Below, one piece after another: positions 1-64,000 of a stretch of DNA of 64,000 nucleotides; the stretch's first letter is position 1; the number at the start of each line of letters is the position of its first letter. The stretch is from Selaginella moellendorffii (taxonomy: Eukaryota > Plantae > Lycopodiophyta). The notes under the pieces were generated by a model. The model was not told the DNA's origin and did no database searches. It saw only the letters and a list, made by a program, of their open reading frames with translations. Made by a program: the position numbers and the translations under genes. Location of the stretch: the NCBI RefSeq assembly GCF_000143415.4, contig NW_003314380.1:355061-419060 (forward strand), written 5' to 3'.

Positions 1-595
1 TTTTCGGTCCCCCCAAGTCCCTTTCTGTCCATGGCCATGTTCACCAGCACTACCACTAAGTCAAGGCCCACATGCCCGACCACCAAGTCCCACTATCCTC
101 TAGGACTTCCTCATTGTGTGACCGTATATTTGGTTACCACCCCAGAGGACCACTCCTCTTCCTTTTCATAGTCCGGGATTTTGGGACAACATTTCGGAAC
201 ACCGTAGCCCTCTGTGAGCCTTATGGGTACTCTCCCCGCCTTCCGCCTTTGGGTGCTTTAGCTATGGGATTAGAGTGAGGTTCCATTGAGCCACACTAGG
301 TATCCAAGTAAGTAGTGCCATCCACACTTGGTTTAGGAGTATTGACTATTCAATCTCTCAGGGGAACTAGGGCTGACTCTTAAACACTTCACCAAGCTAC
401 CCCACTTGTTGGTCTATATTCACTTTAGCCTTGGACTTCCCAGTGGTTATCTCATCACCCAACAACTGGGTATGGCCTTTCTAGGCCATATTAGCCTTTC
501 CTGGCCAAACTGGCTTCATTGGGGTCCAACCCCTACTATACTTTTGGAGCTCACCAAACCCCCTAGGGTTTGGGAGATGAACGCTTTGGGCTTTC

Positions 596-850
596 ACCCT
601 CGGACTCGAATTTGGACTCGGACTTGGACTTAGACTCGAACTCGGCTTTAGCGTCAGTCTCGGTCTCGGTCTCGGTCTCAGTCTTGATCTCAGTTTTGAT
701 TCCATCTCAGACTCCATCTCAGTCCATCTCGGACTCTATCTCGGTCCATCTCGGACTCCATCTCGGATTTCATCTCGGGTCCATCTTGGACTCCATCTCG
801 GACTCCATCTCAATCCATCTCGAACTCCATCTCAGGTCCATCTTGGGTTC
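596..850. repeat. Degenerate hexamer-type low-complexity repeat (GACTCG/GTCTCG/CTCCAT units)
   Basis: Runs such as ggactcgaatttggactcggacttggact, gtctcggtctcggtctcggtctc and repeated ggactccatctc; explains the spurious SISD/RPRP ORFs. Confidence 0.75.
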
Positions 851-985
851 TTTTGTGTCCCTTTTCTAGAGACTCTCTTATTGCTCGTTTCATGCTCGTT
901 CCTTGAGCACTCTGTTGGGAGTTCCACTCCTCTCGACTCTTCAAGTTAGAGCTTTTAGTCCAAACGTATTACGCTCATTTGGCTT

Positions 986-2186
986 TTGCTTCGGCCACTA
1001 CCACGTGGCACCCTTTTGGCTCCACTTTGGGGCTTAGGTATTTGTGTCTCACATTAGGAACTTGGACGTTTGGTGTGCTTGGTTGCTTGTGCTTGCATGG
1101 AGTGTAGCCAAACTTTAAGTCCAATTTAACCCGAGGAAGGGGATTGGGAGAGTTTTGGGAATTTGTGGATGGATGGCTAACACTCTGTTGCTCGTGCAGT
1201 GAGTTGCTAAAACCAAGTAGGACTAAATAGGAGCTGGTACAATAGGCGGGAACATTAGCAAAGGAACTTAACTAAGGTCAAGGCCGTGGTGGTCAGATAG
1301 ACAAGGTAAGCTAGCAAATTGGAAAGAAAAAAATTGTGGCTTACAAGCCACTACCATATGACACCCTTTTGGCTCCTCTTTGGGGCCTAGGTATTTTATG
1401 TCTCACACTTTTAAGAAAACTAAACTAGCTCATTCACATTGAGTTCACCGATTGTTGGGTCATCTTTTAACCCCAATCATAGATCTAGCCTTCAAATACA
1501 AACTCATAAAGCTACAATTCCAAACTTAATTACTAGAGAAAATGGGGAGGACCCTTGATATTTCACCCTCGCAAGGTTTTTGTACAACCATTTGGAATAT
1601 TTTGAGAACCAAAATTTCCTCTCCCTATCTCTCAAGACGCCCATGGCTGCAACTAGAGAATAGAAGTAAGAGTAAGATTGGGAGCAGAAGTAGTAGTAGG
1701 ACTAGGAGTAAGAGTAAGAGCGGGAGTAGGAGTAGGGGTAGAAGTAGAAGTAAGAGTGATCTCTCTAGCTACAACATGTGATGCAAAGAGAAGGCAACAA
1801 TGAGTTAGTGTTGCAACACTCGAAGTAAGCGATGCACCCAAGCCTTTGGATTTAGAAGGTTCTATAATCAAGTTTTGTTATACCTATGCATATAAGGAAT
1901 TTGGAAGCTTGGTGTACTTAGCTATTTATGCCAATAGTGAGTGTAGTTGAACCTTAAGTCCAGTCTAACCTAAGGAGGGGGATTAAAAGAAAAATTTAGG
2001 ACTCTGTAGATGGATGGCTAACACCCCATTGTTCATATAGTGAATAGTTGAATCCAAGTAAAACCAAGTAAAAGTTGGTGCAATAAGTAGGGACCTTAGC
2101 CAGGGAACTTAATTAAAGCCAAGGCAAAAGTGGTTGAATAAAAGAGGTAAGTTGGCAAATTAGAAAGGAAATATTTATGGCTTACA
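986..2186 (-). mobile_element. Degenerate LTR-like repeat remnants, two interleaved direct-repeat families
   Basis: About 986-1052 matches about 1349-1408 (ccactacca...gtctcaca). About 1100-1345 matches about 1940-2186 (gagtgtag...ggcttaca). Both families read TGT... at their minus-strand starts. No pol ORF seen. Confidence 0.45.
1655..1760. repeat. Purine-rich (AGTAGR/AGTAAG)n degenerate microsatellite
   Basis: agaagtaagagtaag...agtagtagtaggactaggagtaagagtaag...agtaggagtaggggtagaagtagaagtaag. Confidence 0.7.
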
Positions 2187-5100
2187 TTAAATTCCAAGCC
2201 CTTTGTGCAACAAAATCAAGATCTAGTATACACTTAATATTTCCTATGAGCACCAACTCCCCATATCTAGCTCTTGCATGTAAAATAATATCAAACAGTG
2301 TTTAGCCCAATTTTGGCATACTGGTGGCTTATAACAAAGAGGTGAGTACCCCACTGACTAGAGCAATATAGAACTTGAGTTTATTCCCAAGTTAGACACA
2401 AAATAAAGAGCAATATAGCCTAGCAAGAGCCAAACTAATAACTCAAATGGTCAACAATACTTCTAAACACTATCCCTACTATACATTTAAAACCCCCCAC
2501 AACCCCTCATCCCTCACCCTAGAAAAATGCATGCTTTTGGGCTTTCACCCCAATCTCAAGAATTAATTTATGGGATAAGCTTGAAAATTTACTAGATATG
2601 GAATAGAACTAAATTGTGAATTAGGATGTGGGAACAACACCATGGGATTGATGACATTCTCTACATTATATAGATATGCCTTTTAGACAAATCTAAACAC
2701 TTACTATAAATAGCACAAAGGACTAGAATGGAACTAATATATAGGGCATGATAATGAGGATGTTTGGTGGACACAACAAGTTATTATATAGCATTATTGA
2801 TGAACTAGACTCAATATATGAGGGTTCTTGTCATTAGCTAATACAACATGTTTAGCTAATAATATATAAAAAAATTCCACCCTTATGCTTGTTTGGTCTA
2901 AGTACACTTAAAATGTCCAAGCACAAGAGGGGCCAATAATAAAGTGGTTCACGACCTTTTGCCATTATGGCAAAAGAGAGAGTGTAATACTTCTAAGATT
3001 AATATCATAAGCATATATATACAAGATGAAAGGTCGAGTGTAGTTAGGATATTTTAAAACTAAAAGAATCATCAACACATCTTTGAGATCCGTAAATGTC
3101 TACTCACAATCCTTAGACCAAATGAAAGACACAAATGAACCACTTACAATGTAAGCCATATAAGAAATGAATTAAAAGCAATTACTTAGATAAATCCACC
3201 AATTTACAATTATGATTCACTAGTAGTTTGTTTAGATTGTCTTTTAGCAAACCTCTTGATATTGTATATTATGATTAGCTCTTGGGGAACCCTAAATCCA
3301 TATCCTTAAAATTTGCAACTTCTTAAATACTATATAAATATTACTAGAGCTTTTGTTTGGTAGTTATTAACATCTTTCTTTGGTTTTTCTTTTTAGAATT
3401 GTGAAATTTTGGAATTTGGTGAATATGAAGTTCTACTTGGACTTTTAATATAAAAAAATACAATAAGAGTATTAGGAAATCCTCTTGGTTGGAACTTTGG
3501 ACACATTTAGAAAGATTGTTGTTGAAAAGAAACAAATTAATATCCTTGCAAGGACTTTATATTGCCAAAGTAGCCTAATGTTCTACAGATTCTAGCATCT
3601 TTGTCAAGCTCTTCTAGTCAAGCTGGCCAAACTCATTAGTCTATTGGTATTTAAAAGTGCCCTTATAATAAAGTTGGTTGGACTCACTAGTCCCTTAGGG
3701 GGTTTTTTCTGAAATCCAAAAGCACTCGATTCCTCATGGTTGTCAAGAGTCCATAATAGAAGCACATGATTTTTAACTCTATGGCTTTCTTCTAGCCAAT
3801 TCACCAAATTCACCTAAGTGTTAGGACCAAAAATTACACAATAAGTAGAATATTGACCACATACCATCTACAAGATCTCTTCTAATTATGAGGTCTATAG
3901 GCAAAAATTTAAAACTATAGTTGAAATATGAAGAACAAAGAAGCAATTAAAAACACAAAAGCTTTGATTTTCTTACTTTCCCAAACATTTTAATTAGCAA
4001 TGTTAATCTAACTTTTCTTTGATCCCTTGGGCAGTTTTCCACCATAAAGGATCAAAGGACAATAGTAATATTGATGGGAGAGGGAGACAAAATACAAAAG
4101 AAGGCCTTAGGAAAAATAAAGAATAATTGAGTAAGTGAGTGCTGTGATGGAAAATAATATTGGCATTGCTGATGATGTTGGTGTTAAGGAGGACAAACCT
4201 CTACATAGCCATGATATTTAACATTATAGTAGGGAAGTTTTAATCCTTAGGTAGCAATGTTTCTTTGTATTCACTCATGTTGGTGTTGTTGGAGTTTTTG
4301 CTTCACATAAATATCCTATTTAAATACCATGATTTATTAAAAAATACAGAAACCATATCTTTAATCTACTTTTAAATCAATTTTTATTTATTTAAAATAT
4401 GAAAAAATTATTACTTTTATTGTAAAAATTACTATAAAGTTTTTAACATTAATTGGTATGTTGAGAATTTTAAAATATCATTAGTTTAATATGTTTTAGA
4501 TAAAATATATATTATTATCAGCTAATGCAATTGTAAGAAATTTAGTAGTTGTATACCAGTCTGGTGTTATGCTTTAAGAATACCTTTATATTGTGTGTGT
4601 GTGTAACTAAATATAGATTACTCTATAATATTTTCTCAAAAAAACATAAAATAGTGAAACTAATAAAAATTTATTACCAATAAAAATTTTCTTTAAATAT
4701 TAGAATTCTTGATTTCATAGATTTTAAGAACCCATAATAATATAAACTTGGATTACAAAATATGGAAAATATGGAGAATTCTCAATTTAATCAATATTTG
4801 ATTAGAAAATGGAAAAACAAATCCAGCTCAGGAAAATAATATATTACATAGTTTGCTCCAGAGGCATTACCATCACATAGCATGTAAATTTGAACCGACC
4901 CGACCAAATGAACGATCTTCAATCCACTGGGAGTTTAGCAACTCCACCTGTGAAATAAAAAGAACGAAACAAGAAAAAACAATGATGCGAGTCATACTAT
5001 TAACAAGAACCTCCAGTGGTTCTGGGAAAAAGCAAAATCACATGAGACTAGAAGAATTCCAAAGCCTTTGAAGACGTGCACGTTGATAAAGGACGCTTTG

Positions 5101-6479
5101 CCTTAAATCTCCTGTGGGGTAACGATGGTGATAGCGAAGGTGTTCGACTTTCTAGGCACCCAGGCACAACGACACCACGACACCACGACACCACGTTAGA
5201 GCAAGAACTCAGGAGCTAATATGTACGCACCTCCAGTTGTTCCATATGGTATAAAGCCATTTGACTTGGTCTAGAAGGTCATAAGCGGATGAAAAGGCTT
5301 GCCCACCTCCTTCCAGACAGTCAAAGTTGTTACCATTGTCTGCATGTCGCCACCAATCAAACTTGTAAGAATCCTGTATGTGAGCATCAAAGAAAGCTTC
5401 AAATCGTAAACGAGAGTCTAAAGGCCATTGCATTTGTAACAGTTGGCGAGAGACTTGCCTTCACCTCTGCAATTTCTTGCACTTAGTTTGATAAATAGAT
5501 CAGCATTGCAACTTTTTACCAGCCTCCACATACAAGCACTCTTTTAGATACTCTTGTATAGGAAATTTATAAGTAGAAACACTTGTCTTTGTTTGGTTAT
5601 TATAAATAAAAGTTCCTACTAAGTTAGGGGGACAAACTGATCAGGAATCCTTGCAAACGTACAAGAAGATCCACGATGTTAGAGACAAGTCTACAGATTG
5701 CAAATACTCGGCCTACATGGTAAAGTTCACGAGTTTTTCGGGGGATGCCTTGCCAAGCGGCCGCGCCGCCAAGCCCTAGCGTGCTCTAGCTAGGATCAAA
5801 GTCGGATCTCGGACCTTTCAGAGATTGAAACATTATAAATTTGAACATTAAATCATCGTTTTTACAGCTAAATCAAAGAAAATGATATGAAATGGGCGAA
5901 CTTAAAACTTCGATTTTTCAACCTGCTGCCCCTGCTTGGTTTAAGAAATTTTTCGTCTTTAAGCTGCTCAATCTTTGCTGTTCGATCTTAGCTGTTTCAG
6001 CCTGCTCCCTTTCTCTCCAAGTTTTAAAATCATCTTATAGTTTTCCATTCCCACTTGCTCGATTCTTATGATCTCTGACGCTGGTTTTATCTTTCGCTGC
6101 TTCAAGTCCTGCTCCACCGTCATTTACATATTATGATCTGGACCAAGTTGGCAGTCAGATTATTTTCCAAATAGAAAAGAAACATAATCTCTCAAGGTTG
6201 TACTCACAAGTTGGCCAGAATAAGCAGCTCCTTAGCGTAGTCTCTGAGATGTTTTATTTATTTAGTCTCGAAGAGACGGCCTCCTACGATCTGGAGCAAG
6301 TTGGAGCTCAGAAGATATTCCACCAGAGGAGAAAATTAAAAAACAAAAAAAATACCATAGGATTTGTTGCTGATACTAAAGGAGCTACCATCACAATTTG
6401 TGTGTCGCTGCAGCTTGCTTCTTCTGTTTAACAACACGGATGAAATGAATGGAAGAGGAAAAAACGAATGACTCTACGT

Positions 6480-8900
6480 ACCCTCAGTCCAGATTGCTCG
6501 ATTGTAAAGGTGGCCATTGAACCTCTGAATCGCTTTGCACCAGCTTCCACGTTCCATGAAGCTCGTCCGATCTTCTGTCTTTATGACTGTTGCTTCGTCT
6601 TAGAGTTCGCTCCAGCTCTTGTAGTCTCCGCATGTCAGAGGCGAACATCAGCCGTTTTTCAGTCTTTGTGAAGCCGAACCTCTGGCTCCACCGCCACAAG
6701 CAGTTTCTTCAAGTTCGAGATCATCTTGCCATCATCATCTTCTATCATCCAAGCACCTGTAAGAGTGATCCTGGACAGAATTGAAGCTCTTGTCCCGTTT
6801 CTGTCAACTAGAGAGCTTTGTCTTGATCCGTCTTGGCATCTCACCTTCTCCTTCATCTCGCTGTTCCCCTGCCGACGTTTGATGGACTCTGCTCCACTCG
6901 GCTGGCTGACTGCTCCGATCTCGGCCACCGTCTCGGCGAGCTCCGCTTGAGAAGCCCAGATCTTGACAAAATTATCTGCTATCTCCCGATTGATCAAGAT
7001 ATCTCCAACACTTTGGAGTCGAGGGACAATATCTCCTCGAAGAGGTTGATCTTCTCTTGACTTCGAAGTGTGGAGACTGGTCTCTGGCGCTTTGGAGGCT
7101 TGCTACTGCTTCCCTGTGCTGCTCGAGCTGTTGCACCTCCGTTCTGGATTTGACTCTCGAGAGCTGGTTACTTCTTGAACTTCCATTCTCGTTTCTTCGA
7201 CGTGCTTAGAACCTCTGACAGTTAGGGAATGCTTCCGCCACTTCAGACCTTGATCGTGCTGAGAAGCTTGAGCGGAAGCATGCAAAAACACAGCTTCCTG
7301 CAAAGCCAGATGCTCCTTCTTGTCGCATGTAGCGTCCATCTGATCCGTCAAACCTCTGGAGCTCGGCACTCCATGTGCTCTCTCCTCGGCTTGTCTTCTT
7401 CATCCTTCAGAGCTCCTCGCCCAAAGCTTTCCTTTGCATCTGGCACGTCTCTCTCTCCTCCAGCGCCTTGAGCCCCGTGATCCTCTCCATCAGCTGCCAG
7501 TTACTTGCTTCTCCAGCCTCGCCTTTGCGCTTCCAAACTCCGCCATCCTCTTCTCGACGTGCTCTCGTTGAGAGCTCCACCTCGTGCAACGGATTCGACT
7601 CCGTCAGCCATTATCCCCTGGGGCTTCTCCTTCAAGAACTCCTGTCCGAACACTTCCCTCATTCCACCAGATGACAGAGAACGTCTAGCGTAGTCTGTCT
7701 TATAGTCTCCGCAGCCATCCGAAACCCCAGTCACGAGCAGCTTCAGCTATATCGTCTTCTCGCCATCTTGCAGCCATCTGACACTGGTTTACGTCGTTCC
7801 TCGCTACTATCATGGACAGCCTTACCGCAGCAGGCGCTCCTGAATCATCTCCGTCCACTGGAAAGCCAATAAGATAGATCCCTCCTTGCTCCAGACACTG
7901 TAGAGTGTAGCCCAACTTGATCCATTGATCTTCTCTTGACTTAGAAGAGTGTGGAGGCGGGTCTCTGGCCTGTTTAGACGCCGAAGTTTGATGGACTCTG
8001 CTGCACTTCCAGCCGACTGCTCCGCCTGGAGCCTCGTCAACCGCCGCTTTCGACTCTCCATCTCGACCACCATCTGGGACAGCTCCGAAACTTTCAATTC
8101 CAGTCGTTGATCTTCTCTCGACTTAGAGTGTGGAGACTGGTCTCTAGCTCAGACTTGACGCTTTAGTGACCTGCTACTGTGGTGCTCGACTTGCTTGGAT
8201 ATTTGGCCACAGCTCCGAGTTTTCCCGCTCCAACTTTTGGATTTGATTTCCCTTGAAGCAATCTGACACTGAGTTCTTTGCTGATACTTTCATCCGAGCA
8301 GCTGTACGAGTATTCCTGGACAGCCCTGACCCGTTTTCAAAGTCTCCGTCAACTAGAGAGCTCTACCAGATGACAGAGAACGTCGAGCGTAGTCTGTCTT
8401 ATAGTCTCTGCAGCCCTCTCTGTGAATCCGAATACCCCCACCGTCACGAGCAGCTTCAGCTATATCATATTCTCGCTATCACCATCTCGTTGCAGTCGTT
8501 CCTTTGCTACTATTCCTTCAAGCTGTGAACATTATACCGCAGCAGTATCTCCTGTCTCATCTCCGTCGACTGGAAAGCTGATAAGATAGATCCCTCCTTG
8601 CTCCAGACACTGTAGAGTGTAGTCAAACTTGATCCATTGATCTTCTCTTGTAGAAGAGTGTGGAGGTTGGTCGCTGGCCTGTTTAGACGCCTGAAGTGTG
8701 ATGGACTTCTCCACCTGGAGCCCCGAGACATGGTCATCACGCTTTCACGTCTTGGACAGCTGCAAATCTTTGGAGTCCTCGAGAAGGTCGATCGTCTCTC
8801 AACTTAACTGGTCTATAGCTTTAGTGGCCTCCTACTGTGATGCTCAACTTGCTTGGAGATCCAACTTCTGGATTTGACTCTTGAGAGTTGGCTTCTCCGA
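6480..8900 (-). pseudogene. Mosaic of duplicated, frameshifted fragments of a lineage-specific gene family related to the 3' part of the 8903-10600 gene
   Basis: About 7664-8200 is duplicated at about 8363-8860 (both encode YTLQCLEQGGIYLI.FPVDGD). Module gatcttctctYgact..agtgtggag recurs near 7048, 7927, 8110 and 8638. gtcttagagttcgctccagc occurs at about 6597 and 9044. No continuous ORF. Confidence 0.55.
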
Positions 8901-8902
8901 TG

Positions 8903-10600
8903 CTAGAGTCCGAGCACTGGCCTCCAATTGACCAATCCTTGCAGCCAACTTCTGGAGCTCGGAGCCAACTTCATTTCTCGTTTCTTCGACGTGCTTAGAA
9001 CAGTTTGCTCGTGTTCTCTTCTCAGGGAAACCCAGGGTCTAGTCGTCTTAGAGTTCGCTCCAGCCCAGTCGATCATCTTCTCACCATCATGGTTTCGACA
9101 AAACAAACACTCATCGTTCACTCCAGCTCTCTACAACAAACACGGAAGTTATTAGCAAACGGCCATCTGGAATCTGGAAGGTATATCAAACTTACCTGTC
9201 TCCTCTTGAATTCGGCAACAAAATCTCTCCCCGCACGATCATATAGTTCTTTTGCCTCCTTCACGAAGACCACCTCGCCAGACTGAAGCTTCTTCCACGG
9301 TTTCCTCTCACTCGGGATCCTATCCAGCATTTTCTGGAGCCTCATCATCTTCCGCGCTCGCTTGATCCTCTCTCGGTCGCTGGATTTGCCGTTGAGCTCC
9401 TCGTAAAGCTGCTCGGTGAGTCTGATCAGAATCCGGAGCGCCCTAACACTCCAAGACTTTTCCTCGTACTTTTCCTCTTCTGTTTCCTCGCGCTTTTCCT
9501 CTTCCAAGCTGCGGATCTTCTTCTCGGTTTTTCCCCTCTGGTTTAGCCACCGGTTTGCCTTGTGGAAAGCTTCGAGATACGCGAACTCAACATATCCCCC
9601 TCGGCCATCGCTAAGATGGGTTTCACTCCGCCGTCGGGTGCCGTTGGGAAGAATGTCCTCCGCTGAGGAAGAGAAGCGAACCATCTTCGGCCTGGAACCT
9701 GCAAGTCCAGAAGGCCATCGTGAGTCACAGTAGAAGAAGAATGCGAAAAGCAAAAGGAACCATACCTGGACGACGACCCCCGGCTGGCAGTAGAATTGGC
9801 TTGGGTCGCTGCTCCTCCTGCTTGGGCTTGTCATTCTCCTGCTGCTTCATCTTCTCTTGATCGTCTTCCCGTTCCAGCGGCTGCTTGATCGGCTTGATCG
9901 TCTGCTCCTCCTCTTGTTCCAGCTGCTGCTTCATTGGCTTCATCCGCTGCTCCTCCTCCTGTTCCTGCTCTTGCTTCATCGGCTTGATTGGCTTGATCGG
10001 CTGATTCGGCTGATTCTTCTCCTCTCGTTCCAGCTGCGGCTGCTCCTTGTGACCTTGCTCCTGTTTCACCTCGCGCCTGAGTTCCTTCGTCTGATCGGTT
10101 TCTTTCTCCTCCTCGTTCAGCTTCTCTTGCTCCTCCTCGCTCAGCTGCTCAGCTTTCTTCTCTTGCTCCTCCTCCTTCAGCTGCTTCTCGGCTTCGTTTT
10201 CCTCCTCTTCTTCCAGCTTCATCGGCTTCATCTGATCGGCTTCTTTCTCCTCCTCGTTCACCTGCTCGGCTTTCTTCTCTTCCTTCAGCTGCTCCGCTTT
10301 CTTCTCTTGATTCTCCTCTTCGTCCTCCTTCTCTTGTTCCGGCTTGATCGGCTCCTTGTGCCCTTGCTCCTGTCGTATCGCTTCTAAGACGATTTTCACC
10401 TCGCGCCTGAGTTCCTTCAACTTCAAGGCGGCTTCTCCCGAGACAGCCTCACAGACACGATCTTGGACCTTCAGCTTCCAGGCCGCCGCGTCCATGGCTT
10501 CCGGGTGGACCTTGTTGTCGCCCTTGTGCGCCTTTTTTGGTCGGAAGAGAGACCACAAACCTGTGACGCATCCACAGCGCTCCTGCTCTGTTCGCGCCAT
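8903..10600 (-). CDS. Lineage-specific E/K/Q-rich, probably coiled-coil protein; exons 10600-9766, 9698-9196, 9130-8903
   Basis: Two short GT-AG introns (gtatgg...ttgcag and gtaagt...ttgtag) join ORFs 9725-10600, 9118-9834 and 8903-9121 in frame (RRP-G-SRPKM and KRRQ-RAGVNDEC). Internal repeats EKKAEQ and KPIKP. Confidence 0.6.
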
Positions 10601-11954
10601 AGCTTGCCCTTTGCAAAATGCCTTTAATGCCCTAACCCTTACTAAATGTATTTCACATTAATGTATAAATTAGCAATATGCAATCTGGTTAGCAAACACT
10701 TTATAGCTTTTTAAAAATTAAGTTGGAATAATATCAAAATAGCAATTGTTGTGTTTAAGGAAGTAACCATAAACATGTAGGAAACTATCAGATCCCAGAA
10801 GCCATCTATATAACTAAAATCCCATTACAAACACATAGACTAAACATTATAAAATCAATTACCTCCTACAATGCTACAAGACACTTTGGCTGGAAGTGTG
10901 CTTCTGAATGTCTGGATCTAGCCACAAAAAAGTTTGAAAGACAAAAGGAAATCGAATCAATGGGATTTTAGTATCTAGGCTGGCAAGACTTAAGTTAGAA
11001 TCACTCATTCTGGGAATGGAAAGTAATTACATTCCATTTTATCAAGCACTAAGACTTTCACTATCTCTACATCTGCTGTTGCAAAGGGAAATTGTTTGGA
11101 TCACTAATTACTATATTCTACATGGTTTTTAGACCTCAAATTAGAGTCCCTACCTGCTGTAACCATCATAAAAGGGTCCTAAATTAAGTAGCTGATTAAA
11201 GCTGATGTTAATCACAGCCAGGTCTACATTATTCATTCAGTACATGCATTTATATGAGCAATTTGACAATCAACTTGCAAACATGTCACTATAACTTTGT
11301 TTGGAGCTTGGGATCACATCAGAAAATCAAATTATTTAGCCATTTCCTAAGAGTTTGAATAAACATGAACTTTAAGCCTTGGAAGTTACCTCAAGTGTGA
11401 ACTCAAACCATGGGTTGCAGATTCTACCAAGGATTGATCCATCACAAAAACGTTCTGGATGCCATAACACTCCAGTGACCTTAAGGTTGAGAAGAAGCCA
11501 CTTCTCTTGCTGCCACTCACGCCAATCTTGAGCTTGAAACCAGCCTTTTGGAGTGGCCCTTTGACAAGCTTGAGCATTTTGGGGAACTGAAACACCATTG
11601 ACTTGATCGACTTGACACTATTGATTTTCTCAAGCATAGATATTAGTGCATTGATATCTTGGTGCTTAGCTTCACCCTTTCACCCATGATGCTGTTGCAC
11701 GCCTGTAGAGAATACCCTGGAATCCCATGAGAGCGTGCTGGTGGAAATAAAGAGATTGAGGAGCTATGAATCACAGCACTCTAGAAGCAATTCAGCAAGA
11801 AAATCAAAGATATGCAAACCTCCCATTAGCTAAAAGCAAGCATCAACACCATTATTCACTAAGACATGGTTATAAAATGACTTTTTGACAGTTAGGATTT
11901 GATTTTTACATTTGCTAGTATTATTAAATAATCTAATTTATTAATAATTATAAT

Positions 11955-13220
11955 TATAATTTATAAATCAAGATTAACCAACCATTAGATGGTAGAGTAA
12001 ATAAGAATATACTAGGAAGTATTTAGGAAAGTTTATAAATTATAAACATGTTTTATAAAAAATAAATAATACCCATTAAATAGTAGAATATCCTAGAATA
12101 TTTAAGTATATTCTAAGTATATCCACCAGACAAAATTCTAGGGTGAAATAGAACTTTACTTTGAAAGGAAAGTGAGATTTTGTAGCACCGGCTAGCTTGC
12201 TAGACTCTTGAAGCTCAAGTGCCTTGGGCTTGCAAAAATCAGCTCACAGAATACATCCCAAAAGATGTTTACATTTTTCTTGTCTCTCAATTATTTAGAC
12301 TTTGAGTAAAAACCAACTCTAAGAAGTTCAAGCCTACCTTGAGAATTCTTCCAACTTGATTTTGGATCAAATTGACTATAGAGCTAAGTACTAGTATATA
12401 CTAATTGAGCTCAAACAACTTTCTAACCTACACTAGCACGTAGACAGAAAAAAACAAAGAAATGAGATTGTAGCTGTAGTGATTAAATAGTGTTTGACCA
12501 TTTTTGTAGTGTATGGAATTAGAATATACTTTCACTATGAATATTTAGAATATTAAGGAATTTTATGTTTATAATTTATAAAGCAAGATTAATCTTATTG
12601 CATATCAACCATTAGATGGTAAAATAAATAAGAATATACTAGAAAGTGTTTAAGAAACTTTATAAATTATATACATGTCTATAAATTGTAAATACAAGAT
12701 TAATTTAATTAAATAATACCCATTAAATAGTAGAATATCCTTAGGTATATCCACCACCACCATGAAATAGAATACCTCACTTTAAGAGGAAAGTGAGATT
12801 TTGTACACATCTTTATAACATGGTACTAGGCCAGCTCACTAGCCTCTTGAAGCTCAAGTTCCTCAGGCTTGCAAGAATCAACTCACAAAATACATCCCAA
12901 AAGATGTTTACATTCTCTTGTCTCTCAAATATTTAGACTTTGGGTAAGAACTAGCTCTAGGAACTTGTTCCAGCCTGCCTTGAGAATTCTTCCAACTTGA
13001 GAGTGCTTGACTTTGTATCAAACTGGCTATAGAGCTAGGTACTAGTATATACTAATTGAGCTCAAACAACTTTTCTAACCTACACAAACATGAGTTTACT
13101 AGATAGAAAAAAAACAAAGAAATGAGATTGTAGTTGTACTAATTAATTAGTATTTAACCATTTTTGTAGTGCATGGGATTAGAATATACTATCACTATGA
13201 ATCTTTAGAATCTTAAGGAA
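11955..13220. repeat. AT-rich tandem duplication, about 620-650 bp unit x2
   Basis: accattagatggta...aagaatatactag...ggaaagtgagattttgta...cactatgaat.tttagaat.ttaaggaa present at about 11980-12560 and about 12608-13220. Confidence 0.8.
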
Positions 13221-14348
13221 TAAATAGGAAGGGCGTTTTTATCAAGTAATTATCAAGTAAGGGCTCTTTAATGACTTATAATGCTTTGATCTCCAGCTAA
13301 ACATGGTCAATGCACCATCTCATGAAACTCCTTTGCCTACTTATTCCATTTTCACAGACTCCCTCAATGATATTGTTCAAAAAATTTACAAGGTTCTACC
13401 AACTTCTTCAGCTGGAAAGATCTAGTGAGAAAATTAAAGTTAATCTGGAGTATATAACTCGTGATTATCGTGATCGTTTTATCTTCACAGAGCTACTTAG
13501 AACTCTGAGAATGTGAAGTTGTTTTACCTGGTCACACAGGATTTGCGCAGGCTCAAAGTTTTCGTTTGATCGTGATCGATCACTCGGTCCAGGTGGACTG
13601 AAACAATGTTTTACCTGCTGGAGTCAGGCTCATCTGATATGAAGGTTAACGATCCGGCAGCTCCCAAGGACCGGGAGCTACAAACTTTCCAGTAAGAAGC
13701 AGTACGTCTCGATCTAAGCTCGCAAGTTTGTAAGTTAAGTTCCGTGACAAACAGTCGCTACGAACTCCCGACACAGCAAACAATCCATCACTTGAGACCA
13801 CAGCAGCTGAAGAACCATGGCCTCGTGATGGAGAAGCTAAGACTCTCTTGCTCGTGAAGAACACAACTATGCGGGGCCAGGCAACCTCATTGTTCGCTTC
13901 TCACGATGCTCCTGTGGTGGTGTGGTGGTACTATCAAGTCTTCGAAGCGATCACGATGATCACGAGTTATATACTCCAGCGCCGCGCATCCCGGGACATT
14001 TCGGAGCCTGGAGCATCTCCATCGTGCTGCATGCGAGATCGTCACCACCGCCAGCTCTCTCAAGCTCTTCCACTTCCACAACAACAACATGACCGGCGAT
14101 CAAGGAGCCAGATCTCTCGCCAGGCTCGTCGAGAAGGCTGTCCAGCTCGAGAACTTTCGCTTCTCGTCGACTAGAGTTAAGGTGGCGCTGGCTTTGGCCA
14201 TCGCTGCTGGATCCAAGCTCAAAGTTCTTGACTTGTGGTGCTGTGCTTAAATTGAAATGGAAAATTTCAGCCATGTTGAATCTACATTGACCCATAACCA
14301 TGCCATGAAAAAACTTTCCCGGGCTTTGTACATAAGTTAAAGAGCGCT

Positions 14349-16569
14349 CTACACTTCCCTGGCGCTGCTGTTTCTTCCACATATGCAACCAGGAAACGGG
14401 TTGGCAAAGAAATAGTCTTCGTGCTTTGGGACGGGACCGGGAACTCTTAGCGCTGGACCTCCAGTCCTCACTTCGTGTAGCATTTTCACTTGAGACGCAA
14501 ATTCATCCCAAGACATATTCCCAGCTCCATAGCTATCAATGAGCCGAATCAGCTTTCGCCTGGAGGAGAGTGGAACGAAAGTTAGAGAATGGGAGAAACT
14601 ATAAACGTGGCATGAAAAAGAACCTGTCCGGGCTGATTGTCTTCCGAAAGCCATCGTAGCGTCTGTGTCCCTGGAGCGCTTTGGCCATGTTTCCATCGTG
14701 CGTGAACACGAAGACATCGCTCTCAAGAGCCACTGCGTAATCCACAGCCGAGAGCCTGTTTTGGTACCTGGCGAGCGTTGAGAGCTCCTCATAGGTTGCC
14801 AACGTCGAATGCGAGTACACGCCTGGAAAGATCTTCTTCAGCGACGCCATGCTGCCGTTCCCATAAGTTTCCCCGGCGACAATGTAGATGGCCGTGGGCT
14901 CGGGATAGCCAAGAGCTTTGAGAAAAAGCCCAGTCTCGTAAGGGGTTAGAGGACAACCACCTTGCCTGCGTTTCTCCTCGCCGTCAATTTCCTTCTCTTT
15001 CCAATGCCGCACGTCGTATCTCATGCGCTTCAGTTCTCGTGCTTCCTCGGTGGACAAACCGTGTGTACATCCAGTAAAAGACAGCATATCTTTTTCGTAT
15101 CTGGAACGAGCAATTAGAGAAAGAAACACAAGCTCAAGTTTTCAGTACCTGAGATGCAGCGCAATGAACGGGCCTGTACTTTGCATTCTCTTGATCAGCG
15201 CGTCTGCCACTCTTTGCAAAGGTTCTGTGAACTTCAGTGCATGGTAATTCGCACGGCATCTCAGCCTCTGGATCTCGTCTGGAAGGTCGTTGTTGGCAAG
15301 CCTCGAGTCTGCATGCGTCAGGTGCAAAACCTTGTGCTCTTTGAGCAATGCCGTCATGTTGTTTCTATAGTATGATTCCTGGAACAGTACAAAGATAAAG
15401 CAACCATTGCACAAAGACAAAAACTTAAAGCTTACATTGGACCACGATACAGGAGCCTTGCGGAAAGGAACGACATCCCGGAGAGAGGGAGGCAGCGCTT
15501 CAACAATAGACACGTCTTTCTCTAACGCGTGGATGAAATAGTTTACATCAAATATGTCCTTGAAATCGCTGAGAAGAAACAGTAAGTTGAAACGACGAAC
15601 CGAACAGTTCAACGAACTGGAGCTACCTGGGATCATTCCAAAAGGATGTCTTGTCAAGGACAGGAACGACGAGGGTCGCATTCATAAGCCGAGCGACAGC
15701 AACCATGTCGCAAATCTACATCAAGCAGAAAAACCTCTGGCCTTCAACGATTTCTTTGAAAAATACAAGTCTCAGAAGCTTACCCCCGTTCGCATTTGAT
15801 TGAGTCCGCCATTGGCAGTCACTAAAAGGTAACCATTCGTCACTGCTCCTGGTCCTGCAAAAAAACATCCACCCATAAAGATGTAAGCTTCATCCGCTAA
15901 GACAGGAAAAAGCTCTAGGTACCTCTATGACGCCGGGAACGAGCAATGCATTGGCGGTATCTATCGCTGCGTGGCCTGGCCCATAGCTCGTCATAGTCCT
16001 GCTTCCACCCAAAACTAACTAAAACCTAAAGAGTCGAATTTACGAACCTCTTGCCGGCCTGCCCAGGAAGAAAGGAGTTTTTTCTGTGTGGGATCGACGA
16101 TCGCGAACTCCGACTCCGATACCGCTCGTAGCATCGCGCTGGAAGGACGATCCTGTGAAATTTGAGCGCTAAGAATCAGAGAAGTTCCAAGGAGGAGGCG
16201 AGAAATTCTCACCCGGAATCCAGCCTGCGTTGGAAGAGGCCGCCCGATCGAGACTAGTTTGAGCGTGACGAGAAAGATTGTCGCCAATGCAGATAGAAAG
16301 ACTCCCCAGTTCCGCGCTCCCTTCTTCGTGTGCAGCATTGCCCGGAAGAGGACGAACTCCACGAAATCTTGCAACGTGTGCCTGAATTGCTGGAATTTCT
16401 TCGCGTGCGCCGGCAGCGCGCCATGGACGACAGCGAACGGACCTTCCTTCTCGAATTTCCGGGAGCGCCTGTTGATCGGAGCCGAAATCACCTGCGGCGC
16501 AGGATCTTGATGAGCTGGGAGCACGTCGGGAGGATCGGGATTGGCGCCGCATCGCCAGTGGAAGCGCAT
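14349..16569 (-). CDS. O-fucosyltransferase family (GT106/DUF246) glycosyltransferase, multi-exon
   Basis: N-terminal TM segment ([15 protein letters not shown]), [63 protein letters not shown] and C-terminal ANPFPGCIC. Start uncertain (16569 or 16338). Confidence 0.9.
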
Positions 16570-17080
16570 CTTCGATCGATCGCCCCCCTACCAGAAACTC
16601 CTCATCTTCGCGAAGAGAAGAACAAGAAAGAGATAGGTTTTTGGAAGATTCGCGAGAATGCAAAGAGGAGCATGGCCGCGCAGCAAAGAAGAAGGGAAGA
16701 AGGCCATGAGAGGTTTGTTACTCAACCGTTGGATTGCGGGAAGTGACGGCCTCAACGCGATCACGTAAGGCCCGTCCACGTGGCCAAATGCTGGCGCTGT
16801 GATTGTTCCCTGTGGCGTACGGAGGCATCATAGTCGTTTACCGATGTTTCACGTTGTTGAGCTGGCGAGCCCAGGAGCGTTGGATCAAGCCTCGCGTGGG
16901 AAATCTTTACCTTCAGCGCATACAGGATCTTGGCCTGAATGGAACCTGTATCGACGGTTGGCGTTAGGTTAAAATATTCGGTTAAGACATTTTCACTCTC
17001 GCTAGAACCCTAACAACAGGGTATAAGCCCTAAAGTGGGGGGCAGATGATCTTGTGTGGATTGTTCCGGCGCAGCAGCAA

Positions 17081-20000
17081 ATGCGGGAGTCATTGCTCTG
17101 GATTCTGGTGTGGATCGCTCTGGCTCATCGAGCACAGGGATCAAATGCGGTGGTGGATTATCTAGATCGGGTCGATGACGCGACGAAGCAAAGATTTTCC
17201 GAGGACTGGAAGAGGCTCATCGAGATTGTGGCGCCAGGGAGCTGCCTGGGTAATGTTTCGACGGGAGTAGCAGATGGCAGCTGTGGAACATCGATTCGGA
17301 TAGGTCGGAGGCCGACACAGGAAGACACGCTGATTTGTTTTCCTGGAATTGATCTTCCTCCTCTATCAGGTCAGTATTGCGTGAATTTCCCTCCATTTTT
17401 TCTCTGGCTCATCTCGGTTGACAGGGAAAAAGTTTTCGTTTTCTTTGCTTGGAGTTTTTGATGGCCACGGTAGTAAAACAGCCAGTTCGATTTGCGCACA
17501 CTGCCTCCATAAGTATTTCCTACATCACGTGTACAAGATATCTACAGCGACATTGGAATCGCCAAGGAATGACAACTTTCCTGACGCTAAATCTTCTATT
17601 TCGGATGAAGAGCTGGAAGGAATTTTCTGGAGAAAGATTATGAAGGAAGCACTCGCAGCGGCTTTGGTCGACATTGAAGAAGCTTTTATTAAGGTCTGAA
17701 GCTAATGATCTAGATCCTAGATGGTTTTCATGCCAAGATTTACAGAGAGCCATTGACGGTGAAGCGATGGGAGGCACGACTGCTTGTGTAGCCATTGTAA
17801 TTGACGATCATGTTCTCGTAGCGAATATTGGCGACTCCAAAGCTTTAATTTGTTCTCTATCTGATGAAGGTAAGTTAATGTGTTGCATGTTACTCGTGAG
17901 TACTGAACTGCCGCCTGCAGAATCTGGCGTTCTAAATGCGGAGGAGCTTACGTTAGATCATCATCCCAACCGAAGAGACGAGAAGCTGAGAATTGAGTCC
18001 TTTGGTGGTTATGTCGAACACTCCCGAAGCATTCCCCGTGTCGCTGGAATTTTAGCTGTTTCACGGTCTATTGGAGACTTGGCGCTTAAGAAGTAAGTTA
18101 TACTTCTCGTCATATACTTGTCTCTTTGCATTTTCATTTTGTTTTACGTTTAGGTACGGTGTAATCTCAGAACCCGAATTTACTGGCTGGAAAAAGATTG
18201 GTGACAAGAACAAATATCTAGTTCTTGCATCCGATGGGATTTTTGAGACTATGAGTTCCCAGGATGTTTGCGCGGTCTTAAAAAGTATTGAGGTCGGAAA
18301 GGACGTTTCTCGAACTCTAAAGAACAGGTTTTTATCTGCGAAAGTTGCGATTCCCTTGCCGCCACCAAAAGAAATGACTTCTCCACCTGAGTCGAATTTG
18401 TGCCGCGACTTCCTGCATACCTGTTTACCGGGGCGATCAGATTTGGAGAACGAGATAACCTCTGGCAGATATCAGCTTAATGTTATGGCCGACGGAATCG
18501 TCGACAGTGCTTTTAAACTGGGAAGTACAGACAATCTTGCAACCGTTGTCTATGCCCTTGGCGATATTCCGAATATTGAAAAGAGCGAGAACGATCACGA
18601 TACTACTATGGATGACAATGCGACATCAGGTTCTAGCACCTTTTTTTTTCCCTTAATGTTTTTCCTCATGTTTTTTGTCTACAGGCTGTAATTACTTTCC
18701 TGAGAGTGTTACTAAGACACCAGGATCTCTTGTAACTGGTGTCATTGTAAGTTTTCATTTTATCTTGAGTATCACGCATGTTCTCTTTTAGGTTCGTCGT
18801 GAAGGCGCTCGTTTTTGCTATTCACTCACAGAACCTCTACATAGAGAAGTGATTTCTCATTTTCAGTATGAAGGTCGTTCGAAGAAAGCAGACAAGCTAT
18901 GTCCTTCTAAGTTTAGTTTCGTACTCCCAGGTAAATACGGGTTTGGATTACAAATAATAAAATGCTGTTTTTCTCAGACACGAGGGAAACCGTTCCTGCA
19001 AATGTCGAGCACAATCCCGCACCATGCCAACTTATAGACCTTATTGCTGCAGTTCCCACTGATTTTGAGAGCTTCGCAAGCTTAAATGTCTCTACATCAA
19101 AAGTCTTTGAAGCTCCCCCTTCTTTTATGCTTCATCATTATAGGTAAGAACAATCCTATTCACAACATACTCACAATGTTAACACTGCAGGTACATTCTT
19201 AAAAAGAAGTTTGCGCGGGGTTCTTTCGGGCAAATATGGTTGGCTGTCCGAAAGGAATGCAAAACTGAAGAGCTTGGAACGGGGTTTTGCGAATGGCGTT
19301 TGCACGAGGATAATTTTGAGTCAAATGCAGACGGTCTTGAGGACGATGTTTTCGTCTTGAAGCAAATTCTGGTAGATTCTTCTTTAAGCATGTGCTTACT
19401 GTCTCTAACTATTTGAAGAATGCTGCAGCTCAATGGACGGCCGGAAATTCGATTGAGTGGTTTGAGAGAGAGGCACTTCGGAGAGATTTTCTTAAACGCG
19501 TCCAGAAGTCGGCTAAGTACCGAGGAAGGACTCAACCATGTAGCGCGTTTCCTGGACTCGTTTGTGGTGCAAGGCAATCTCTGGCTAGTGTTTAAGAAAG
19601 AAGGGCGATCTTTATCTCGGCTGCTTTACGAATCGGAACGAGCACCAGGAAGTAATGGCTCTGAAAGCAAAGACAAAAGACTGTTTGAAGTCGTTCGACC
19701 ATCGGCATGGTGGCGGTGGCTGAAAACTACAAAGAAAGGTCAACGGGAAATGCGCAACTTACTCCGTCAGTTGGTACGTTCCTTGGTTGATTTAGTGTTT
19801 GAATCATTGCAAACTGAAATTGTATCTTTTCAGCTATTAGCCGTCAAAGCATGCCACGATCGTAATATTACACATCGAGACTTAAAACCAGGTATAACAT
19901 ATGTGTTACAGCTATTTCCTCGCTTACCTCTACGTCTCAGAAAACATGGTCGTCCAAGAACCTGTGGATAGTACGAATAAAAGTATCAAATGGCCTGCGA

Positions 20001-20939
20001 ATCTCAGTTTGTAAGTTCAAACGAAGGAGCATCGAGGTACTAATACATATATTTCAGACGCTTAATTGATTTCGGGAGTGCTATAAATCCATTTACGCTA
20101 CAGCATTTGTATGGATCTGCGGGACCAAGCAGGTAAATTTCTTTGTTTGAGTATGCTTCTAATAATCAAGACTCAGAAATGAGCACACGCCGGAGTACGC
20201 TCCTCCAGAAGCTCTACTTTTTGACCACTGGATGCATTTCCATCCAAATCAAACCAAAGCGTAAGTGAGTTATGTTTTAGCAAATGGTCTTTACTTTGTT
20301 GGTGTAGGCATGACATCTGGAGTGTAGGGGTAATAATGCTGGAAATCGTTCTAGGCACTCCCCATGTATTTCAAATAAGCGCTCGAACACGAGTTCTTCT
20401 CGACAGAAGTTTGGGAGGCTGGGACGAAGAGTCGAAAAACGTTGCTTACATGTCAGTACGTTGTCTGTTTTCTGCCAAACGTGATGTTACAAGAATTTCT
20501 TCAGGTTACGAGCTTTCATGGAGATGTGCATTTTCTTGCCTCGTGTTCCTCCTCGGCATCATCGAAATGAAACTGTGAACCACCAGGTCCGATAGTTATC
20601 TGATCTCAAACTTTGTGGATACATATTTACTTGTTCAGGAAGAAAGTCAGCTTGCTTCAATGGACTGTAGTGAAGCTGCCCTGCAGAGAAAGATCCAGCA
20701 ACGAGATCCACTAGGATTGGGGTTTGTCTGAGCCATGTACGTGTTTAAGGCATTAACTTTCTGTTGCAGCATGCCAGACATATGGTCATTTCGGCTTCTA
20801 CGTCAACTTCTTCAATGGTATCCGGTGAGCTTTAAAACGCTTTTCTATACGTTTCCTGACTTAACATTTTCAGGAGGATCGTGTTTCAGTGGACGAAGCT
20901 TTAAGTCATCCATATTTCCATCGTAATTTGCAACGTTAG
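17081..20939 (+). CDS. Protein phosphatase 2C fused to a C-terminal Ser/Thr protein kinase domain, with an N-terminal signal-peptide-like segment
   Basis: PP2C motifs RRPTQED, DGHG, NIGDS, SRSIGD, LASDG and GSTDN. Kinase motifs ARGSFGQIW, VLKQ, HRDLKPEN, LIDFGS, PEYAPPE and EALSHPYF. Exons joined by short introns. Confidence 0.85.
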
Positions 20940-21059
20940 AACGATATGACTTTGACTACCCGAGACGGTAAGACAAAAAATACTCTTTTCTTTCTCTTTT
21001 TTCACGAAGAACAGTTCGGCGGTTATTGCAGTTAACCAAGACTAGATTCAGAGGACGAA

Positions 21060-22904
21060 ATGAGTTTCCTGGCTAGCTGTGAGTAAATGTTTTGCGAAAT
21101 TCTCAATTGTGCTTGCTTTAAACTTGTTGCAGCTTTATACAGAGTCAAGGTTCCCTGTTGTTGCAGCTTTCTGCTTCTTATTCTTTTGCTGAGCGCGATA
21201 TTAGCGTAAACTCTCTTATTTCTTTAGCTGACAAGCACCTTGTCCTTTTCCAGTGCGCGTAGCGCCGCAACGCCACCTCGCGGCTGGAATTCTTATGATT
21301 CGTTTTCTTTTACTATTTCTGAGGAACAATTTTTGGAAAATGCGAAAATTGTATCAGAAACTCTTAAGCCGCATGGATATGAGGTAACGGCTACTTGTTT
21401 TTCGCCTGTCAAGCTCACAGTCAGATATGATGCAGTACGTCGTAATAGATTACCTGTGGTATCGTAAGCTAAAACATGGATGGTTTAAAACTTCTGCAAA
21501 GTCGCCCGGTTATGATCTCATTGATAAGTGGGGACGACCGCTTCCGGATCCAAAACGATGGCCTTCCACGACCGGTGGAAAAGGATTTGCACCTATTGCC
21601 GCTAAAGTTCATGCACTGGGTCTTAAGCTCGGTATTCACGTCATGAGAGGAATCAGCACGACAGCAGTAAAGAAGAAAACTCCGATCTTGGGCGCATTCA
21701 AGAGCAATGGACATGCATGGAACGCTAAAGATATTGCTTTGATGGATCAAGCCTGCCCGTGGATGCAACAATGCTTTGTTGGGGTCAATACCAGCAGTGA
21801 AGGTGGAAAGCTTTTCATTCAATCTCTTTACGATCAATATGCTTCTTGGGGGATAGACTTCATCAAACATGACTGCGTTTTCGGGGCAGAGAATCCCCAG
21901 CTCGACGAGATACTCACAGTTTCAAAAGCTATTCGTAACTCAGGACGTCCGATGATATATTCTTTGTCCCCGGGAGATGGAGCAACACCCGGGTTGGCTG
22001 CAAGGGTGGCGCAACTTGTAAACATGTATCGAGTTACTGGGGACGACTGGGACGACTGGAAGTATCTCGTGAAGCATTTTGATGTAGCAAGGTACCAAGA
22101 ATTGCATTCTTTGTATTCTGTTAACTTGCACTGTTTCAGAGACTTCGCAAATGCGGGACTCATTGCCATTCCTAGCGTGGTTGGAGGCAAGTCTTGGGTA
22201 GACTTAGATATGCTACCATTTGGACGTCTTACGGATCCTGGTAAACTAGTTTTTTGTTTTGTTCTTTTGATGAAGTCAGGGTTTTCTCGTTCCAGCTGCT
22301 GCTTATGGTCCGTATCGAAATTCTAGACTGTCTTTGGAGGAGAAGAAAACACAGGTTCAGTTAAGTGTACATTGTAATGCACATCACTCACATTTTTTCT
22401 TGGTAGATGACGCTCTGGGCAGTGGCAAAGTCTCCTCTCATGTTTGGAGGTGATTTACGACGTTTGGACAATGAAACATTGAGCTTGCTTACAAATCCGA
22501 CGGTTTTGGAAGTAAACTCTCACAGTACGGGCAACAGAAACGCTCAAGGGAATGACGCAGAACGAGTGTGGGTCGCTCATGGGCGAGGCAATGGACAAAT
22601 CTATATCGCCTTTTTCAACTTATCGCGGAAGAAGCGAACGGTCACGTTGCCTCTGGTACACCTCATACAACGAAGGACCCCGAAAAACGAGACGGACGAG
22701 TACGTAGCTTGCGCTGGAAATGAAGCTTGGAGCCAGAAACCAGTGGCAGTGATCAACGTTTTAGCCGAAGAAGTTGCTGGACATGGCACTGTACTGTTTT
22801 CCCTTTTATGCAACGTTGGAAGCCGTGAAGAGGTATGGTTCGCTAGTGTTTATAACATTTTCAGCCATCTCTCTCCGTTACTTTTGCAGGGAAGTAGCAT
22901 CTAA
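21060..22904 (+). CDS. Glycoside hydrolase family 27 (alpha-galactosidase/melibiase-like)
   Basis: TPPRGWNSYDSF, YVVIDYLWY, GIDFIKHDC (nucleophile region), MYRVTGDDWD, WVDLDMLPFG, KSPLMFGGDLR. Confidence 0.9.
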
Positions 22905-22994
22905 ATCGCTTGGGAGATATGATGAAGTTACCAGAGGCGATTACATGGCGGTGAGTCCACCAGGATCACAAAATGAAGATAACAAGTTTTCTTA

Positions 22995-25394
22995 TCAGGA
23001 TGGAGCCAAGTTTGATAGAAGAATGTAGGCAGCGGAGTTGAGCTGGTCACAATCTACAGCATTCTCGGCTGCTTCTGCGGCGTGACTATAGTTGGACTGG
23101 ACATTTGATGCACTGAGGAGCGTGGTCCACGAGATGCTATTCGATTCAAACGGCATTTCTCGAGCGACAGTGCTAGCGTCGTCGAGCCTCCCGAGCCGGC
23201 CGAGAAGATCGACAATGCAGTGGTAGTGCTCCACGACAGGCTTCATGGAGTAGTCAGACGTGATAGTGGTGAAGTAGTAACGGGCTTCGTCAAAGAGACC
23301 AGCGTGGCTACAAGCCGAGAGAATGACAACGAAGGCAATCTCATCGGGCAGCTTACCATCGAGCGCCATGAGCTGAAACGCCTCCAGCGCGACTTTGCCG
23401 TCACCACTCCGGGCATAGGCCGCAACCAAGTTACTCCACACGACCACGTCCGGGTTTACGAGCTTGTTAAACAGCTTTCGAGCTTCACTCAGCTCTCCAC
23501 AGCTCGCAAAGACGGTGACAAGGTTCGCGACGAGTAGATTATCGGCCTCGCCGTGTCCGGCTTCTTCGAAACAGGAGAACATCTCTCTCGCTTGTGCTGG
23601 AGCTCCGGCGATCGAGCAGGCCTCCATAGCCGCAGTGGTGGCAACCACGTCGGGAAGAACACCATCTTGGTCCATGAGTTTGAAGGCTCTCACTCCATCC
23701 AAGGCTCGGCCGCTACTCTTGGCATAAGCAGTGATCAAGCACGTCCACGACACAACATCTCGATCTTCCATGGCTCGAAACAGTGGCTCCGCCTTGTCGA
23801 TCTTGCCGCTGGTGGCGCAAGCTTGGAGCATGGAATTAAACGACACGAGACTTCTCTCCGGCATTCTCTCAAACACCATCTCGGCATTCGCAAAATCGTT
23901 GTGCTGTGAGTAAGCCGAGAGGAGGATGTTCCATGACGCTATGTCTTTGTCTGGGTGTTTCTCAAATACAGCTCGAGCTTCGTGCAAATCCCCGGCTTTG
24001 GCATTTGCGTAAAGTAGCGCGTTCCAGGCCACAATGTTGTGCTCGGGCATTCTCTCAAACAAGTAAACCACCTGAGTTACATCTTTTTGCTGACTACACG
24101 TAACGATTATAGTTGACCATGAGACGAGGTCTTTGACCGGCATGGAGTCAAAGATCTTCCTAGACTCCGCCAACTTTCCTTGGCGAGCATATCCCTCAAT
24201 CATCACATTCCACGAGAATAAATCTCTTTCGGGCATAGAATGAAACAGATATTCCATCTCTTCAAACTCGCCAACTTGAGCGGACGCGTGCATCAACACG
24301 TTCGATGCAACCAGATTCCTTTGCGGGATATCGTCAAAGATTCCCTTGGCCGCCTTTAGATTCCGTGCCTGAGCATATCCCATGAGAATGCAAGTCCAAG
24401 ATACCACATTGGGCTCCGGAATCCTTCCAAAGATGCTTCTTGCCTGGTCAAAATCTGCAACTTTCACATACCCATACAGCATGGAATTCCAGGACACAGC
24501 ATCTCTCTCAGGCATCTTATCAAAGAGAACCTTGGCATCTTCTACAAGCCCATCCTGCGAATATGCTGAGATCATTGTGTTCCAAGTGACATGGTTCCGG
24601 ATAGGTGCTTGGTCAAAGAGCAATCTAGCCTTCGGTATCAAACCATTGTGAGAATATGCTCTTATCATGACATTCCAAGAGACAACATTTCTCTCTGGCA
24701 TTCTCTCAAAGAGATCCTCGGCATTGCGAACATCCCCATTTTGGGCATATGCGGTCAGCAGAGTAGTCCACGAAATAACATCGCGGATTTTCATTTTTTC
24801 CAGCATATCTTTTGCTTTATCGACTAAACCGAGCTTTACATAAGCTTGAAGCATTGCATTGCAGGATACCACACTCGGTTTTGGAATCTTTTCAAACGTT
24901 AGCTCAGCTTTCCGCACATTCCCGATCAGGGAATATGCCGTCACCATTGTAGTCAGCGACACATCGTTCTTGTCCACCATCTTTTCAAACAGTTCTTCAG
25001 CTTGCTTGAATTTACCCGTAGAGACATAGCAACTTAGCATTATATTACAAGAAACTACATTTGCTTGCGGCATCACCGCAAACAAAGCCTCGGCATCTGC
25101 TAGATTCCCTCTGTGGGCATATGCCGAAACCATAATATTCCACGTGAACGTGTTCCTGTCTCCCATGCCATTGAATATCCTGCGTGCGTCCTCGAGGCTT
25201 CCAAACCTCCCGTACATTTCAAGCAAGAGATTCCAGGAATATGTGCTGAGCTCCCAGTGATTCTCGGTAATCTTTTGGTGAAGTCTCGTACAAGCTGGAA
25301 AGTCCTTGGAACTCACACACTGTTTTAGTTTCGAGCAGACATCTCTGCTGGTTTCGTTCTCTAGCAATCTAGATGTAGCCCTGATTGATTTCAT
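22995..25394 (-). CDS. PLS-class pentatricopeptide repeat protein with partial E domain, intronless, dominated by 31-aa S motifs
   Basis: 799-aa ORF with many xVVSWNxMLxAYxQxG...LFxxMPER repeats, ILSACSHAGL, EHYHCIVDLLGRLG and AAYILLSNL; no DYW domain. Confidence 0.93.
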   Translation of the reverse strand: MKSIRATSRLLENETSRDVCSKLKQCVSSKDFPACTRLHQKITENHWELSTYSWNLLLEMYGRFGSLEDARRIFNGMGDRNTFTWNIMVSAYAHRGNLADAEALFAVMPQANVVSCNIMLSCYVSTGKFKQAEELFEKMVDKNDVSLTTMVTAYSLIGNVRKAELTFEKIPKPSVVSCNAMLQAYVKLGLVDKAKDMLEKMKIRDVISWTTLLTAYAQNGDVRNAEDLFERMPERNVVSWNVMIRAYSHNGLIPKARLLFDQAPIRNHVTWNTMISAYSQDGLVEDAKVLFDKMPERDAVSWNSMLYGYVKVADFDQARSIFGRIPEPNVVSWTCILMGYAQARNLKAAKGIFDDIPQRNLVASNVLMHASAQVGEFEEMEYLFHSMPERDLFSWNVMIEGYARQGKLAESRKIFDSMPVKDLVSWSTIIVTCSQQKDVTQVVYLFERMPEHNIVAWNALLYANAKAGDLHEARAVFEKHPDKDIASWNILLSAYSQHNDFANAEMVFERMPERSLVSFNSMLQACATSGKIDKAEPLFRAMEDRDVVSWTCLITAYAKSSGRALDGVRAFKLMDQDGVLPDVVATTAAMEACSIAGAPAQAREMFSCFEEAGHGEADNLLVANLVTVFASCGELSEARKLFNKLVNPDVVVWSNLVAAYARSGDGKVALEAFQLMALDGKLPDEIAFVVILSACSHAGLFDEARYYFTTITSDYSMKPVVEHYHCIVDLLGRLGRLDDASTVAREMPFESNSISWTTLLSASNVQSNYSHAAEAAENAVDCDQLNSAAYILLSNLAPS

Positions 25395-25549
25395 GTGTCA
25401 ATCTTCTCTATACGGCATCTGGATCCATCAAACACAAACAAAAACCCAATTGCCCATACTGGGGATATGCTTACAAGGTATATGCGGTGGATATCCCAGA
25501 ATTTTAGGGTTTTCGGTAGCTTAGCGCTACATTCTTGGATCCCGCGGTC

Positions 25550-27106
25550 ATGGATTGCGGGGCGAGAAATTTGAGCCGCTGCGTCGATGATGCGTCCTGC
25601 CCGATCCGCTGCGATGGATGCGGCGTCGTCTGGTACTGCTCGCGATTCCACCAGGTTTCAAGAATCGCGGCAATCGATTGGGTCATGTAGTAGTTCTGTT
25701 GTTCTTTCGAGCAGAGCAGGCATTGGAGCGAACACAAGCTTGTCTGCAAGCGCCTTGCGCAGCAAGCGCGGAAGGCGTCCTCTCTCAGCGAATTTCCCTT
25801 TTCTTTCGAGGTATGGCTTTCAGCTAGAGTTGGACTGCTGGATTTTTCTCTCGCAGCTGGAGAGCTCGATGTGTGGATTTCTTGACAAGAGAGGACTCCA
25901 CGGGAAAGGGCTGTGGAAGAACGAGTGCTCTTGTCTAGCAGGAGCAAGTTCTCGCAGGGACTCGTCCTGGCACCTTCCCAGCAACGCTTGTCCATGCAAA
26001 GGCAATGTAGTGTCCTCTCGCGAGTTCTCTAGTCTTTTTCTAACTTAGCGTGTGCTCAGGTCCCAGGAACGCTCCAGCGGCACCACTGGAGAGCTGGAAG
26101 CAGTACTACGAGTGGCGTGACTTACCTTTGCATTCACCGGCGGCCATTCTTCTTCACTCGGTAAGTTCCATAGCCCAGAACTCATTCGACTAAATCATTA
26201 CCGTGGCAGCCACTTACACTCTACTATGCGATCAACCAAGCAACTTTTGATCCGAGAGAAAAGCTGACGATCCATTACCTAGGTACTTGTTTCTCAAGCA
26301 CGCCATGTCTCGTGTTCAATTCATCTTTCAGGCCCAGAGCGGGAGCTTGAACAGCTCGAGGTATTCACTGAGCTTCTCGCGCTTCTTCCTGGCACTCAAA
26401 TCCACATAGACTTTGTTGGACCTGCTGTTCCTTCCTCAAGGTATGTTCTTTGTTTCTCTTTTCTTTTCATAAGAAACCCGCGCCTTGTTTCCAGTCATGG
26501 AAGCACTTTGGAGCTGTCTTCATATCCAAAGTGCCTCGATGCTAGCTGCGAGTGCAAACTTGAAACGAATCACACGATAACTCCTACCGTATCCGTATCT
26601 TTGTGGAAGGGATTGTATCACGACGTTCATCACCAGGTGCTCCACAAGCCCTTCCACTGTGAGGGCACTTCGTCCTGACTTTGTTCCAGATTTCTCGTGC
26701 GGATTTTGTAGTGGCTTTCAACGCCGGCATTGCGGCATACATCACTTGGAGACCCACGATTGTAAGCCGCCTCCATATACTCTACTTTAACACCGTGTCC
26801 AAACTCTTGCCAGGAATTGCTCCTTACAATGGAAGTCCCCGTTTTCGTCACCGACTTTTGTGAGGAAGCTTGTGTGCTCGCTGTCGAGTGCATCGATTCC
26901 TTGGAGCCAAACCACGTCACTTTTCCAGTGAGCATCTTTTCATAGAAAAATCGGTGGTGTGATCCCGGTCCTTGTTGCCTTCTCAGATAACGGAGAATCC
27001 GTTCAGGCAGCCGGCTGGTCTATGGAACACAGGCATCGACCTGCCAATGCACGCGAATTGCTTCATCTTTGGTCTCGGCGTTGCACTAGAAGGACTTGTT
27101 TCTTGA
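25550..27106 (+). CDS. MYND-type zinc finger / MSS51-like (ZMYND15-like) protein, multi-exon
   Basis: Exon 1 MDCGAR...RCDGCGVVWYCSRFHQ, then HWSEHKLVCKRL, SWKQYYEWRDLPLHSPAAILLH, IHYLGPEREL, VAFNAGIAAY, VTDFCEEA and ENPFRQP. Confidence 0.82.
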
Positions 27107-28475
27107 TGGGTGCACTTGCCAAGCAAGCCGTGAATCCCGAAATCTACACCAAGCACCAGTGAGTATGGAGTGTATCTAAAACCAGCTTCCTTGTTCTTAC
27201 CCTGTTCTGTGCTGGGAAGCGAGTTGTGAATCCAGAAAAGAGTCTTGGAGGTTTTCAGAAGCTGAAGTTGACAAGCACAGGTCCATGCCAAGGGCACCAC
27301 CGTGGTTGGCTGTTGGAGGAGTGAGTGGATGCCGAGTCTCTCCGTTGCCATATTTTTTAGGTGATTAAAATGGTGTGGAAACCACTATGATCAAGTTTAT
27401 AACTTTTATGGACCTCCTTTTTTGGCAGTCAAGGCTGTGTTCTGGCGAGAATCCTCAATAGCCGCGATCACATATTGCTCGAAGGTGTCCGGCGTGTTGT
27501 GATGAGGAATTGCATCGTCTCTTTCCATGCTACAATCTCAACTGGCAGGAGACCGACGTCCATGCAGAGCCGTATGACAACCGTATATTATAAAAGTTTG
27601 CAAGTTTGAAAGTTTGCATTCTACTTATTTTGTCCACTCCACTAGGAGCTGTTCATGAGTCAAGTCAGTCCGGCATCAACCAGCAAACTCCCAGAAGCAA
27701 TGCGGTGCCAATTCTAGAACTATTCGACATGAAATACAATCTGATGCAGTGGTTATGGGGACCATTATCAATTGAAATAAATAAATAGTTTCCTGCGCTT
27801 TGCTTAAATTGAATATTAATTATCCTTATACCATGAGAAATAAATTAATATCAGCAAATTTTAAGGATTTGAGAAATATTCATGAAAATATATCAAAAGT
27901 TTCTCTCTTGATTTCTAGGAAAATAATCTCCTAAAATCCAACCACTCACCATTACCATTTCATCCAGGGGCCATAGCTTGATTAAAATAAATTTTTTTAG
28001 TTTTTGAGGTTTAATCATCCTTTAATTACCTAAGCTCAAATTTTGTTAAGGATATTTAATGTCCAATTAATCAATATGTATAGTTCATAATAACTTCACA
28101 CCAACATTGGCATTAGACACAAATCAGATAGTGTAATGAACCTCAAAGTGGAGGTCAGTGATCATCTATATACCAAGGAACCAAATGCTGAAGGATCATT
28201 AAACAGTTCTGTCACTTAAAAATTATCTTCACAACAATTTCTTAATTTCTTGTTAAGTTGCTAAGCAAAGTCTACCACCTCTATAAAATTGGAGTTTTGT
28301 GCAAAGTCATGGCTGAATAAATACTGAAAAAAAAATTAATAAGAGAAAAGCAGAATGGAAGCATGAGCCCTCTGTGCCTCTCTGAGGGCACCAAATCTAT
28401 AACATGAATCAATCTATGGCTGCTCAGAATTTACTTGATGGTTAAGAAAGTTAATAAAAATAGAGTACAGTTAAA

Positions 28476-28965
28476 GAAAGTTTATATAAATTATAAACAT
28501 GTTTATAATTTACAAATTAATGTAAATGAATATCAACCGTTAGATGGTAAAATATATTAAAATATCCAATCACATTTTAATTCTTAAAAATTTAAACCAG
28601 CTCTTATGTTACCAAATTTCCACTTAAAAAGTACATATTTATTAGTATTGCCACATCTCTTGCCACCACTAGCTTCTATCATCTGGATTCTTTTCCCATT
28701 TTTAAAATCTCATGAATGCTACAACCACTATTAACAACACAATATTATTATATAGCATTTTTATTTAAAGGAGATTATTATTATTGTTATTAGTTAAACT
28801 TTTTTTTTGGTTTGCTTAAGCAAACCTGTAAGGGGACTAGGATGGTAGTGAATATACCTAAAATATGCTTGAATTCTAGAATATTCTACCATCTAATGGT
28901 TTTTATTCATTTAGATTAATATTGTATTTATAATTTATAAACATGTTTATAATTTATAAAATTTA
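28476..28965. mobile_element. MITE-like AT-rich element with about 80 bp imperfect inverted repeats
   Basis: ataaattataaacatgtttataa...accgttagatggtaaaatat (28485-28556) is inverted at 28881-28958. The same family core (accattagatggta) occurs in the 12-13 kb duplication. Confidence 0.5.
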
Positions 28966-29145
28966 TTAAATCCTTTCTAGTATATTTTTTATTTTATAAT
29001 TTAATGAAATAAGATTAATATTGTGTTTAAACATGCTTATAATTATAAATTTTATTTGATCAATTAGATTGATAAGTAAAAATAACACTACTATTAAGCA
29101 AACCAAACATTGCTACATGCAATGCATAACAATTTATTATATATA

Positions 29146-29875
29146 TCATCTGTTTCTTTCCTGGAACTCCACCAAAGCTTTCACATAATCTTCTTCATTG
29201 AAGTCTGGCTGAAGCTTCTTAGTAAATACCAATTCTGTGTAACTCAAGTTGTTCACTAGATAGTTGCTCAATCTTTGCTCCCTGCTGGTGCAAATCAGTA
29301 GATCAGGGTCACTGACCTCCCCATCCAACTCGGTGAGCAGCATTTTCTTCCATAAGTAACACTGATTAATATCATTTGCCTTGACAACTCCTTGCTCAAC
29401 TTCAGAGGCTCGTCGGCAAGCCTGGAGAACATCTTCCCAGCCACCATAGGTGATAGCCAAAATAAACTTCAGATCCTTGCTATCTTGAGTCATCTCGTGT
29501 GCCTCAGAGATCTTTGCTTGTAGAGCTTGGACTTGTCTCCAATGCAGCGAACTTTGATCCCATCCCTGGAAAGTTTTTAGAATTTGTTATATACAAACAT
29601 ACTGCTTTTCGAGATTGTCATCCTTGAGAACAGTGTTTGGGTGATCAAGTTGTTCATGCAGTTTAAGAAAATTGCAGCAATGGATTCACACAGTTTGCAG
29701 AATGTATCCAAATCTCTTCCATTGCAGCTGGATCCAAAGCGTTTGCCTCAGCATGTTGCTGTGATACCTGATGGAAATGTCTGCTGGACCAAAGCCAATG
29801 GCCTCTCTGCTTATAAGGGTCTTTCGGTTCTAAGAGACATTGCTTGGATTTCCAACCAGTGGGGGATCGAAGTCA
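29146..29875 (-). pseudogene. cis-prenyltransferase pseudogene, duplicate of 32058-32907, with exon 1 internally inverted
   Basis: 29146-29650 is near-identical to CPT exon 2 and intron. About 29652-29873 is the reverse complement of 32690-32911. The splice donor and AFSTDNFKRP region are deleted and the C-terminal RYG is lost. Confidence 0.88.
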
Positions 29876-30629
29876 AAAGTTTTGAGAAGGAGCTCAAGCA
29901 GCCATCTTTTATATCGCATAGTTAAACATCAACTTGGACAACTTGTAAGTCGCCACGGTTCATAAATTATTTATCTCGTGCCCCTCATGGGAAGGAAAAC
30001 TAATGTTAAATATACTAAGATTCAGTCATACATATGTGTGACACATGCCAACCGAAGAAAATCGGAGACACAACATAGTTTTTAATATATAATCTAAAGA
30101 ACAATAATAATATTAAAGGTAAGAAATTTGACTTATGGCTGATTGCACGAGATTTTGTCTCCTTTAAGTAAGCATTAGCAAGGTTCACATGTAAGCAATG
30201 AGAGTTCAAAAGGTATTTCACAATTCCAATAATTGTTATAGAACATATCTTTAGAGTTTTTTGTCGCACAGAACAAAGCCAAATAAAGTTTTGCACAATT
30301 TTAACATATTTATAACTTAATGCAAAAATGTGGGCACTTCATTAACTAATAATGGCATGGAACTTAAGTTTAAACCCAAGCCAAATGCAAAACAAGAAAT
30401 AATATACCTAACAAAAGCTATCTACAGATTAAACTCCTGTAGCATGATCAAAAGATTCCTTAAGCTTAGTCCTAAGCCCTGTACTCTCCACATCCTACTG
30501 ACCTGCTCGCTAGATGGTCATAGCTCATCGCCATGGACTCCATAAACAGCTCGCTTTCCAGCATTGGCATCGCCAAAACTGCAATTTCCCATGGGGCTTA
30601 GCAGCCAATCCATCCACCTCATCAGCCTC

Positions 30630-30728
30630 CACGAACTTGACAACTTCCTGCTTGATCAAGCACAGCTGGATCACCTAGAAAGAATTGGAAGGCAGAGATT
30701 TTTCTCGAGGCTGATTGAGTTTTGCAAG
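30630..30728 (+). pseudogene. Possible relic of a plant terpene synthase beta-domain exon
   Basis: LDNF...LDHLERIGRQRFFSRLI resembles the TPS motif DLF...VDxLERLGIxRxFxxEI; short match only. Confidence 0.3.
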
Positions 30729-31054
30729 GTGAGGGGAGCAGGAGTAGCCGCAGCCGCAGGTGTTTTAGCTCCAGCTCGGGAGATCTGAGCGAGGAGGAAT
30801 CACCTAGCAAGAGGAAGAAATGGTGGGATGTCCCGTGCAGAGATAGTGCTGGTCAAAGGCTTGGATCATGCAGCATTTCGCTCAAATTGCCAAGAGAATA
30901 AATGCAATGATAAATGTTACAATAGGGCATTTGTAAATAGATCATTTTCAAAAGTTAAATTATAAGGGTAAAAATGAAAATAATGTAGTTTAATTAACTA
31001 TAATAAAATTCTTTTTATAAATCGTTACCGCTAGAAGCAGTGGAAGTTTCAAGC

Positions 31055-32041
31055 ATGAACAAGCAGATCAGTGGCCTCGTCTTCTCTCCGAGAGTTCAAT
31101 ACCGCCGCATCGCCACCAGCGCCTCCTCCACCAAGCCCAACAAGTTCGACTACGATCTCTATGTCAAATCCAAGTTCAAGGCCGTGTCCATCTCCATCCA
31201 GCACGCTCTCCCGCCGCCGTTCAAGCGGCCCGAGACGCTCCAGTTGCACGAGGCAATGCGCTACGCACTGAGCCAAGGGCGGCTGATGTGTGCCATCGTT
31301 TGCATCGCGGCGTGCGAGCTGGTGGGCGGCAGCCAGGACGACGCCATGCCAGGAGCCTGTGCGGTGGAGATGATCAAGACCAGCACTTGCGTCCAGGACG
31401 ATCTCCCGTCCATCGACAACGCAGAGCTCCGCGACGGCAAGCCGACTGTCCACTGCGCGTTTGGCATCCCTACGGCACTCTTCGCGGGTACCGCGCTGCT
31501 TGTGCTCGGGTTCGAGCACCTGGCAGCGCACTACCGGGGGGACACGGCGGCGAGGATGGTGGGGGAGGTGAGCCGGGCTGTCGGGTCAACGGGCCTGCTG
31601 GCCGGTCAAGCCGTCGACATGGGTATCCAGAACGCGGGCCGCGCAGTGGAGCTGGAGACTCTCGAGTTTGTCCACCTCCACAAGACGTCGGCGTTGCTCG
31701 AGGCGTCGCTGGTGATCGGGGCCATTGCCGGTGGCGCCAGCGATCAGGACATTGAGGCACTGAGAGCATATGGAAGGGTGACTGGGCTTCTCTACCAGAT
31801 CGTGGACGATATCGCGGATGCTACCAAGACGACCGAGGAGCTGGGGAAGGTCGCGGGCCAGGACGCGATGACGGGCAAGAGCACGTATTCCACCATCTTG
31901 GGCGTGGACAAGTCGAGGGAGATAGTTGGGCAGCTCTTGGTGGAGGCCAAGGAACGGCTGGGTGTGTTCGAGGAGACCAAGGCACTGCCTCTGATCCACC
32001 TCATGGATCACTTTGTTAATTGGGCTTATGATCGTAGATAA
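31055..32041 (+). CDS. Intronless GGPP-synthase-like trans-prenyltransferase with degenerate IPP-binding motifs (candidate IDS-derived terpene synthase)
   Basis: HEAMRY, CIAACELVGG, DDLPSID (FARM), GLLAGQAVD, HKTSALLEAS, YQIVDDIAD (SARM), ELGK and GKSTY. Short basic/Ser-rich N-terminus. TATA-like ttataaat near 31015. Confidence 0.9.
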   Translation: MNKQISGLVFSPRVQYRRIATSASSTKPNKFDYDLYVKSKFKAVSISIQHALPPPFKRPETLQLHEAMRYALSQGRLMCAIVCIAACELVGGSQDDAMPGACAVEMIKTSTCVQDDLPSIDNAELRDGKPTVHCAFGIPTALFAGTALLVLGFEHLAAHYRGDTAARMVGEVSRAVGSTGLLAGQAVDMGIQNAGRAVELETLEFVHLHKTSALLEASLVIGAIAGGASDQDIEALRAYGRVTGLLYQIVDDIADATKTTEELGKVAGQDAMTGKSTYSTILGVDKSREIVGQLLVEAKERLGVFEETKALPLIHLMDHFVNWAYDRR

Positions 32042-32057
32042 GCGTTAAAGCGCAGAC

Positions 32058-32907
32058 TTAATTATCATGTCGTCCATATCGCCTGTTTCTTTCCTGGAAC
32101 TCCACCACAGCTTTCACGTAATCTTCTTCATTGAAGTCTGGCCAAAGCTTCTCAGTAAATACCAATTCCGTGTAACTCAAGTTGTTCATTAGATAGTTGC
32201 TCAATCTTTGCTCCCCGCTGGTGCGAATCAGTAGATCGGGGTCACCGACCTCCTCATCCCACTCGGTGAGCAGCATTTTCTTCCTTAAGTAGCACTGATC
32301 AATATCATTTGCCTTGACAACTCCTTGCTCAACTTCAGAGGCTATTCGTTGGCAAGCCTGGAGAACATCTTCCCAGCCGCCATAGGCAATAGCCAATATA
32401 AACTTCAGATCCTTGCTATCTCGAGTCATCTCGTGTGCCTCAGAGATCTTTGCTTGTAGAGACCTTGGAAGCTTGGACATGTCTCCAATGCAGCGAACTT
32501 TGAGCCCATCCCTGGAAAGTTTTTAGAATTTGTTCATACTGCTTTTCGAGATTGTCATCCTGGCATACTTACTTGAGAACTGTGTTTGGGTGATCAAGCG
32601 TGAACATGTTGTCCAGGTGCTCAAGCACGAACTCAACCTCTGCCTTTGGTCTCTTGAAGTTATCGGTGGAGAATGCAAATGCCGTTAATACTTCGATCCC
32701 CCACTGGTTGGAAATCCGAGCAATGTCTCGTAGAACCGAAAGACCCTTATAAGCGGAGAGGCCATTGGCTTTGGTCCAGCGGACATTTCCATCAGGTATC
32801 ACAGCAACATGCCGAGGCAAACGCTTTGGATCCAGCTGCAATGGAAGAGATCTAGATACATTCTGCAAACTATGTGAATCCATTGCTGCAATTTGCTTAA
32901 ACTGCAT
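32058..32907 (-). CDS. cis-prenyltransferase (UPPS/CPT family), 2 exons (32907 or 32883 to 32573; 32511-32058)
   Basis: PRHVAVIPDGN, AFAFSTDNFKRP, AIAYGG, DPDLLIRTSGEQRLSNY, LWPDF and RNRRYG. A 61-bp GT-AG intron joins LK-DGLKVRCIGD in frame. TATAAAAG near 32934-32927. Confidence 0.9.
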
Positions 32908-33442
32908 GAACTCCCAAGATTGATTTCTTTTATATGGCATAGTTAAACCTCAACTTGGACAACTTGTAAGTCGCCATGGTTCATAAATTATTTAACTCGT
33001 GCCCCTCATGGGAAGGAAAATTATTGTTAAATATACTAAGATTCAGTCATACATATGTATGACACATGCCAACCGAAGAAAATCGGAGACACAACATAGT
33101 TTTTATATAAAATAAAGAACAATAATAATATTAAAGGTAAGAAATTTGACTTATGGCTGATTGCATAAGATTTTGTCTAAAGTATATTACAAATTTTCTG
33201 AACAAAGTTCCAGCAAAACCGAATGCACTGGCAAGCGCCTCTCGCCCTCTACAAGAGCTGTCCATCTGTGCCACAAATCTTCCCAATCGAGTGCGTTGAG
33301 GAGATCGTTTGCTCCATCCCCGGCCTGAACTCCCCAGATATGCAAGAAATCCACAAACGCAAGAACATTGCAAAGAACCTAAACCGGGTTTCAACTATTT
33401 CTCTTGGTCGTAGCGAAGTATGATTTTCTCATCAATCGTCCA

Positions 33443-35918
33443 CTACATTGGATTGGAGGTTAGCTTGATGGGAAGGCCCTTGAGTGGTACTGCCAGTGGA
33501 GCCATTTGCACGATCTCGTCTGGGTCACACGAGCTCCACTTGAACCGGGTGACAATGTGGTACAAAAACACGCATTCTTGGACCTTGGCAAGCTCGTAAC
33601 CAGGGCACATGCGCGTCCCACCACCGAATGAGATGTACGAGTAAGGACCGGGCCCGTGCCAAGGAACCTGTCTGGCTTGAAGCTCTCAGCCTCGGGGAAG
33701 AACTTTTCCTTCTTGTTGCTCTGGTTCAAACAGTTGTTTTGACATGGTTTCAGCAGGGATCAGGAGTAAGAAGAAGAAGAAGCTATTGAGATATACACTC
33801 TCTATAACATGATTCTAAGTGGTAATAATGCCACTTAATTCATCCAAGTATAAGTTAAAGGTGTGTCTTTTGATCATGTATATATAAATATGATATTATA
33901 TATAATTATCCTTCAGGTCATCTTTGTCCATCGTAACTTCCACATATCTCTTTCATGGTATAGGAGCCTTGAGGGCTCAAGATCCTGGGGCGATGGCGCT
34001 GGCCGAGGAAGAGGCCAGCAAGGATGACGATGAGCCACCGAACGTGGCTGAGAGGTGCCAAGATTTGGCACTGCACTGCACTGAGCACCAAGATAACGGC
34101 ACTAGCGAGCTGAGCAAGGCGCTAAGGTGTGATTGAGCAGAGACTGGCGCTGGCAGAGGCGCTGAGAGAGGGCTGGCTTGAGGTACCAAGCGGTACTGGA
34201 GCGCTGAGTGAGGCGCTGGTGTGAGAGAGCGGCCTAAGGCACTGGCACCGAGCAGAGACTGCGCTAGGGTGCTGAGCAAGGCACGATGGCACTGTGCACT
34301 GGCAGAGGCACTGAGAGAGGGCTGGGCAAGCAGAGACTGCGATCAGAGGCGCTGAGCAAGGCGCTAGGGCGTGCGAGGCAGAGGCGCCGACAGAGGTGCC
34401 GGGCACTGGCCAGAGGTGAGTGTTGGGTGTAAAGGCACGACGCAGAATGCAAAAGAATGGAGTGTTGGACTGCTGCAAGCAGGCAGAGGTGATGCTAGCT
34501 GCTGGGCTGTGAGATGGCTCCATAGCAGAGGGAGAGAGCCGTTAGGGCACTGGCCGAGGAGGCTTGATTGAGGCTGAGACGATGGGAGCTTCAGCCAAGG
34601 ACAGTGAGAGATCAGAGTTACAATGGACAAAGATAACTCAAAAGATAATTATATATAATATTATAGTTATATATACATAATCAAAAGATACACCTTTAGG
34701 TTATACCTAGATCAATAAAATGGCATTATAGATCATGTTATAAAGAGTGTATATCTCAACAAAGCTAAAGATCTTGAAGAGAGAAAAAAAAAAACGAATC
34801 TGCCATCCCTGTGGAACTGTGTGGCCACCCATTTCGAAGTCCATGATGGCCTGGCGAAAAACTCCAATGGTGGGTGGCATGAAGCGCATGCCTTCTTGGA
34901 CCACTCTCCATGTATACTTCATGCATTGGACATTAGCAATCAAAAGTGGCTCTCCAGCCTTCTTGGAAGCAGCAATATCCAAGTGCTCCACAAAGAGGGA
35001 GAGAGAGAGTGTGTTAGTCGACAAGGAGCTTTAAAGAGTCAACCTTTCTGGAGCTGTACCCTACTATTGGCGAAGCTGAAGGAAGGGAGCCGGAGGAGCC
35101 CGGCTTAGCAGGATGGATTCTCCGTGATGTATTGAGCTGTCATGGGTTCCAATAACCAGCATCAAGATGTTTTGCTTGATCGCCTCGTCGGTCATGCGTC
35201 GCCCATCTTGACCAGCAGCACCGACAGGAGATCTTGCTGCTCAGACGGGAGGATGCCTTCCCGCTCTGCAAATCCAGTCGCCGCTGCTCCATCATCCGGT
35301 CCAGCTTCGTCATGATCTCCTGGCGGCCAGCCATGCCCTTGGAGAACGCGGTTGCGGGGAAATCGAGCGGGAGCTCGATGAGAGCGTGCAAGACGACGCG
35401 GAAGGGATCCAGGAGCTCCTGCTGCTCCTTCTCGTCGGTCAGGCTCAGGAAGAGATCATAGATGACGGCATAGAGCGCCTCCTTGACGGAGTGGTACGCT
35501 TTGATCTCGCCACCCGCGATCCAGCTCTCCTCGACGTGCTTCTGGATCATGGCGATTCGTCCCACGTACCGCTGGAGCGCCTCGGGACCCAGGAGCGCAA
35601 TGAGGATGTGACGGAACGGCCTGAAGAAGAGAGATCGCTCCCCGACGAGCTTCTTGACGGAGCTGGGCCAGGAGCCATGCACGATCTTGCTCTGATTGGT
35701 GAAAATGAGCTTCAATCCATCAGTGGAAGTCACCATTACCGTGGGCAAGCCAAACAAATGTGTTTTGAAAACCGGGCCATACTTCCCACGGCTTGGAATG
35801 GAGCAAATGTAGCATCTCTCCGACAAAGGGTGGCGTATTTCTTCTAGGTCAACCTCCATACCAAGATGGCCAAGAACACACCAGACAATGACACCAAAAT
35901 TAGCACTGGATCTAACAT
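33443..35918 (-). pseudogene. CYP85-clan cytochrome P450 (CYP716-like) pseudogene, 3 exons
   Basis: TM anchor MLDPVLILVSLSGVFLAILVW followed by a stop. KYGPVFKTHLFGLPT, I-helix LVIGTHDSS, K-helix EGMR, FKPDRF and heme motif FGGGTRMCPG lie in different frames. Several frameshifts, in-frame stops and deletions. Confidence 0.88.
33784..34761. mobile_element. Non-autonomous TIR DNA transposon (Ginger/GingerRoot-like) inserted in P450 intron 2
   Basis: About 150-bp imperfect TIRs (tattgagatatacactc...ttgtccatcgtaact and agttacaatggacaa...gagtgtatatctcaaca). 4-bp TSD AAGC at 33780-33783 and 34762-34765. GC-rich repetitive interior. Confidence 0.75.
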
Positions 35919-37619
35919 GTCCAGCAAATCTCTATATATCTATCTTGAGGCATGAGACTGAGGGATGAGAAAATGTAAGACTGAAAATCGAAGTGGCATC
36001 TTAGACATCTCTTTTACTGCTGCTGTCAGCCTCTTAATCTTCAATGCTTTGTGCGCACTGTTGTTTCCATCTCGTTTAAGCATCTTTTGTCCTTGTTTTG
36101 TTTTGTTTTGTTTAATTCAATATATAATTGGTAAGGCATATTAATTTAATTGGCTTTGTAATTTATAATACACATATTTCATAGGAGTTGTAACAGTCTC
36201 AAACTCCTGTAGGTAAGTCTATTCTCTCAGTTTTATTCAACAATTACTACTAGCCATACAAAAATGAAGAAGTGTTGGATTAAAGTTTATGATCTTTAAA
36301 TCTAGCAATTTGTTCATGTATAGAGCTCTAAGCTTGCACCTCCATGAAGGGCTTTTTGGTGACAAGCAATCTCTACACTCTTTTAGTATAGCTTCACAAG
36401 CACTACTGTTAACAAAATTATAAATAGATTTCTTCCTTATATTTTTATTAAAAAACTATTTTAAAATGTATTAAAAATTGTTATCAATTTTTGAGCAAAA
36501 AAAGAATAGAAATAAATAAAGGTCCAAAAATTTCAACAGAAATAAGAGGTAAATGCCAATTAAAGTCTAGATTTCTTGAAACAATGGCCTATCCAAAAAA
36601 TGCCTAGCCAAAAAGTTTAACAACACAAAGCTCTACAATTAAATTTTGAAAAAGAATAATTTGAAAAATTATCTAAACTCCTTAAAAATTCTGATACGAT
36701 AGGCTCGATAAAAATAATCCAAATTTGCTATGAAAGCCTTAAAAAAAAAAGTCTAATAATTCTGATGCGGTAATTCTGAATTGGCAAAAATAAGAAACTT
36801 CTCAATCAAGGTGAAATTATTGAGCTTCTCATAGTAGTGTAGCTTAGTTGGTTTGCAGATCTATGATCAATATTATATTATGCTAGAATACAGTTTTACA
36901 ATAATAATATTAAATTTTAGATGGTAACTAAGATTGTTTTCCCCTGATTCAGGCTGCTTGTTGACAAACAGTGAGATAATTACTATCAATTATTAATTGT
37001 TTAAGCTCCACTGAAGGTTTATGTCAGGAATATTAATTCGTAGTACAAACACAACGAAATGCATAACTTAAAAACCAAATGATGGCATAAAGATGTGATT
37101 AATGCTTAAATAATAAGATTTTAAACAGAACCAAATTAAGCCTCATAGTTAGTAAAACAAATCCTATCCATTAAAAATTAAAAAAAAGTAAAAAACACAA
37201 TTCACTGATTTGTGATATGGTGTATAGCTTGATATGTCCTGGCTAACATTCCAATGTTCCCTGATCTGGTGTATAGCTTTATATGTCCTGGCTAACATTC
37301 CGGCACTACCTGGACGTGTCCCAACAATCGCCTCCTGTTCGACTCGTCAGTGATCTGAGGTCTCGTCGGTCCCAGGTGGATCTTTGGCCAGGATCTTAGG
37401 TACCGCAAGGCATGGTAGAAGCGCTACAACTATGCCTTGTCCTCGCCGGCTCCGCATTCGTGGGCTTGGTACCCGCATAAGGTGATCACTGTCCTCTGGC
37501 CAAGTGCCCAACCAGCCTGGCATAGTTGTCGATGGCTGCCCAGCATACAAGGAAGTGTGCCATACTTATACGTTTAAGAATCAAAGAAAGAGCTCTAAGT
37601 TGATATGAACACGCCAGAC

Positions 37620-38252
37620 TTAGTTCTTGTGCCTGTTCCACTGACTTCTCTTGCGCTGGTGTTGTTGTGAGCTGCCCCCATTGATCTCGTCGTGCCTGGG
37701 AGGAGCTACAAACTGGGGCTGGTATCCAGCATCCACGATCACTCCCGGATGGTAAGGGGGAGCGGCGGGGGCGGCGGCGGCGGCGGTCCAGACGCCCTCT
37801 ACTGGCGCGAACTCCGGAGGAAAGACGAGGCGGAAATCCGGGGGCATTGGGTAGTCGGGAGGCAGCGAGTAGTAGCTCCGGACGCTGCCGTCGAGCATCA
37901 CGATCTGGTTGACGAGCAGCATTCCCAGGTGGTTAAAATCGCCACCGCCGCCACCATCGCCGCCATCGATTCTAGCGTCGTGTTGCTGCTGCTGCTGCTG
38001 CTGCTGCTGTTGCTGCTGATGGTGATGATGCTGGTGTTGGTGGCGGCGATTCTGGTGGCCTCGGAATTTGCCATCCCGGCCGCGCTGGAATCCCGGGCTG
38101 TCGCCACCGCCCTTCGACTTCTTGCTGGATTCCTCCCATCTCGACAGCCTGTCCCGCCGCTTGCCGTGATTCCCAGAGGAAGAAAATTTCGATACCTGAA
38201 ATGACGGTCCTGGCGATGGCGCTGCCGCTGCCGCTGTCGACCTCTCCTCCAT
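37620..38252 (-). CDS. Gln/His/Gly/Pro-rich protein of unknown function
   Basis: 210-aa ATG-initiated GC-rich ORF with a poly-Q/His tract and one non-low-complexity island, IVMLDGSVRSYYSLPPDY. Confidence 0.5.
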   Translation of the reverse strand: MEERSTAAAAAPSPGPSFQVSKFSSSGNHGKRRDRLSRWEESSKKSKGGGDSPGFQRGRDGKFRGHQNRRHQHQHHHHQQQQQQQQQQQQHDARIDGGDGGGGGDFNHLGMLLVNQIVMLDGSVRSYYSLPPDYPMPPDFRLVFPPEFAPVEGVWTAAAAAPAAPPYHPGVIVDAGYQPQFVAPPRHDEINGGSSQQHQRKRSQWNRHKN

Positions 38253-38594
38253 GCCCCTGTTTCGTGCCCTAGCTCCGCAATTCAGATTAGCGCTAAGTTA
38301 AAGCCTCTAGTCAACTATAGTCAACTTTCGTCAGCTCTAGCCAGCACATCTGTCAACATGGGTCAACCGGTTTTTTTGGATTCTTCATACTTGTCTCGTT
38401 CGTGCCCCGAAGGTTCTGTCGCTCTTTCCAAATCATCAAACAGCCTAAAGAATCTTTTTTTGCGAAAGATGTCAGGGAATATCCCTTATCGTTTGGTTGC
38501 CTTTGGAATTTCCACTAACTTTATATCCTCACATCTCTGCCAATTCTTTTGGACTAGCCTAGGGTGCTGGAATTATCTCTCAATTTGGAAAGCC

Positions 38595-41307
38595 ATGGAG
38601 CAGCAGCAAGAAGATCAAGAGCTTCCAAGTAAATTCCCTTACATTTATGTACTTCACTCTAGCTTTGAGATCTGCAGATGGAAGCTTTGAAACCACTGAT
38701 GCCAAGAAGGAGGCTCCAATTCCAGGTAAAGATCTGCCTCCAGATCCAGCTTAACAGCTTCTAAATCATATACAATTTTGGTTTGCTTTTCAGTAACTGC
38801 AAAACTGGTCATGGATGTACAAGAATGCTCTCAAGATGATGATCAATCTCCCATCGAGGAAGTCCGCCTCACAGTTCCCACCACCGATGACACTTCACTT
38901 CCGGCTCTAACTTTCAGGACCTGGACTCTTGGGATCCTCTCCTGCTTGATCCTCTCTTTCATCAACATGTTCTTCTCTTACAGGAGGCAGCAGCTGAGCG
39001 TGAGTGGCTTGACAGCACAAATTGTCACTCTTCCACTGGGGAAGCTCATGGCTGCCACGCTTCCCACTCAAAAGATCCTGGTCCCAGGCTTGAATTGGGG
39101 CTTTTCTCTGAATCCCGGGCCTTTCAACGTCAAGGAGCATGTGTTAATCACCATCTTTGCAAATGCTGGGGCGGGGGGAGCGTATGCAGTTCATATTGTC
39201 ACAAGTCTCAAGGCGTTTTACAACAGGCAGGATTTTCCATTCTTTGTTGGACTGCTGGTGACACTCACCACGCAAGTAAGCTCTTCCCTTTTGAAGGCAT
39301 TCATTGATTCTTGATTTGTTTGTTCACGTGCGATGCTTTTTTGATAAGATTGTGGGCTTCGGTTTTGCCGGAATGTTCAGAAAGTTCCTTGTCGAGCCCG
39401 CACACATGTGGTGGCCCCAAAATCTCGTCCAGGTCTCATTATTCAGGCAAGTACCTTGAATTTTTCAAGCATGAAGTTCAATAGTAACACATTTTTCATC
39501 CAGGACTTTACACGAGCCAGAAAAGAGGGTCAAAGGTGGTCTGACCAGGATCAATTTCTTTACCATTGTCTTCCTCACCAGCTTTGCATACTATTTGCTC
39601 CCGGGTTATCTCTTTGCAACGCTATCCTCTATTTCATGGGTATGCTACATATGGCCAAAGTCCATTATTGCTCACCAATTAGGGTCTGGGTTGGCGGGCT
39701 ATGGACTTGGAGCCATTGGTCTTGACTGGTCAACAGTAGCGGGATTCCTGGGCAGTCCGCTGGCATCCCCATTTTTTGCTATCGCCAACACTATGGTGGG
39801 ATTTATCGTCACCCTCTATGTTCTTGCCCCCGTGGCATATTGGGGCTATGACATGTATGGGGCAAAGAAATTCCCCCTTCTCTCCCTCCAGCTGTTTGAC
39901 TCGGATGGCCAGGTGTACAATCGGACACGTATCACCACCTCGGCCTTTGATCTGGACACGGTGGCATATAACAACTACAGTCGCCTCCACATCAGCACCA
40001 TCTTTGTCTTCACGTACGGCATTAGCTTTGCCATGCTGACGGCCAGCGTGACGCACGCCATCCTCTTCCACGGAAAGTAAGCTTCGTTTAAAAATTTTCC
40101 CGCTTAAAATTCCCGCGCTTTTCCTAAGAGCCCTAAATTTTGGCGCAGGACGATATGGAGGACGCTCCGGGCGATGGAGGACGCGCGCCCCGACATCCAT
40201 GCCAAGCTGATGAGGAAGTACAAGCGAGTGCCGACGTGGTGGTATGGCTCGCTGCTGGTGATGACGATCGCGCTGTCGGTGATTGCGTGCGAGGTCTACA
40301 ACAACGATTTGCAGCTCAGATGGTGGGGGGTCCTCTTTTCGGTCGGATTGTCGTTCCTCTTCTGCCTTCCAATCGGTGTCCTGCTGGCCACCACGAATCA
40401 GGTTCGTGAAATCCTTCCCCCGATTCTAGGCTGCTGAGGTAAATTTCCCAAATTTCCAGTCTCCGGGCCTCAATGTCATCTCCGAGTACCTCATCGGCTA
40501 CATTTATCCTAACAAGCCGATCGCTAACGTGCTCTTCAAGACCTATGGCACGATCACGGTCTACCAGACGACGTCCTTGCTCAGTGACTTTAAGATCGGG
40601 CACTACATGAAAATCCCGCCAAGGTCCATGTTCATAGCACAGGTAAAAAGCTCCTATCCTTTTACAAAACGAGATTTTACTTGTTCTTCCAGATCGTTGG
40701 AACAATGCTGGCATCCATGACGTATCTGGGCACGGCATGGTGGCTGCTGGAGACCGTCCCAAACATTTGCAATCGCCACATCAAAGGGAACGTGTGGACT
40801 TGCCCGGGCGACACCATCTTCTACGACGCTTCAGTGATCTGGGGGCTCATTGGTCCACAGCGAATTTTTGGCGACCTTGGTCTCTACAAGTCCCTCAACT
40901 GGTGCTTCCTCTTGGGCGCCATAGCTCCAGTAATCCACTGGGTGCTCACCAAAGTCTTCCCCACTGTGGAGTGGCTCAAGTACGTCGTGGTTCCGGTTCT
41001 CATCGGCGGCGCCGGCGCCATGCCTTACGCGACGGCCGTGAATTACTGGAGCTGGTTCGTGGTGGGCTTCTTCTTCAATTACTTCATCTTTAGAACGAGG
41101 AAGAAATGGTGGCAACGGCACAACTACATCCTCTCGGCAGCTCTCGACGCAGGCGTGGCTTTCATGGGAGTTTTCATCTACGCATTCCTCAGCATCAACA
41201 GCAAGAAAGTAACTTGGTGGGGGAATGTGCAGCTCGACGATCAGTGTCCTCTGGCAACTTGTCCGACAGCTCCTGGGATCAAGGTCGATGGCTGCCCAGT
41301 CCATTGA
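38595..41307 (+). CDS. Oligopeptide transporter (OPT family)
   Basis: [82 protein letters not shown] and C-terminal [15 protein letters not shown]. Confidence 0.95.
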
Positions 41308-41518
41308 AGAACAAAAATCAAGCCGAAAACTGGTAAGATGACCGTGAATGACTGATTACTAAACTAAACAGCCCGCGACTCCAGCAAGAAAAACGATCAC
41401 ATTATTCATGCCGAAGGAGAAAACGAAGGGAGAAACACTCACCTCGGCTATCCGCGGAAAAAAACTAAAGAAAAAAAGAGTTCTCTCCGTCTCATCTCCG
41501 TCTCCGTGGTCTCGGTGA

Positions 41519-42579
41519 TCATATTGCTGCTGCTAAAACAGTGAGCGTGAATCCAACCTTTGGTCTGGTGGTTTTGAGGGCCTTGGTGTTGACCTCCGCG
41601 TACATCCCAAAGTTGATCAAGGGATTGGGCTCGTACTGGAGCAACGCCGCCAGCATCCCGTGGTTGTCGACCCGGGACTTGATGGTGGTGAAGTTGTCCA
41701 TCTTGTACGAGGTTCCAAGCATCGCCGTTGTCAACTTTCGGTCGAGCTTGTGGTTGAGATGGCAGGCCCACGCCACCTTCTTGTTCAACGCTTGGGAGCA
41801 GTACAAATCCACCGATTTGCCGTTCTTTGGATCGACGAGAAGCGCTCCGGACACGTCCGGGGAAAAGAATCCTAGCCCTGCGAGATAAAAGTTTGCGCAA
41901 AGCTTGAAGAAGAACACGAGCGAAAGAGAAACGAAGGTCTGTTACCTGCTGTTGAGCCTATGAGTCGGTTGCTTTGCGGGTCGTAAACCAGCGAGCCTCC
42001 AAGCGTGAGCTTGGAAGTTCCAAAGTTGGCAGAGACTTCCATGGAGGGCTTGGCCTTGAAGCCATTCAAGGTGGCCGTCAAGGCTGCTCGATCGTGGAAG
42101 TATTGCAAGTGAGTCTTCCCGGAGTTGACAGCTCCTGGAACAGCCGTGGACAAAGAAACCTTGAGGCCTGGAATAACTTCGTCATACGTGGTGTTGGCAG
42201 TAATCTGGAAACTCAAAAGTTAGCAAGGCATTGAAGATAGAACAAAAGAAAGAAGAAAAAAGAGGTGAAATAACGATGGGCTATCAAAAGAGTTCTAGCG
42301 AAGCAATGGGGCAGAAAGAAAGATTGGAGAGCGAACCTGGCATAAGTTACTGGCGGAGACCTCGGCTTGCATCGCGTCCCTCTTCAAGGAGCAACTCATG
42401 ACTCCCACCACGGTGCCCTCCAACATGGTAGCAGTGGTGGAAACGGTGGCGCCGTTGGGGGCAAGATACGAGAGCATCAACATATGCCCCGCGCTGAAAC
42501 CCTTTTGGAGGAGATCGCGCGCCTGCTTGCCGACATCGCTGTAGAGCACCGGCCCCGATCCCTTGCCTCCGGCGCCCAT
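41519..42579 (-). CDS. VDAC: Mitochondrial porin / voltage-dependent anion channel, 3 exons
   Basis: GPVLYSDVGKQARDLL N-terminal helix, SGKTHLQYFHD and beta-strand pattern ending in KVGFTL. Confidence 0.9.
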
Positions 42580-42874
42580 GATCAATCACTCGATGGACCG
42601 AGAGAGGGGAGAGATTGAAGAAGCCGAGGCGAGGGCGCGATTAGGGTTCTTCACACCACCGCGCTCGCATTTGCTGGCTTCTTGCATGGAAAAAAACCCA
42701 ACGAACTGTAAGGCACCTGGGCATGACACGTGTTTCTGGAATTTTGGCTTTGTGGAGCGATCTCGGTGGTTGATTTTAACGGTGAGATTTGCGCTTTAGG
42801 GCTAGGGCAAAATCTCTTTTCAGTGCACGAGGCTATGGCGGGAGGGGTTTAAGGCGCGCGCTCGCCTCCATGCG

Positions 42875-43695
42875 ATGTGGATCCGGTATTTTGTTGTGAA
42901 GCTTACGCATTCGATCGCCACTGCTGCCAAGGTATGGAACATCAAAATCCTCGCCGATCGCGCCCGGCAATGGCTTAGTGTTCTCGCAGAGCTATGACAA
43001 GGGACAAATCAATGAAAAGCAACTAGGCGATAGAATCTGGAAGAACTTGTTTCAGGGCAGGCTCACATTCTTCCACCATGTCAAAGGCGAGCAAATGGCT
43101 CCCACCTTCAAGAGCCAGGGAGAGACTCTACTCGTGAGATCGGTACCTCTTCCATCTTCTAGGCAAGACTAGCTCTATTTTCTTGCTACTTTCTTACTCA
43201 CTCTTCCTGGATTTTGATCAAAGGTGTATCTTCATCGGTGACGTTGTCGTCTTTAAAGATCCTCAGGATACCGCGCAAGCTCTTGTGCGCAGAGTGGCGG
43301 CCCTGGAGGGCGATGAGCTTGTTTCTACCGATGAGAAGGACGAGCCTTTCACTCTCGAGGAAGGGCAGTGCTGGGTGGTCTCTGATAACGAGGCCTTGAG
43401 TTCAAAGGTAGCTCTCTCTCTTTTGTTGTTACTAGCTGAGAACTCTACAATGGTGACCAGGAAGCTTACGATAGTAGAACTTTCGGACCATTGCCAATGA
43501 AGAACATCTTCGGCCGAGCAATCTACTGCAGCCACTCCGCTGTTGATCACGGTCACGTTCTTAACAGGTAGATGGTTCCATGTCTCTTTTCTTTTGTCAC
43601 TCTCAAGTTTCTTGTATAGCTCCGAAGCAATGCACAAAGATACTCCTGTTGTTGCCGTGGAGCTTGACCTGGAGGAGCTAAGGAAGCAAGCTTGA
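42875..43695 (+). CDS. Peptidase S26 / mitochondrial inner-membrane-protease-like protein, 5 exons
   Basis: GEQMAPT, GDVVVFKDP, LVRRVAALEGD, CWVVSDN and DSRTFGPLP. Confidence 0.85.
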
Positions 43696-43837
43696 AGGCT
43701 TGATGAAGGAACCGAGAAATCAAAGGTGGTAATAAGACAGCAAGTCCTCATCAGTTTCTCGGGTCAGTTTCGTTTTACAAAAACAGCCTTGCACTGCGTG
43801 CTCCAAAGCTTTTCTCTGGGGCCAACGTTGTACTTGT

Positions 43838-45248
43838 TTACTCTGCTTCAATGCCTACGCCGTTTGTAGCGATGACGCTCACTCGAGTGATGTCGTTCTC
43901 TCCGGTCACTTTGGTAGCCTGCATCTCGACGTCCCCTCTCGGGCTCCCGGCAGTGTTTCCGTTTGATCCGCTTGTGTTTTCTCGTCTCATACTTCCCCGT
44001 CTCACGCTGCTGAAAGCTCCTCTTGCGTTTTCTCGAGTGCTGCTGATGATGATCCGTCTCATACTCCTGGACTTTCTCGATTCATCAGTGTCGTACATTC
44101 TCGTCTCATACCTTGTCAAGTGATCCATCTCAGTGTTCGTCCCATACCTTTTCAAATAACCCGTCGGCTGGTCATAGCGCTTTATGGTTCCATGTCTCCT
44201 CGAACTCGATGGCTGCCTTGTATCCATTTCAGGATCTGTGCTTTCGACTATGCCCTTCCCTCTCGAGCTTGATCCGGATTCTATATGTAGCCACCTCTCG
44301 CCTTTGCTCGACTTCACAGAGAGCTTGAGCTTCGAGTAGAAATCCCAATCGCGGCTATCCTCCGTGATCAAGGGCTGTCCTATCGGGTTGCTTCGCACGA
44401 AGTCTCGAACGTCTGGGACATCAATCAGCTTCGTCAAGTATCCCTGGAGTGCGGGTAGAAAATCGTCTGCGGAGGTGGTGGTTTCCATAGCCGAGTATGG
44501 AAGAGCCAGCACCGCTGTATGGTCCTGGATGGCCACAGTCCATTACTGCATGAAAGTATGAAAAGAAAGAGAAACTTACGGGGTTTCGCAGTACTTTGTG
44601 TGGACTGTCATCGATGAGAAGCGTGTTCCAGGGTCCATACTCGCCTTTGTCCCAGGGAACGTCCGGCTTAGAACTCTCCCACACTTTTTTCAGCTCCTTG
44701 AGGAAGAGGGGCTTGAACTTGTTGTCGAGACATTTCACTCCAGTATCAGTGCACCATTTCTGGCTCTGTTACAAGAAAAAGAGAGCGAAAAAGACTAAAT
44801 GATCGTGAACTTCCCGACGAAGCGAACCATACCCAGATGAACGCAAGCAATTTTTTGGATTCCCCTAGTATCAAGTTTACCATTCCCATTACATTGTGCC
44901 TAAAAAGAAATTCTTAGAACTAAGAAAGAATGGTGTGTTAAGTTTAGAGCTTACTCTTTGGCAGAGGACCAAACAGCGACGTGAAAATGCCGCAAGCAGA
45001 ACTGGAGAAACTCCTCGCAATGGGGCCTCCTATACACTGGGAGCGCATTGTCACACAAGAAACAACCAAGGGTTTGAAGACTCACCAAGAAATCGCCCCA
45101 CCACGGCATCGTGCAATCGCGGAGGCCGATCCTCCTTCATGAAATAGGTGTCGACGAGCAGGCCATTGACGTCGAGAATCAGCAGCTTCTTCTTCCCCGC
45201 GCCGTTACCGCTGGCGCTGCCGCCATCGCCATCGCCTTCTCGATCCAT
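43838..45248 (-). CDS. HAD-superfamily FCP1/NIF-homology domain protein
   Basis: KKLLILDVNGLLVD, VYRRPHCEEFLQFC, FIWSQKWCTDTG, KPLFLKEL and NTLLIDDSPHKVLRNP. Confidence 0.85.
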
Positions 45249-45301
45249 TGCCTCCAGCCCTAAAATAAGAAGAAATTTAGGGTTTATAAAGAAGTGAAAC
45301 G

Positions 45302-46285
45302 ATGGACGAGGGGAGCGAGGGCGACGACGCATTGCCCGCGGCCTCGCTCCTCGCTACCGACGTGGAGATCGAAGGTACGAAGAATGCGCCGGCATCGCTG
45401 CCCCCGCGCAAGCGCCATCTCATCGGCCTGAAGAACAACGGGATTAGCAACAGCAGCGCTCCAATTGCGACTGGAATTCTTCCTCCTCCTCCTCCTCTCT
45501 CGCCCTCCCGGATTTGCCCCGATGGTCTCGTGGTTTTTCTCTCGGAGGGCGCGCTCCTGGAAGCCATGGAGAAGAAGGATCCCCTCGAGGCTTGCGTGAG
45601 GTGTGGAGACAGGGAAGGCAGCGGTGCCTGGCGGCGAGTGAAAGATGGAGGGATTTATCAGTTCTTGTGTAGAGCGTGCACGCTTCTCTACATGGGATGC
45701 CCCCACTGCTTGGTGGTCTTCCAAGAAAATGCCGGCAGTGGAGAAGATTGGATCGCTTGCTGCCGCTGCCAAAGATCCGTGCATGCCCGCTGTGAGACGG
45801 AGGCGAATCCAGCATCGCTGCCGCTGGAGCCGCCAACTTTCGTTTGCTGCGAGTGTAGGAGGGGTGAAGAACAGCCGAGTGTAAAGAAGCCGCGGGCGAT
45901 TGATATGATCCAGGGGCACCAAGAACAGGAGCTCGAAAGAAGTCCCGAGGATGTTCTTGCCGCTGCTCGAGACGCGGCGGCGCAGGCTCTCAAGGCGGCC
46001 GTCACTGCCAAGGCTGCTGCCGCTGCCAAGGCCGCGGCTGCCGTCAAGGCCGCCATGCTCGCTAGGAACGCTCTCAACAACGCAGCGCTCGCGGCAAAAG
46101 AGGATCTTTTGATCGCCAAGAGCTTGGGCGAGTGTCCGGATGATCCAGAGGAAGGAATGGAAGCTCCAGTTCTTCCTCCTCCAGCAGAGAAAGCCAAGAC
46201 GGCCGAAGAGATCGACGAGGATTTTGCTCGTCAGCTTCACAGGGAGATGAACAGCTCTACGAGGAACGCTCAACGAAAGATCTAA
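45302..46285 (+). CDS. PHD-like zinc-finger protein with an Ala-rich helix, intronless
   Basis: CxxC pairs (CVRC, CRAC, CPHC, CCRC..H..C, CCEC) and C-terminal DEDFARQLHREMNSS. Confidence 0.75.
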   Translation: MDEGSEGDDALPAASLLATDVEIEGTKNAPASLPPRKRHLIGLKNNGISNSSAPIATGILPPPPPLSPSRICPDGLVVFLSEGALLEAMEKKDPLEACVRCGDREGSGAWRRVKDGGIYQFLCRACTLLYMGCPHCLVVFQENAGSGEDWIACCRCQRSVHARCETEANPASLPLEPPTFVCCECRRGEEQPSVKKPRAIDMIQGHQEQELERSPEDVLAAARDAAAQALKAAVTAKAAAAAKAAAAVKAAMLARNALNNAALAAKEDLLIAKSLGECPDDPEEGMEAPVLPPPAEKAKTAEEIDEDFARQLHREMNSSTRNAQRKI

Positions 46286-46547
46286 AGAACAGCTCTCCAG
46301 ATTTTCCATTCTTTGCGACTCGCGCGAAAGTTTTGGCTCCACGCATGAAAATCATCTCAGGTACAAGGCTTTTTTCCTTCATCGCTCTGATGTTCTTGGT
46401 TTTCTTTGCGTGACACAGGTCATTCGATCGATCATCACAATTGTCTATACACACACGAAAAGAATCAAGGAGATCGTTCTTTGTATAAGATTTTTTTGTA
46501 AAGATATTTGCCGCGCCTTTGTGGAGAGATTTTAGGGCTAGGTTTTA

Positions 46548-48920
46548 ATGTTTAAGGTATGCAGCGGGATCATTGGCATTGGCGTGAGGAAGAGAGCTGG
46601 ATCGATCGGCTCTGGAGCCGGTCTTCTCGCAATCTCGTGTCGTTGGATCAATGGAGCTGCCGGCAGTCGATTCAATAGCGATGACGGCGGCAAGAGGTAC
46701 AGCGTCATCAAGATCGACAAGAATGGGGTTTGGGAGACGTTATCGCTCAGCTTGACTGAATTGGTGAGTTTAGATATAGTTTTTTCAATGGAGAGAATTA
46801 AAAATGTTGCTGCTTTAGGGGATCCATCCGAGAGATATGGATGTGATCACTGGGAATTCTTTCATTCCAAGTCGAGCGACGCTCGCATTGCGGTATGACA
46901 AGGTAAAGCTATGAGTGTTTGTTTTTCTTTTGTGATATAAAACTTTGTGTAGGTGTTGGTGAGGATGGAAAACGTCAGAGCCCTTGTTTCCAGAGATTTT
47001 TGTCTGCTCTTTGATGCACACAGGAGGTTTTGTATCCTTTTTTTCCTTCATATTCGGTTGATGTTTGTTCTTGTGTTTACATACTTTTGTTTTGTTTTGT
47101 AGACGCCAGCCGCGAGAAGCTGTCGTTCCAACTAAGAAAGTGGAAACAGACGTGACACACAAGTTAGGGACAGTTTTTTTTTTTGAGAATTTCACACTGT
47201 TTTTGCTAATGCAAACGTTCTCAGAGCAGCTAGGGATGCTTTTGCAACTTCACTGGCTAGGTATGCGAGGGATACGCCAAACTCTCATATGGACCAAATG
47301 CCTTTCCACCTCCGGATGATGGAATGCCTGTTTGAAGAAACTAGCAACTTTTTCAACCAGAAAGTTGAAAGGTAAAGGCCAGGCTCGCAGCTTTCTACTT
47401 GACCACTTTTACAAGATTGACAGTGGTTGCGGAACGGGCACTCGAGGATTTAACCCTTGGCGTTAGTACTGGTCGGTATGTACAGCCGCGACATTATGTT
47501 ATTTTCTTTCGTTTTCTCGTTTTAATGCGTTTGTATACAGGTTGCAGAGACTGCTGCCACTGAAACGATCGCTGACAGAAGTGGAACATGACATCAGGGA
47601 TACGCACGAAGTTATGGACCAGGTTATTCTCTTCTTTGAAAAGTCCTAGAAACGTTATTATGCGCGTTTTTGGAAATTTTCCAGGTTTTGAACAGTGAGG
47701 AAATGCTTCGGTCATTCTGCCTGGAAGTCCCTGCAAGGTCATTTATGTCTTCTTTTTCGTAGATGCTGCTTTCTTCTGATTTTTTCGTTTCCGGCAGTTG
47801 TGTAGATGTTGACTCTGAGAAAGCAAAGGCCAAGGTTCGCCAACTAGCTGCAGACATGCTATTTACATACTTGAGAGAGGTGAGTCTGTGGTAGATTATA
47901 CATTCGTACCTAAGTACTGTTTTTGAGGCTAGATTGACGACGCTGGCGCTGTTCTGGAAGAGTTGAGGAAGGAAATGGATGCGGCTCAAGAGGTCTTTGA
48001 CTGGGTTTTCTCCGTTTTTTAAGTTTTGTCTTTGTCGCTATGGCAGGTTTGGGAGCTAGGCCTGGATGCTACACGAAACCGTATTATCACTACCAACCTA
48101 TACATTAGTTTTGCCACACTGTCATTCAGTCTGTAAGATTATGGCATTATTTTTTTCTTTACAAGCTCCTGGTCGTTGATACATGGTGCTGGTTTTGCAG
48201 GGCAACTTTACCTGGCAGCTTTTTTGGCATGAACGTCACCAAGTACGCAGCATATAAGTCTTCTCTTTCGGAATGCAAAGTTTTAATTCTCTCTATTCTA
48301 TTCCAGTGGCTGGGAGAACGATCTCAATATGTTCCGGCTGATAGCAGGAACAACCCTGTGTACAGCAACAATCCTTGGCGTAGCGCTGATAGTTGGATTC
48401 CGAGTTTGGCCCCGTTTTGTGGACAGACGCCGTGCACAGGTTATACTTAACTCTTGGTAAAATAACGAAGCTCAAATCGATGGTGACAGGAACATGCGGC
48501 ACTCCTTGATCTACTTCAGCATATCGATGACATTGAAGAGATTTTCAGGGACATTGAGCTAAAAGGTATCAACTTCTGCGCTAATTAGCACACACTAGTA
48601 ACAGTGGGACTTTGTTCTTTTAGCTGGAGGCCGCAACATTTCCAAAGAGCAATTCCATCAAATTCTCCGGAGCCATCCTTCCTCGCGTTTCATGCGACAG
48701 GTTTGGGAATTATCATATCCTTGGGAACGTTTGGGCTTACATAATTCTTCGCTGGCATGCACAGAGGGAGATCGATTTTTTATTCCGCATGTTCGACAGG
48801 AATCAGGACAGCTACCTCGAGGCAAGTCAAAAGTCAAGTTTGATGTGAGATGAAATGTGCTTTTTGCTACAGGCCTCTGAGAGGAAGTTTACGTCGCAAA
48901 GGATGCCAAAGGCTGGCTAG
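46548..48920 (+). CDS. MRS2: CorA/MRS2 magnesium transporter with a C-terminal EF-hand extension, many small exons
   Basis: GIHPRDM, MPFHLRMME, LLPLKRSL, LDATRNRII, GMN signature (ggcatgaac near 48226) and TM2, then exons encoding ISKEQF and FRMFDRNQDSYLE. Confidence 0.85.
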
Positions 48921-49597
48921 TCAGTCACGACATAAATAACGTTTACACCTCAAACTTCGACGAGACCGAGAAAACTGAAAGACATAACGTGGACACGATC
49001 AAAACGCGAAGAGTGGTGGAAACACGAAGTGGTCGGCCGCCAGGGAAAGAGAATAAAGAGGGACGCCGAGTCAAAAAAACGGCGGTGGATCTTCGCTGCC
49101 TACCCTTCCTTTTTCGCGTAAGTGGGAACAGCAGCGCTACGTGACAGGGATTCTTATCGTCAAAAGCATTGAGTATGTGGTAACGACGTTTTGCAAAAGG
49201 AGATTCAGCATCCACGTGATTTATTTAGGCGAAGACAACGTTCCTTGCGTTGAGGCATCCTTGTCTTTGGTCGTTCGTACGTACGTACATAGAATGTTCA
49301 TATTATCAGGAGAATATATTTTGGGAAAGGAATATATTTTGGCATTTACGCCTGAGAGGATTGACCCTTGACCAAGCGACAGCGCCGGGTCAATTATGGT
49401 GGACTGTTTGTTCGAGTCGGGCTTGGATTGTATCGGCCAGCCACGCTACAGTATGTCAACAGTTAAATTGACTAGATGTCAAAGACAGTCAACAGCCTGC
49501 AGCATGGAATATACTCCGGAGTTGGTGAGAACTGTGAGTGCGCAGCCATTGTTGTTTTAGTTTGATAAGAATCGTTTCTCTAGTGGAATTCCCTGGA

Positions 49598-49690
49598 GTC
49601 CACGTCACTGTCCAGATCACCGCAATTCCTGCATGGCACTGCCACGCGGCCATAATTGAGTGACGTGTTTGGAACACGTGTGGTTGACCG
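49598..49690 (+). promoter_or_regulatory. Cluster of ACGT-core/ABRE-G-box-like elements upstream of the ABCG gene
   Basis: ccacgtca, gccacgcggc, tgacgtgt and acacgtgtgg within about 90 bp, about 400 bp upstream of the ATG. Confidence 0.35.
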
Positions 49691-50065
49691 AGGGGCTCGG
49701 CTTGTAAATTTTAAAAAGGCTTGCAAGCGGGCAGGCCGTGTCTTCCCTAGAGACGCGCTCAAGAGAGAGCGGCGGGCATCTCTTATCCTCTCCTCCTCCC
49801 TCCCTCCTCCATTGAGCGGCATCTCCTCCCTGATCGATCGATCGCGGCCAGGCGCGGCGGGCGAGCAGGAGAGATCTTGCGCCACAGCACTTGGATTCTT
49901 GGAGCCTGATCAGGTGGGAAATATTTCGCGAAATCGCGAGGTATTTCGATCGCCGTTCTTCGAGAACGAGCGCAGTTCCCCCGGGGTGCCACAGATTTAC
50001 GCGAGAATGACAGGGATTTGAGCGCCAGGGCAGCGATCTGGGGAAATCGTCGTTCTTGAAATACC

Positions 50066-53000
50066 ATGGCGCACTCTGGTAAGTTCGAGCACATCGATGC
50101 GTGGGGGAACAACAGCCGGCGCGGCAGCCTGCGCAGTAGCAGCGTCCGCAACTGGGGGATCGGCCCCGAGAGCGTCTTCAGCCGATCTTCCACCTCGCGG
50201 ACGGTTCCCGCGGCGAACGACGATGAGGAGGCTCTCCGGTGGGCCGCGCTGGAGAAGCTGCCCACGTATGATCGGCTGCGCACCACGATCCTCAAGAACC
50301 TCCAGGGCAGCCGGGTTGTCCACCAGGAAATCGATGTGCGGAATTTGGGGCCGCTGGAGCGCCAGATCCTCATGGACAATCTCATCCAGGCCACCGAGGA
50401 AGACAATGAGAAGTTCCTCAAGAAGCTCCGCAATCGAATCGACAGGTTAGAGCCATCCGGCTACTCACTCTTGCGCTTGATTGCTCAAGGCGATCTTCTT
50501 GGATGGCAGAGTTGGGATCGAGCTGCCCACCACCGAGGTGCGCTTCGAGAATGTGACGATCAATGCGGAATGCATGGTGGGAGGAAGAGCGCTGCCCACA
50601 CTCTGGAACGCTGTCAGGAACACGGCAGAGGTACCAAAGATTCATAGTTTTTTCACTTGAGTTTTGATTCATGGGGGATTCGTTGATTGCCCAGATGCTC
50701 CTCGGTGTCGTGGGAATCTCTACTGGAAAAAGCACCACTCTTACAATCCTCAAGGATGTGAGTGGAATCATCAAGCCTGGAAGGTACGATTCCAAAAGCA
50801 GAGAAAACAGGGACTGAAACATCTCATTGGCGCTGGCAGAATGACGCTCTTGCTTGGTCCTCCGAGCTCAGGAAAAACGACATTGCTACTTGCATTGGCT
50901 GGAAAATTGGACCCAACTCTCAAGGTAGATGACATTTCCTCCTAGGGCTCTTGGCTTTTTTTCTGATGCTCTCGTGCAGACGAGGGGACAAGTCACATAC
51001 AATGGCTACGAGCTTGACGAGTTCGTTCCGCAAAAGACGTCGGCTTATATCAGCCAGCACGATCTACACGTCGGTGAGATGACTGTTCGCGAGACACTGG
51101 AGTTCTCAGCAAGATGTCAAGGAGTCGGTACTCGATATGGTGAGCTAAAACTTTTGGTGCCTTTTAGGAATGTGTCTAATCCTAGAGCTTGTTCTGCGTT
51201 CCTAGAGTTATTAGCGGAGCTTGCGAGACGAGAAAAGGAAGCGGGGATTCTTCCCGATGCCCACATTGATCTCTACATGAAGGTAAAGTCGGAACGGCGT
51301 TTTCTTCACTGTTTTTTTTTTTTTTGCTGAAGCGGACTTTTCTTCTTATCTTTTTGCTGTAGGCCACAGCCACTGAAGGTGTCCAGAATGCCATTATCAC
51401 TGACTACACTTTGAAGGTTAGCTTTCTGGACAAGAAAATTCGTTATCTTTGGATGAGCTAATCGCTCTTTTCCATATTTGCAGATTCTTGGCCTTGATGT
51501 CTGTGCGGACACGATGGTGGGAGACGACATGAGACGTGGAATTTCCGGAGGGCAGAAAAAGCGAGTCACCACAGGTATGCGAGAAAGAAAAGCCGCTCTA
51601 GAATTTGTTTATAATTTGTTTATCTTTACCTTTGCCAGGAGAAATGATAGTTGGGCCTACGAAGACTTTGTTCATGGACGAGATCTCAACAGGCCTTGAC
51701 AGCTCCACCACCTTCCAGATCGTGAAATGCCTCCAGCAATTTGCTCACGTTATCGAAGGGACCGTGTTCATGTCACTCCTCCAACCAGCGCCCGAAACTT
51801 TCAATCTCTTCGACGACATCATTCTCCTTTCAGAGGGTCAGATTGTGTATCAAGGCCCGAGGAAGTACGTAATGGAGTTTTTCGAGAGCTGTGGGTTCAG
51901 GTGTCCCGATCGGAAAGGCATTGCGGACTTTCTGCAGGAGGTGAGTGCGAAATTTGATCTTTATTCTGGCTTTGACTTATTCCGTGAGTTTTTTGCTGTG
52001 CTGTTTGATCAGGTAACTTCTCGCAAAGACCAGCAGCAATACTGGGCTGATAGTCGTCGACCATACAAATACATTTCCGTTAAAGAATTCACTGAAAGAT
52101 TCAAACAATTTCACGTTGGACAGCAGTTGACCGCGGAACTCAAGCATCCATACCACAAGTCCAGCAGCCACAAAGCAGCTCTAGTCTTCAAAAGATACTC
52201 TGTGAGCAACCTGGAACTTTTCAAAGCAGGATTTGCTAAAGAGTGGTTGCTGGTGAAGCGAAATTCTTTCGTCTACGTCTTTAAATCCGTGCAGGTATGA
52301 ATTTCCTTTGGTTTCGTTTTTGTAATCTGGTGTTATGCTTTGTTATAGATTGTTATTATGGCTTTCGTTGCCATGACCGTTTTCTTGCGAACGAGAATGC
52401 ATCAAAGAAATCTCAACGACGCAAATGCTTACCTGGGGGCCTTATTTTTCTCGCTCATCACCATCATGTTTAACGGATTCTCTGAGGTTTCAATCACTAT
52501 CACTCGCCTTCCCGTGTTTTTCAAACAGCGAGACTTGCTCTTTCATCCGGCATGGGCTTACACGCTACCAACTTATGCGCTGAGCCTTCCATTTGCAGTG
52601 ATTGAGTCCTTCATATGGACTGCCATGACTTATTATGTCGAGGGGCTCGCACCCGAGGCCGGACGGTAAGTCTTCTACAAGCTTTTCTCATGCAGGTGAA
52701 TGAAGTTTTTATCTCGTAGATTTTTCAAGCACTTTCTAGTGCTCCTGCTTGTGCATCAAATGGCATCGTCACTTTTCCGCTGCATTGCGGGTTTGTGCCG
52801 GACTATGATCATCTCGAACACCGGAGGAGCCTTTTCGCTACTTGTCGTGTTCGTGCTTGGAGGATTCATTATATCAAAAGGTACTTGGCTGCTACAAACT
52901 CCAGCTAACCTCAACGAGCTTCTCTTACAAAATTTCAGATAGAATTCCGTCGTGGTGGATATGGGGTTACTGGATTTCTCCTCTAACATATGCAGACAGT

Positions 53001-55792
53001 GCAATCAGTATCAACGAGCTGCTAGCGCCTCGCTGGCGACAGGTGCGCGACGTTATTTGAGATTATAGGAAATCCAACGTCTTTTTTTTTTTTTTCTTGT
53101 ACAGCCCGTGGTGAACTCAACGCTTACGCTGGGTGTCAAAGCTCTTCGAGACAGATCGTTTCAGTATAGAGGCTATTGGTTCTGGATTGGTGTCGCGGCT
53201 TTAGTTGGTTTTGTTACACTTTTCAACGTTATCTATACGCTGGCTTTGACATTCTTGAAACGTCAGTATACCACATTATTTGAAGCAAATTGGAGCTAAC
53301 AGAACCGTCTTTATGAACAGCGCTCGGAAAGCCTCAGGCTGTTATCTCCGAGGAATCTATGGCAGAGATCCAAGCCAGCCAGCAAGGTATTGAATATGAT
53401 CCGTACGCGAAATCCCGAGAACGTTCAAACAGGAGATCTTTCCCGCGCTCACTGTCTTCTACTGACGCGAACAACTTGGGCGGTTTGTATACTTGCTATC
53501 TGCGAGCTTCCAACTTGATGGTTTAATGGTTTTTCTTTCCTTCAGGTGTTCAGATGCAGAGAATCTCAATGGGGAGAGAAGACATGAATCTGGCAACCGT
53601 AGAGGGAGTTGCTCCAAAGCGGGGAATGATTCTACCTTTCACACCTTTGTCAATTTCGTTCAATGATATAAGCTACTTTGTTGACATGCCAGCGGTACGT
53701 GTTCATCTGGTTTCTGGTATAATGTTCTTTGACATGTTTCTCTTGACATCAGGAAATGAAGGAGCAGGGAGTTACGGAGCCGCGGCTTCAGCTGTTAAAC
53801 AATGTGACTGGAGCTTTCCGTCCAGGGGTGCTGACTTCACTCATGGGTGTCAGTGGTGCTGGAAAAACAACACTGATGGACGTCCTGGCGGGAAGAAAGA
53901 CTGGCGGCTACATCGAAGGCGATATCAGAATTTCTGGCTATCCCAAAAAGCAAGAAACTTTCGCGAGGATTTCAGGCTACTGTGAACAAAACGACATTCA
54001 CTCGCCACAAGTGACCATTCGGGAGTCTCTCATATTTTCGGCGTGGCTGCGACTATCTAAAGACGTTGACGCCGACAGCAAAATGGTGAACGACTGCTTT
54101 ACGCCGAATCTATCTTGATATGTTTTCGTTGCAGCAATTCGTCGACGAAGTTATGGAGCTGGTGGAATTAGAGAGCCTCGGGGACGCAATAGTTGGCCTT
54201 CCTGGAGTGACTGGACTATCCACTGAGCAACGCAAGCGTCTCACAATAGCCGTGGAGCTCGTAGCAAATCCTTCCATCATCTTTATGGACGAGCCAACGT
54301 CCGGGTTGGACGCAAGAGCTGCCGCAATCGTGATGAGAACGGTGAGGAACACAGTCGACACTGGAAGAACCGTCGTGTGTACCATCCACCAGCCGAGCAT
54401 TGACATCTTCGAGGCCTTCGACGAGCTTCTCTTGTTGAAAAGAGGAGGGCAGGTTGTCTACGCTGGGCCGCTAGGCAGGAATTCCCAAAAGCTGATCGAC
54501 TACTTCCAAGCGATCCCGGGAGTCCCGAAGATCAAAGACGGCTATAACCCCGCAACATGGATGCTTGAGGTGAGCTCAACGAGCGTGGAACAGAAAATGA
54601 ACGTGGACTTTGCAAACATCTACTTGAACTCGTCACTCTACCAGTGAGTTTTCTAGTTTCTCTCTTACCTTGGCATGATCTTCTTTTTCTTACAGACGAA
54701 ACAAGGCTCTTGTGAAGGAGCTGAGTGTCCCAGCTCCTGACAGGCGAGACCTCCACTTCTCAACGCAGTACTCTCAATCCTTTTACGGTCAGCTCAAGTC
54801 GTGCTTGTGGAAGCAAAACTGGACATACTGGAGGAGTCCCGATTACAACTGCGTCCGGTTCTTGTTCACAATCATGTCAGCGCTCTTGTTTGGATCGATC
54901 TTTTGGAACGTTGGACCAAAGAGGTAGAACATCTCTACTCATTTCCTCATGTTAACGCCGTTTTTGGAAACTCTACAGGAGTAGACAACAAGATCTCTTT
55001 AACGTGGCTGGTGCAATGTATGGTGCTACCATGTTTTTGGGGGTCAACAACTGCTCCACAGTCCAACCAGTTGTCGCCACCGAGAGAACTGTGTTTTACA
55101 GGGAGCGTGCTGCTGGAATGTACTCGGCCCTTCCTTATGCTCTAGCTCAAGTAAGTTTCTGCACTCCACACTATGTTTCATTCATTCACACTAAACTCTT
55201 GATCAGGTTCTTATCGAGATACCATACATTTTCCTGCAAACGATCTTCTACGCCGGCATCACGTACTCGATGATCAACTTCGAGTGGAGCGCTGCCAAGT
55301 TCATGTGGTACTTCTTCGTCATGTTCTTCACTTTCATGTACTTCACGTACTACGGCATGATGGCCGTGGCGATCACCCCAAACCACCAGGTCGCTGCCAT
55401 CATGGCCTCTTCCTTCTACTCGCTCTTCAATCTCTTCTCGGGCTTTATGATTCCCAAGCCGGTAAGCTGCATCCATTCTTTTGCTTTCGTTTGTTTCCTC
55501 ACAACGTTCCATTCCATTGCAGAGAATTCCAAAGTGGTGGATCTGGTACTATTGGATCTGTCCGGTTGCGTGGACAGTGTATGGCCTGATCGCGTCCCAA
55601 TATGGAGACGATCTCACGCCTCTCACCACACCCGATGGCCGAGGCACGACCGTCAAGGCGTTTGTGGAGAGCTACTTTGGTTACGACCACGACTTTTTGG
55701 GTGCCGTCGGGGGTGTCTTGGTCGGTTTCTCGGTCTTCTTCGCCTTCATGTTCGCCTACTGTATCAAGTACCTCAACTTCCAACTGAGGTAG
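50066..55792 (+). CDS. Full-size ABCG / pleiotropic drug resistance transporter
   Basis: [72 protein letters not shown] and C-terminal LNFQLR. Confidence 0.97.
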
Positions 55793-56011
55793 CTCTTCTT
55801 TTCCAATGAGCTTTGGGCTCAGCCAAGCAAAAGTTTGTGAGCTCATTACTAGGATGATACACTTTTGTAACATATGTATAAAAGATCAACAAAGCTTGAG
55901 AATTTCTTCATACAAGTTGAAACTTAGACCCGAGTTTTCAGGCTTTAAATTCATTATTTAAATACTACAAAAGTGTGAAAAATTTATAATTATTTATTAC
56001 AACTATAGCAA

Positions 56012-56572
56012 TCAATTACTCATCATCGAATGGATCAGGGACATACAATTTGCCTTGCTTCTCCACACATTGTCCAATGTTCCAGCGATGGGTAACTTTG
56101 GTAAAATCCGGGCAAGAAGGAAAGGGGCTACATCTGCCAAGAAGTGGTCATCCTTTGACCCCTCAAACTTTGGAGCCACCACCACGCTCTCTTGATGACC
56201 TTGGTAGAAGTCAATAATGTCATCCAGTGCCACCACCCGCTTGAAATCCCGAAACCTTACATGGTCAAGATTCTTGACTTTCGTCCCGTCCTTTAGAACA
56301 ACGCAATTGCCATAATGTAGCCTCCTCGACACAAGCCTCCCAGTAGGGTCTAGATGGTCAACCACGAGGTTGACATACTTCTCCTCGGCGGCACTAAACA
56401 CCACGATATCGTACACATTTGAAACCTTCCCCAGAAATTCATCTACACCTAATCTCTTCATGATGTGGAGTGGTGCATCATCGTCAAATTCCATGCTGAA
56501 ATCTTCAGAAGAGATGAGATCCTTATGAGCGTATACCAGTGGATTGTCTAAATCGAGAATGACATGATACCC
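56012..56572 (-). CDS. SCP/CTD-phosphatase-like (NIF/FCP1) protein, divergent; 5' exon not located
   Basis: HVILDLDNPLVY upstream and in frame, KRLGVDEFL, IVVFSAAEEKYV, LDPTG, KNLD...RDFKRVVALDD; acceptor-like ttttag near 56573. Confidence 0.6.
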   Translation of the reverse strand, partial: GYHVILDLDNPLVYAHKDLISSEDFSMEFDDDAPLHIMKRLGVDEFLGKVSNVYDIVVFSAAEEKYVNLVVDHLDPTGRLVSRRLHYGNCVVLKDGTKVKNLDHVRFRDFKRVVALDDIIDFYQGHQESVVVAPKFEGSKDDHFLADVAPFLLARILPKLPIAGTLDNVWRSKANCMSLIHSMMSN

Positions 56573-57278
56573 TAAAAAATGAAAGAAAACCTAAAACTTG
56601 AAGGATGGTTTCGGATCATTCAAATTAACAAGGAAAAAAAAAGGAATCTAAGTTGGGGCCAAAAGTAATTGCATTCATTTATAAGTAGGGATTAATAGTG
56701 CTAGGATTCCATTGTGCTGTGCTCATCCATAGCTTACATTTTCTACACAATGACCATGAAAAAATCACACCCAAGTTCAACCACTGTGATTTGGTATATG
56801 TCAATGCAGACTGAGATCTTTGGAACAAGATCCTTAAGAGTACATATGACCTTAGAAGATCATTTGGATCACTTTCAACCAGAATTTGGATATGTACAGG
56901 TCTTTGGTGAACTTTTCAACAGGGCAAAATAAGCCCAAGCCTCACAGCCACACTGGATCACCTAATGCCGGAGGATGGGGACGCTGCCAAGGAAGATCCC
57001 CTTTACATTGAGAGCCCACAGCTTTGCAACACCCCATGAACACCAATAGGAGCACGTGCCCACCTCAAACAACAAGTGAGACTTCAAAAAGGACATCACT
57101 CATCCAACATTTGATGCCGGAGGATAAGATGCTTAGAAGACTGATTGCTTCTGAGTTCCTTTATGTCTGTTGTTTTGTGCCTATGTGAAGCTATTGACAA
57201 AAAATGTGATGATCCATATGAACCTCTTCACAGGATCATGGGGAGAGAGAGAGAGAGAGAGAGAGAGTGTGTCTTTGC

Positions 57279-59176
57279 CATGACATCCAGCGAAGTAGCA
57301 AGAGGAGTGATCGCGGTGCCTCCTGCAGGCATCTCCACGCTAGGCCATCGCCAAATCGCGACTCTTCTGCGCCAATGTGGTGATTCCAAGTCCCTTCCGC
57401 GAGGGAAGCTCTTGCACCGCCGCCTGGCCGCCACCCTCGACCTACGCCACCACCCCTTGTTCAGCAATCTCCTCATCCTCATGTATGGGACCAGCCTCCC
57501 GGACGCATGGTCCGTCTTCCACGATCTCGTCCACAAGAACGCCTTCTCCTGTAACATCATGATCTCGACGCTCTGCGCAAACGGCGAGAGCGCGCAAGCG
57601 ATTCATCTCTTCCTCGCCCTCGCCAGCGATTCAGTCGTCCGCCCCACCCACGTCTCGTTCGTCGCCGCGCTCGCCGCCTGCGCCAATTGCCGCGATCTCC
57701 AGTCGGGCATCCGGATCCACGCCCAGATCGTCGCCGCGCCACCCGCGATCGCGAGCAATCCAGTCGTGTGCTGCGCCCTCTTAACCATGTATCGGAAATG
57801 CGGCAGCCTGGCAGACGCGCGGAAGGTCTTCGATGACATGCCTCGCAAGACGATAGTCGCCTGGAGTGCGATGCTGGCTGCTTACACCAGAAATCCCGAT
57901 CAGGGCGGGCTCCCCGCTGCGATCGAGCTCTATCGCCAGCTCCGGGATGCCGGCATTGGAACACTGCGATTGCCGCAAATGCCCATAATGGGCAGTTTAG
58001 AGCGGCGATTGCGCTGCAGTGGAAGTTGGATCTGGAAGGGATCGGGCCTGATATGGTGACGCTGACTGAGATCCTGGCAGCGTGTTCTTGGAAGCAGGAT
58101 AAAGCACAGGGTATAAAGATCCACGAGCGTACTTGCTCGTGTGGCTGGGAGCGTAATGTTGTCGCTGGAACCTCTATCGTCAAAGTGTGGCAGAATCAAG
58201 GAAGCAAAGCGTGTTTTTTGTCAAATGCACGTACGCGATGTTGTGACTTGGAACGCTATGATCTCCGCGCTTGCCCAGACCGGGCATTGCAGAGAGGCGA
58301 TCAATCTCTACAAGAAGATGGGCGTTCAAAGGAATTCGAGCAGTTTCATGAGCGCCCTCGGTGCTTGTGCATTTCTAGGATCTCTGCAAGACGGCAAAAA
58401 AATCCATGCCGAGGTCATTGCGAGATTTGCCAGCTTGTCTCATCGATTTCTCGAGACTGGAGTGGGTAATGCGATGATCAACATGTATGAAAAATGGCAG
58501 CAAGCAGTCGAAGCAAAGAAAGTTTTTGATTCATTAAAATTTAGAAATGTGATCACTTGGAACGCTACTATTGCAGCATTTGCCCAAAACGGGTATTTCA
58601 CAGAAGCCCTTGACTTGTACCATTGTATGGTTAAGAAATACTCGTCCGTGCGTCCAGACAATGTGACATACGTGAACGCTCTCCACGCTTGCGCGGGACT
58701 GGGATGGATCCCAGGGCAGGGATCTTCACTCGCGAATCGCCGCGAGCGAGTGGAGCAGCGACGCAGTGGTGATGAACAGCGTGATGAGCATGTTTGTGCG
58801 GTGCGGCAGCCCAGGCGAGGCCAAGCGCGTCTTCCTGGGTCTGAAGAACCGCTCCGCAGTGTCGTGGACGATCGCGATCGCTGCCACTGCACAGCAAGCG
58901 AGCAGCGGCGAGGCCGTGGAGCTGTTCTTGGGGATGGTCCACCCGGATTCCTACGCATTCGCAGGGATTCTCTTCGCATGTAGCCATGGAGGGCTTCTCG
59001 ACACCGGATGGAGCTGCTTCACATCGATGCGGCAGGATTTTGGCGTGGATCCGGGAGCCGAGCACTTAGATCTTCTGGGTCGTGCGGGGCGATCGAATCA
59101 AGCCAAAGAGCTCCTCCTCGCCATGCCCTTCTCTCTGGATGATATTTCTTGGACGGCTTCCGTGTCTATTAGGTGA
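57279..59176 (+). pseudogene. PLS-class PPR gene with multiple frameshifts
   Basis: PPR motifs (MYRKCGSLADARKVFD, DVVTWNAMISA, FACSHGGL, DLLGRAG) are split across ORFs 57145, 58026, 58141 and 58766 in different frames. Confidence 0.8.
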
Positions 59177-59204
59177 TCACTGTGGCGCGGCTCGAGATTC
59201 ACGA

Positions 59205-60351
59205 ATGGCGGCAGTGGCGTCTAGGATCGCTGTAGTGAAGGGACTGGCGGATGCATGGTGCCCGGTGAGTACCGCAGGGATTCAGATCCACGGGAGTGCG
59301 TGGAGATCGAAGAAATTCCTGTGATCGATCTGTTCGATGTGGAGAAGTGCTCCCCTGCTCGGATATTGGCGATTGATTCCATCCGGAGCGCGTCTAGAGA
59401 CTGGGGCTTCTTCCAGGTACACGAGATCGCTCACCATTGATTGAAATTCCACTGCGTTCTTGTAGATTATCGGCCATGGATTTCCAGAACAACTCATGGC
59501 GAACATGATGGAGCTCGTCCACGACTTCTTCCGCCTTCCCATCGAGGATAGGTCCGTGTACTACGCCGAGGATAGCTCCTCAAAGTTTCGGATGGGGACG
59601 AGTTTTATCCCGTCCAAGGAGACGCGACGAATGTGGCAAGACTACCTCCACCAGGCGTGCTATCCTCCCTGCGAGATCGCCCAGCTCCCGACTAAGCCTC
59701 CATCCTACGTGAAGATCTGGACCGCTTACGCAGAAGCCATGAACCGGTTAGCGAAAAGAGTGCTTGGATTGTTCTCGGAGTCACTGGGACTGGAAAGTGG
59801 TGCTCTGGAGGAAGCTTTTGGAGGAGAGAGGCATGCGATGAGGATGAACTACTATCCACCTTGTCCGGAGCCGGAGCTTACAATCGGACTGGACGCTCAC
59901 GCGGATCCAAACGGTTTCACTATACTCCAGCAGGACACCAGGGTGAAAGATGGCCTCCAGATTCTACACTGTGGAGCGTGGGTGCCGATCAAACCTCTGC
60001 CTGGCGCCTTTGTTGTCAACATTGGAGATCAGCTTCAGGTAAGCTTTCTTTCGATCGTCATCGTCGTGCATGCATGAGATTTCCAGGTTTTGATTGTGTG
60101 TTATTCAGATTCTTTCCAATGATGCGTACAAGAGTGTGGAGCACCGAGCAGTTGTCAACTCGGAGCGAACTCGAGTCTCCATTGCTTCATTCTATGGGCC
60201 AGCAGAAGATAGTCACATTGCTCCGCTGGCGCAGCTGGTCGCTGACGAAGCGCCTGCTTGCTTCAAAGAAAGCGTCTATGGAAATTACCTTCAATCGTTC
60301 TACGCTTCAAAACTAGATGGCAAAGCAGCCATTGAGACTGTAAGGTATTAA
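59205..60351 (+). CDS. 2-oxoglutarate/Fe(II)-dependent dioxygenase (DOXC class, DMR6/FNS-I-like), 3 exons
   Basis: IPVIDL, DWGFFQIIGHG, RMNYYPPCPEP, HAD (HxD), VVNIGDQLQ, distal His VEHRA and RVS. Confidence 0.92.
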
Positions 60352-62166
60352 ACTTTGTCTGCGTCTCGTTTAGGTTATGGTCATCCCACTCATTTCCACT
60401 CCCTTAGCCATTGGGTTGCACATCTGTGGGTTGTTGATGCAATAGCTAATGCAATAGCTAATGCAATAGCTAATGCAGAGGGTCTCAATCTTTCATACAG
60501 CCGCCTTGCTTTATTGATTTGATCCAACATAGAAAATTGGTGACATGCCAGAAAGAAAAGAAGTATAGAAGAATTTACATGTAACGAAACAAATCAAGGA
60601 ATTCTTTTCTGCTTTTTTTCCTTCTGGCAAGTCAATAATTTTCAGCTGGATCGAACCAACAAAGCAAAAGGTGGGAGATGTCTGAAGTTCTTAGAAAGAT
60701 TGAAATTGTTGGCGGAGGTGCAACTTAATGAAACGTATCACATGTTCTATTTGTCTTGCTCTCATTCGCTGAGCAGACTAGTATGAAGAAAGGATGACAA
60801 AAACCTCCTGTTGTTTACGAAGTTCTTGGAATTGTCATGTATGGCTCGCAAAAGCACAGAAAGCTTCAAGACTTGACCTTCCTGCTTGATTGCTTTAAAG
60901 CACCGCATGGCACAGACTGCAAACAAAGATTTATGACTGGTTTAAATTATGAAATCAAGATTTACCTTCAAAGTGCTTGCAAGAGCTACAATGCAGCCAA
61001 CCACGGCCAACAGTAACTGCTTCTCGTCCGAAATAGAAGTTTCAGAAATAAACCATGCTAGGATGTTCAGGCTATGTACTTGTACAGGCGTAGTGCTATC
61101 TGGTATTAGTGTTAGTGACGACAACTAAAACACTGAGCTTTCCAACAGAAAAGAAACAGCATCGGAAGTATGCCCGAGGAGAATTAACTGTAAACTTCTC
61201 ATGTGGGAAAGTTTTGCGAAAATAAGATAAATACTATGACGAACCTGCAATAGAGAAGATTAGTATTTCTTCTCGATGGAAACTCCCTAATTTTATTACG
61301 TTGGAGTCCAAGAACGAGATGATCCTACACAATACAAGAAGTTTCGCCAGACGTAGATACTGGTCAGCACCGAACTGAGAAACATAATCAACCTAAATTA
61401 TGCACAGATAAAAAAAACTTCATACTTAGCGATCCAAGAGTATCAGTGTTAGTTGCGATTGCTGACACTCCTCACAAAGAAATGGAACTATTTCTTTAAT
61501 AACTGCTCTGGGTTTCCCAGCTGGTTAATTTCTTGCGAGAATAATAAAACTCAAACTTACCATCGGGACCTTCCACAAAGCATATTGGAAGCCGCGAAGG
61601 CTCAACATTTTGGAGTTGTCAGATATCATAGCTGCTTCTAGCATTAAATCAGTTAGAATGTGATCCCGCACTGCAATTTATAGTTCACGTCAGTATACCA
61701 TGCATCTTGAACAAAATAGCTCGGGAGATGCAACAGTGTGGTGTCCACGGCTGGCTTCTTGTAGGATCCATGCATCTCACCTCAAGTGGGCAGAGATCAA
61801 GTGGAAGCTGGAGAGCTATCCCAATTCTCGGGAGATGCGATGAAGAAAATGGCGGGATTGTTGATTTTTGTAGAGAGAATATTCGCACCTTTGACCATTC
61901 ACTCACCATAACAGAACCCCACCACAGATCTTCCTCTCGCAGTGGAGTTGAATTGTGATCCACAGGAGCTGCAGGGGTGAGCTTTTAAGTGTTTTGAAGC
62001 TACTCTCTCTTGTTTTGACTTCCAGGTTCCGTGGATTCAATTCAGAAAGGCCTGTAGGAAAACGTTTCCCTGTAAAAGATCAACAGAGTTTCTTTTTGCC
62101 TATGGTGGAACCTCAATGCCAGGTACCTTTTTTGATGACTCTGCAAAATCATAGAAAGAAAGAAAC

Positions 62167-62171
<5 letters not shown>

Positions 62172-62239
<68 letters not shown>
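62172..62239. repeat. (GA)n microsatellite
   Basis: Uninterrupted GA dinucleotide run. Confidence 0.97.
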
Positions 62240-62241
<2 letters not shown>

Positions 62242-63799
62242 TTGATCCATCAATTTTATCTGTCTAGGTACTCCTCTTTTTAAATAATTTGTTGTACTAT
62301 TTAAAATACACTACTCCTCTTTTTAAATTATTTTTTGTGCTATCTAAAATATATCATAATGTATATTCTAATATATTTCTTAACATACTTGAATGCTAAA
62401 CATAACAACTAATGAAACTAGGCATTTGTTTAGATTGAGGCATTTGCATAATGTTAATTGCTAGCTATTGCGCATCAGGACAAATGGCGAGAAATGGTGT
62501 CCCCACTAGTCTCTAGTTTTTAAATAGCTAGAACAATGTTTAACTCTCTTAAGTTCTTTTGTGTTTAACCATCAGGCCATCAATCTTAGACGGCTGGATT
62601 TTGTGCCCTCTATATTACAGAAAGAAACCATGAGTGTGGAGGACTTAATGATGTTAATTTTAAATTTATTTTTAAGGTTTACATTGGCATTCTGTTACAT
62701 GTTAGTGTTAATAAGTGTTAATAGTTTTTTCAATATAGATTATTTACATTAGTGATAAGTTAGACAATTAAATTTAAACACTGATTACAAGTTAATTAGA
62801 GAAAGTTTAAGAGCCCTTAGATTAGAGAATATCCTAGAATATATTTAGATATCTAGGTATATGACTTTACTTTGTAAAGAAAAATTAAAAAAAATCTATG
62901 AGTGCATGAAATATGGAAATAAAATACAAAAATATGCATATTCAATTAGCTAAATATGCATATTCAATTATTAGTGGTCTAAATTAAAACCAATTCAATG
63001 GCTATCAAAATCCCATTACAGTAATAATAATAAATGGCATTGTAACCATACACTTGAACCTCATATCATCCTCTCCTTTTAGAAGAATGGAAAGTAGTTA
63101 TAATTGTTTGGTTGATAGGGATTTGGAGGAATATTAGGTGGAGGAACTAGTGGATCTGTAGATGCTAGTTATTTATGATCCTTTTGTATGAAGTATTTCA
63201 GCTATTTTATATGCACAATTTTTAGAGGATCAACCTATTGAATGTCATGCCAAACCTCATATACTTGTGTCCAATGTAAAAAAAAATGATTTGAGAGACA
63301 ATCCATAAAAGTTCAAATATAGAGGAAAAGGGCCCATGAATAAAAGTGCACCCCCTTTTTTAATTAATTAAGGGTCTTGGAATACTTTGAATAGTACTGA
63401 GTTAAGTGACTTCTCGAGAAGTCTAAATTCAAGAGCTTACATTCAATTTACCGCAACATCTGATACAATCTCTTCCACTAAGCAAGGAGCTATTTAGACA
63501 AACTATACACTATAAGATTGGGAAAATTAACTAACATAAGGTCATCTACTTTATACTTTACAGGTTAACAATGATGGGAGTATGCTCAGCAAGAAACACA
63601 TAAGAGTTCCTATCTTATGTTTATCTAGTATAAATATATACATAATGACCAATTTCTTAACTAGCTTGGGTGAAGATTGATAAAGAGTCTATTAATACCA
63701 ACCTCTTGTTGTCATGGCAGTAAAGAAAAAATATCTGAAATGACTTGTTGATGAATAATTTTCGATACCTACAATCATATTCCCAACACTTGAGTTGCA

Positions 63800-64000
63800 T
63801 ACAAATGAGATAATAATGGTGCTACAATTGTGGCAAGCTATCACAAGCCTTGCCACATCTAGAGATCCTCTTGTATATACATGTCCAACTGGAACATTGA
63901 TGTGATAGACAGGATCATTTCGGAAGCATTCATTGATGCACTTCATCCACGCACACCAGCGATGATTCCCGTCGATAATGTAGAACATTTTCCCCATAAA
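63800..64000 (-). CDS. Partial ORF/exon with a ParB/Sulfiredoxin-like motif, cut by the window edge
   Basis: FYIIDGNHRWCAW matches the ParB/Srx hallmark YxIIDGxHR. Confidence 0.4.

What the first reader, a model, noticed from the sequence alone, without database searches (positions are those of the whole stretch)
31055..32041. GGPPS-like protein keeps the Mg/allylic-site motifs but has systematically lost IPP-site residues: candidate plant IDS-derived terpene synthase
Seen, against the plant GGPPS consensus recalled from memory: GGKRVRP>QGRLMCA, EMIHT>EMIKT, HDD>QDD, LRRG>LRDG, AGDALL>AGTALL, GKTAGKD>GKVAGQD and C-terminal AYR>AYD. FARM (DDLPSID), SARM (DDIAD), GQxxD and KT are intact and the ORF is uninterrupted. 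Established: these basic and His residues bind the IPP diphosphate, and their loss with retention of the DDxxD motifs characterises IDS-derived terpene synthases in insects and some fungi. Non-catalytic GPPS small subunits instead typically lack the SARM. Inference: a neofunctionalised enzyme that ionises an allylic diphosphate without elongating it. To my knowledge this route is not established in land plants.
Basis: partly seen in the sequence, partly recalled or inferred. Interest (0 to 1): 0.85.

Follow-up and report, generated by a model that had tools for sequence, protein, structure and literature searches.

The report
Spikemoss GGPPS copy lacking IPP site
The spikemoss Selaginella moellendorffii expresses and conserves a diverged copy of the isoprenoid chain-building enzyme GGPPS that keeps its prenyl-donor machinery but has lost the clamps for its usual acceptor (IPP), so it probably does a different, still untested, prenyl chemistry.

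Summary
Window 31055-32041 (+) is an intact 328-aa GGPPS-fold gene of Selaginella moellendorffii (scaffold GL377684.1).

- **Active site:** All 14 Mg/allylic-diphosphate ligands are kept. All five IPP-diphosphate clamps are changed (K76R, R79C, H108K, R127D, R323W), and three of these lose the positive charge. It fails all six published IPP-binding motifs.
- **Real gene:** It is transcribed from its own strand in four studies. It is under purifying selection against its only close relative, an 80%-identical paralog elsewhere in the genome (dN/dS 0.25-0.43).
- **Origin:** It sits on a very long stem inside land-plant GGPPS.
- **Not a small subunit:** Its SARM is complete, it has no second CxxxC near the SARM, and it scores closer to the large subunit than to SSU-II.

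"Terpene synthase" is not shown. The paralog lies among aromatic-amino-acid decarboxylase, methyltransferase and P450 genes, so prenyl transfer to a non-IPP acceptor is equally likely. Some cited residues are not IPP ligands, and the "AYR>AYD" alignment is wrong.

The scan had already flagged the paralog on other DNA (s1-385054). Function is untested.

The parts
31055..32041 (+). Complete intronless CDS of the GGPPS-like protein 'A' (328 aa plus stop)
   Evidence: ORF. Pfam PF00348 at 3e-42. Exact protein on GL377684.1. AF2 pLDDT 89.8, and best PDB match is mint GPPS large subunit 3krf_D at TM 0.93. RNA contigs cover it with 0 differences.
31055..31144 (+). N-terminal presequence (residues 1-30), S/T/R-rich and disordered; possible organelle transit peptide
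   Evidence: pLDDT below 50 for residues 1-22. It evolves fast against the paralog (dN 0.20, dS 0.05) while the core has omega 0.34. Targeting was not tested.
31274..31294 (+). First IPP-binding motif rewritten: QGRLMCA in place of GGKRVRP (K76R, R77L, R79C)
   Evidence: Fails regex IBM-1.
31289..31315 (+). Two overlapping CxxxC motifs in region I (CAIVC, CIAAC). The first was created by R79C.
   Evidence: Read directly from the sequence. The paralog has CPIAC/CIAAC.
31367..31417 (+). IBM-2 plus FARM: EMIKTSTCVQ-DDLPSID. H108K, M110S, L112C and H114Q are changed; D115, D116 and D121 are kept.
31421..31438 (+). IBM-3: AELRDG. R126 (allylic side) is kept. R127 (IPP side) is Asp here and His in the paralog.
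   Evidence: R127 is R in 262 of 266 homologues.
31484..31492 (+). AGT in place of AGD (D146T), shared with the paralog
31604..31618 (+). GQAVD motif, intact
31682..31687 (+). KT motif (K210, T211), intact
31793..31819 (+). SARM block YQIVDDIAD, complete including the last Asp
   Evidence: Matches the published SARM regex..
31844..31864 (+). GKVAGQD: K265 is kept; K269Q
32009..32041 (+). C-terminus HFVNWAYDRR plus stop. The invariant Arg is replaced by W323. The last four residues are a read-through past the paralog's stop position.
32058..32883 (-). Neighbouring cis-prenyltransferase gene, 254 aa. Exon 1 is 32883-32573, the intron is 32572-32512, and exon 2 is 32511-32058. It is tail-to-tail with gene A, with the stop codons 16 bases apart.
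   Evidence: Pfam Prenyltransf. Gene model. The intron is spliced out in reads and contigs of 4 runs. The closest structures are plant plastidial short-chain cis-prenyltransferases.
29143..29874 (.). Rearranged, stop-containing pseudogene copy of the same cis-prenyltransferase, upstream of gene A
   Evidence: tblastn: the first 65 codons lie inverted at 29680-29874, and the rest lies on the minus strand with in-frame stops. No RNA reads.

Best explanation
**What it is.** Gene A is a lineage-specific descendant of the plastid-type land-plant GGPP synthase. It has been converted into a non-elongating prenyl-diphosphate enzyme.

**Shown here:**
- It keeps the complete IDS alpha-fold.
- It keeps every ligand that binds the three Mg2+ ions and the allylic diphosphate: both Asp-rich motifs, R126, K210/T211, Q248, K265 and K275.
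- The positively charged clamp that holds the diphosphate of IPP is dismantled: R79C, R127D, R323W, plus K76R, H108K and R77L.
- It is transcribed, and selection maintains it.

**Inferred:**
- It still binds and ionises an allylic diphosphate to a carbocation.
- It cannot hold IPP, so the cation must end another way.
- Route (a): the cation is quenched within the prenyl chain or by water. This is terpene-synthase-like, as in insect, termite and fungal IDS-derived synthases.
- Route (b): the cation is captured by a different, non-phosphorylated nucleophile bound in the former IPP pocket. This is acceptor-swapped prenyl transfer, for example to an indole or aryl amine, as the paralog's neighbours suggest.
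- I rate routes (a) and (b) about equal for this copy.
- The adjacent, co-expressed short-chain-type cis-prenyltransferase may supply an unusual (cis) prenyl diphosphate as donor. This last point is speculative.
For: - **Site partition.** Five of 5 IPP clamps are changed against 0 of 14 Mg/allylic ligands, on a background of 49 changed among 152 conserved columns (Fisher p = 8.6e-5).
- **Published rule set.** A and the paralog fail IBM-1 to IBM-6 but meet the SARM regex of PMC10108439. Of 118 plant GGPPS, 99 fail at most one of the five most diagnostic IBMs.
- **Purifying selection.** dN/dS of A against the paralog is 0.25 (ML) to 0.43 (NG86). The bootstrap 95% interval is 0.29-0.62, and none of 300 replicates reached 1. 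A third tandem copy without constraint has a stop and 7 indels at only 7% divergence.
- **Expression.** Stranded RNA-seq reads come from the coding strand, and RNA contigs from three further studies match with 0 mismatches.
- **Intact fold.** pLDDT is 89.8, and TM is 0.93 to the mint large subunit in its IPP/DMASPP complex.
- **Burst then constraint.** The stem is 3.47 substitutions per site against a median tip of 0.42.
- **Precedent for the conversion.** It is known in insects, termites and fungi (PMC10108439, PMC13143122, PMC7484799).
Against: - No enzyme assay exists.
- Two of the five clamp changes keep a basic residue, and A carries two Arg at its new C-terminus, so weak IPP binding is not excluded.
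- Divergence is general: a third of the conserved columns are changed.
- Tomato GGPPS-like TPT1 and TPT2 showed no activity in vitro. Orphan GGPPS-like proteins may therefore be inactive or regulatory.
- S. moellendorffii already has many canonical and microbial-type terpene synthases (my own knowledge; the source paper appears only as a reference in the paper read), so there is no obvious need for another.
- Gene A's own neighbours (a cis-prenyltransferase and its pseudogene) differ from the paralog's. The paralog's context therefore transfers to A only weakly.
Confidence: 0.55

Rival explanations
1. Non-catalytic partner. A forms heterodimers with the canonical GGPPS, or with another prenyl enzyme such as the neighbouring cis-prenyltransferase, and tunes its product or location. 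It has no turnover of its own, like the SSU-I and SSU-II small subunits.
For: - Two CxxxC motifs lie in region I, and such motifs mediate contact between large and small subunits.
- IPP-site loss is also a trait of small subunits.
- Tomato GGPPS-like TPT1 and TPT2 are inactive in vitro.
Against: - All 14 Mg/allylic ligands survived a branch that replaced a third of the conserved columns (p = 0.003). Small subunits lose the last SARM Asp or both motifs.
- The SSU-defining second CxxxC near the SARM is absent.
- HMMER score to SSU-II OsGRP is 150 bits against 277 to OsGGPPS1. The ratio is similar to that of a genuine GGPPS (196 against 442).
Confidence: 0.2
2. Still a condensing IDS. It either elongates with IPP at low affinity (K76R, H108K and the new C-terminal Arg-Arg would compensate), or it couples two allylic units irregularly, as plant chrysanthemyl diphosphate synthase does.
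For: - The residues that contact the isoprenyl tail of IPP are mostly kept: T211, L214, L215, Q248, D251, and F247Y, which the regex allows.
- Two clamp positions remain basic.
Against: - R127 is invariant in 262 of 266 homologues and is an Asp here. R79 and R323 are also lost.
- The paralog lacks the C-terminal Arg-Arg yet shares the other changes.
- A scores 224 bits on the NCBIfam short-chain IDS subfamily model (cut-off 275). Canonical plant GGPPS score 346-352.
Confidence: 0.15
3. A duplicate on its way to decay, transcribed but without function.
For: - The duplication is gene-sized only, with no flanking homology.
- A decayed third copy and a decayed cis-prenyltransferase copy lie nearby.
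- Selection is somewhat relaxed compared with housekeeping enzymes.
Against: - The ORF is intact at 12% nucleotide divergence, while the tandem copy B' is broken at 7%.
- dN/dS is significantly below 1.
- The gene is expressed in four studies.
- The catalytic residues are invariant.
Confidence: 0.04

Closest known systems
Termite GGPPS-derived terpene synthases (PMC13143122) and other insect IDS-derived terpene synthases (PMC10108439, PMC6140472)
   Same: - They arose by duplication of a trans-IDS.
- The Asp-rich Mg sites are kept and the IPP-binding motifs are disrupted. The disruption includes loss of basic residues and gain of acidic or aromatic ones.
- They show long branches after duplication.
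   Different: - They are an independent, animal origin from type-III GGPPS or from FPPS, with no specific sequence kinship to this protein.
- Their terpene products are demonstrated; here nothing is assayed.
- In termites only the FARM and one motif stay conserved. Here both FARM and SARM are perfect.
Fungal IDS-like terpene synthases (PMC7484799)
   Same: They have the IDS fold and an IDS-like sequence and are used for terpene synthase chemistry.
   Different: They come from a different kingdom and lineage, and I did not compare them residue by residue here.
Plant GGPPS/GPPS small subunits SSU-I and SSU-II (e.g. OsGRP, PDB 5xn6 chain C)
   Same: They are GGPPS-family paralogs with an altered first IPP motif and CxxxC motifs.
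   Different: - SSU-I lacks both Asp motifs.
- SSU-II lacks the last SARM Asp and has a second CxxxC near the SARM.
- Gene A keeps a full SARM, has both its CxxxC motifs in region I, and scores much closer to the large subunits.
Orphan angiosperm GGPPS-like proteins: tomato TPT1/TPT2 (PMC7422722), Catharanthus roseus IDS6 (P0165), Acer negundo P0153
   Same: - They are plant GGPPS-derived.
- CrIDS6 and the Acer protein have lost 3-4 of the 5 clamps while keeping all six Asp.
- Their function is unknown, and TPT1/2 are inactive as IDS.
   Different: - They form a separate clade inside angiosperms with only 37-39% identity to A.
- CrIDS6 also lacks the GK loop.
- I did not check whether TPT1/2 belong to that clade.
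Paralog B of the same genome (XP_002968087.2 / XP_002970322.2; earlier scan note s1-385054)
   Same: - It is 80% identical to A.
- It has the same R79C, H108K, H114Q, D146T, K269Q and R323W changes.
- It is expressed and under purifying selection between haplotypes (omega 0.10-0.16).
   Different: - Its acceptor-pocket residues differ: R77, T78, P80, H127, F111 and P267.
- It has no YDRR tail.
- It lies among aromatic-amino-acid decarboxylase, CMAS-type methyltransferase, P450 and UGT genes, not beside cis-prenyltransferases.
Chrysanthemyl diphosphate synthase of Asteraceae (from memory, not checked here)
   Same: It is a plant trans-IDS (FPPS) duplicate that no longer elongates with IPP. The general route from IDS to new chemistry is therefore not wholly without precedent in land plants.
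   Different: It derives from FPPS, not GGPPS. It still binds a second diphosphate substrate (DMAPP) in the IPP site, so its clamps are not dismantled.

Membership tests
Elongating short-chain trans-IDS / plant plastidial GGPPS | Polyprenyl synthetase alpha-fold | tested here: met
   Pfam PF00348 at 145 bits. The AF2 model has TM 0.93 to 3krf_D.
Elongating short-chain trans-IDS / plant plastidial GGPPS | FARM and SARM Asp-rich motifs plus allylic-diphosphate ligands | tested here: met
   All 14 positions are identical to the consensus.
Elongating short-chain trans-IDS / plant plastidial GGPPS | IPP-binding motifs (GKR; H-x17-RR; C-terminal Arg; IBM-1 to IBM-6) | tested here: not met
   The motifs read GRL, K-x17-RD and W323, and all six IBM regexes fail.
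Elongating short-chain trans-IDS / plant plastidial GGPPS | Curated family score (NCBIfam FPPsyn subfamily cut-off 275; CrtE equivalog cut-off 460) | tested here: not met
   A scores 224 and 257 bits. Canonical plant GGPPS score 346-352 and 422-455. These models were built for prokaryotes.
Elongating short-chain trans-IDS / plant plastidial GGPPS | IPP-dependent chain elongation activity | not testable with these tools
   This needs an enzyme assay.
GGPPS/GPPS small subunits (SSU-I, SSU-II) | SARM incomplete (SSU-II lacks the last Asp) or both Asp motifs lost (SSU-I) | tested here: not met
   DDIAD is complete and the FARM is complete. The criterion is taken from PMC7728057.
GGPPS/GPPS small subunits (SSU-I, SSU-II) | Second CxxxC motif in region IV near the SARM | tested here: not met
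   There is no Cys between residues 113 and 328 other than C134. Both CxxxC motifs lie at residues 79-87.
GGPPS/GPPS small subunits (SSU-I, SSU-II) | Closer in sequence to SSU than to the large subunit | tested here: not met
   Scores are 150 bits to OsGRP and 72 bits to mint SSU, against 277 bits to OsGGPPS1. No SSU sequence was available by reference, so this was not tested on a tree.
GGPPS/GPPS small subunits (SSU-I, SSU-II) | Heterodimerises with GGPPS and alters its product | not testable with these tools
   This needs a protein interaction or activity assay.
IDS-derived terpene synthases (a functional class, polyphyletic) | Descent from a trans-IDS by duplication | tested here: met
   It nests in the embryophyte GGPPS clade (99/99) on a 3.47 substitutions-per-site stem.
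IDS-derived terpene synthases (a functional class, polyphyletic) | Metal-binding Asp motifs kept while IPP-binding motifs are disrupted | tested here: met
IDS-derived terpene synthases (a functional class, polyphyletic) | Forms a terpene from an allylic diphosphate without IPP | not testable with these tools
   This needs an enzyme assay.
Canonical plant terpene synthases (TPS-a to TPS-h) or microbial-type MTPSL | Terpene_synth / Terpene_synth_C or microbial TPS domains | tested here: not met
   PF00348 is the only Pfam hit.

The most novel reading that the evidence does not exclude
A and its paralog would found a plant family of soluble, IDS-fold prenyltransferases whose former IPP pocket binds a non-phosphorylated nucleophile.

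- **Paralog B** would prenylate a tryptamine-type indole at C3, giving the 3a-prenyl pyrrolidinoindoline alkaloids of S. moellendorffii (selaginellic acid series).
- **Gene A** is the window gene. Its pocket differs (D127, L77, M78, A80) and it overlaps a short-chain-type cis-prenyltransferase tail-to-tail. It would use another acceptor and/or a cis-prenyl donor made next door.

This would be a third structural class of aromatic prenyltransferase in plants, beside the membrane UbiA type, and a new evolutionary exit from GGPPS.
Probability: 0.25. Interest if true: 0.9.

Novelty: new variant of a known kind. Interest (0 to 1): 0.62.

Why it matters
- Conversion of a chain-elongating IDS into an enzyme that only ionises its prenyl donor is known from insects, termites and fungi. 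My literature searches found no case reported for a land-plant GGPPS.
- This gene is a clean candidate that can be tested directly. It is intact, expressed, selectively maintained, and its donor and acceptor sites have separated sharply.
- If it is catalytic, it adds either a new route to terpenes or a new soluble prenyltransferase class in plants.
- It may also explain orphan GGPPS-like genes in angiosperms (CrIDS6, Acer, perhaps tomato TPT1/2).
- If it is inactive, it would be a new kind of GGPPS-family regulatory subunit, one that keeps both Asp motifs.

Tried and rejected
1. **SSU-I/SSU-II on the tree.** No SSU sequence could be obtained by reference. The hit lists stop at GGPPS-like proteins, and CrIDS6 turned out to be GGPPS-derived, not SSU-II. 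The SSU test therefore rests on HMMER scores and motifs, not on phylogeny.
2. **Canonical S. moellendorffii GGPPS.** It was not among the listed hits, so the duplication could not be dated within lycophytes.
3. **The 39-row tree.** The careful tree with the other clamp-less proteins did not finish. The quick tree joins A/B weakly (85, open) with three long Logan-derived proteins, and I treat that as possible long-branch attraction.
4. **Flanking homology between loci A and B.** None was found. Homology runs only from 22 nt upstream of the ATG to B's stop.
ORF 33460-33729 (-) has no Pfam hit, no RNA and no gene call, so I do not count it as part of a cluster.
6. **Papers not held or not useful.** The OsGRP PNAS paper and the Psm2 paper are not held. 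Coman et al. 2014 does not mention Selaginella.
7. **A-B differences in the IBM regions.** By eye about 10 of 38 positions differ there against about 17% overall. This is not convincing enrichment and I did not pursue it.
Full report
**Where this is.** The window is Selaginella moellendorffii assembly GCA_000143415.2, scaffold GL377684.1 (468 kb). The protein of window 31055-32041 (+) is found there exactly. The ORF is uninterrupted, 328 aa, intronless, and its only Pfam hit is polyprenyl_synt (145 bits).

**Checking the observation.** The final YDRR exists because this gene reads TAT where its paralog has the TGA stop, and homology ends there. FARM, SARM, GQxxD and KT are intact.

**Is it more than chance?**
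- The protein is diverged overall. It differs at 49 of the 152 columns that are at least 90% conserved in plant GGPPS.
- I took the diphosphate clamps of IPP from the published contact analysis (K71, R74, Q/H110, R127, R365 in HsFPPS numbering; PMC10108439). All five are changed here: K76R, R79C, H108K, R127D, R323W.
- All 14 Mg/allylic-diphosphate ligands are unchanged.
- The contrast gives Fisher p = 8.6e-5. Each half alone has p of about 0.003 against the background.
- Two changes are conservative (K to R, H to K) and three remove the charge. In 266 homologues these three positions are R in 249, 262 and 250 proteins.
- H114Q, D146T and K269Q are real, but they are not established IPP ligands.
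- Using the paper's regular expressions, A and its paralog fail IBM-1 to IBM-6 and pass the SARM expression. Among the 118 plant GGPPS, 99 fail none or one of the five most diagnostic IBMs, and the worst fails four.

**Is it a live gene?**
- In 5.8 billion clustered proteins the only close relative is an 80%-identical S. moellendorffii protein (XP_002968087.2 / XP_002970322.2). It lies on two haplotype scaffolds, and I call it paralog B. Everything else is at or below 50% identity.
- An exhaustive HMMER scan of 1.84 billion representatives also found nothing between A's own cluster and 49% identity.
- dN/dS between A and B is 0.25 (ML), 0.22 (YN00) and 0.39-0.43 (NG86). The bootstrap 95% interval is 0.29-0.62, and no replicate of 300 exceeded 0.75. 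The core alone gives 0.34. The two B haplotypes give 0.10-0.16.
- A third, tandem copy beside B is only 7% diverged from B yet carries an in-frame stop and seven indels. This shows what an unconstrained copy looks like in this genome.
- Stranded RNA-seq reads (run X21) cover A at 6-27x with the orientation expected for a plus-strand mRNA. Contigs from three other studies cover it with no mismatch. Those contigs are RNA, because they lack the 61-nt intron of the neighbouring gene.
- B is expressed too (X1 record 5).
- The AF2 model is confident (pLDDT 89.8, with only residues 1-22 disordered). It superposes on the mint GPPS large subunit in its closed IPP/DMASPP complex (TM 0.93, rmsd 1.6).

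**Origin.**
- On a careful ML tree, A+B (100/100) sit inside the embryophyte GGPPS clade (99/99) and outside seed plants. Their stem is 3.47 substitutions per site against a median tip of 0.42.
- The sister (a liverwort long branch) is not trustworthy.
- The A-B duplication is gene-sized. Homology runs from 22 nt before the ATG to B's stop, with no flanking similarity.

**Not a small subunit.**
- According to PMC7728057, SSU-I lacks both Asp motifs. SSU-II lacks the last SARM Asp and carries a second CxxxC near the SARM.
- A has a complete DDIAD. It has no Cys near the SARM, and both its CxxxC motifs are in region I.
- A scores 277 bits to OsGGPPS1, 150 to the SSU-II OsGRP and 72 to mint SSU-I. 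A genuine GGPPS (AtGGPPS11) scores 442 against 196 for the first two.
- I could not put SSU sequences on the tree.
- A also falls below the NCBIfam short-chain IDS subfamily cut-off (224 against 275), which canonical plant GGPPS pass at 346-352.

**Context of A.**
- Sixteen bases past A's stop, on the opposite strand, ends a two-exon cis-prenyltransferase gene (254 aa, 32058-32883). It is spliced and expressed.
- Its closest structures are plant plastidial short-chain enzymes: lavandulyl-, neryl-, nerylneryl- and Z,Z-farnesyl-diphosphate synthases.
- It is itself atypical. A four-residue deletion removes the conserved His after 'YxG', and it reads YLMNN where relatives have FLLWQ.
- Minus-strand RNA continues over A's coding region, so the two transcripts overlap.
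- Upstream of A lies a rearranged, stop-containing, silent copy of the same cis-prenyltransferase.

**Context of B.**
- B is flanked by an aromatic-L-amino-acid decarboxylase (best PDB hits are tyrosine, DOPA and tryptophan decarboxylases), two or three CMAS-type methyltransferases, a P450, a UGT and lipases.
- S. moellendorffii makes pyrrolidinoindoline alkaloids such as selaginellic acid (PMC5385659; PMC8620148).
- From memory of Wang et al. 2009 (J Nat Prod 72:1151), not checked here, these alkaloids carry an oxidised prenyl group at C-3a and N-methyl groups. Decarboxylase, N-methyltransferases, a prenyl-transfer step and a P450 are the enzyme types such a pathway needs.
- I wrote this idea down. 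A later look-up showed that the scan had already flagged B with the same reading (s1-385054). That is not independent evidence.

**How it most likely works.**
- Shown: the donor side is intact and constrained, and the IPP clamp is gone.
- Relative to the consensus, the pocket loses about four positive charges in A: R77L, R79C, R127D, K269Q and R323W, partly offset by D146T and H108K. It gains Trp, Tyr and Cys.
- Inferred: the enzyme binds an allylic diphosphate through three Mg2+ ions and ionises it. The cation is then either resolved within the prenyl chain or by water (terpene-synthase-like), or attacked by a neutral or cationic nucleophile that occupies the old IPP site.
- The residues that cradle IPP's isoprenyl tail are mostly kept (T211, L214, L215, Q248, D251). 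This fits a nucleophile sitting in the same place without a diphosphate.
- I give the non-elongating catalytic reading 0.55, split about evenly between the two outcomes. The rivals are a regulatory partner (0.20), residual or irregular condensation (0.15) and decay (0.04).

**Comparison and novelty.**
- The closest working analogues are the insect and termite IDS-derived terpene synthases (PMC10108439, PMC13143122) and the fungal IDS-like synthases (PMC7484799). They are convergent, not kin.
- In plants I found no reported GGPPS-derived synthase or soluble IDS-fold aromatic prenyltransferase.
- Orphan GGPPS-like proteins do exist. Tomato TPT1/TPT2 are inactive as IDS. C. roseus IDS6 and an Acer protein have lost 3-4 clamps while keeping all Asp, and they form a separate clade inside angiosperms.
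- The spikemoss pair is therefore a new, independently arisen variant of a known evolutionary theme, and its function is untested.

Noticed in passing
window 32058-32883 (-): The neighbouring cis-prenyltransferase is itself atypical. A 4-residue deletion removes the conserved His after the 'YxG' segment. It reads 'TDNF' for 'SENW' and 'YLMNN' for 'FLLWQ'. It is nevertheless spliced and expressed, and it is closest to plant short-chain cis-prenyltransferases (lavandulyl, neryl, nerylneryl and Z,Z-farnesyl diphosphate synthases).
   Followed up: partly
window 31167-32151: Convergent overlap of transcripts. Minus-strand RNA signal (first mate on +, 2-9x) runs across the coding region of gene A, and cis-prenyltransferase contigs reach back to 31960. 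The two mRNAs are therefore antisense to each other at their 3' ends.
   Followed up: no
window 29143-29874: A rearranged pseudogene of the cis-prenyltransferase. Its first 65 codons are inverted at 29680-29874, and the rest lies on the minus strand with in-frame stops and an Arg-to-Cys change in the RTSGE motif. No RNA reads cover it. NCBI calls a 160-aa protein here.
   Followed up: partly
window 30278-31054: RNA contigs and reads extend at least 777 nt upstream of gene A's ATG without splicing (X1 contig 30278-31417). This is either a long 5' UTR or a separate upstream transcript. Read depth drops to 0 at 30773-30969 in the raw-read run.
   Followed up: no
window 33925-34712: An expressed stretch (RNA of the + strand by read orientation) with many 'goes back' joints and loose ends around 34146-34379. 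This suggests a short tandem repeat whose copy number differs between the assembly and the transcripts. It overlaps ORF 34122-34523 (-).
   Followed up: no
window 33460-33729 (-): A P450-C-terminus-like ORF (FxPDRF... then a degenerate haem-Cys motif). It has no Pfam hit, no RNA and no gene call, so it is probably a remnant.
   Followed up: partly
L001 19403-20387 (GL377575.1): A third GGPPS-like copy (B') sits in a tandem duplication of the decarboxylase/methyltransferase block on one haplotype only. It is 93% identical to B but has a stop and 7 indels. NCBI isoforms XP_024528823.1 and XP_024528824.1 appear to splice B onto B' sequence.
   Followed up: partly
L001 / L002 (GL377575.1, GL377579.1): A candidate alkaloid-type gene neighbourhood around paralog B: an aromatic-amino-acid decarboxylase, 2-3 CMAS-type methyltransferases (weak similarity also to geranyl-diphosphate C-methyltransferase), a P450, a UGT and lipases.
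   Followed up: partly
proteins P0165, P0153, P0136, P0167, P0138, P0134: Other GGPPS-like proteins have lost 2-4 of the five IPP clamps yet keep all six Asp. They are C. roseus IDS6, an Acer negundo protein, three transcript-derived proteins of unknown organisms (one from SRR12034789), and a JGI metagenome cluster. This looks like a recurrent and unexplored class.
   Followed up: partly
window 22995-25394 (-), 57145-58983 (+): Intronless pentatricopeptide-repeat genes. The first is 799 aa. The second is split over two ORFs, which may reflect a frameshift or an intron.
   Followed up: no
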